Positions 1-40,717 of a stretch of DNA of 40,717 nucleotides are shown piece after piece; within the stretch, counting starts at the first letter, position 1, and each line of letters begins with the position of its first letter. The stretch is from assembly GCA_046726415.1 (NCBI GenBank), contig JBKPAK010000035.1, positions 1 through 40,717 on the forward strand, given 5' to 3'. Position numbers and translations under genes: made by a program. Below the pieces are notes generated by a model, which saw only the letters and a list, made by a program, of their open reading frames with translations, did no database searches and had not been told where the DNA came from. Source of the DNA: Candidatus Methylomirabilota bacterium. Its GTDB lineage: Bacteria > Methylomirabilota > Methylomirabilia > Rokubacteriales > CSP1-6.

Positions 1-1205
1 GCGCCGTCGATGTCGATGGTCTCGTAGCGCTGGCGCAGCTCGCGCGCCAGCTCGTCGATGACGCGGAACTTTTCCCCATCCGGGCAGGGGGCCTTCAGCT
101 CGGGGGTGGCGCAGCGATGCGGCACGGAGTCGAAGAGGGTCGAGAGGGGCTGCGCGGCTCTGGCGGCGATCTCCACGACCTTGGCCGAGGCGAGAATTCC
201 GTCGTCCACGCCGTAATAGCCCTCGGCGAAGAAGAGGTGGCCGCTGACTTCGCCGCCAAGCAGGATGCCGTCCTCCCGCATCTTGCGCTTGAGGAGCGAG
301 TGGCCGGTCTTCCACATGACCGGCACACCACCATGCTTCGCGATCTCGTCGGCCAGGACCTGGGACGATTTGACGTCGAAGACGATCTTCGCTCCCGGAT
401 GGCGGGCGAGCAGATCGCGGGCCAGCAGGATGAGGACGAGATCGGCCTCGTGGCGTCGCCCACGCTCGTCCACCACGCCCACCCGGTCGGCGTCGCCGTC
501 GTAGGCGAGCCCGAGATCAGCGCCCACTTCGAGAACCTTGGCCTGAAGGTCGTGCATGTTCTCCGCCTCCTCGGGATCGGGGAGGTGGTTGGGGAAGGTC
601 CCGTCGGACTCACAGTAAAGCTCCACGACGTCGCAGCCGAGTCGCCGGAGGACCTCGGGAGCCCACAGGCCAGCCACGCCATTACCGGCGTCGACCACGA
701 CCTTCAACCGCCGCGCAGGACGGACCAGACGGGCGATCGTGTCGAGATACTCGGCGCGCGCACTGCGAGTCGAGCGGACGCCCCGACCGACCTCGAAGTC
801 GCCGGCCTCGATCAGACTGCGCAGTCCCTGGATCTCCTCCTCGGTGAGTGGTGCCGCGCCCGGGTGAACCATTTTGACCCCGTTGTAATCCACGGGGTTG
901 TGGCTGCCCGTGATGTTGGCGCCGCCGTCAAGGCGCCAATGCGCAGTGGCGAAGTAGAGCAGCGGCGTGGGGGTGAGCCCTAGGTCGACGATATCCACGC
1001 CCGCCGATCCGACCCCCACCATGAACGCGGCCTTGAGCGCGGCTGACGAGACGCGGTTGTCCTCTCCCACGGCGATCGTGCGGCCGCCCCGGCGACGAAT
1101 GAGCGTGCCGTAGGCGGCCCCGACGAGCCGGAAGACGTGGGGATTGACGTCGTCTCCCACGACGCCGCGCACGTCGTACGCGCGGAAGATGTGCGGATTC
1201 AGCAT
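1..1205 (-). CDS. Phosphomannomutase/phosphoglucomutase (AlgC-like), 3' end runs off the window
   Basis: Manual translation from ATG at 1205 gives MLNPHIFRAYDVRG, with the ITGSHNP phosphoserine motif, the DGDADR metal loop and GEVSGH. The same frame is open at position 3. It is absent from the ORF track because there is no stop in the window. Confidence 0.95.
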   Translation of the reverse strand, partial: MLNPHIFRAYDVRGVVGDDVNPHVFRLVGAAYGTLIRRRGGRTIAVGEDNRVSSAALKAAFMVGVGSAGVDIVDLGLTPTPLLYFATAHWRLDGGANITGSHNPVDYNGVKMVHPGAAPLTEEEIQGLRSLIEAGDFEVGRGVRSTRSARAEYLDTIARLVRPARRLKVVVDAGNGVAGLWAPEVLRRLGCDVVELYCESDGTFPNHLPDPEEAENMHDLQAKVLEVGADLGLAYDGDADRVGVVDERGRRHEADLVLILLARDLLARHPGAKIVFDVKSSQVLADEIAKHGGVPVMWKTGHSLLKRKMREDGILLGGEVSGHLFFAEGYYGVDDGILASAKVVEIAARAAQPLSTLFDSVPHRCATPELKAPCPDGEKFRVIDELARELRQRYETIDIDG

Positions 1206-1331
1206 ATCGTTGTGGCCCGAGGCCGAATCAGGGTATCACGGCCTCCCGGCCCTCTCCGACAGAGCGGTGACCGGCAGGGTACAGTGAGACGACATTGCTG
1301 CCGGCTCCGGGCCGCGCGAAACGAGGAGACC

Positions 1332-1721
1332 ATGAGCGACGCGGAACTGAGAGAGCGCACCAAGCGGACCGCCACCATGCTGTTCCACACCCTGAAGGGT
1401 GGAGCGGGCTTCGAGACGTGGAAGAGGTTCGACCGAGAGCTGGCGCGCGAGTTGTCGATGTTCTTCGCGGGCAAGCTGTACAGCCGCGAGGTCATCTCCC
1501 AGACGCAGCGGGAGCTGTGCGCGGTGGCCTCCCTCACCGTGCTGCACCGCCCGCACGAACTGCGTGCGCACATCCATGCTGCCTTGAACGTGGGGGCCAC
1601 GCGGCAAGAGGTCGCCGAGGTCATCTTCCAACAGGTCACGTACGGCGGGATGCCCGTCGTGGTCGACGCGCTCGACGTCTTCAAGGCGGTCCTGGTGGAG
1701 CGCGGCGAGTGGGAGGAGTGA
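1332..1721 (+). CDS. Carboxymuconolactone decarboxylase (CMD/AhpD-like) family protein
   Basis: GAGGAG RBS before ATG 1332; RELCAVASL..ELRAHIHAALNVGAT..EVAEVIFQ..YGGMP pattern; no CxxC. Confidence 0.85.
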   Translation: MSDAELRERTKRTATMLFHTLKGGAGFETWKRFDRELARELSMFFAGKLYSREVISQTQRELCAVASLTVLHRPHELRAHIHAALNVGATRQEVAEVIFQQVTYGGMPVVVDALDVFKAVLVERGEWEE

Positions 1722-2485
1722 CCGCTCTCGAGGCGATGATCGACGCGGCGCGGGCGGCGGGCGACATCGCCCTCGCGTACTACCGCGGGGGATTCGACGT
1801 CGCGTTCAAGGCCGACCAGACGCCGGTGACCCAGGCGGATCGCGAGGCGGAGCGGGTCATCCTGGACCGACTGGGCCGGGCCTTTCCGGATTGCGGATTC
1901 CTCGGCGAGGAGTTCGGCGATTCCGGACCGACCGGCCGGCGCTTCATCATCGATCCCATCGATGGGACCCGGAACTTCATCCGTCATATTCCCCTGTGGG
2001 CGACCTTGATCGGACTCGAAGAGGACGGCGAGATCACCGCCGGCGTCGTTCACAATCCCGTCCTGAACGAGATGTTCTCGGCCTGCCGCGGACAAGGGGC
2101 CTTTTGCAATGGCCGGCGCATCGCGGTGTCCGAGGTGGCCAGTCTGGCCGAGGCGCACCTCGTCCATGCCTCGCTGCGTCCGATCCGCGAGGCGGGCTAC
2201 TGGGACGGCTTCGCGAAGCTGATCGATGCCACCGACCGCCAGCGAGGCTTCGGCGACTACATGGGCTATACCTTGGTGGCTGAGGGCAAGGCCGAGATCT
2301 ACGCGGAGATCTACGTCGGCAGTCGCGGTCTGAAGCCCTGGGACCTGGCGGCGTGCAAGATCCTGGTGGAGGAGGCGGGCGGCGTCTTCACGGATCTGGC
2401 GGGGCGGACCACGATCTACAGCGGCTCGGCGCTCGCGACCAACGGGCGCTTGCACGAGACCGCGCTATCGGTTCTACGCGGATAG
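1718..2485 (+). CDS. hisN: Inositol monophosphatase family, probable histidinol-phosphate phosphatase
   Basis: GTGA overlap with the upstream stop; motifs KADQTPVTQAD, GEEFG, IIDPIDGTRNF, WATLIGL, PWDLAA. Confidence 0.8.
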   Translation: MTALEAMIDAARAAGDIALAYYRGGFDVAFKADQTPVTQADREAERVILDRLGRAFPDCGFLGEEFGDSGPTGRRFIIDPIDGTRNFIRHIPLWATLIGLEEDGEITAGVVHNPVLNEMFSACRGQGAFCNGRRIAVSEVASLAEAHLVHASLRPIREAGYWDGFAKLIDATDRQRGFGDYMGYTLVAEGKAEIYAEIYVGSRGLKPWDLAACKILVEEAGGVFTDLAGRTTIYSGSALATNGRLHETALSVLRG

Positions 2486-3393
2486 ACGCGCTCGTCATCC
2501 ATCCCGGAGCGCTCGGCGACGTTTTACTGGCCGTTCCGGCCCTCCGGGCGCTCCGCGCCGCGACGCCCGGCGCGGCCATCGGCCTGGCTGCTCAGCCACG
2601 CATCGGCCGTCTGCTCGCCATCCTGGGCACCGTCGATCGCGCGCTGGACTTCGACTCGCTGGGCCTGTCCGCCTTCTTCGCTGGCCACCCGTCGAGCGCG
2701 CCAGCCGATGCGTTGCGCGCGTGGGCCCGGGTGATCTGCTGGTTCGGCGCGAGGGATCCGACCTTCGTGGCCAACCTGCGCGCCGCGGTGCCCCATGCGA
2801 TGGTGGCCCCGCCGGCTGCCGGCGACGATCCAGTCTGGCAGCATTTGCGCCGTTCGGTGGGAGCGCCTCCGGCGGGAGACTCCGAGGTCTTCGACCTCCC
2901 CGCCACCGTCCTGAACGAAGGACGACGCGTGCTTCGCGGCGCCGGATGGGATGGTCGCCGCTCGCTGATCATGGTCCACCCCGGGGCGGGCAGCGCGCTC
3001 AAGCGCTGGCCGCTGGCCGGGTTCGCCGCGGTGGCCGCCGCGCTCCAGCGCGAGCGATCGGCCGCGGTTGTCGTGCACCAAGGGCCGGCCGACGCGGAGG
3101 TAGCGCCGGCGCTCCGGGCGAAGCTCGGCCACGACGCCCTGCTGCTGACCGAGCCCTCGCTGGAGGCGCTGGCGGGAGCCTTGGGACTGGTCTCCCTCTA
3201 TCTTGGCAACGACTCGGGCGTGAGCCACCTGGCAGCGGCCGTCGGAGCGCCGTGCGTCGTGCTGTTCACGTCCGCGCTGCTCCCGTGGAAACCATGGGCA
3301 GCCCACCCCCACCTGGCCACGGTCTCGACTGGCGAGCTGAACCAGAGGGAGGTGACTGCGGTGGCCGAGCTGGCCCGGATGACGATGACGTAG
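2482..3393 (+). CDS. Glycosyltransferase family 9 (heptosyltransferase-like); start uncertain
   Basis: HPGALGDVLL, HPGAGSALKRWP and GNDSGVSHLAAA motifs. The domain begins at an ATA overlapping the hisN stop; the nearest canonical start is GTG 2353, deep inside hisN. Confidence 0.85.
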   Translation: MDALVIHPGALGDVLLAVPALRALRAATPGAAIGLAAQPRIGRLLAILGTVDRALDFDSLGLSAFFAGHPSSAPADALRAWARVICWFGARDPTFVANLRAAVPHAMVAPPAAGDDPVWQHLRRSVGAPPAGDSEVFDLPATVLNEGRRVLRGAGWDGRRSLIMVHPGAGSALKRWPLAGFAAVAAALQRERSAAVVVHQGPADAEVAPALRAKLGHDALLLTEPSLEALAGALGLVSLYLGNDSGVSHLAAAVGAPCVVLFTSALLPWKPWAAHPHLATVSTGELNQREVTAVAELARMTMT

Positions 3394-3403
3394 ACTGGCG
3401 GCC

Positions 3404-3589
3404 ATGAATCACGCGCCCAGGCCCTCTCAGACTGGGTTGATTCTCGCCGCCGCGGTGATCGTCATGGGCGGGGTCGGGATTGCCCTGGTCGAAATGTATC
3501 GCTGGCCGAAGGGATCGATCTGGGCCGTGATCGCGGCGGCCGTGGTCCTGGTGGCGATCATCAGAGTGGTGTCGAGGCGCACGCCATGA
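3404..3589 (+). CDS. Small two-TM membrane protein
   Basis: 61 aa with two hydrophobic helices; follows the GT9 gene by 10 bp. Confidence 0.6.
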   Translation: MNHAPRPSQTGLILAAAVIVMGGVGIALVEMYRWPKGSIWAVIAAAVVLVAIIRVVSRRTP

Positions 3590-3601
3590 GTCGTCCGGCG
3601 C

Positions 3602-4669
3602 TCAGCGTTCCGGCTTGGCCCAGATGCCCCGGTCCTGCATGAGCTTGATCTGTCGCTTGATGACCTTGTCGCGATACTCCTTGTGCTTCATGGGCACCCG
3701 CTTGAGGTAGAGGTTCTTCGGGTAGATGGGCCGCTCGTAGAGGATCTGGTACAGCTCGGTGCGCAGATCCTTCATCCAGTTGTCCCACTGCGCGCGCGCT
3801 CGGTGATCTCGGAGAGCCTCGATGTCGATCACCCCACCCACGTAGGTGGAGCCGGCCCCATAGTCCTGCCGCCCGACGATCTGTCCCTTGTAGTTGATGA
3901 TAAACGAACGACCACCAAAGGTGTCTATCGGGGTCACTTCCTCGGGGAAGAGGTAATACGTCCCCATGTTGGGGGCCACCAGGTAGAGGTTGTTGTCCAG
4001 CGCGCGGGCCCGGCTCTGGATCTCAAAGATCTCGTTCCCCGTGGCCGGATGGGGATAGGAGGCGCGATAGACGACCTCGGCGCCATTCATGGCCAGGGCC
4101 CGGGCGTTCTCCGGATACGATCCCTCGTTGGCCATCATGATGCCGAGACGGCCGATCTCGGTGTCCACCACCGGCCAGAAGGCCTGGAGAGTCCGCCCGT
4201 ATTTCTCCACCCACCAGTCGTAGACGTCGTGCGGGCACACCGAGTGCTCGACGGGGTAGAGGGGTGACACCTTGTAGTGCTGGAGGACGACCTTTCCCCG
4301 CGGGTTGATGATGAAGCCCACGTTAAAGAACCGATCGGGGAGATCGGGATGGCGCGCCTTGGCCTGAGCCATGACGAAGGCGTTGTACTCGCGGGCAATC
4401 TTGCCGAGTTCCTCCGTCTCCTCGCCGGGTATCTCGATGGCCCCCTCGCGGGCGAACTGCACATGGTCGAGATCCAGCACCTCGTCGTTGAACCCTTGCA
4501 GCGCGCCCTCCGGAACAGCGATCAGCCGGACGGGCAGATCCAGGCTCGACAGCCATGAGGCGGCCTTCACCAGGTGATGGAGGTGCTCGAGGTTGATCTT
4601 GATGTCCTTGCGCTTCCGGATACCCCGCACGGTGGGGATCAGTCCGACCGCGGTGTACGGCTTGATCAT
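3602..4669 (-). CDS. Nitrilase/carbon-nitrogen hydrolase superfamily protein (nucleophile Cys replaced by Ala)
   Basis: GGAGG RBS before ATG 4669; VPEG (Glu), HYK (Lys), DTEIGRLGIMMANEGSYPE..RALAMNGAEV, RARALDN. Confidence 0.88.
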   Translation of the reverse strand: MIKPYTAVGLIPTVRGIRKRKDIKINLEHLHHLVKAASWLSSLDLPVRLIAVPEGALQGFNDEVLDLDHVQFAREGAIEIPGEETEELGKIAREYNAFVMAQAKARHPDLPDRFFNVGFIINPRGKVVLQHYKVSPLYPVEHSVCPHDVYDWWVEKYGRTLQAFWPVVDTEIGRLGIMMANEGSYPENARALAMNGAEVVYRASYPHPATGNEIFEIQSRARALDNNLYLVAPNMGTYYLFPEEVTPIDTFGGRSFIINYKGQIVGRQDYGAGSTYVGGVIDIEALRDHRARAQWDNWMKDLRTELYQILYERPIYPKNLYLKRVPMKHKEYRDKVIKRQIKLMQDRGIWAKPER

Positions 4670-4783
4670 CGGTACGCCTCCGGCATGAAGGTGAAGCACG
4701 CGTCACTGAGCCATACTGCACCGCACTGTCAAGGAAACGGCGGTGCGAATGGCATGGTGTCCACGGCTCGCTGGGCAGACCTC

Positions 4784-6514
4784 CTAGCCCACCGTCCCCG
4801 CGGGCTCGCTGGGTCGCTCCACTAGCGTCTCCACGCGGGCGACGGTGTAGACGGCGAGGTTTCCCCGGCGGTTCCTGACGGTCAGCTCGTGACGCGGTAG
4901 CCCGCGCGCGTCGATACCCGCGCGGCGGGCCACGTCCTCGGTGATGACCATCTCACACGCGTACTCCTTGGTGAGCTGCTCGAGGCGGCTGGCCACATGT
5001 ACGGTATCGCCCACGGCGGTGAGGTAGACGCCGGGCCCATAGCCCATCCGGCCGACCACGACGTGGCCCACGTGAATACCGATCCCCATGCGCAGTGGCC
5101 CCGGCAGCTCATGAGCCAGCTCGTCGCTCAAGGCGGCCAGACCAGCCACGAGCGAGCGGGCCGCGGCCACCGCCTGGCGCGCCCCGACGTCGGGCCCCGC
5201 ATCGATCCCGAAGAGCGCCATGACTCCGTCACCAGTGAACTGGTTGGCGATCCCACCGGCCCGCTCGATCGCCGTCCCCGCCACCTCGAAATACCGGTTC
5301 AGGAAAAAGACGACGTCGTACGGGAGCTTGTGCTCGGCCACGCGGGTGAAGCCGCGAAGATCGGCGAAGAGCACGGCGACCTCCTGCTCCTCACCGGGCC
5401 GGTGGTCGGCGGGCACGACCGTGTCTGGGGGCGCCAGGGCCGGCAAGATGGGCACGACGGCGATGTCCCCGCGCGGGCGCAGTTGACAGGCCAGGCGCAC
5501 GTTCGGAGGCGCGCCCACGCGCTGGAGCACGCGCTCCTCGTCGAGGTTGGCGGCGGGAAGGCTCTCGAGGCCATGCAGAACGCGTACGCGGCAGGTCGAG
5601 CAGCGGCCCCGTCCGCCACAGACCGATGCGTGGGGGATATCGGCGCTCCGACTCGCCTCGAGCACGGTGAAACCGGGGGCAACCTGGACGATCCGGCCGT
5701 CAGGATAGCCGATGCGGATGGTCCGGCGGCGGGCGACGAGGGCGCGCGCGGCGCGGGCGAGCAGCACGGCGGCCAACGCCCCCCCGTAGATTTTCAGGAT
5801 CGTGTCCTGAGCGCGGACGAGGGCCGTGCGCTGCAGCGGTCCAGGAGCCTTCGTCACCCGCAGGGTCTCCGCCACCCATCCAGGTCTGGCCGCGAGGCGC
5901 GACACCTCGCGTCCTCCCTCGACGAAGCCGAGCAAGGCCAGCACGGGAAGGAGCACGGCAGCGCCGAAGAGCAGGGTGGAGGCGCGCGCGTACCACGGGC
6001 GGAAGCGGAGCCAGAAGTGGATGCCCATACACCCGTGGATCCACACCGCGATCAGGGTGAACGCTTGGCGCAGGCCCACCTCCGGGCTCACGTGCCACAG
6101 CCCCAGGAGGACCCGGGTATAGGGACTTTCGGTCCCGAACATGACATACGCCATCCGCGTGCCCATGACGTGGCCGAGCAGCAGGGGAGGAATGCAGAGG
6201 CCGAGCGTGGCTTGTGTGGTCTGCCAGAGTGGCATGCGCAGGGTGCGGCGCTCGTACAAGAACCAGAGGGCGAGTAGCGCGTGGATGATCAGCGCGCCGT
6301 AGAGGGCGGCCGTCCCGGGGGGACTTCGCCAGAGGCCCAGGAACCAATTCTGTCCCTGCTGCATGGCGGCGAGAGAGATCAGCCCGAGGGCATGATTCAG
6401 CAGGTGGGTGACGACGTAGGTGAAGAGGACCAGTCCCGCGCCGAGGCGGATCTGGCGTAATCCCAGCGAAGACCGGGCCACTAATCCGCGCGCTGACGCG
6501 TCAGCCACGACCAC
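4784..6514 (-). CDS. CyaC-like class III nucleotide cyclase: His-rich membrane (heme-b type) domain + 2Fe-2S ferredoxin + cyclase
   Basis: TM helices with THLLNH and WIHGCMGIHFW; CGGRGRCSTC...RLAC ferredoxin; FADLRGFT, GDG, GDTV.VASRLE cyclase motifs. Confidence 0.9.
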   Translation of the reverse strand: MVVADASARGLVARSSLGLRQIRLGAGLVLFTYVVTHLLNHALGLISLAAMQQGQNWFLGLWRSPPGTAALYGALIIHALLALWFLYERRTLRMPLWQTTQATLGLCIPPLLLGHVMGTRMAYVMFGTESPYTRVLLGLWHVSPEVGLRQAFTLIAVWIHGCMGIHFWLRFRPWYARASTLLFGAAVLLPVLALLGFVEGGREVSRLAARPGWVAETLRVTKAPGPLQRTALVRAQDTILKIYGGALAAVLLARAARALVARRRTIRIGYPDGRIVQVAPGFTVLEASRSADIPHASVCGGRGRCSTCRVRVLHGLESLPAANLDEERVLQRVGAPPNVRLACQLRPRGDIAVVPILPALAPPDTVVPADHRPGEEQEVAVLFADLRGFTRVAEHKLPYDVVFFLNRYFEVAGTAIERAGGIANQFTGDGVMALFGIDAGPDVGARQAVAAARSLVAGLAALSDELAHELPGPLRMGIGIHVGHVVVGRMGYGPGVYLTAVGDTVHVASRLEQLTKEYACEMVITEDVARRAGIDARGLPRHELTVRNRRGNLAVYTVARVETLVERPSEPAGTVG

Positions 6515-6635
6515 CAGGTCAGACGGTGAGCGTCTCGAGGGGGCGCGACAGGAAGCGCGCGGCTGCGCGACGCTTGCTCCTCCGGCATGCCACCTGACCG
6601 TGGGCCGTGCTCTCGATGCCGATGCGGTGTGCCCC

Positions 6636-8012
6636 CTATCCCTTCACGACCGGCAGGCCGCGCAGGGCAGCTTCAACCTTCTCGGTCGGGTACTCGTAGT
6701 CCTGCAGCTTGCCGGCGGTGTACGCCTCATAGGCGCTCAGGTCCAGATATCCGTGGCCGCATAGGTTGAAGACGATCGTCCTCTTCTTGCCCTCTTCCTT
6801 GCAGCGGAGCGCCTCGTCGATGGCCCCTCGCACAGCGTGAGCGGCTTCGGGCGCGGGAAGGATGCCTTCGGCCCGCGCGAAGGTGACGGCGGCCTCGAAG
6901 GTCGCGAGCTGGGGCACTGCGCGCGCCTCGATCACGCCCTCGTCGTAGAGCTTGCAGATGAGGGGAGCCATGCCGTGATACCGGAGACCCCCGGCGTGCA
7001 TCGGCGCCGGCACGAAGCCGTGTCCGAGCGTGTGCATCTTGACCAGCGGCGTTAACCCCACCGTGTCGCCGAAATCGTACACGTACTTGCCCTTGGTGAG
7101 GCTCGGGCAGGCACTGGGCTCGATGGCCACCAGGCGCCGCTTCTTCGTCTTACCGGTGAGCTTGTCGGCGACGAAGGGAAACGCGAAACCCGCGAAGTTG
7201 GAGCCGCCGCCCACACAGCCCACGATGATGTCGGCTTCGGCCTCGGCCTGGTCGAGCTGCTTCTTCGTCTCCTGTCCAATGACGGTCTGGTGCATGAGGA
7301 CATGGTTGAGCACGCTACCCAGCGAATACTTGGTGTCCTCGCGCCTGGCCGCGTCCTCCACCGCCTCGCTGATGGCGATCCCGAGGCTACCGGGCGAGTC
7401 GGGATCTCCCTCGAGGACTTTCTTGCCCGCGTCGGTGTCCGGGCTGGGGCTGGCCACGACCTGCGCGCCCCACGTCTCCATGAGGATGCGCCGGTAGGGC
7501 TTCTGCTGATACGAGATCCTCACCATGTAGACCTTGCACTGCACCTCGAACATCCGGCACGCCATGGCCAGCGATGAACCCCACTGGCCCGCGCCGGTCT
7601 CGGTGGTGAGCCGGTGCACGCCTTCTTGCTTGTTGTAGTACACCTGGGCCACCGCGGTGTTGGGCTTGTGGCTCCCGGCGGGGCTCACGCCCTCGTATTT
7701 GTAGTAGATTCGGGCCGGACTATCGAGCGCCTTCTCTAGACGCCGCGCGCGATAGAGCGGGGTGGGACGCCACAGGCGATAGACGTCTCGAATCTCGTCA
7801 GGGATCTCGACCCAGCGCTCCTGGCTGACTTCCTGCTTGATCAGCTCCATGGGGAAGAGCGGAGCCAGATCGGCGGGGCCGAGCGCCTGGTGGGTGCCAG
7901 GGTGAAGGGGTGGAGGCAGCGGCGTCTTCAGGTCGGCCTGAATATTGTACCACCGGGTGGGAATATCTCTCTCCGCCAAGAGAAACTTGGTCTGACGCTT
8001 GTCGCGGTCCAT
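6636..8012 (-). CDS. trpB2: TrpB2-type (TrpB-like) PLP-dependent enzyme
   Basis: [14 protein letters not shown] lysine, [43 protein letters not shown]. Confidence 0.95.
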
Positions 8013-8064
8013 GGCGGCCTCCTTCGGGTCGAACGGCGGCGGAACGCCTGAAAGGTTCGCGCTA

Positions 8065-8094
8065 ACAATAGCGGGAGGATGCGCAGCGTGTCAA
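8065..8094 (-). promoter_or_regulatory. Sigma70-type promoter for trpB2
   Basis: Minus strand TTGACA (8094-8089), 18-nt spacer, TATTGT (8070-8065). Confidence 0.65.
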
Positions 8095-8163
8095 ACGTTC
8101 GGGGGGCTCGGCGCCTCGGGAACAGGGGGGAAGACCGGTCGCGCGCACCTGTGGCGGCTGACC

Positions 8164-8192
8164 TTGACAGGGCGGCCGGCGGCGGGTATCGA
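8164..8192 (+). promoter_or_regulatory. Possible sigma70 promoter for the CoA-transferase
   Basis: TTGACA at 8164, 17-nt spacer, weak -10 TATCGA. Confidence 0.4.
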
Positions 8193-8201
8193 CAGGACGC
8201 C

Positions 8202-9365
8202 ATGTCCGACGACATCCTGCACGACCTGCGCGTCCTCGACCTCGCCACGACCATCGCCGGCCCGCACTGCACGCGGCTCCTCGCCGACCTCGGCGCTCGG
8301 GTCGTCAAGATCGAATCGCCCGAGGGCGATCTGATGCGCACACGTCCTCCTCTGCGCGATGGGGCCAGCAGCTATTTCGGGCAGCTCAACGCGGGCAAGA
8401 AGAGCGTGTCCTCGACCTCAAGCAGGCGGCCGCCGTGGACATCGTCAAGCGGCTGGCGCGTACCACCGACGTGCTCGTCGAGAACTTCCGGCCCGGCGTG
8501 ATGCAGCGGCTCGGCCTGGACTATCCCGAGCTCGTCGGCATCCAGCCCGCGTTGATCTACTGCGCCATCTCCGGCTACGGTCAGAGCGGCCCGTCGGCGC
8601 GCCTGCCGGCGTATGCGCCGGTCATCCACGCGGTGGGAGGCTACGACGTCGCGCACCTGTCCTACCAGGAAGGCCGGACGAAGCCGGACAACAACGTATC
8701 TTCATCGCCGATGTGCTCAGCGGAACGTACGCCTTCGGCGCCATCCTGGCCGCAGTGCACCAGCGCCAGCGCACGGGGCATGGGCAGCTCGTCGACGTGT
8801 CGATGCTGGAAAGCATGCTGACCATGACGCTCGCCGAGATCCAGCGGGCCCAGTTTCCCCTTCCGCCGCCCGGCCGACCGATGTTCGGCCCGATCGAGAC
8901 GCGCGACGGCTACATCATGCTAGCGGTGGCCAGCGAGCGGACGTTCGCCGACCTGGCCCGGGCGGCCGGGCGAGAGGACTGGCTCACGGACTCGCGGTTT
9001 GCCGTCTATGGCGACCGGCGGCGCAACTGGCACCTCTTCGTCGAGGAGCTCGAGCAGTGGTCGCGCCGGCTCACCACCGCGGAATGCCAGGCCGCGTTCG
9101 ACGGCAGCGGCGTGCCGTGCTCGCGCTATCGCACCGTGGAGCCATGGATGATCCCCAGCTCGCGCACCGCCACGCCTTCGGCGAGGTGCGGGATTCTGCG
9201 GGGGTGTTTCGCGCGCTCAACCCCCCCTTCCGGTTCTCGGCCGCCCGAGCCAGTGTTCAACCGTACGCGGCCACCCGCGGCGAGCACGGCAACGAAGTCT
9301 TGGCGGAGGCCGGCTACACGGCGCGCGAGATCGAGGAATATAGGAAGAGCGGCGTACTGGGCTGA
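8202..9365 (+). pseudogene. CaiB/BaiF class III CoA-transferase with three -1 frameshifts (pseudogene or sequencing error)
   Basis: Segments in successive frames: LRVLDLATTIAGP..NAGKKSV / LDLK..DVLVENFRPG..ISGYGQSGP / IADVLSG..DVSMLES / AMDDPQL..GEHGNEVL. Breaks at about 8410, 8697 and 9141. Confidence 0.85.
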
Positions 9366-9555
9366 CCTTCACCGGCCGGCTCGTCCTCGCGCATCCTGTC
9401 TGGGGAGCACGAGCTGCGCGTTACACTGCTGTCGTGGCACTGCGGAACGCGACCATCACGCTCGCTGAGGATGTGGCCCCGCTGGGCGAGGATGGGTGCG
9501 GCCGGCTCGGCGACGCGCTGGCGTTGCGGGTGGCAGTGGCGCGGCGTGGCTGATC

Positions 9556-10842
9556 GTGGCGACTCCCGACGTCGTCGTCGTGGGAGCCGGTGCCGCCGGC
9601 CTGGTGGCGGCCCGGGAGCTCACGCGGGCCGGGTTCGCCGTCCGCGTGATTGAGGCGCGCCGCCGCGTGGGTGGTCGCGCGTGGACCGAGCGCGAGACCT
9701 TCGGGGTGCCCATCGACCGCGGCTGCGCCTGGTTGCACGCGGCGGACCGCAATCCATGGACCGAATACGCACGGCAGCACGGCTTCACCGTCACCGAGCG
9801 TTCCCCGGACTGGCGGCAGTGGATCGGACGTGAGCGCGTGACCGCCGCGCTGCGTGAGCGTCTCGATGCGAGCTGGGATCGAGCGGTCGAAGCGATCGCA
9901 GCCACGGCCCGGGCCGGTCGCGACGTCCCCGCGTCCGAAGTGCTCCCGACCGATCTCGAGTTCCGGTCACTGTTCGACGCCAGCATCACCTGGATGATGG
10001 GCGTGGACACGCCCAATCTCTCCACGGCCGACTTCGCGGCCTCGGAGGACTCCGACGTCAACTGGGCGGTGCGCGAGGGGCTTGGTGCGGTGGTGGCCAG
10101 CGCCGCTCGTGACCTGGACATCGTGCTCGACTGCCCGGTCACCGCGATTGACTGGAGCGGGGCCCGCGTTCGCGTGGCGACCGCCCGGGGGGAGCTCGAG
10201 TGCCGCGCCGTGGTCGTGACGGTCCCCACGACCTTGCTCGTCCGTGGCGAGCCCGCTTTCACGCCACCGCTGCCGGTGGAATGCGCAGAGGCGTTTGCGA
10301 GGTTGCCCCTCGGCGTTGCCAATAAGGTGTTCCTCGAGATGGGGTCGGGGGCGCTCCCCTTCGAAGGAATCGTGAATGTCGTGGCCAGCGCCACCACGGC
10401 GCGCACGGTGAGCTTCACCGTGCGACCGGCGGGACAGGAGCTGATCCTCGCCTACTTCGGTGGCGACTATGCACGGGATCTCGAGGTCCAGAACGCGCTC
10501 GAGGCAGCCGCCCGCGAGGAACTCGTCAGCCTCTTCGGTGTCGAGCTTGGCCGTCGCATCCGGCGCAGTACGGCCACGGCGTGGGTCGGCGATCCCTGGG
10601 CGCGAGGCGCGTACTCGGCTGCGCGCCCAGGATTCGCGCATTGCCGGACGGTCCTGGCCCAACCCGTCGGCGAACGCATCTTCTTCGCCGGTGACGCCTG
10701 CACGGTTGAGACATTCGGCGCGATCCATGGCGCCTGGGTCTCGGGCGCCGAGACCACCCGGCGGGTTGTCGCCGCCCTGGCGGGTCGTCCGCAGCCTCTT
10801 GCGACCTCCGAACGTCAGGGCAAACCCAGCCCTCGAACCTGA
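9556..10842 (+). CDS. Flavin monoamine oxidase family FAD-dependent oxidoreductase
   Basis: VVVVGAGAAGL..VIEARRRVGGR Rossmann fold, DRGCAWLH, WVGDPWARGAYS, FFAGDA..IHGAW. Confidence 0.9.
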   Translation: MATPDVVVVGAGAAGLVAARELTRAGFAVRVIEARRRVGGRAWTERETFGVPIDRGCAWLHAADRNPWTEYARQHGFTVTERSPDWRQWIGRERVTAALRERLDASWDRAVEAIAATARAGRDVPASEVLPTDLEFRSLFDASITWMMGVDTPNLSTADFAASEDSDVNWAVREGLGAVVASAARDLDIVLDCPVTAIDWSGARVRVATARGELECRAVVVTVPTTLLVRGEPAFTPPLPVECAEAFARLPLGVANKVFLEMGSGALPFEGIVNVVASATTARTVSFTVRPAGQELILAYFGGDYARDLEVQNALEAAAREELVSLFGVELGRRIRRSTATAWVGDPWARGAYSAARPGFAHCRTVLAQPVGERIFFAGDACTVETFGAIHGAWVSGAETTRRVVAALAGRPQPLATSERQGKPSPRT

Positions 10843-10912
10843 CGGGGCTCATGGTCCAGAGGAGTATCGGTCGGACTCCGGTAGCCGAGCGCGTCTCACC
10901 AGGGAGGACGCC

Positions 10913-11871
10913 ATGATCGTCGACATCCATGCCCACTACTTTCCGAAGGCGTATAACGACATCCTCATGCGCATCGGCGGGCGCAGCCTGCCCGAGGCGG
11001 CGCGGCCGATCACCGCCCGGCCAATGCGGGAAGACGACCCGTCGGGAATGCCCACGCGTCTGTCGCAGATGGACGATGCCGGGGTGCAGATGCAGGTGCT
11101 CTCGCCGGCCGCGAGCCCGCCGTATGCGGAGAAAGAAGCCGATGCCGTCGCGGCGGCGCGACTCATCAACGACAGCTACGCCGAGCTCGCCAGGAAGTAC
11201 CCTGGCCGGCTCACCGCCTTCGTGTCGCTGCCGCTGCCCCACATCGAGGCCGCGCTGCGTGAGATGGAGCGCGGACTAGACCAGCTCGGCATGCTCGGGG
11301 TGTCGATGACGTGCTCGTGTTTCGACCGCTCGACCGCGGAAGTGGAGTTCGAGCCCCTGTACGAGGAGATGAATCGACGCGGCGCCGTACTGAACTACCA
11401 CCCGATCCAGAACGGCATCTGCTCGCCGATGATCAACGATTACCGGTTCACGGTCTCGGTCGGCGCCTCGCTCGAGGACAGCGCCATCGTGCTCCACCTG
11501 ATCGCTCGGCGCGTGCCGGAGCGGTTTTCGAGATCAAGTACGTCATCCCCCATCTGGGCGGCATCATCCCGATGCTGCTCCAGCGGCTCGACAATCAGGC
11601 CCCGCGACAGCACCCGGACCTGTCGGAGCCTCCGAGCGCAACCGCCCGGCGCTTCTACTACGACACCGTCGGCCACGGCTCCCACGCTGCGCTACTCTGC
11701 GCGTGGAAGGCGTTCGGCGCTGACCACTTGGTGGCGGGGAGCGACTACCCGGTCTTGCTCGCGTTCGAGACGTATCGGCAGACGTTTCACTACATTCGAG
11801 AGTGCGGCCTGCCGGTCGAGGACGTCGACAAGATCCTCAACCACAACGCCCAGATGCTCCTGGGCGTTTGA
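10913..11871 (+). pseudogene. Amidohydrolase-2 family (ACMSD/decarboxylase-like) with one -1 frameshift at about 11530
   Basis: GGAGG RBS; DIHAH and NYHP in the first frame; IPHLGG, YYDT and GSDYP in the second frame. Confidence 0.85.
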
Positions 11872-11967
11872 GGATTTGGGGGGCGACCACCTTCCCCTCG
11901 GGATCCTCGAGGTACAGGCTGGTGCTCACCGCCTGATCGGCGGTGGCTACGATGGGCACGCCAAGTG

Positions 11968-12903
11968 TCACTTGACCTGAGGAATCACCGCGGTGGCGAG
12001 GTGCTCGATGATGGCGAGCATCTCCTCGACCTTGCCCGTGCGGAAATCGTAGGTGAGCTGCTCAATGCCGATGTCTCGACAGCGGCGAGCGTCGTCGATC
12101 ACCTCTTGGGTCGTGCCGATGAGGCTGCCGCCGGAGCGGCGGAGCACTTCGCCCGACAGCCCGATGTCGGTGAAGTGCAACGCGCGCTTGAGCGAGATCG
12201 CAACGCCCTTCGGATCGCGACCAATGCGCTCGGCTTCGTCGCGAAGGTAGGGCAGGTGCTGCGCCACGTAGTCGGGCGTCTGGCGGGTAGGGTGCCAGGC
12301 GTCGCCGTGGCGGACGGAGCGCCGGACCGCCGCCTTGCTGTGGCCCCCGACCCAGATGGGCGGATGCGGCTTTTGGAGTGGCTTCGGATACATCGCGATG
12401 CCGTCGAACTCGCAGAAGCGACCCTGGAAGGCCGGTCGTTCCTCGGTCCACAGGGTCTTGAAAACCTGGATGTATTCATCGGTGACGGGTCCGCGATCCT
12501 TGTAGGACGCCCCGAGCACCTGGAACTCCTTCTCCAGCCAGCCTACCCCAACACCGCAGATCAACCGCCCCGCCGAGAGCACGTCGAGGCACGCGAGCAT
12601 CTTCGCCTGCACGATGGGATTCCGGTACGGGACGATGATGACGGTGGCGCCGATCTTCACCGTCTTCGTCACCGCGGCGGCGTAGGCGAGGAGCGTGAAC
12701 GGTTCGAAGAAGTTCTCGGTAGAGGCCAGCGGAAACGACCCGTCCGGGGTGTACGGATACTGCGTGGTTCCCTCTGTGGGCAGGATGAGGTGGTCGCCCG
12801 TCCAGAGCGATTCGAACCCAAGCGCCTCGGCGCGCTGGACGAAACGAATGACGTCGGTCCCGGTCACCGATCCGGCACTCGGGATCCCGACGCCAAACCG
12901 CAT
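11968..12903 (-). CDS. LLM-class (probably F420-dependent) oxidoreductase
   Basis: MRFGVGIP..AEALGFESLWTGDH, LDVLSAGRL..GVGVGWLEKEF, PKPLQKPHPPIWVGG. Confidence 0.9.
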   Translation of the reverse strand: MRFGVGIPSAGSVTGTDVIRFVQRAEALGFESLWTGDHLILPTEGTTQYPYTPDGSFPLASTENFFEPFTLLAYAAAVTKTVKIGATVIIVPYRNPIVQAKMLACLDVLSAGRLICGVGVGWLEKEFQVLGASYKDRGPVTDEYIQVFKTLWTEERPAFQGRFCEFDGIAMYPKPLQKPHPPIWVGGHSKAAVRRSVRHGDAWHPTRQTPDYVAQHLPYLRDEAERIGRDPKGVAISLKRALHFTDIGLSGEVLRRSGGSLIGTTQEVIDDARRCRDIGIEQLTYDFRTGKVEEMLAIIEHLATAVIPQVK

Positions 12904-12917
12904 GCGCCCGTTCGACC

Positions 12918-14600
12918 TCAGCCGCGCTGCGGTGCGCGGAGCACCCGGCCGGGAAAGGCGCCGGTATGCTGGCCATGATCGAAGACGGCCTCGCCGCTCA
13001 CGACGACGTACTCCACACCCTCCGCGCGCTGCACCCGGCGGGGTGAGCCGTTCGGGCCGTCGCGCGTGATCTCGTCCTCCCTGACGCCGATCCGCGCGAG
13101 ATCGAAGACCACGAGGTCGGCCACCATGCCTTCGCGCACCAGCCCCCGGTCGCTCAGGCCCATGATGCTCGCGGGCTGGAAGGTGAAGCGGCGGACGGCA
13201 TCTTCGAGGCTCAGGAGCTGCCGCTCGCGCACCCACTCGCCCAGCACGTAGCTCGACTCACCGGCGGTGCAGAAGTTTGTGTTGAGATGCGCGCCGGCGT
13301 CGGTCTGGGAGGGGATGGCGTGGCCTGTCTTCACGTACTCCGCTAGCTCGACGTCTTCCTCCCGTGAGCGGGACTGCAGGAGGAACTCGGTCTCCAGCTT
13401 CTCCTCGACGGCGAGATCGAGCATCACGTCGGCCACGTGCTTGCCCTGGGCCGCGGCCAGGTCGGTGAGGGTGCGCCCCTCCAGGGCGCGGTTCTTCTCG
13501 AGGGTGGCCTTGCTGACGATGATCGACTGCCACTTGATGAACCGCCCGGGCACCCCAGGCCGGCGGCGCTGCCGCTGCATGGCCGCTTCGCGAAGCTCCG
13601 CGCGCTTCTCGGGATTGCCGAGGAGCGCCATGCGCTCGTCGAACGGGGCGGCCATGGCCACATCCCACACGTCGAGGTTGGCGAAGTAGGTGGTCTTCTT
13701 GAGCTTGAAGCGCGGATTGAAGGGGATGGCGCGGAGAAGGTTGTAGAGCTGCGCGCCCTGCCTCGTTGCCCCCTCCACGTAGCTCCGCGCGCTCGCGTCG
13801 AAGCCGAGAAAGAAGACGGGACGGCCGCTCGTCTGCGCCACCTCGAAGAGGTGCTGCCGATCGGCCTCGTCGGGCTGGCCGGCGCCGGGCGGCAGGATCT
13901 CGATGATGCCCCGGTTGAACTCCCCCAGGGTGCGACCAAGCGCGATGCGCTCGTCGTTGACGGCGAGCCGCGTGGGTACTGGCTGCCCCTGCGGGCCGGC
14001 GTGGGTCGGCGACACGGTGGTGCTCCAGCCCCACGCCCCCTCCTCGAGGGCCCCGCGCAGGAGGCCTTGCATGGCCGCGATCTCGTCTGGTGTGGCCGCG
14101 CGGTCCCACGCCGCCTTATCCATGACGCTGAGCCGCAACGGGTTATGACCGACGAGGGGCATGATGTTCACGCCGAGCCCGATGTCGATGGCCTTGAGGA
14201 ACTCGTCGAAGCTCTGCCAGGTCCAGGGCAGCACGGCGCTCAGCGAGCGCACGGGCAGGTCCTCGACGCAGCAGAAGGTGGCGAGCATCGTCTCCCGGTG
14301 CTCGGGCCGCAGGGGGGCGAGAGTCAGCCCGCAGTTGCCCGTGAGGACTGTGGTGACGCCGTGCCAGCTGGAGGACGTGCAGAGCCGGTCCCAGAAGGGC
14401 TGGGCATCGTAGTGCGTGTGGAGGTCGATGATGCCCGGGGCCACGAAGAGCCCCTCGGCGTCGATCGTCTTCTCCGCCCGCCCGCCGATGCGGCCGATCT
14501 CGGCAATCCGGCCGTCCTTGATGGCGACGTCCGCTCGATAGCGCGAAAAGCCCGTCCCGTCGACGACCATCCCGTTCTTGATCAGCAGGTCGAAAGGCAT
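12918..14600 (-). CDS. N-acyl-D-amino-acid deacylase family amidohydrolase
   Basis: DLLIKNGMVVDGTG, APGIIDLHTHYD, GNCG, TDAGAH, DRGLVREGMVADLVVFD. Confidence 0.9.
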   Translation of the reverse strand: MPFDLLIKNGMVVDGTGFSRYRADVAIKDGRIAEIGRIGGRAEKTIDAEGLFVAPGIIDLHTHYDAQPFWDRLCTSSSWHGVTTVLTGNCGLTLAPLRPEHRETMLATFCCVEDLPVRSLSAVLPWTWQSFDEFLKAIDIGLGVNIMPLVGHNPLRLSVMDKAAWDRAATPDEIAAMQGLLRGALEEGAWGWSTTVSPTHAGPQGQPVPTRLAVNDERIALGRTLGEFNRGIIEILPPGAGQPDEADRQHLFEVAQTSGRPVFFLGFDASARSYVEGATRQGAQLYNLLRAIPFNPRFKLKKTTYFANLDVWDVAMAAPFDERMALLGNPEKRAELREAAMQRQRRRPGVPGRFIKWQSIIVSKATLEKNRALEGRTLTDLAAAQGKHVADVMLDLAVEEKLETEFLLQSRSREEDVELAEYVKTGHAIPSQTDAGAHLNTNFCTAGESSYVLGEWVRERQLLSLEDAVRRFTFQPASIMGLSDRGLVREGMVADLVVFDLARIGVREDEITRDGPNGSPRRVQRAEGVEYVVVSGEAVFDHGQHTGAFPGRVLRAPQRG

Positions 14601-14685
14601 GACGTCCCCCGTTCGCTCAAGCTAACGTTGCTGCCCAGAATGTATCACTGCTCGCCCCGAAGGCGAGAGGGCCGAACGGCGTCCT

Positions 14686-15000
14686 TCAAGGGGCCGACCC
14701 GGTCTCGTCGGCGAGGAGGTCCTCGATGATCTTCTGGTCGGTGGTGTCGACCGACGTCAGGCGAATGCGATGGATGGCTTCGTGGCCCTCGCGCGCGGAT
14801 ACGACCTTGCCGTAGACATCGCCGGATTCGACGCCAAGGCCCGGATACTGGAAGCGGAACCGCACGTTGGTCAGCCCGGGAAGACGGCGCTCCAAGCGCG
14901 CCATCACCTCGTGCCTTCGCAACCGGACCACCGTTCCAGAGATGCTCTCGCGGCCGATCACCTTGCCGTCGAGCATCATCCGGGCCACGCTCAGCGCTCG
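14686..15000 (-). pseudogene. Isolated C-terminal accessory domain resembling the tail of class III adenylate cyclases (gene relic)
   Basis: LDGKVIG..SGTVVRL..LTNVRFRF..GDVYGKVV..IRLTSV matches, from memory, the post-catalytic tail of cyanobacterial-type cyclases. No RBS and no cyclase domain upstream. Confidence 0.5.
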
Positions 15001-15194
15001 GGGTCGACGGGGGGCTCGAGGCCGATCGCACGATCGCGCGCGCGTTGTCGTATCGCGCTGGCCTCCATCTGCCCCCAGCCGATGTCGGCGATCTAGGCGC
15101 GCCACCGCGCCCCCATCCCAAGGGGGTATCGCGGCGCGCGTCGGCGGAGGCGGGACGCTCCGAGCGCCGGTGCCCGTCTCGGGCCCCCCATGTC

Positions 15195-15470
15195 CTAGGT
15201 TCGCTTGGGTTGGAGGCTACCGTTGACGAGTTTCTCGCACGCGCCCTTGGGCATATAGATCCAGGCGTCGCCCTGCGCATCGCGTTTCGACGTGCCCGCG
15301 CAGGACGAATTGGCAGTCTGGCAGTCGTTCTTGCCGGCCTTCGCAATGCCGTAGCACTTCTCCGCTTCGAAGTTTGGCTTCGGGGCAGGACCACCCTGCG
15401 CGGTCACCGCGAGAGGCACGGTCAGGGCTGCCGCGACGGCTGAGGCCACGAACAGGTGCGTCGTCTTTAT
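15195..15470 (-). CDS. bufA1: BufA1/DUF2282 bufferin-type Cys-rich periplasmic precursor peptide (ATA at the start position)
   Basis: Signal peptide, then EKCYGIAKAGKNDC..SSCAGTSKRD..WIYMPKGACEKL. Strong CAGGAGG RBS is followed by ATA AAG ACG. Confidence 0.88.
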   Translation of the reverse strand: MKTTHLFVASAVAAALTVPLAVTAQGGPAPKPNFEAEKCYGIAKAGKNDCQTANSSCAGTSKRDAQGDAWIYMPKGACEKLVNGSLQPKRT

Positions 15471-15659
15471 CTCCGTCCTCCTGTGAGTGTCGTGCTCGAG
15501 ACACGCGCTCGCCTGCATCGCAGGCCTCGGACCGAGGCTACGGGGCCCCGTGACCACGCGTGTCACAAGGTGCAAACTCCGAGAGCCAAGGTCGGTCATG
15601 CTGGGGAATGGCCGGAATTCGATAGAATGACCGACACATCACTGCACAAGGAGCGCACC

Positions 15660-16826
15660 ATGCCTCGACCGCTGCGCTTGCCCCGCCCTGACGGTAGCAT
15701 CGTTTCGTACAGCGTGGGTCCGCCGGTCCCCCTGCCGTCCAGCGCGGGGCCCATCAAGAGCCGCGTCGCCTACGCCGCCGCGCACGTCGTGGCCGATCCC
15801 CTTGCCGATGTGGACCCGACGCTCGATCCCGCGGTCGATTGGGAGAGCACGCTGGCCTTTCGGCGCTATCTCTATGGGCTCGGGCTGGCGGTGGCCGAGG
15901 CTATGGACACGGCCCAGCGTGGAATGGGTATGAGCTGGGAGGCGACGAAAGAACTGATCCGTCGCTCGCTGGTCGATTCGCGCACCATTGCCGGAGCCCG
16001 GATCGGGTGCGGCGTCGGCACCGATCAGCTGGCTCCATCGCCGGCGGCGACCCTCGACCAAGTCGAGGCGGCCTACGCGGAGCAAGTGGAGTGGGTCGAA
16101 CGCCACGGCGGACAGGTCATCATGATGGCCAGCCGGGCTCTCGCCGCGTGCGCCAGGCGGCCCGAGGATTACGTTCGCGTGTATCGACGAATCCTCGGCC
16201 AAGTGGCGCACCCGGTGATCATCCACTGGCTCGGCGACATGTTCGACCCCGCGCTGGAAGGGTACTGGGGTTCGCCGAGCCTCGACGTCGCCATGGAGGT
16301 GTTGCTGGCCATTGTCCGCGAGCACGCTGCCCAGGTGGACGGGGTCAAGCTCTCGCTCCTGGACCAGAAGCGCGAGATCGCCATGCGCCGCCAGTTCCCC
16401 GCGGGCGTGCGCATGTACAGCGGCGACGATTTCGACTATCCCACCACGATCCGGGGCGATGAGCAGGGTTACAGCGATGCGCTGCTGGGTATCTTCGACG
16501 TGATCGCGCCCGCCGCGTCGGCGGCTCTCCACGCGCTCGACCGCGGCGACCTCGTGCGGTACGAGGCTGTCTTCGGACCGACCCTGCCCCTGTCCCGCCA
16601 CCTCTTTGGCTCGCCGACTCGTTTCTACAAGACCGGCGTGGTGTTCGTGGCGTACCTCAATGGCCACCAGTCGCATTTCCGCATGGTGGGCGGTTTCGAA
16701 AGCGCGCGGTCCGTGGTCCACCTGGCCGAGATCTTCCGGCTCGCTGACCGGGCGGGCATCCTGCGCGACCCCGAGCTGGCCACCGAGCGCATGCGGCACG
16801 TGCTCGCTGTGGCGGGCGTCGCGTAG
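15660..16826 (+). CDS. DUF993 / dihydrodipicolinate-synthase-like TIM barrel protein
   Basis: AAGGAG RBS; YAAAHVVADP, AEAMDTAQRGMG, HWLGDMFDP, KLSLLD, GDDFDY, SDALLGIFD; -10 TAGAAT at 15623. Confidence 0.88.
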   Translation: MPRPLRLPRPDGSIVSYSVGPPVPLPSSAGPIKSRVAYAAAHVVADPLADVDPTLDPAVDWESTLAFRRYLYGLGLAVAEAMDTAQRGMGMSWEATKELIRRSLVDSRTIAGARIGCGVGTDQLAPSPAATLDQVEAAYAEQVEWVERHGGQVIMMASRALAACARRPEDYVRVYRRILGQVAHPVIIHWLGDMFDPALEGYWGSPSLDVAMEVLLAIVREHAAQVDGVKLSLLDQKREIAMRRQFPAGVRMYSGDDFDYPTTIRGDEQGYSDALLGIFDVIAPAASAALHALDRGDLVRYEAVFGPTLPLSRHLFGSPTRFYKTGVVFVAYLNGHQSHFRMVGGFESARSVVHLAEIFRLADRAGILRDPELATERMRHVLAVAGVA

Positions 16827-16849
16827 TCGGCGGCGCCCGCGATGTCGAA

Positions 16850-16918
16850 CGCGATCGACGTCTATGGCCGAGCAGTTCGCCGTCCGCGATCGACGTCTAC
16901 GCCGAGCAGTTCGCCGTC
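16850..16918. repeat. Imperfect tandem duplication, 35 + 34 bp
   Basis: cgcgatcgacgtctatggccgagcagttcgccgtc followed directly by cgcgatcgacgtctacgccgagcagttcgccgtc. Confidence 0.9.
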
Positions 16919-17104
16919 GATCTCAGTCCCTGCGGCTGCGGCCGCAACCCCCCGGTGTCGCGCGGGAGGCGCCGTGACCGGGGAGTGCCTCGCGGATCTC
17001 CGGACTCTCGGCCGTCTGCACACGCGGGCGCCGCGGGCCATGCAGGCCGCCGAGCGGCTGGCCCCTATCTGGCCGGTCCACGCCAGCGGCGAGGACTTGG
17101 TGTC

Positions 17105-17968
17105 GTGAGCCGCTTCGAGCTGCACGAGCCGACCAGCATCGGTGACGCCGTGATGCTGGCCGCGCGCTTCGGAACAGAGGGGTGCTTCCTCGCTGGTGGA
17201 ACGGACCTGCTCGTCCAGCTTCAGCGCGGCCGGGTGCGGCCGGGGCACGTCATCGCCCTCGCCCGGGTGCCGGGCCTCTCGACCGTAGAGGTGGACGGGC
17301 CGATCACCCTGGGGTCAGCGGTCACGCACCGGACCATCGAGAAGACGGCCGCGTTCGGCGGAGCGCTGCGCTGTCTCATCGAAGGCGCCGAGGTGATCGG
17401 CGGTCACCAGGTGCGCAACGTGGCGACGGTCGGGGGCAATCTCGTCAATGCCTCACCGGCCGCGGACCTAGCCCCCTGTCTGCTCGCCCTGGACGGCAGG
17501 GTCACGTTGCGGTCGCCCGACGGTGAGCGGGAGCTCTCGGTCGATCGGTTCCTGCTGGGACCGAACCGAACAGCGCGGCGTCCCGACGAGTTGCTCACTC
17601 GGGTTCGTTGCCCCTCGCTCCCGCCGCATTCGGGCACGGCCTTTCTCAAAGCCGGTCGGCGCAAAGCCATGGAGATCGCCGTCGTCTGCGTGGCCGTGCG
17701 GCTCACGCTGGACCCCAGCGGCCAGCGATGTCTGGACGCGCGCATCGCGCTGGGGGCGGTGGCGCCGACCACCGTGCGGGCACGTGCGGCGGAGCGGCTC
17801 GTCACAGGGCAGCGCGCCACCGCTGAGGTATTCCGCCGCGTGGCGGAGGCGGCCCGGGATGACTGCGCGCCCATCGACGACGTGCGCGCCTCGGCGCGCT
17901 TCCGGCGTCACCTCGTCGGCGTCCTCGTGCAGCGCGCGCTCGCGCGCTGCGTGGAACGCATCGCATGA
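17105..17968 (+). CDS. Xanthine dehydrogenase-family FAD-binding (medium, CoxM-like) subunit
   Basis: FLAGGTDLLV, QVRNVATVGGNLVNASPAAD, PIDDVRASA. Confidence 0.92.
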   Translation: MSRFELHEPTSIGDAVMLAARFGTEGCFLAGGTDLLVQLQRGRVRPGHVIALARVPGLSTVEVDGPITLGSAVTHRTIEKTAAFGGALRCLIEGAEVIGGHQVRNVATVGGNLVNASPAADLAPCLLALDGRVTLRSPDGERELSVDRFLLGPNRTARRPDELLTRVRCPSLPPHSGTAFLKAGRRKAMEIAVVCVAVRLTLDPSGQRCLDARIALGAVAPTTVRARAAERLVTGQRATAEVFRRVAEAARDDCAPIDDVRASARFRRHLVGVLVQRALARCVERIA

Positions 17969-17980
17969 TGGGGCGCTGAC

Positions 17981-18487
17981 ATGGCCCGACGGGCGATTGC
18001 CCTCCAGGTGAATGGGCAGACGCACGAGGTCTTCGCCGAGCCAGATCGTACGCTTCTGGACGTCCTTCGCACTGACCTCGGCCTGACTGGGACCAAGACC
18101 AACTGCCTGGAGGCCGAGTGCGGAGTGTGCACGGTCCTGATCGATGGCATGGCGATGAACGCGTGCCTCGTCCTGGCCATGGCCGCGCGGGGACGCGCGA
18201 TCACCACGATCGAAGGCCTCGGGCGAGAGGGCGTGCTTCATCCACTCCAGCAAGCCTTCATCGATCACGGCGCCGTCCAGTGTGGTTACTGCATCCCGGG
18301 CACGATCCTCACGGCGAAGGCCTACCTCGACGAACATCCCACGCCGACGGAGACCGAGGTGCGGGAGGCGCTGGCCGGCAATCTCTGTCGTTGCACGGGT
18401 TATCAGAAAATCGTCGAGGCGGTGCTGGGCGCCGCGCGCGTCCTGGCCACCGGAGGCGGAGCCGCGCGGGAGAGGACTGCCCCATGA
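17981..18487 (+). CDS. Xanthine dehydrogenase-family 2x[2Fe-2S] (small, CoxS-like) subunit
   Basis: CLEAECGVC..C, QCGYCIPG, GNLCRCTGY. Confidence 0.95.
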   Translation: MARRAIALQVNGQTHEVFAEPDRTLLDVLRTDLGLTGTKTNCLEAECGVCTVLIDGMAMNACLVLAMAARGRAITTIEGLGREGVLHPLQQAFIDHGAVQCGYCIPGTILTAKAYLDEHPTPTETEVREALAGNLCRCTGYQKIVEAVLGAARVLATGGGAARERTAP

Positions 18488-20757
18488 GCGCCCCCACGCG
18501 CGTGGTCGGCAAGCCGTTGCCGCGTTTCGACGCCCCCGGCAAGGTGACGGGGACGGCCCCTTATGCGGCGGACTTCACGTTGCCCGGCATGCTGTATGGA
18601 CGGATTGCCCGCAGCCAGGAGCCGCACGCTCGGCTCGTCCGTGTCGATGACGCGCGTGCGTTGACCGTCCCCGGAGTTCGGGCCGTCCTCACCGCCGCCC
18701 ACGTTCCTGACGTGCGTTACGGCGGCATGCTCAAGGACGAGACGGTGTTCGCCCGCGACAAGGTCCGCTACGTAGGACAGCCAGTCGCCGCCGTGGCCGC
18801 CACCACGCCGGAGGCGGCCGAGGCCGGGGTGCAGGCCATCGAAATGGAGTACGAGCCGCTCCCCGCGGTGCTTGACGTGGTCGCGGCCCTGGCGCCTGGT
18901 GCCCCGCTTCTGCACGAAGCGTGGCAGACGTACGCGGCCATTCCCATCCTCCATCGCGATGGGAACGTGTGCAATCGCGCTCGCATCACCATGGGCGACG
19001 TGGAGCGCGGATGGGCGGAGGCCGACCGCATCTTCGAACATCGCTTCACCACGTCGGTTGTCCACCAGGGCTACACCGAGCCGCGGGCGGCAGTGGCCTC
19101 GTGGGACAGCTCGGGCCAGGTGACCGTGTGGTCGAATACCCAGCTGCCCTTCGACGTCCAGAACACGCTGGCGGAGATTCTCGGCGTGGCGCCATCGAAG
19201 GTCCGCGTGATCGTCCCGGGGATCGGGGGGGCCTTCGGCGGCAAGCTCCGGGTGGGCGTGGAACACTTCGCCGCACTCCTCGCGCGCCGATGCGGCCGGC
19301 CGGTCAAAGTGATGACCACCAGCGAGGAAGAGCTCACCGCGGCGTATCCGCGTCAGGGGACGATCGTCGAACTGAAGACGGGCGCGACCCGCGACGGTCG
19401 CATCACCGCCAAGGAAGGTCGGATCTACTTCGACACCGGGGCCTTCGCCGGCTCCGGCCCCGGCGTGGCCTCGGTGGCGACCCTGGTGCTCGCCGGGCCC
19501 TACCGCATCCCCAACCTGTTTCTCGAGGGCTACGCCGTCTACACCAACAAGACGAACTGTGGGTCCTTTCGGGCGCCGTCCGGTCCGCAGGCCAACTTCG
19601 CGGTCGAATCGCAGATGGACATGATCGCGGACGCGCTGGGCCTCGACCCGCTGGAGCTTCGCCTGCGCAACATCGTCCGCGAGGGCGATGAGGGGCCGAC
19701 CGGGCAGGTGCTCCACGCCGTCGGCCTGGAGGAATGCCTGCACCGCGCGGCCGCCGCCATTGACTGGGACAGGCGGCGGCCCGCGCCTGGGCGCGGCAAG
19801 GGGCTCGCGTGCGGGTGGTGGACGACCACCGGCGGCTCGTCGGGCGTGTACGTGAAGATCAACTCCGACGGCACGGTGGGACTCAACACCGGGGCGGCGG
19901 AGATCGGCACCGCCGCACTGACCGGCGCCGCCCAGGTGCTGGCCGAAGCACTCGGGGTTGACCTGGGGGACATCAGCGTCGTATCGGCCGACACGTTCGC
20001 CACGCCCTTCGACTTCGGCGCCCAGGGTAGCCGCACCGCGTTCGCGGTTGGCAATGCGTGCCGCGCGGCGGTGGCCGAGTTGAAGGTCGCGATCTTCGCT
20101 CAGGCCGCCCAGCAACTCGGTGTTCCCGTGGAGGCGCTGGAGCTACGCAACAAGCAGGTGGTGGCCGGGGGCGTGGGCATCTCGCTGGCTGAGCTCGCGC
20201 GGCAGTCGCAGCTTTCCGGCGGTGGCCTCATCGCCCGTGGGACCTTCGTGGCCCCCCCTACTCCACACGACGCCAAGCGCGTGGAGGGGCACGTGTATCC
20301 GGCCTTCCACTCGCCGAGCTTCCACGCGCATGCCGTGGACCTCTCCGTGGACGGGGACACCGGCGAGGTGACGATCCACAAGTACGTGGTCGCCCAGGAC
20401 GTCGGTTTTGCCATGAATCCGACGTACATCGAAGGGCAGATCGAGGGCGGCGTGGCCCAGGGGTTGGGGCAAGCGCTGTCGGAGGAAATCGTCTACCGCG
20501 ACGGTCGGGTGCTCAATGCGAATCTGACGGACTACAAGATGCCCACTGCGCTCGATGTCCCCCGCGTGGACTCCATCCTCGTTCAGCACCCGAGTCTGGT
20601 GGGGCCCCACGGGGCGAAAGGGGTGGGGGAGCCGCCGAACATCGAGCCGCCGGCTGCCGTGGCGAATGCCGTCGCCGCCGCCGTTGGCGTGCGCATTGTG
20701 AGCCTGCCCATCACCGCCGAGAAGATCGTGTTCGCCCTCGGCGCGGGATCATCCTGA
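18484..20757 (+). CDS. Xanthine dehydrogenase-family molybdopterin-binding (large) subunit
   Basis: ATGA overlap; KVTG..YAAD, IGGAFGGK, SFRAPSG, GQIEGG..QGLG, AKGVGEPP catalytic Glu. Confidence 0.95.
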   Translation: MSAPTRVVGKPLPRFDAPGKVTGTAPYAADFTLPGMLYGRIARSQEPHARLVRVDDARALTVPGVRAVLTAAHVPDVRYGGMLKDETVFARDKVRYVGQPVAAVAATTPEAAEAGVQAIEMEYEPLPAVLDVVAALAPGAPLLHEAWQTYAAIPILHRDGNVCNRARITMGDVERGWAEADRIFEHRFTTSVVHQGYTEPRAAVASWDSSGQVTVWSNTQLPFDVQNTLAEILGVAPSKVRVIVPGIGGAFGGKLRVGVEHFAALLARRCGRPVKVMTTSEEELTAAYPRQGTIVELKTGATRDGRITAKEGRIYFDTGAFAGSGPGVASVATLVLAGPYRIPNLFLEGYAVYTNKTNCGSFRAPSGPQANFAVESQMDMIADALGLDPLELRLRNIVREGDEGPTGQVLHAVGLEECLHRAAAAIDWDRRRPAPGRGKGLACGWWTTTGGSSGVYVKINSDGTVGLNTGAAEIGTAALTGAAQVLAEALGVDLGDISVVSADTFATPFDFGAQGSRTAFAVGNACRAAVAELKVAIFAQAAQQLGVPVEALELRNKQVVAGGVGISLAELARQSQLSGGGLIARGTFVAPPTPHDAKRVEGHVYPAFHSPSFHAHAVDLSVDGDTGEVTIHKYVVAQDVGFAMNPTYIEGQIEGGVAQGLGQALSEEIVYRDGRVLNANLTDYKMPTALDVPRVDSILVQHPSLVGPHGAKGVGEPPNIEPPAAVANAVAAAVGVRIVSLPITAEKIVFALGAGSS

Positions 20758-21791
20758 TGGCGCTCACCACTGGCCTGCTCATTCTCCCGACGCATTCCGC
20801 CGAGCGGCTGGGGGCCCTCGCGCAGAGCGCGGAGCGCCTCGGCTACGACTACCTCTGGCTGGCCGACGAGCGTTTCTTCCGCGAGGTCTACGCGTCCCTC
20901 ACCGTGTGCGCCCTTCGCACGGGGCGGATCGCCCTCGGCCCCTGCGTCACCGATCCGTACTCGCGCCATCCGGCGTTGACGGCCATGGCCATCGCCACGC
21001 TCGACGAGATTTCCGGTGGGCGGGCCGTGCTGGGTATGGGGGCCGGGGTGAGCGGATTTCGCGAACTGGGGATCCAACGCACCAGGTCGGGCGTTGCTAT
21101 GCGCGAGGCGGTGGAGCTTATTCGACGGCTCCTCACCGGCGAGAGCGTGACCTACACGGGATCGACGATGCGCTTTGACGGCGGCCGCCTCGACTTCAAG
21201 CCCGCGAGGGCCGACATCCCGGTGTTCATCGCGGCGCAGCAGCCGATGGGATGTCGGGTTGCCGGACGCTTGGCGGACGGCGCCATCATGCAAGGTTGCG
21301 TGGCGGAGCGACTCCTCACCTTCTTCCGGGACACGGTGGCGGTCGGCGCCCGCGAGGCCGGGCGTGATCCGCAGGCGGTCGATCTCGTGGCCCGCGTCAA
21401 CGTATGCATCCACGACGACCGCCATGTCGCGCGCGATGTCATGAAGCCGACGATCGTGCGGAGTCTGGCCGCGCAGCGGCCGGATTTCTTTACGTTCACG
21501 ACCGCCGGGCTCACTGTGCCTCCGGCCCTGGCCAAGCGCCTGGAGGGGCTCTCCTATACGCATGACCCGACGCCCTTGCGGGAGGCCGCCATCGAGGTCC
21601 CCGAGGACTTCGTGGACGCGGTGACTCTGGCCGGGGCGCCCGATGACGTGGCGGCGGGAGTCGTCCGCCTCGGCCGGAGCGGCATCGGGCAGTTCATGCT
21701 CTATCCCATGGCTCCCGATGGGCGGATCGAGACGACCGTCGAGCGCTTCCAGCGCGAGGTCATGCCAATCGTCCGGGCCGCCGGTCTCTGA
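20757..21791 (+). CDS. LLM-class flavin/F420-dependent oxidoreductase (Mer-like)
   Basis: TGATG coupling; AERLGYDYLWLADE, VTDPYSRHPA.TA.AIATLDEISGGRA.LG.GAG. Confidence 0.9.
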   Translation: MALTTGLLILPTHSAERLGALAQSAERLGYDYLWLADERFFREVYASLTVCALRTGRIALGPCVTDPYSRHPALTAMAIATLDEISGGRAVLGMGAGVSGFRELGIQRTRSGVAMREAVELIRRLLTGESVTYTGSTMRFDGGRLDFKPARADIPVFIAAQQPMGCRVAGRLADGAIMQGCVAERLLTFFRDTVAVGAREAGRDPQAVDLVARVNVCIHDDRHVARDVMKPTIVRSLAAQRPDFFTFTTAGLTVPPALAKRLEGLSYTHDPTPLREAAIEVPEDFVDAVTLAGAPDDVAAGVVRLGRSGIGQFMLYPMAPDGRIETTVERFQREVMPIVRAAGL

Positions 21792-21861
21792 GGCAATACT
21801 GCCCGACGGACGCCACCCGACCCAGGCCGAAGCACCATCGCCGAGCGCGAAGGAGGAAGGC

Positions 21862-22185
21862 ATGGCCACCGTTCGCTACGTCCTCGTCAAGCTGAAGCCC
21901 GGTGTCTCTCCAGACGAGTATGAGAAGTTCGAGCGGGAGGTCGACTACGCCATCGCCGGACGGCTCAAGACCATCGTGAGCTATCGCACTCACCGCATCA
22001 CCGAGACCGGGCCGCGGCTCGGGGGCGGGCCATGGGACTACATCGAGCGCATCGAGGTGACCGATCGCGCTGCCTACGAGAGGGAACTGGCCACGGAGGG
22101 CAAGGGGCTCATCGACGAGCTCTACACGAAGTACCTCGATCGCGCTTACACCACGTCCATCTGGTCGGAGTTGCTCGATCCGTGA
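21862..22185 (+). CDS. RedY/HapK-like (EthD-fold) small protein
   Basis: AAGGAGG RBS; KLKPGVSPDEYEKF.REVDY..PWDYIERIEV pattern. Confidence 0.7.
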   Translation: MATVRYVLVKLKPGVSPDEYEKFEREVDYAIAGRLKTIVSYRTHRITETGPRLGGGPWDYIERIEVTDRAAYERELATEGKGLIDELYTKYLDRAYTTSIWSELLDP

Positions 22186-23264
22186 AGCCCGTCGCGGCGG
22201 AGCAGATCGAATCACTCGCCATCGGGGCCTGGATTCTCGGCACTGGCGGCGGCGGCAGCCCGTATCAGGGCCTTCTCAACCTCCGCCGCCTCTACCGCGA
22301 CGGCGCCGTCGTGCGGCTGATGGATCCCGCCGACCTCGGCGATCACACGCCGGTGGCCGTCGTCTCGACCATGGGCGCGCCGCTGGTGATGCAGGAGCGG
22401 CTGGCCGACCCGCGTCTCATCGTGGCGGCCGTGCGGGCCATGGAGGAATATCGCGGGCGCCGCTTCGAGGCCGTGATGGCCGTGGAGATCGGAGGGAGTA
22501 ACGCGTTGCAGCCGTTCCTGGTGGGCGCGGTGACGGGGCTCCCCGTGGTCGACGCGGATGCCATGGGGCGAGCGTTCCCCGAGGCCCAGATGACGAGCTT
22601 CGCCATCCACGACTTGCCGATGGCGCCGCTGACCCTGGTGGACATTCGCGAGAACACCGTCATCGTGGCGCGAGCCGCGAGCTGGAAGTGGATGGAGCGC
22701 CTGAGCCGCACGGCCTGCGTGGAGGTCGGGTCCATCGCCGCGACCTGCAAGGCACCGCGCACGGGACGCGAGGTGAAGACGTGCGCCATCCTCCACACCG
22801 TCTCGAAGGCCATTCGGCTGGGCGAGACGGTGCAGGCGGCCCGGCGCGCGCATCGCCCGCCGGTACCGGCCGTGCTCGACGCCGAGGGTGGCCGGCGGCT
22901 GTTCATCGGAAAGGTCCGTGACATCAGCCGGCGGACGACGGCGGGCTTCCTCCGCGGCACGGCGAGCCTGGACGGCCTCGACGAGAATAAGGGAAGCGCC
23001 TTCGCGCTCGCCTTCCAGAACGAGTTCGCCGTGGGCTGGCTCGACGGCGAACCGGTAGTCATGACGCCCGACCTCATTTGCGTCATGGACAGCGTGTCGG
23101 GAGAAGCGATCGGCACGGAGACGCTTCGCTACGGGCAGCGCGTCACCGTGGTCGCCCTGCCCGCCCCGCCAATCTTGATGTCGCCCAAGGGGCTGGAGCA
23201 CGTCGGCCCCCGCGCCTTCGGCTACGACCTGGAGTTCACGTCGGTCTTCGCGGGGCGAGCATGA
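22182..23264 (+). CDS. DUF917 family protein
   Basis: GTGA overlap; GAWILGTGGGG, MGAP, EIGGSN, VDADAMGRAFPE.QM, FQNEF, PDLI, TETLRYGQRV. Confidence 0.9.
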   Translation: MKPVAAEQIESLAIGAWILGTGGGGSPYQGLLNLRRLYRDGAVVRLMDPADLGDHTPVAVVSTMGAPLVMQERLADPRLIVAAVRAMEEYRGRRFEAVMAVEIGGSNALQPFLVGAVTGLPVVDADAMGRAFPEAQMTSFAIHDLPMAPLTLVDIRENTVIVARAASWKWMERLSRTACVEVGSIAATCKAPRTGREVKTCAILHTVSKAIRLGETVQAARRAHRPPVPAVLDAEGGRRLFIGKVRDISRRTTAGFLRGTASLDGLDENKGSAFALAFQNEFAVGWLDGEPVVMTPDLICVMDSVSGEAIGTETLRYGQRVTVVALPAPPILMSPKGLEHVGPRAFGYDLEFTSVFAGRA

Positions 23265-24808
23265 GGCGGATCGGGATCGATGTCGGCGGGACCAACACCG
23301 ATGCCGTGCTGCTGGAGGGGAACAGCGTCGTCCACGCCGTGAAAACGCCCACCACCTCGGACGTCACGACGGGCATCACCCAGGCGCTGACCCTCCTCCT
23401 CCAGCAGACGGGACGAGGGCTCGCCGTCGACGCGGTGATGATCGGGACGACCCACTTCACCAATGCCGTGATCCAGCGCCGCGGTCTGACGCGGGTGGCG
23501 GCCATTCGCATCGGTCTGCCCGCCAGCGCTTCCCTGCCACCGTTTGTGGACTGGCCGGAGGACCTGGCCCGTCTGGTCTGCGGACAGGTTCACATGCTGG
23601 AGGGCGGGCACGAATACGACGGCCGTCCCATCGTGCCGTTCGACGTGGCGGGGATGCGCGAGGTCGCCGGCAAGATCCGCGACTCGGAGATCCGGTCGGC
23701 CGGGATCGCATCCGTCTTCTCGCCGTTGGACCGCTCGTGCGAGGAGCAGGCGGCGGCGATCCTCCGGGATGCCTGCCCGGACGTCCGCATCACGCTCTCC
23801 CACGAGCTTGGGCGTATCGGGCTGCTGGAGCGCGAGAACGTCACCCTCCTGAACGGGTGTCTGCGCGACCTGGCGCGGACGACCACCCGGGCCTTCGCCA
23901 ACGCCCTGGCCGCGAGCGGCATCGCCGCGCCGCTCTATCTGACCCAGAACGACGGCACGGTGATGCTGGCCACCGAGGCCGAGGCCTATCCCGTGTACAC
24001 CTTCGCCTCGGGCCCGACCAACAGTATGCGCGGCGCCGCCTTCCTGTCGAAGCGCGACGAGGCCATTGTGGTCGACGTGGGGGGCACGACGTCGGACATC
24101 GGCAGCCTGCAGCGCGGCTTCCCGCGCGAGGCTAACAATGTGGTGGACGTCGGCGGCGTCCGCACGCTGTTCCGCATGCCCGACTTGCTTTCGTTCGGTC
24201 TCGGCGGGGGCAGCCTGGTGCGCGACGAACCACTGGCCATCGGTCCCCTCAGCGTGGGCTACCAGCTTCCCGAGCGCAGCATGGTTTTCGGCGGCCGCGA
24301 GCTGACCGCCACGGATGTCGCGGTGGCCGCCGGCCTGGTCGACCTCGGCGATCGTCGCCGGGTTGCCTCGGTCTCAGCCGGCCTCGTTCGGCGGTGTCTC
24401 GCCAGGATCCACGCGATGATCGAGGAAGGCGTCGATCGCATGAAGAACGATGCGAGCGAGGTCCCGTTGGTGGCCGTGGGAGGGGGGTGCTTTCTGATCC
24501 CCGAGCGCATTGCCGGAGTGTCGGAGATCGTGCACGTGCCTCATCAGGCCGTGGCCAACGCGGTGGGGGCAGCCATCGCTCAGGTCAGTGGCGAGATCGA
24601 CCAGATCTTCCAGGGGTGGTCGCGGGACGAGGCCATTGCCGAGGCCCAACGCCTGGCGGAGGGGAAGGCCGTGCGCGCCGGCGCCGATCCGCGCACGCTC
24701 AACGTGGTCGAGGTAGAGGATCTGCCGATCGCCTACCTGCCCGGCAACTGCCTCCGCGTGCGCGTCCGCGTCGTCGGCGATATCGCTGGCGCGCCCACCC
24801 TCCGCTAA
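23261..24808 (+). CDS. Hydantoinase A/oxoprolinase family protein (DUF917-associated type)
   Basis: IGIDVGGTNTDAV, IGTTHFTNA, IGLLEREN, SGPTNSMRGAA, DVGGTTSDIG, VANAVGAA. Confidence 0.92.
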   Translation: MRRIGIDVGGTNTDAVLLEGNSVVHAVKTPTTSDVTTGITQALTLLLQQTGRGLAVDAVMIGTTHFTNAVIQRRGLTRVAAIRIGLPASASLPPFVDWPEDLARLVCGQVHMLEGGHEYDGRPIVPFDVAGMREVAGKIRDSEIRSAGIASVFSPLDRSCEEQAAAILRDACPDVRITLSHELGRIGLLERENVTLLNGCLRDLARTTTRAFANALAASGIAAPLYLTQNDGTVMLATEAEAYPVYTFASGPTNSMRGAAFLSKRDEAIVVDVGGTTSDIGSLQRGFPREANNVVDVGGVRTLFRMPDLLSFGLGGGSLVRDEPLAIGPLSVGYQLPERSMVFGGRELTATDVAVAAGLVDLGDRRRVASVSAGLVRRCLARIHAMIEEGVDRMKNDASEVPLVAVGGGCFLIPERIAGVSEIVHVPHQAVANAVGAAIAQVSGEIDQIFQGWSRDEAIAEAQRLAEGKAVRAGADPRTLNVVEVEDLPIAYLPGNCLRVRVRVVGDIAGAPTLR

Positions 24809-24840
24809 GGCCGTCCGCCGGTCGATCGATGTTTGAATCG

Positions 24841-25527
24841 CTAGGGGTATGGAAGTCGCTCGCCGGCTCCGTACCAGACGGGTTCGGCGCCTCGGCGGAA
24901 GACCTTCACCCGTCCGCGGCCGATCACGGTCGCCCGGCCGTCCTCGACGCGGACCATGGTCTGCTCCTCGATGCCGAAGACGGGGTTGCCGTTGACCGCG
25001 TGGTACTCCCGAATGCGGTCGTCGCGCGTCTCGCTGCCCGGGGCCATGGCGGGATCCGTCTCGGCGTAGTGAGGATTGATGTTGAAGGGAACGAGCCCGA
25101 GCGCCTCGAAGCGGTCGAGGGCCACCACGTTCCAGTCGTTCGTGGTGAGGATCGTCGGACCCGCCACGTTCGAGCCGGCGCTGCTTCCCAGGTAGGGCAC
25201 GCCATGGTGGACGCGTTCCTGGATCGCGCCGAGCAGGCGCGATTCGCGCAGCCGTTTCAGCAGGGCATAGGTGTTGCCACCACCCACGAAGATGGCCTCG
25301 ACGGATTCCAGCGCCTTGATCGGCTCCGACTTCCAGTACACGTGCGTCACCTCGAGGCCGATCGGCGCCAGCGCTTCGCGCACGCGGTCGCAGTACAGAC
25401 GCTCGTCGGCGAGGCTGCCGGCGCTGACGAAGCCCACACGGCGCCGCGGTTCGAGGAACGCGTCCATGGTGTCTCGACAGTGCTCGAGCAATGGGCGGCC
25501 GGAGTTGCTGATGAGGAGGGCGCGCAT
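24841..25527 (-). CDS. pepE: Dipeptidase E (peptidase S51)
   Basis: MRALLISNS, FVGGGNT, GSSAGSNV, TTND, FNINPHY, ETRDDRIREY. Confidence 0.92.
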   Translation of the reverse strand: MRALLISNSGRPLLEHCRDTMDAFLEPRRRVGFVSAGSLADERLYCDRVREALAPIGLEVTHVYWKSEPIKALESVEAIFVGGGNTYALLKRLRESRLLGAIQERVHHGVPYLGSSAGSNVAGPTILTTNDWNVVALDRFEALGLVPFNINPHYAETDPAMAPGSETRDDRIREYHAVNGNPVFGIEEQTMVRVEDGRATVIGRGRVKVFRRGAEPVWYGAGERLPYP

Positions 25528-26063
25528 CAGAGCACGTGCAGGAACGGTCGCGGGGCGAGCGCCTCCGCATTCCAGAAGCCGGTTTCGGCGAACCACGCCC
25601 GGGCCTGGGCGGCGTCCGCCGTCCGGACGAGGGCCAAGGTTCCACCATCCTCGAAGAAGCCGCCGAAGGCGATGCGGCCGGCGCCGCGCATCTCGATCAG
25701 AGCGAACTGGGCCATGGAAAGATCGGTGGTTGGCCCCTCGACGATCGTCACCCGGCGCGAGCCATCGAGCACAACGGGCGGCATCTCCCATGGTTCCACG
25801 AACTGGGCGAAGCTGCGCGGCGTGTACGCGGTCCACGCCCCACCCGTCCAGTACGGATCCTCTTCCATGGCGTTTTTGATTTGCCACGGCTGCTGGAGGC
25901 GATAGAAGAGGTCAGCGCTCCGGCCGTCCGGTGCTGGCCCGCCGCCGATCAGGATGCCGGCCATGCGCAGTCCCTGGAGCCGCTCGATGTGGGCGCGGCG
26001 GAGGGCCTCGCGGCGCGCGAGGTAGTCGTCTGCCGTGGTGACGGCGATGTGGTAGACGATCAC
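25527..26063 (-). CDS. YciI-family protein (tandem YciI-like domains)
   Basis: YLARREALRRAHIERL..IGGGPA..EEDPYW, then a second half with FGGFF..A.AWFAETGFW; TGATG coupling to pepE. Confidence 0.75.
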   Translation of the reverse strand: MIVYHIAVTTADDYLARREALRRAHIERLQGLRMAGILIGGGPAPDGRSADLFYRLQQPWQIKNAMEEDPYWTGGAWTAYTPRSFAQFVEPWEMPPVVLDGSRRVTIVEGPTTDLSMAQFALIEMRGAGRIAFGGFFEDGGTLALVRTADAAQARAWFAETGFWNAEALAPRPFLHVL

Positions 26064-26173
26064 CTTTCGACGGTTGCGACTAACTCCCGGTCACACCAGG
26101 GAGAAGACCGCAACCCCGCTCCGTTTCTGGCGGTTATGTGCGGACCGCCTTCTCTCACCCGCCCCTCATTCTA
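26064..26173 (-). promoter_or_regulatory. -10 element plus two-hairpin 5' leader of yciI-pepE
   Basis: TAGAAT at 26173-26168; hairpin GGCGGT-CCGCACATA-ACCGCC (26149-26129); hairpin GGTTGCG..CTCCC..GGGAG..CGCAACC (26115-26072). Confidence 0.5.
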
Positions 26174-26332
26174 TCGACCGATGACAGGTCTTGCGCGATT
26201 CTGCTCGCCTTGCTGCAACCGCTGATCCCCCGCACCAGTGGGAACAGAGACGTATACCACGTCCCCGAGCTTGCGCGGGTTTCAGGCGTCAGACCGGCGA
26301 GGCGAAGCGGCGCGAGAAGCATCGGTGTCGAA

Positions 26333-26411
26333 CCGGCGCCAGGCGATGACCGCAAAGGGGGAGGGAAAGCAACCACCCACCTGGCACCGGGGGGCTCACA
26401 CATCGAACCCC
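26333..26411 (-). ncRNA. Candidate structured RNA: 7-bp hairpin followed by a 21-bp stem with a UUUCCCUCCCCCUUU loop
   Basis: The long stem closes on the minus strand with six G-U pairs and one bulge; those pairs would be A-C mismatches on the plus strand. Confidence 0.5.
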
Positions 26412-26634
26412 CAGCACACGACGGCCCTTGCCGCCGCCTCTGCGGGCTCTGCGAGATTCGACGAAGGGGCGGCACTCTCTATTCGCTCGCGGAGGTCGAA
26501 TCGGCGTTCGCTCCACGTAAGTCAGCGCCGCGATTGGCACTCGCTATGACGGCGATGTGCTCGACGATCACGCGGTGCCGTTCGGAGTCAGAGTGTAGGG
26601 GGCAGAATACCACCGCCGTGCTACTGTGATCCCT

Positions 26635-29223
26635 GTGGATCTCCTCGAGCGTTTCCGCTCGAAGTACCCGTTTCCCCTCGACGATTTCCAGGTGGAGGCC
26701 GCGCGCGCCATCGCCGACGGGCAGTCGGTGATCGTCTCGGCGCCCACGGGAGCGGGCAAGACGCTGGTGGCGGAGTTCGCCATCCAGGTCGCGCTCGAGA
26801 GCGGCCGGCGCCTGGCCTACACCACGCCGCTCAAGGCGCTCTCCAACCAGAAGTTCGGCGACTTCACGCGGGCCTTCGGCGAGGACTTGGTGGGGATCCT
26901 CACCGGCGACGTCAAGGTGAACCCGCGAGCGCGGCTGCTGGTGATGACCACCGAGATCCTGCGCAACATGTTCTATTCGGGCGGACTCGACGAGTTGGGC
27001 TACGTCGTTCTCGACGAGTGTCACTACATGGGTGACGCGGGGCGAGGCACGGTGTGGGAGGAGATCATCGTCAATGCGCCGCGCGACGTTCAGCTGGTGG
27101 CGCTGTCCGCGACCGTGGCCAACGTGAAGGAAATCGCCGACTGGATCTCGATCGTACACGGGCCGATTGCCGCCATCTACCATCCCGAGCGTCCCGTCCC
27201 GCTCTCCTACGCGGTGGCCGATCTCGCGGGCGAGATTCACGACATGGCCCGGGTCCGCGACGGCCGCGCGCGCCTGGTGGGCGACGAGTCGCGCGGCCAC
27301 GATGCGCGGGGTCGCTGGTACACGCGGCGCGTGGTATCTCCCGTGGTGCTCATCGAGGCCCTGGAGACGGGCGGGTGGCTGCCGGTCATCTACTTCATCT
27401 TCAGCCGGGCAGGCTGCGAACGGGCGCTCGATGACGTACTGGGGGAGGGACACAGTCTGCTGGCCCGAGAGCAGCGGCGGGAGGTCGACGTGGCGATCCA
27501 CGAAGCGCTGCGGGAGATGCCTTCCATGGCCGAGTCGCCGCTCAACCAGAGCATCCTCCAGGCACTCGGTCTCGGCGTGGGGCTTCACCACGCGGGCATT
27601 CTGCCGAGCCTGAAGCGGCTGATCGAAACGCTTTTCGAGCGCGGCCTGTGCAAGGTGGTCTTCGCCACCGAGACGATGGCCCTCGGCATCCACATGCCGG
27701 CGCGTAGCGTGGTGCTCCAGGGGCTCACCAAGCGCAGTGAGGAGGGCTTCCGCTCGCTGTCGCACAACGAGTTGACCCAGATGGCGGGGCGTGCCGGTCG
27801 GCGCGGGATCGACCCCGAGGGGCAATGCGTCATCGCCCTCGACGTGCGCGATGGCGTGGAGGACATCCTGCGCGTGGTGGACGGCTCGCCGGAGCCCATC
27901 GAGAGCCAGTTCAAGCTCGGCTACAGCTCGGCCGCCATGCTGCTCGCCACGGGGGCGCCGCCCGAAGTGTTGCGCCGGCGCATCGAGTCTTCCTTCGGCC
28001 AGTACCAGAATCTCAAGCGGATCCGCGATGTGGAGGCCGACGTGCACGCTCTCGAACAGGCGCACGCCGAGGCGAGCCGCTACGAGGCGCCGTGCGGAGA
28101 GTTCGAGCGCATTGGTCGCTACCGGCAGATCCGGCAGGAGGTGGAGCAGCACCGCCAAGCGCTCGGACGCGGCGCGCGGCGGGGGGAGCGAACGGTGCTC
28201 GAAGCCGAGCGGGGGCGCCTCGCGCTCGTCCGGCGCAAGGGCGCCCCCACGCTGGCGCTCATCCTGGGCGTCCACTCCATTCGCGGTCATCGCGCCATCG
28301 TGGAAGCGCTGCTCCCTCACGGCGCGGTCATTCGCGCGAAAGCCGGCGTCATCAAGCGGATCTTCTGGGCGACGCCGCCCCTGCACGTACCGCTCGATCG
28401 CGGTCGAGAGGGACGCGGCCTCCGGCACCTGGCCGAGAACCTGTCACGGCTCTCGGTTGGGGAATTGATGGAGCGAGAGCGGGCCCGCGGCCCGGAGGCC
28501 GCACTGGCCACGATCCCATGTCACCGCTGTCCGTGGGGGGCGACCACGCGGTGCGATCAAGCCTGGCGGGAGGTGGAGCAGACGCGCGATCGTCTGGAGC
28601 GGCGCCGCCGGACCCTCGATGGCCTGCGCGGGGCGTACTGGCAGGAATTTCTGCGCGTGGTGGAGGTCCTCGAGCAATTCGGCGCCGTCCGGGAAGGAGC
28701 GCTGCAGGCGAAGGGACGTCTCATCGCGGGCCTCCGGCACGACAACGAACTGCTGGTGGCCGAAGCGGTGTCGCGGGGAATTCTCGCCGATCTCAACGGA
28801 CCCGAAGCGGCGGCGTTGTGCTCCGCCCTGCTGGAGGAATCGCGCTCGGGCGATCCCAACATCGCCCGCGGCTTTCTGCGCAGCCGTCCCAGACTGAAAA
28901 GGAAGCTCGAAGCGCTCGGCACCGTCGCCGAGACCGTCGCCGCCGCCCAGCGCGCGCGCCATCTGGCCATGCCGGTCGGCGTCAATCCGGGATTCGCGCC
29001 CGCGGTGTTCCGCTGGGCGGCCGGCGACGATGACTGGTCGGGCATCGTGGAGACGGCTTTTGGAGGGCATGAGGGCGACCTCATCCGCGCCATGCGGCGG
29101 CTCATCGACCTGCTTCGCCAGCTCGCCGAGTCGGCCGAGGTGGGCGCCGAGCTAGGCCGGTTGCTGGCGCAGGCGGCGCGCGTCGTCGACCGCGGCGTCG
29201 TCCTCGAATCTGCCCTCATCTGA
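26635..29223 (+). CDS. helY: Ski2-like DEAD/DEAH-box RNA helicase (HelY family, DSHCT C-terminus)
   Basis: APTGAGKT, TPLKALSNQK, DECH, LSAT, FIFSRAGC, HHAG, FATET, QMAGRAGRRG, EGDLIR..DLLRQL. Start is GTG 26635 or 26626. Confidence 0.92.
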   Translation: MDLLERFRSKYPFPLDDFQVEAARAIADGQSVIVSAPTGAGKTLVAEFAIQVALESGRRLAYTTPLKALSNQKFGDFTRAFGEDLVGILTGDVKVNPRARLLVMTTEILRNMFYSGGLDELGYVVLDECHYMGDAGRGTVWEEIIVNAPRDVQLVALSATVANVKEIADWISIVHGPIAAIYHPERPVPLSYAVADLAGEIHDMARVRDGRARLVGDESRGHDARGRWYTRRVVSPVVLIEALETGGWLPVIYFIFSRAGCERALDDVLGEGHSLLAREQRREVDVAIHEALREMPSMAESPLNQSILQALGLGVGLHHAGILPSLKRLIETLFERGLCKVVFATETMALGIHMPARSVVLQGLTKRSEEGFRSLSHNELTQMAGRAGRRGIDPEGQCVIALDVRDGVEDILRVVDGSPEPIESQFKLGYSSAAMLLATGAPPEVLRRRIESSFGQYQNLKRIRDVEADVHALEQAHAEASRYEAPCGEFERIGRYRQIRQEVEQHRQALGRGARRGERTVLEAERGRLALVRRKGAPTLALILGVHSIRGHRAIVEALLPHGAVIRAKAGVIKRIFWATPPLHVPLDRGREGRGLRHLAENLSRLSVGELMERERARGPEAALATIPCHRCPWGATTRCDQAWREVEQTRDRLERRRRTLDGLRGAYWQEFLRVVEVLEQFGAVREGALQAKGRLIAGLRHDNELLVAEAVSRGILADLNGPEAAALCSALLEESRSGDPNIARGFLRSRPRLKRKLEALGTVAETVAAAQRARHLAMPVGVNPGFAPAVFRWAAGDDDWSGIVETAFGGHEGDLIRAMRRLIDLLRQLAESAEVGAELGRLLAQAARVVDRGVVLESALI

Positions 29224-29298
29224 ACCTTGGGGGAGTGAGACATCGTTGTCGCCGCTCTCGCGCGCGTGGCCCCGGCCGCTTTGATCTATCATGATCGG

Positions 29299-29802
29299 GT
29301 GCGCTCGAGCTCGATCGCGGTGGTGATGGTGGCGTCACTGGTGGCCGGATGCGCGGCGCACATGCCGATCGAGCAGCGCACCACGCAGGGTCCATCCGCG
29401 TATCAGCTCTGGTCGCTGCGCATGGCGACTCACCTCGGGCGCGAACCCAACTTCGACGAACGCCGGCATTTCGACGACGAGCTGGAGACGCGGATCACCC
29501 GCTATCTCAATGAGCATCCCGAGGACGCCAATGCCCTGAACGTGTCGACCTTTCGCTTCGCGCGCCGCGTTTCGGTGGGCATGAGCGGGGAACAGGTGGC
29601 CATCCTGCTCGGGACCCCCCTGGGCCGGACCACCGATCCCGGAGAGCTGCAGAAGCGCGCGAGGAAGTTCTGGCCCGACATCAAGGACCGGGCCCGCGAG
29701 GGGTGGGCGTATCCGCTGGGATGGACGGTGTACTTCGACGACGAACAGCGGGTCGTCGACATCACGCAGTTTCACGCGGTCGGAGGGGCCGACAACTCAT
29801 GA
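29299..29802 (+). CDS. Hypothetical lipoprotein
   Basis: Signal peptide with lipobox LVAGC; VSVGMS.EQV.ILLG.P resembles SmpA/BamE-like motifs; TATCAT lies 6 nt before the GTG. Confidence 0.7.
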   Translation: MRSSSIAVVMVASLVAGCAAHMPIEQRTTQGPSAYQLWSLRMATHLGREPNFDERRHFDDELETRITRYLNEHPEDANALNVSTFRFARRVSVGMSGEQVAILLGTPLGRTTDPGELQKRARKFWPDIKDRAREGWAYPLGWTVYFDDEQRVVDITQFHAVGGADNS

Positions 29803-31550
29803 TCCGCTCACGCCTGATGGTGACCAAGGCCACGCCGGTTGCCCTCCGCGGTCTCGTGACGGCCGAACACCCGCTGGGGGCCGAGGTTGGCGCCAAGATT
29901 CTCATGGCGGGTGGCAACGCCGTGGACGCGGCCGTGGCCACTGCGTTCGCCATGACCGTCGTCGAGCCCTTCATGAGCACGATAGCCGGCGCGGGCACCA
30001 TGCTGGTGCACCGCCCGCGCCAGGGAGAGATGATCGCCCTCGACTTCAACGGTTGCGCCCCTCTCCAGGCCCGGCCCGACATGTTTTCGCTGGCCGGCGG
30101 CACGTCCACCGCGCTCTTCGCCTGGCCTCGGGTCCAGGGCGACGCCAACGTCTACGGCCCGCGCTCGGTGGCTGTTCCAGGCTCCGTGGCCGGGCTCACC
30201 TATGCGCTGGAGCGTTGGGGCAGCATGGACCTCCAGGATGTCGCCGCCCCCGCTATCGGGCTCGCTCGCGAGGGTTTCGTCCCCGACTGGTACCAGGCCC
30301 TGACGACGGCAAAGTACCTCGAGGAGCTGAAGGCCTTTCCGGAGAGCGCGCGGACATACCTGCGCGACGGGCGCTCGATCTCCCGGCCGCGGACCCTGGA
30401 GTACGGCGATCGCATCGCCTATCCGGATCTCGCCAGGAGCCTGGAGCTGATCGCGCGCGACGGCGCCGAGGTGTTTTACCACGGCGCCATCGCCGACGCG
30501 ATTGTGTCCCACATGAAGGAAACGGGAGGGCTCATCACCAAGGACGACCTGGCCTCCTACCGCATTCGGGTCGGCGACCCGCTGGCGAGCCGGTATCGCG
30601 ATCTGGAGATCTTGTGGTCGCCCGGGGCCACCGGCGGCATCACGGCCATGGAGATCCTGAACATCCTCGGTCAGTTTCCGCGCGACCGCGTGGGCTGGGA
30701 GACGGCCACGGGTCTGCATCATCGCGCCCAGGCGATCCGGCGCGCCTTTCTCGACCGCTTTGCGCTCCTCGGCGACGCCGAGATCATCGACCATGCGCCT
30801 TGGGCGCGCCTGGCGTCCACCGAGTACGCGCGCACCATCGCCGCGGATATCCGGCGAGGCCGAGACAACGGCCTCGAAATCACGCCTGGGCGGGGAAATT
30901 TCGAGGCCGGTGGTCCTCCCCTGAGCGGGGACGGTGTCCTCACCCAGGGTGAGCGGGGAGGCGTGGAGGCGGCGTCTCGCCCCCTCCACCAGAGCGACTG
31001 CACCACCCACGTGTGTGCCGTTGACCGCCAGCGCAATATGGTGGCGCTCACGCATACCGCCGTCTCGACATTCGGTTCGCGGATGGTCGTGCCGGGGACG
31101 GGGATCTTGCTGAACAACGGGATGATCTGGTTCGATCCGGAGCCGGGGAAACCAAATTCGGTGGGACCCGGCAAGCGCGGCATGGTCAACATGGTACCGG
31201 CGCTTGCTTTCAAGCGAGGCCGCCCGTATCTCGCGGTCGGGGCGCCGGGTGGACGACGCATCATCTCGGCGGTGGCCCAAGTGATCGCCAATCTCGCCGA
31301 CGGCCCGGCGTCGGCCCAGGCCGCGGTCGAGGCCCCGCGTGTGCACGCGGAAGGCGCGGCGTTGGACGTCGACAGTCGCGTGAGCGAAAAGGCCCGACGC
31401 GAACTGGCGCGGCGCGGATACACGCTGGTCGAGCGGGAGGAAACATACGCGGGTTCGTTTTTCGCCAAGCCCATCGCCATTCGCATCACCAGCCGTGGGC
31501 TGGACGCTGGACTCGATCACTTGCGCCCCGCCGCGGCGGCCGGACACTGA
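29799..31550 (+). CDS. ggt: Gamma-glutamyltransferase family protein
   Basis: GGNAVDAAVA, VAVPGSVAG, CTTH autoprocessing Thr, FGSRMVVPGTGILLNNGM, GAPGG, EAPR. Confidence 0.92.
   Translation: MIRSRLMVTKATPVALRGLVTAEHPLGAEVGAKILMAGGNAVDAAVATAFAMTVVEPFMSTIAGAGTMLVHRPRQGEMIALDFNGCAPLQARPDMFSLAGGTSTALFAWPRVQGDANVYGPRSVAVPGSVAGLTYALERWGSMDLQDVAAPAIGLAREGFVPDWYQALTTAKYLEELKAFPESARTYLRDGRSISRPRTLEYGDRIAYPDLARSLELIARDGAEVFYHGAIADAIVSHMKETGGLITKDDLASYRIRVGDPLASRYRDLEILWSPGATGGITAMEILNILGQFPRDRVGWETATGLHHRAQAIRRAFLDRFALLGDAEIIDHAPWARLASTEYARTIAADIRRGRDNGLEITPGRGNFEAGGPPLSGDGVLTQGERGGVEAASRPLHQSDCTTHVCAVDRQRNMVALTHTAVSTFGSRMVVPGTGILLNNGMIWFDPEPGKPNSVGPGKRGMVNMVPALAFKRGRPYLAVGAPGGRRIISAVAQVIANLADGPASAQAAVEAPRVHAEGAALDVDSRVSEKARRELARRGYTLVEREETYAGSFFAKPIAIRITSRGLDAGLDHLRPAAAAGH
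30869..30989. repeat. Three consecutive palindromes lying in frame within ggt
   Basis: cggcctcgaaat/atttcgaggccg (12-bp perfect IR); cctcccc/ggggagg enclosing ctcaccc-a-gggtgag; gtggagg/cctccac enclosing ggcg-tct-cgcc. Confidence 0.7.
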
Positions 31551-31712
31551 GGGTGGGGACACCGAAGGTGGTGCGAGCCGGGGGACGGTCGCCGGGGCGC
31601 CGTGTGCGCCCAACACGGCCGGGGCCGGGCCCGCGCGAGGCGAGCCGTCCGGCGAGTCCGCCGTCCGAGGCGATCCTCCGGAGGAGGCCAATGGTCGTGG
31701 AGGAGGACACGC

Positions 31713-32024
31713 ATGACAGACGTTAATCTCACGGCGGCCTTCTCCACCGTGCCCGCCGGGGAGGCCGAGGAGATCAAGCGGGTCATCGTGGAGACGGTCG
31801 AACAGCTCGCCCGCGACGATGGGGCATTCACGCGAGCCAAGATCGTCTTCACCGAGTCGGACGAGCGCTGCGGGCTGACCGCCGAGCTCGACGGCGTGAA
31901 GAGGGAGGGCGTGCCGCTTCAGCTCGACCTCGAGCAACTGGAAGATGCCAAGACCTCGGCCGGAGCGCGGGCCCAGCTCAAGGAGGCGCTCCGCCTCTAC
32001 TTCCGGAAGGTGCAGGGGAGATGA
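31713..32024 (+). CDS. Hypothetical protein
   Basis: GGAGGAGG RBS; typical codon usage; 103 aa; no family recognised. Confidence 0.7.
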   Translation: MTDVNLTAAFSTVPAGEAEEIKRVIVETVEQLARDDGAFTRAKIVFTESDERCGLTAELDGVKREGVPLQLDLEQLEDAKTSAGARAQLKEALRLYFRKVQGR

Positions 32025-32093
32025 GGTGAGTGGCGACCGCCGCGTTCCCTGGCATCGAGGGCCTGACCACGCGATGGATCATCACGGCTTGAG

Positions 32094-32837
32094 ATGACGC
32101 GATCGCTGATCGTCAACGCCGATGACTTTGGTCTGACGCCCGGGGTGAGTCTCGGCATCCTCGCCGCCCACCGTCACGGGCTCGTGACGAGCACCACCGC
32201 GCTCGTCAACCGACCGATCGCGAGGGCACACGTCGAGGCGGCTCTCGAGTCCGGCCTCGGGATCGGACTGCACGTCAACCTCACCCTGGGCGTCCCCCTC
32301 ACGGGGGGCGCGTCGCTCGTCGACGGTGCCGGTCGGTTCATCCGTGACGCGCGCCATGCAGCAGCCCGGGCCAGCGCGCGAGACGTCGAGCAGGAAGTGT
32401 CGGCCCAAGTCGAGCGCTTCGAGGCAATCTTCCAGGGTCGGCCGACGCATCTCGACACTCATCATCACGTGGGGCTTCACTCGCCCGTGCGGGAGGTGGT
32501 GCTGGCGTGGGCGGCCAAGCTGCACATCCCGCTCCGCAGCCAGAACCCGGTCGCGCGTCGGACCGCGCGCTCGGCCGGCCTGGCCACCACCGATCATTTC
32601 TTCGGTGAATCCGGTCCTGGCGCCTACTGGACCCTGCAGCGCACCGTCGCTCACCTCAGGCATCTGCCGGCCGGCGTGTCGGAGTTCATGACCCATCCGG
32701 GCTACTGCGACGATGAGCTGGCGTACAGTCGCTACGGCCGGCAGCGCGAGACGGAGCTCGTGGGACTCGGAGCGCCCGCGCGGGCAGCCGCCGCCGCCCT
32801 CGGAATTGCCCTCCGCAACTTCCGTCACCTGGCGTGA
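32094..32837 (+). CDS. YdjC/ChbG/HpnK family carbohydrate deacetylase
   Basis: LIVNADDFG, IGLHVNLT, PTHLDTHHHV, EFMTHPG, RQRE. Confidence 0.92.
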   Translation: MTRSLIVNADDFGLTPGVSLGILAAHRHGLVTSTTALVNRPIARAHVEAALESGLGIGLHVNLTLGVPLTGGASLVDGAGRFIRDARHAAARASARDVEQEVSAQVERFEAIFQGRPTHLDTHHHVGLHSPVREVVLAWAAKLHIPLRSQNPVARRTARSAGLATTDHFFGESGPGAYWTLQRTVAHLRHLPAGVSEFMTHPGYCDDELAYSRYGRQRETELVGLGAPARAAAAALGIALRNFRHLA

Positions 32838-32842
32838 ACCAC

Positions 32843-32877
32843 GGCGGCGCCCCGGGGCTAGGGCCGGGGGCGCCGCC
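32843..32877 (+). terminator. GC-rich hairpin after ydjC (no U-tract)
   Basis: ggcggcgccccgg ... ccgggggcgccgcc inverted repeat 5 nt after the stop codon. Confidence 0.4.
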
Positions 32878-32925
32878 TCCGCACCGGCGGGCCCTTGCTC
32901 GTGCCGTCTGCGTCATGGAGATGGG

Positions 32926-34395
32926 ATGGTGATCGACGTCACTCCGGCCGAGCCGATCCTCTCCGCCCCCGGCGATCGCCCGCGGTTGTCACTTGCCGGC
33001 ACTCTGTTGGCGGCGCTCATCCTGGTTCTCTTCGCCGGCTGGGTGAGCTGGACCCACGTCACCCAGCCCCGCGTCGAGGGCGTCGACGCTCCCGAGGAGG
33101 CCCTGGCTCTCGTCGTGTCACGCGGCATGGATCTCAACGAAGGGCTGGGGCGCGCGCCGGCGTGGGAACGGCGCCTTCACCAGTTCGTCACCACCGATGG
33201 AAGTGAGGATCTGCGCCAGGCCACGACCTGGTACGAGGAATTGGCTGAACGCTCGCTCGATCCCAGCGTGGATGCCCACTTGGCCATCCTGTATGGAGAG
33301 GCCGGAGATCGGCGGCGCGTGGAGAAGATGACGGCGGGGTGGCCGCAACGCGGTCCACCGCTGAGCCTGCTGGGGCCCATCGTGAGGACTGCCTACGAGG
33401 GAACCGCGGAGACCGATGAGGCGGCCGAACGCGCCGGGCTTGCCGACACTGGCCTTCACGGGTGGTACGCCGACCGCCTGGCGTTCGCGTGGGCAACGCG
33501 CGTGGGCGACGCCTCGCTGCGCGCCGAGGCCGGTGCGCGGCTGCAGGCGCGTGGGCGACAACTCCTGCTGCGCGTGCGCGCGCTCGCGGCGCTGAACCTG
33601 GCCGTGGTGTTCAGCGGCGCCGCCGCGCTCGTGGTGATGTGGCGGCGTCGGAAGCGGCCCCACGCACTGGCCATCAGCCGCGCGTCGCTGCCGCCTCCGT
33701 GGCCGGTGGGACTCGGGATAGCCGTCCTGATCCGCGGCGGCGCCGGAGCGGCCGTGATCATCGTCGCGCTCGTGTTCTTGTCCGGGGTGGCCGGTCCCTG
33801 GTTCGACCTCGATCATCCCCTGGTGGATATGCTCACCTGGCCGCTCATGTACGTGCCGATGATCGTCCTCGCCCATCGCTACCTCTTGCGCCCTTCGGGG
33901 GTTGCGTTCGGCGAGGCGCTGGGACTTCGCCTGGTGCCCAACGGCCCCCGCCGCCTCCTCCTGGTGGCCGCGGCCCTGGTCGCCGCCGGCGCGCTCGTCA
34001 GCACGCTGCTGACCTTCGTGGCAAGCTGGGCCCACGTGTCGAGTCACTGGAGCGAATGGTTCGACGAACAGCTCGCCTTCGGCAGCGTCACCGCGGTGGC
34101 CGCCAGTGTGCTGGGGTCGGTGGTCCTGGCGCCCTTCTTCGAGGAAGTAGTATTCCGCGGCATTCTCTTCGCCAGCCTGCGGGGTGCCCTGCGACCGGCC
34201 ACCGCGATCGTCGTGAGCGGAGCGATCTTCGGCGGGGCTCACGGCTACGGCGCGCTCGGATTTGTCGACGTCGCCTGGAGCGGCATGCTGTGGGCGTGGG
34301 CCTTCGAGCGGACGGGCAGTGTCCTGCCCGGCATGGCCGCCCACGCCATCACCAATCTCCTGGTCTCCATCACCGTCTTCACCCTGCTCCGGTGA
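32926..34395 (+). CDS. CPBP (Abi/CAAX) family intramembrane metalloprotease with an N-terminal extracytoplasmic helical region
   Basis: APFFEEVVFRG, FGGAHG and AHAITN motifs; multiple TM helices; start uncertain. Confidence 0.85.
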   Translation: MVIDVTPAEPILSAPGDRPRLSLAGTLLAALILVLFAGWVSWTHVTQPRVEGVDAPEEALALVVSRGMDLNEGLGRAPAWERRLHQFVTTDGSEDLRQATTWYEELAERSLDPSVDAHLAILYGEAGDRRRVEKMTAGWPQRGPPLSLLGPIVRTAYEGTAETDEAAERAGLADTGLHGWYADRLAFAWATRVGDASLRAEAGARLQARGRQLLLRVRALAALNLAVVFSGAAALVVMWRRRKRPHALAISRASLPPPWPVGLGIAVLIRGGAGAAVIIVALVFLSGVAGPWFDLDHPLVDMLTWPLMYVPMIVLAHRYLLRPSGVAFGEALGLRLVPNGPRRLLLVAAALVAAGALVSTLLTFVASWAHVSSHWSEWFDEQLAFGSVTAVAASVLGSVVLAPFFEEVVFRGILFASLRGALRPATAIVVSGAIFGGAHGYGALGFVDVAWSGMLWAWAFERTGSVLPGMAAHAITNLLVSITVFTLLR

Positions 34396-34407
34396 CGAGG
34401 TTCGGCC

Positions 34408-34908
34408 CTAGCGGCCGCGCGGCTTCGGGGCCAGCAGCTCGTCGAGGATCTTCGGCAGCCGGGTGGGCGCGGATTCGCCGGCCAGGCGCGCCACCACTTC
34501 ACCCTTGCGATCGATGACCACGGTGTACGGCGTGCCCTTGACTCCGTAGCGGTTGCCAATCGTCAGCGTGGGATCGAGCGCAACGAGATAGCTCGGGCGC
34601 TGAGTCTCGACGAATCGCCGCGCGTCGGCCAGGGTGTCCTGGACCTGGAGCGCCAGGAATTCGACATCGCGACCGCGATAGTGATCGGCGAGACGGCCGA
34701 GCGCCGCCGACTCCTTCGCGCATGGCCGGCACCACGAGGCCTGGAAGCGAAGCACGACGATCTTCTTGCCGATGTGATCGCGCGAATCGAATTCGCGCCG
34801 GACGTCGAGCACCACCACCCGGAAGCCGGGAGCCGCCGGCGCGGCGGTGGTGGTGACCGGCGCGAAGACGAGCGTGGCCAGCGCCGCCGCCCGGAAACGC
34901 GCGAGCAT
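34408..34908 (-). CDS. TlpA-like thiol:disulfide oxidoreductase
   Basis: Signal peptide; FQASWCRPC; YGVKGTPYTVVIDRKG. Confidence 0.88.
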   Translation of the reverse strand: MLARFRAAALATLVFAPVTTTAAPAAPGFRVVVLDVRREFDSRDHIGKKIVVLRFQASWCRPCAKESAALGRLADHYRGRDVEFLALQVQDTLADARRFVETQRPSYLVALDPTLTIGNRYGVKGTPYTVVIDRKGEVVARLAGESAPTRLPKILDELLAPKPRGR

Positions 34909-34927
34909 GCGCGTATAATACGCTCCC
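34909..34927. promoter_or_regulatory. Bidirectional overlapping -10 element driving two leaderless genes
   Basis: TATAAT (34914-34919, +) lies 8 nt before GTG 34928; TATTAT (34920-34915, -) lies 6 nt before ATG 34908; no room for an RBS. Confidence 0.7.
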
Positions 34928-37852
34928 GTGAACGACCTCGAGCAGGCACTCCGGAAGGTCATCGCCGGCGACGTCCGCTTCGACCCGTTCTCCAAGCTCC
35001 TCTACTCGACGGACGCGTCGATGTACCAGGTAGAGCCGCTCGGGGTCGTGGTCCCGCGTGACGCCGCCGACGTGCAGGCCGCGCTGGAGGTGGCGCGTCA
35101 GCACCACGTCGCCGTGCTGCCCCGCGGCGGCGGCACCTCGCTGACCGGCCAAACCGTCAACCGCGCCCTCGTCCTCGATTTCTCCGCTCACCTGAACCAG
35201 GTGCTCGAGGTCAACACCGACGAGTTGTGGGCGCGGGTCCAGCCCGGGTTGGTGCAGGACGAGCTGAACCATCACGTGCGCCCGTTCGGACTGCTCTTCG
35301 GCCCCGATACCTCCACGTCCAATCGGGCCACCCTGGGCGGCATGCTGGGCAACAACTCCGGCGGTTCGCATTCCATCACCTATGGCCTCACCGTGGACCA
35401 CGTCATCGAAGTGACGGCGCTCCTCGCCGACGGCACGCGGGTGGTCTTCAAGGAGCTTTCGCCCGGGGAGTTTGAGGCCAAGCGCGCGCTGGCCACCCTG
35501 GAGGGCGACGTCTACCGCGCGGTGGCCCGTCTGCGCGACGCGTATACAGAAGAGATCGGGCGGCGCTACCCGCCATACTGGCGGCGGGTCGCTGGCTACA
35601 ATCTCACCGAGTTGCTGGCCGGACCGGAGAGCGCGGTCTTCCGCCATCCCACGGGTGGCGCGGCGCCGGCGAACGGATCCGCGGCGCGGCCGTTCAATAT
35701 GGCGCGCCTGATCGTCGGCTCCGAAGGTACGCTGGTGACCATCCTCGAGGCGAAGGTCCGGCTATGCCGGCGGCCTACAGCCACGGCCCTCGACGTCATC
35801 CACTACCGCGACATGCTCGAGGCGCTGGAATCCTCGCAGCCTATTCTGGAAACGGGGCCGCACGCCGTAGAGCTCACCGACAAGCTGATCCTCGACCTCG
35901 CCCGCGGCAACATCGAGCAGTCGCAGCGGATGGGTTTCGTGCAGGGCGATCCCGAGGCCATCCTCATCGTCGAATACGCGGGCGACAGCAAGGCCGAGGT
36001 TCGCGGCAAGGTGGATGCGCTGGAAGCGCTCCGCCAGCGCCGGCACTTCGGTTACGCGGCTTCCGTCGCCGTGGATTCGGCCGAACAGCAGTCGATCTGG
36101 AAGCTGCGCAAGGCGGGTCTGGGTCTGCTGCTCGGCATGAAAGGCGACAAGAAGCCCATCGCCTTCGTGGAGGACACCTGCGTCGAACCTCGACATCTGG
36201 CCGAGTTCGTCCCGCGATTCCAGCAGATCTTCGCCAAGCACGACACGGTTGGCGCGTACTACGGGCACTGTTCGGTCGGATGCCTGCACATCCGACCGGT
36301 CATCGACCTCAAGACGCCGCGCGGGCTCGAACAGGTGCGGGCCATCGCCGACGAGATCTTCGATCTGGTGGGGGAATATCACGGGACGATCTCCAGCGAG
36401 CACGGCGACGGGCGGGCCCGCAGCCCGTATCTCGAGCGCATGTATGGGCCGGCCATCATGCAGGCGTTCCGGGAGCTCAAGGGAGCCTTCGACCCGGAGA
36501 ACCGACTGAACCCCGGTAACATCGTGGCCAGTCCCAGCGTGACCGAGCACCTGCGCTACGGCACGTCGTATCGGACGTGGGAACCGAAGACGCTGCTCGA
36601 CTTCTCCGGGCAGGGCGGCTTCGCGGCGGCCATCGAGATGTGCAACGGGGTCGGGGTGTGCCGCAAGAAGCTGGAAGGGACCATGTGTCCTTCGTACATG
36701 GTCACCAAGGACGAGGAGCACTCTACGCGGGGCCGGGCCAATGCCCTGCGCGCGGTGCTATCCGGCAAGGTCCCGGCAGCGGAGTTCACCGGCCGGCGCC
36801 TCTACGAGGTCATGGACCTCTGTCTGGAGTGCAAGGGCTGCAAGGCCGAATGCCCGTCCAACGTGGACATGGCCAAGCTGAAGTACGAGTTCCTGCACCA
36901 CTACTTCGAGGCCAATGGATTGCCCCTGCGCAACCGGCTGTTCGGCCGCATCGCCGAGCTGAACGAGATGCAGGCCCGGGCGCCGCGGCTCAGCAACTGG
37001 CTGGCGCGCCGGGCGGTGGGCCGTCGGCTGCTCGGGGCGATGGCAGGGATCGATCCACGGCGCCCCCTGCCGGCGCTGGCTCCGCAGACGTTCACCCACT
37101 GGTTCGCCCGCCATCGTCCGGCGCCGACCGCGCCGCGCGGCGAGGTCGTGCTCTTCCACGACACCTTCGTGACGTACAACACGCCGGCCATCGGCCAGGC
37201 CGCCGTAGCCCTCCTGGAACACGCCGGCTATCGCGTTCTCCTCGCCGACAAGAAGTGCTGTGGCCGGCCGATGATCTCCAAAGGCATGCTGACCCAGGCG
37301 CGCGAGCATGCGGGCTGGAACGTGGAACGGCTGCACCCGCTGGTGGCGCGCGGCGTACCCGTGGTGGGCCTCGAGCCGTCGTGTCTGCTCACGCTGCGCG
37401 ACGAGTCGGTCGATCTGCTCGGCACCGACGAGGCCCGCGCGGTGGCCCGTGAAAGCTATCTGCTCGAGGAGTTCCTCGTCCGCGAGCGCAGGCGCGGGCT
37501 GGAGCTTCGCTTTCGCGAGCATGGCCGGCGCGCCCTGCTCCACGGCCACTGTCACCAGAAGGCCATGGTCGGAACGGCTCCCACCGTGGCCGCCCTGCGC
37601 TGGGCCGGCTTCCAGGTGGCCGAGGTCGATTCGGGCTGCTGCGGGATGGCCGGTTCCTTCGGCTTCGAGAAGGAGCACTACGATGTCTCGGTCGCCGTGG
37701 GGAATCGGAGGCTGATTCCCGCCGTCACCGCCGAGCCCGCGTCCACCGAAATCGTGGCGCCGGGCATCTCCTGCCGCCAGCAGATCGACCACCTCGCCGG
37801 GCGCCGGGCCAGGCACCCCGCAGAAGTTCTCTGGGAAACACTCGCGCGCTGA
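34928..37852 (+). CDS. FAD-linked oxidase fused to an Fe-S/CCG domain (GlcD/GlcF-like, YdiJ-type hydroxy-acid dehydrogenase)
   Basis: YSTDASMY, PRGGGTSLTGQ, GSEGTL, GCLHIRP, SEHGDG, CNGVGVC..MCPSY, CLECKGC..ECP, CCG and HGHCHQ motifs. Confidence 0.92.
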   Translation: MNDLEQALRKVIAGDVRFDPFSKLLYSTDASMYQVEPLGVVVPRDAADVQAALEVARQHHVAVLPRGGGTSLTGQTVNRALVLDFSAHLNQVLEVNTDELWARVQPGLVQDELNHHVRPFGLLFGPDTSTSNRATLGGMLGNNSGGSHSITYGLTVDHVIEVTALLADGTRVVFKELSPGEFEAKRALATLEGDVYRAVARLRDAYTEEIGRRYPPYWRRVAGYNLTELLAGPESAVFRHPTGGAAPANGSAARPFNMARLIVGSEGTLVTILEAKVRLCRRPTATALDVIHYRDMLEALESSQPILETGPHAVELTDKLILDLARGNIEQSQRMGFVQGDPEAILIVEYAGDSKAEVRGKVDALEALRQRRHFGYAASVAVDSAEQQSIWKLRKAGLGLLLGMKGDKKPIAFVEDTCVEPRHLAEFVPRFQQIFAKHDTVGAYYGHCSVGCLHIRPVIDLKTPRGLEQVRAIADEIFDLVGEYHGTISSEHGDGRARSPYLERMYGPAIMQAFRELKGAFDPENRLNPGNIVASPSVTEHLRYGTSYRTWEPKTLLDFSGQGGFAAAIEMCNGVGVCRKKLEGTMCPSYMVTKDEEHSTRGRANALRAVLSGKVPAAEFTGRRLYEVMDLCLECKGCKAECPSNVDMAKLKYEFLHHYFEANGLPLRNRLFGRIAELNEMQARAPRLSNWLARRAVGRRLLGAMAGIDPRRPLPALAPQTFTHWFARHRPAPTAPRGEVVLFHDTFVTYNTPAIGQAAVALLEHAGYRVLLADKKCCGRPMISKGMLTQAREHAGWNVERLHPLVARGVPVVGLEPSCLLTLRDESVDLLGTDEARAVARESYLLEEFLVRERRRGLELRFREHGRRALLHGHCHQKAMVGTAPTVAALRWAGFQVAEVDSGCCGMAGSFGFEKEHYDVSVAVGNRRLIPAVTAEPASTEIVAPGISCRQQIDHLAGRRARHPAEVLWETLAR

Positions 37853-37897
37853 CCGCCGTTCTGCGGGGGGCAGCCTTCATTCGGAAAGGAGAATCCC

Positions 37898-38734
37898 ATG
37901 ACCCTGACTCGACGCGCCATGCTGCAGGTTGGCGGTGGAACTTTTGCCGGTTATTGCCTGGCGGCGGAGCCGGTGCTCGCCCAGGCGATCAAGACGGACA
38001 CGAGCGGCATCGTGGCGGGGGAAGCCGAGGTGAAGATCGGCGACTATGGGATGCCCGTCTACGAGGCGCGACCCGCCTCGGGGAGCGGCCATCCCATCAT
38101 CCTCGTGATCTCCGAGATCTTCGGGGTGCACGAGTACATCCGCGACTCCACTCGCCGCTTCGCCAAGGAGGGTTACTACGCAGTCGCCCCAGAGCTCTTC
38201 AAGCGCGAGGGCGGAGTGTCGCACCTCACGAATGTCCAGGAAATTCTAAAAATCGTTCTCAGTCAGCCGCGTCCCCAGACTCTGGGCGACCTCAAGGCTG
38301 CTGTCGACTGGGCCAAGACCCGACCCGGCGTACGCGCAGATCGAGTCGGTGTCACCGGCTGGTGCTGGGGCGGCTCGACCACAATCCAGGTCGCCGCCAC
38401 CAACTCGGACATGAAGGCGGCTGTGGCCTGGTACGGACCGCCCGGACGGCCCTATCAGGGGCCCTCAGGCCCGGTCACCGGATTCGACGTGGCCAAGGAC
38501 ATCAAGATCCCGCTCCTGCTGCTCCTGGGGGAGACCGATAGCAATCCCACGCCGGCCGACGGACACAAGTTCGTGGAACTGGTCAAACAGATGAACCCCA
38601 ATGTGGAGGTCGTCGTATATCCGGGCGCGGGCCATGGCTTCCACGCGGATTACCGCCCGAGTTACAACGCCGCCGCGGCCACCGACGCCTGGAAACGCTG
38701 TACGGGTTGGTTCGAGAAATATCTAAAGGGATGA
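37898..38734 (+). CDS. Tat-exported dienelactone hydrolase family protein (YghX-like)
   Basis: AAAGGAG RBS; TRRAML Tat signal; EIFGVHEYI, GWCWGG, AGHGFHADYRPSY. Confidence 0.92.
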   Translation: MTLTRRAMLQVGGGTFAGYCLAAEPVLAQAIKTDTSGIVAGEAEVKIGDYGMPVYEARPASGSGHPIILVISEIFGVHEYIRDSTRRFAKEGYYAVAPELFKREGGVSHLTNVQEILKIVLSQPRPQTLGDLKAAVDWAKTRPGVRADRVGVTGWCWGGSTTIQVAATNSDMKAAVAWYGPPGRPYQGPSGPVTGFDVAKDIKIPLLLLLGETDSNPTPADGHKFVELVKQMNPNVEVVVYPGAGHGFHADYRPSYNAAAATDAWKRCTGWFEKYLKG

Positions 38735-38767
38735 ATGGCAACCTACTGAATAAGGGGGCGCGAGCGG

Positions 38768-40315
38768 TCATAGGGATCGGTACGTAGGCAGCTCCTCGAC
38801 GTGGCGGTGGCACATCTCACAGCTCGTGAGGCCACGGGCGCGCGCGGCGTGATCGAGCACGGTGCGCGCCCAGACGCGGAAGCGGCGATAGCTCGCGTAG
38901 ACCTCGGCGGGAGGCGTTGCCGCCCCGCCGAGGTCGTAGTGGGGCGCGTCCTTCTCGATGGCGAAGGGGCAGGCGTGGTACTCCCCGGTCGAGCGCAGTA
39001 CGGGAAAGCAGAGTAGACACTCCGACTGTGCGTGGTACTCGGCCTCGCGATCCCGGTTCAAGCGCTGGTTCATAGCCGCCCCCGCGCGGTACAGCACCTT
39101 GTATCCGGAGAAGAGGCGCAGCGGATTGGCGTTCGACCACTCCTCGAGCAGCGCCTTGGCGCGGGCGGGCAGCGGCCGAGCGTCGCGACCCAGGTAGATC
39201 GAGTAGTTCAGGACGGCCTCGCTGCGCGGGTCGCTCTCGAGGATCCGGATGAGCGCGCGGGCGCGCACGCCATTCGAGAAAATGGTGAAGAGCCCGCGAA
39301 AGCCGCGCGTGCGGAGGTGGCGCATGGCGGCCATGAGCCCGTCGGCGCGGAGGGTAGGCTCACCTCCGTAGAACTTGATGTTCCCATCGGCAGCGATGGC
39401 CGTCGCCGCCGCGTCGAGCACCCTCTCGGTGTACGCCTGGTGCCAGCCCGCTGGGGAGCCGAACACAGTGCACCAGCGGCACGCTCGGTTGCAGAAATTC
39501 CCGTCGTAGAGGTACAGCTCGCGCAGCTCTCGGTCGCCGTCGTGAAAGGCTTCCACGCTCTCGTGAAAGGTGATGGGCCGGATATTCGGTGCACGGTGAG
39601 CGTCGTTCAGCCCCCAGTCGTAGACGTTGTAGACCATCTCGTACCCGGCGAGTTCTGACAGCGAGCGCCCGGCGTGCTCGGCGATGAAGGCGATGACACC
39701 CTGCCGATAGTCTTCGGTGGAGGTCGCCGCGCCCGCGAAATCGTCCGCGTACATCCGGAAGAGGCGCGAGACGTAGATGCGCTTCTGGGCGGCATCGATA
39801 CGGCAATTCCACTCGCTGGTTAGGAACTGGCGGGTGGCGGCCCGCAGGGTCTTGCGGAGGCCCTCCGGCTGGTAGGCCTCGGGCCGCATCGGCGGGCAGC
39901 CGTTCGACGCACAGTTGATGGCGAAGTGGATGTGCGGCTCGTGGAAGCGCTGACGCAGGATGCGATGCTCGATGTCGTCGAGGCTTAGTCGTGCGCCGCC
40001 GGCGTCGTGACGACGCCGGTCAAAGAACCGACCGTCCTGCACCTTCCACACCGAGCGGATCGGGTACTCGTCGATCACGGCGTGCAGGACGAAGGCGTTG
40101 TAGGCGTTGATCCAGTAGGCGAGGGCGTGCTCCTCGGTCGGGAACTGTTCGGGATGCGTATCGGGGCTGGCCGTGGCCAGCCCGGCGATGAATTGCTCGA
40201 GAAGATTGCGCTGTTCCGCGAGAGCCAGGTAGTCGACCTTCCCGTCCGGTGTCACGATGGCGGCGAGCAGGGCCGACCACGGCGCGTAGTCAAATGTCGG
40301 AGCGGGGGCGGACAT
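38768..40315 (-). CDS. DUF547 domain-radical SAM fusion protein
   Basis: N-half: GKVDY, LAYWINAYNA, SLDDIEHRILR, EPHIHFAINCASNGCP, SRLF..YADDF, YDWGLN. C-half: CNRACRWC (CxxxCxxC), YGGEP, FSNG, C-terminal CLLC/ACPF/CEMC. GAGGA RBS. Confidence 0.85.
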   Translation of the reverse strand: MSAPAPTFDYAPWSALLAAIVTPDGKVDYLALAEQRNLLEQFIAGLATASPDTHPEQFPTEEHALAYWINAYNAFVLHAVIDEYPIRSVWKVQDGRFFDRRRHDAGGARLSLDDIEHRILRQRFHEPHIHFAINCASNGCPPMRPEAYQPEGLRKTLRAATRQFLTSEWNCRIDAAQKRIYVSRLFRMYADDFAGAATSTEDYRQGVIAFIAEHAGRSLSELAGYEMVYNVYDWGLNDAHRAPNIRPITFHESVEAFHDGDRELRELYLYDGNFCNRACRWCTVFGSPAGWHQAYTERVLDAAATAIAADGNIKFYGGEPTLRADGLMAAMRHLRTRGFRGLFTIFSNGVRARALIRILESDPRSEAVLNYSIYLGRDARPLPARAKALLEEWSNANPLRLFSGYKVLYRAGAAMNQRLNRDREAEYHAQSECLLCFPVLRSTGEYHACPFAIEKDAPHYDLGGAATPPAEVYASYRRFRVWARTVLDHAARARGLTSCEMCHRHVEELPTYRSL

Positions 40316-40492
40316 GATCGGGTTCCTCGTGTAGCGATCCACGCCGACGCCGCGCTCCGTCCGCGGCGCCGAGGTGCCCCCCAACCGACCGCGCGAGTGA
40401 ACGAGGCGTGTCACGAGATCGTGAACTCGCCGGGAGTCAGCGTTGCGCTCGTCCTCGTCGCGGCCCCCCTCGGCCGGCGGCCGAACCGCACC

Positions 40493-40717
40493 TTACACCA
40501 TGAACGGGATGTCGGACGCGCTCGTCGGGTACGCGTACAGCACCTGCTTCAGCTCGCTGGCGGGAATGTCGAAGCGAATGGCCACCGCGAAGAGGTTGAT
40601 CACTTCGGCGGCGTGCGGCCCCAGCAGGTGGGCGCCCAGGACGCGCCCGTTCTCCTCGTCCACGAGCACCTTGTAGCCCGACGCCGTCTCGCCGACCCGC
40701 CGTGCGGAGAGCCACGA
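40493..40717 (-). CDS. Pyridine nucleotide-disulfide oxidoreductase (glutathione reductase/MerA-like) C-terminal dimerisation domain, partial
   Basis: Manual translation: GYKVLVDEENGRVLGAHLLGPHAAEVINLFAVAIRF..LYAYPTSASDIPFMV*. Confidence 0.85.
   Translation of the reverse strand, partial: SWLSARRVGETASGYKVLVDEENGRVLGAHLLGPHAAEVINLFAVAIRFDIPASELKQVLYAYPTSASDIPFMV

Follow-up and report, generated by a model that had tools for sequence, protein, structure and literature searches.

Integration at the end of a protein-coding gene, with duplication of a short coding stretch, is seen in some prophages and islands, the streptococcal prophages being an example. Decayed integrative elements that have lost the genes for integration and transfer while keeping attL and attR are described as CIMEs, or cis-mobilizable elements (PMC5704250). 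Among elements recombining with tRNA genes, the 5'-distal type of recombination is stated in PMC6563490, which cites Zhao and Williams 2002, to be "considerably less frequent" than the 3'-distal one. The window, i.e., the whole stretch of 40,717 nt of DNA analysed, contains a 508-bp insertion at the 5' end of a yciI-like gene. The insertion very probably represents the remains of a tyrosine-integrase integrative element, one of a family common in the genomes of Rokubacteria/Methylomirabilota, and, as far as can be judged from its sequence, it is a CIME-like relic. The locus comprises the following features:

25527 to 26063, minus strand: yciI-like gene, an intact ORF of 178 aa with a YCII domain (PF03795, E 2.4e-07) and a GC3 of 0.85
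26039 to 26063, unstranded: identity block on the P'-arm side, formed by the initial 25 nt of the working yciI, with codon 4 TAC, the ancestral type
26064 to 26240, plus strand: P' arm, recognised by alignment to contig C114, by an nhmmer profile and in a five-member alignment (A3)
26241 to 26480, unstranded: middle segment of ~240 nt with no detectable gene remnant
26481 to 26546, plus strand: probable degenerate P arm and a 24-nt spacer, the arm being indicated by a restricted nhmmer search, a composite motif and an alignment (A4)
26547 to 26571, unstranded: identity block on the P-arm side, a vestigial second yciI start in the ancestral position, with codon 4 GAG
26572 to 26625, unstranded: ancestral divergent helY/yciI control region, conserved in genome G002 according to an alignment made by eye (L007 against the window)
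26626 to 29223, plus strand: gene for a helY-like DEAD/DSHCT helicase, divergent from yciI

The yciI-like protein shares 79% identity with its orthologue from the same genus (L097), and its gene is followed by one for a peptidase S51. A gap of 562 nt separates it from the divergently oriented helY. The duplication of the yciI start noticed in the initial annotation is real: the 25-mer at 26039-26063 recurs at 26547-26571, 508 nt away start to start, with 23 of the 25 nt identical. Both mismatches fall in codon 4, which is TAC in the working gene versus GAG in the upstream copy, and the longest exact stretch common to the two copies is 13 nt. The frame of 30 codons said to open from the upstream copy is likewise there and leads to a dead end (26571-26479, minus strand). 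As to the extended -10 box assigned to this copy, the sequence TGGTATTCT is indeed present at 26612-26604 on the minus strand, with TGGTATCCT as its equivalent in G002, but its role as a promoter was not backed by a consensus scan for promoters and terminators, which gave zero calls over 25900-26750. The control region also contains a CACAGTAGCACGG box adjoining the helY start. The 7.6-Mb genome has 73 isolated direct repeats that are 20-60 nt long, lie within 3 kb and differ at no more than three positions; four of them, the yciI repeat included, belong to the class of 25 nt with two mismatches. Since repeats of such strength are not rare genome-wide, the significance of the yciI repeat must rest on the comparison with relatives.

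The closest comparison is provided by G002, a genome of the same genus. From the helY side of the window, the alignment with its locus extends as far as and across the upstream copy, and yciI aligns from these 25 nt onward; G002 thus has a single copy of the block and no insert. Only ~63 nt lie between its helY and yciI (L097). The 54 nt which in the window lead from helY to the upstream copy align with G002, including the TGGTATTCT/TGGTATCCT box and the six bases preceding the start codon, and the upstream copy therefore occupies the ancestral position of the yciI start. The helY–yciI gap is short in 13 of the 14 syntenic relatives read and holds an SDR gene in the remaining one; these relatives include L009 from an unpublished genome (G011), of which the conclusion is independent. 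The empty site, a search for which was one of the checks proposed in the initial annotation, is accordingly found as a one-copy, insert-free allele in G002 and in 12 other syntenic relatives, and the window carries, relative to it, an insertion bounded by direct repeats of the target.

A second sample was drawn from species representatives titled Candidatus Rokuibacteriota, Rokubacteria or Methylomirabilota and comprised 35 yciI loci. The helY gene lies within 200 nt of yciI in 28 of them, farther away in four, and is missing from the locus in three, while a second copy of the locus's own yciI-start 25-mer within 1.5 kb occurs in none (0/35). No other element at the yciI site and no full-length element with a yciI block was found among the matches listed for 158 family genomes or in the 35 further loci; the pattern count over the 158 genomes takes in the unpublished genomes G047, G011, and G167. 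GAG at codon 4 was met in none of the yciI starts read, either in the syntenic relatives or in the 35 further loci, which argues that the working start is probably the host's own and the vestigial upstream copy the one borne by the element. Where the helY–yciI gap of relatives is long, it holds genes, namely an SDR gene in G005, G006, G008, and G018 and, as read by eye, an endonuclease-like gene in G003 and a protease-like gene in G013. A decayed neighbour gene was rejected as the origin of the insert, which, unlike these gene-filled gaps, carries no coding signal.

Between the two block copies lie 483 nt. Codon-position GC bias is absent from all six frames of the insert (GC3 of 0.61-0.68 versus 0.85-0.87 in the neighbouring genes), and none of its seven stop-to-stop frames gave a Pfam match, in agreement with the earlier statement that no credible protein gene is situated between the copies; neither integration nor transfer genes are present inside. 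A search for tRNA and tmRNA genes in the insert was negative, as were searches of plasmid and phage collections for a match to it. The insert is single-copy in its own genome. The proposed BLASTN search for further copies yielded none in the own genome, in 40 relatives or in the 158 family genomes, the matches in the latter being at chance level only (22-61 nt in 25 genomes). Exact-pattern scans of collections of genome and metagenome contigs, from which records of the own genome may be left out, returned zero. In agreement with the initial annotation, no recombinase was found among the 22 high-GC3 ORFs of the window that were scanned.

Several candidates for the content of the insert were rejected. 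The spacing of 508 nt is close to the 537-nt length of yciI, which might suggest a decayed tandem duplicate of this gene, yet the similarity ends sharply after 25 nt, and no similarity to yciI was found elsewhere in the insert. Weak collinear tblastn matches hinted at an integrase remnant in the middle segment, but the profile test was negative (an HMM of the integrase C-terminus scored -0.2 bits on the six real frames versus up to 3.5 on shuffles). Elsewhere in the window, in 8435-12920, a 128-aa ORF is likely to be a gene fragment, since it matches only positions 76-144 of the 366-position CoA-transferase III profile; in the ~4 kb following it, no ORF of at least 90 codons passed the GC3 filter.

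The reference element of the family is a complete island of genome G129 (L059 1706-18957, contig C2), in which 17,215 nt lie between perfect 37-nt repeats corresponding to nt 1-37 of tRNA-Thr(CGT). It comprises, in this order, the displaced host half-tRNA, the P' arm, an orphan ORF, two HTH_17 genes, AAA_25 and HNH genes, a gene coding for a 1212-aa SNF2/methyltransferase, HTH_3, a gene for a 360-aa tyrosine integrase (Phage_integrase), the P arm, and the intact tRNA gene. This order of genes and arms indicates that the target tRNA receives its promoter and 5' half from the element. The P arm contains two TCAGCAC repeats, GGTAGAATC, and CGTAAGT. The SNF2 helicase/methyltransferase carries four tandem repeats of 195 nt (INT_rpt match).

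Integrases of the family were found in 25 of 159 family genomes at E <= 1e-30, the genome of the window having two, on contigs C278 and C283. A tRNA gene lies within ~330 nt downstream of the integrase, on either strand, in 21 of the 26 loci read, and its occurrence on both strands implies that the family has the usual 3'-replacing as well as the uncommon 5'-replacing geometry. Full-length suppliers of a promoter and a tRNA 5' half were found in G129 (Thr-CGT), G081 (Arg-CCT), G157 (Arg-TCT), and G082 (Lys-TTT). Integrases sharing 68% identity occur at different tRNAs. In the circular form, attP is proposed to have the order integrase, P arm, target-derived identity block, P' arm. The block of most family members is half a tRNA gene up to the anticodon loop, and a promoter and tRNA 5' half come from the P arm in those cases in which tRNA and integrase have the same orientation; in the window the block is the first 25 nt of yciI. 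The two integrases of the own genome (C278 4641-5645 and C283 5150-6058) are 42-43% identical to that of G129; no tRNA gene is found within 330 nt downstream of either, and the C-terminal coding tails contain repeats of the GGCCAG type in place of the TCAGCAC of relatives.

The homology of the insert to this family is most evident in its P' arm. A low-stringency search of the genome gave one weak match, of ~110 nt (26107-26217, plus strand, in the part adjoining the working yciI start), to contig C114. The local alignment of the two sequences scores 30 versus 15.2 ± 1.8 for shuffles (maximum 23.5, n = 200), a 16-mer at 26188-26203 is identical in both, and in both the similarity begins within a few nucleotides of the junction. 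In C114 the P'-arm segment is located directly 3' of the 5' half of tRNA-Arg(CCT), cut after the anticodon loop; the same tRNA gene is intact in G007 and G001. Upstream of the half-tRNA lies a frameshifted integrase remnant, and downstream an orphan ORF, an HTH_17 gene of the excisionase type, and a DUF3102 gene. A sequence model built from the window and C114 gave eight weak matches over 150 family genomes, of which those in G157 and G129, representing two other genera, looked real and the other six appeared coding-like by eye. In both G157 and G129, the P' arm again follows a tRNA 5' half, that of Thr-CGT.

The whole segment 26064-26240 of the window also resembles the equivalent DNA in G157, G129, and G022, and the motif CCGCAAC..CGC (26108-26119 in the window) is common to all five aligned members. 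An nhmmer profile constructed from C114, G157, and G129, with the window left out, matches 26098-26204 with an E of 8.2e-05 genome-wide, and this is its sole non-self match; with a profile from the foreign genomes alone (G157 and G129) the window match has an E of 0.82 and is second in rank genome-wide. The P' arm of the insert is thus homologous to that of integrase-bearing relatives. It contains an inverted repeat (26072-26078/26110-26116). A family-wide hairpin was considered and rejected, as inspection by eye revealed the inverted repeat in three members (the window, C114, and G157) and failed to reveal it in the other two, G129 and G022. The TCAGCAC arm repeats of relatives are recognisable in neither arm of the window (alignments A3 and A4).

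The P arm lies on the same strand as the P' arm and adjoins the upstream copy of the block. It comprises remnants of arm repeats, a mutated -10 box of the tRNA type, in which C replaces a conserved A (GGTCGAAT versus GGTAGAAT of the relatives), and the CGTAAGT leader motif. An nhmmer search restricted to the insert gave a P-arm match at 26481-26526, weak at 7.5 bits, reached by 0 of 1000 shuffles, and missed genome-wide: with profiles of four, five or 12 sequences, the window P arm was not detected at E <= 10 in the whole genome, and the four- and 12-sequence profiles missed it even in the restricted search. The composite motif GAATC-N11-15-GTAAGT, derived from relatives and picked after the family had been seen, occurs once in the 40.7-kb window (26498-26522, plus strand) and in 0 of 100 shuffles; its three occurrences in the 7.6-Mb genome are those in the window, in the P arm of C114, and at one place elsewhere. 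The restricted search and this single motif point to homology of the window P arm with that of the family, less firmly than is the case for the P' arm. The view expressed in the initial annotation, of a small non-autonomous element integrated at the 5' end of yciI with attL/attR-like boundaries, is in this way supported both by the empty site and by the attP-arm homology of the two ends, which for the P arm is only probable. The order of block, P' arm, ~240 nt, P arm, and block is exactly that of an integrated member of the family minus its genes.

Protein-gene ends as identity blocks are not unique to the window, since G022 (L094 9776-11641, contig C246) harbours a decayed member of 1845 bp bordered by an exact 21-nt repeat at the last codons of a GNAT-like gene. 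Its P' arm is matched with an E of 1.8e-05, its P arm contains the TCAGCAC repeat twice, and the remnant of an integrase is also present. This insertion alters the C-terminus of the GNAT-like protein and parts its gene from the next, DinB-like one. A further protein-gene 5' target may be found in G007, where on contig C100 (L093 ~4600-4920) an integrase and P arm have downstream of them, within ~100 nt and in place of a tRNA, the start of a same-strand gene for a thiamine-diphosphate enzyme; the other end of the island is not reached on this contig.

Other remains of the family are associated with tRNA genes. In the own genome, tRNA-Arg(CCT) is split, its nt 1-39 with the promoter lying on C114 (~35640-36010; L039 15640-16011) next to island DNA, and its nt 40-70 on C32 (14140-14170) behind an unrelated gene end. 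Both halves carry small indels, and of the 47 tRNA/tmRNA genes that ARAGORN found in the assembly none is an intact tRNA-Arg(CCT). No block duplication is visible at these halves, which indicates that junctions in the family are not all tidy. The other end of the insert was compared with the C32 junction, and no likeness was found. In G157, contig C327 (L050 ~1329-1690) has, between two host genes, a relic of ~400-450 nt with the integrase 3' end, the P arm, the tRNA-Thr 5' half, and the P' arm, i.e., in the attP order, as expected for the eroded junction of two tandem islands. In G007 and G001 (L061 7368-7463 and L062 9138-9234), a P arm of the island type, with two TCAGCAC repeats, GGTAGAATCGA, and TCTCGTAA, precedes the intact tRNA-Arg(CCT), and no integrase motif was found near these genes; they may run on a promoter left by a vanished island.

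The insertion would have arisen by recombination of an attP-borne 25-nt block with the chromosomal start of yciI, presumably catalysed by an integrase. Recombination inside the block would place the element in the chromosome between two copies of the block. A crossover in the nine bases at the start-codon end would leave TAC in the host copy and GAG in the element copy, with no later mutation required; it would fit equally well if the block had been duplicated and the dead copy had then acquired two substitutions. The integrase and cargo genes would have been deleted later in place, or else an already gutted copy could have been moved in trans. That the insert is single-copy and its arms are degenerate favours decay in place. 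Given the degeneration of its arm repeats and the difference of its blocks at two of 25 positions, the relic has probably lost its mobility.

The outcome would be arranged identically (block, P' arm, P arm, block) if a circular or linear fragment with an attP region had entered with no integrase involved, either through the 25-nt homology (Campbell-type, RecA-dependent) or by break-repair copying. Such an entry would agree with the lack of an integrase at the locus, and 25 nt is not far from the shortest homology that homologous recombination can use. It would still need an element with the yciI block situated beside the arms, which is a trait of site-specific elements, and the same layout in G129 and G022 is tied to integrase genes; this route is therefore considered improbable. 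With integrase-made entry as the preferred origin, the consequences for yciI can be outlined. The insertion has put 508 nt between the gene and its original promoter and leader, and the P' arm now lies immediately upstream of yciI. The initial annotation regarded yciI as restored by the element with a new promoter; as the working start is probably the host's own, the gene was severed from its promoter, not restored. A TAGAAT hexamer (26173-26168, minus strand) faces outward to yciI from inside the conserved block of the P' arm, with TAAAAT as its counterpart in C114 and GAAAAT in G157 and G129, and a further hexamer, CAGAAT, is located at 26203-26198. The conserved A/T-rich hexamer TAGAAT is a plausible candidate for the new promoter of yciI. 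The mutated promoter of the P arm faces helY.

A broader role for the arms was also considered, in which they would form a constant scaffold for the exchange of blocks of 21-39 nt and the relic would act as an antisense and promoter-swap switch for yciI. As a scaffold, they would allow related integrases to be re-aimed from the anticodon loops of tRNA genes to the ends of protein genes; as a switch, the P-arm promoter, which normally drives the tRNA half, would transcribe a 25-nt antisense to the yciI start. Such a role is regarded as quite unlikely.

Slightly less likely still is a functional structured RNA, whether a long leader of yciI or a guide, decoy or antisense RNA using the upstream copy. 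A local inverted repeat does lie in the insert 8 nt before the yciI start codon, and the P-arm promoter of relatives would read through the block in the antisense direction. In the window, though, the -10 box of this promoter has C for the conserved A, and the insert is absent from all relatives, so that no conservation backs a function. The several hairpins reported earlier proved to be weak, folding of the whole insert giving z-scores of only -1.7 and -2.0, and Rfam searches were negative for the intergenic region at E <= 10 and for the whole window at gathering scores. A known cis-regulatory RNA is indicated neither by an Rfam family nor by conservation across orthologous loci. The guide or decoy RNA put forward as an alternative in the initial annotation likewise found no support, the Rfam search being empty and the anatomy resembling neither IS110 nor IS605. 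With regard to bridge/seek RNAs of IS110 or omega RNAs of IS200/IS605, there is neither an Rfam match nor a recombinase or TnpB in the window; a reading as IS110 or IS200/IS605 was rejected, since the 25-nt duplication is present whereas an insertion devoid of a long duplication is expected.

A MITE or a DDE transposon with a long target-site duplication would also appear as a short non-coding insert flanked by a direct repeat, and some IS families generate long duplications. Terminal inverted repeats are absent from the insert, however (its end-to-end alignment scores 6.5 versus 7.95 ± 1.4 for shuffles), it is single-copy in the genome with no copies in the 158 family genomes, and its ends match instead the attP arms of an integrase element, which makes such an origin scarcely credible. 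An artefact of assembly, conceivable for a metagenome-assembled genome of 352 contigs with an estimated contamination of 4.66%, has a negligible chance of being correct, as the longest exact match between the block copies, of 13 nt, is too short to mislead an assembler and both arms have the order and orientation expected of an integrated element, with a hint, and only a hint, added by five sequencing runs from five studies, in which 0.71-0.89 of the words sampled from a stretch consisting half of insert are present. Among the 22 runs listed, 20 hold part of 25800-26800 and six hold at least half of the sampled words, these figures being shares of words and not evidence on junctions, empty alleles or habitat.

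An integrase-made origin would explain the odd gap of 562 nt between the divergent genes as a scar of site-specific integration and would make the locus a clean natural case in which a mobile element, itself gutted since then, has cut a host gene, yciI, from its promoter. The analysis has incidentally defined an island family with recognisable P and P' arms in uncultured Rokubacteria/Methylomirabilota, including the complete 17.2-kb member of G129. It targets tRNA genes of either orientation, in part with the uncommon 5' geometry in which a promoter is supplied, and in two cases the ends of protein genes. This should be useful for the annotation of islands and relics in Rokubacteria/Methylomirabilota, and it provides a modest lead on the change of target by integrases.

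The resemblance to CIMEs lies in the flanking repeats of the att type, in the lack of integrase and transfer genes, and in the derivation of the insert from a family bearing integrases in the same and related genomes. Nevertheless, the insert is far smaller (483 nt), holds little beyond the two attP arms and comes from another host phylum, and its degenerate arm repeats make mobilisation in cis doubtful. With the islands of the 5'-distal tRNA type it shares the remains of a promoter in the P arm, its full-length relatives supplying both a promoter and a tRNA 5' half. It differs from them in having as its block 25 nt from the very beginning of a protein gene, which read antisense to the P-arm promoter, and hence the target gene is not reconstituted by the element. 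As with prophages at gene ends, the ORF is preserved by the duplication of a short coding block, and separation of the host gene from its control region can result; in contrast to them, the window holds only a gutted relic, and the family is otherwise directed to tRNA genes. The object found in the window is thus not a new kind of system but a known kind of feature with an unusual target.
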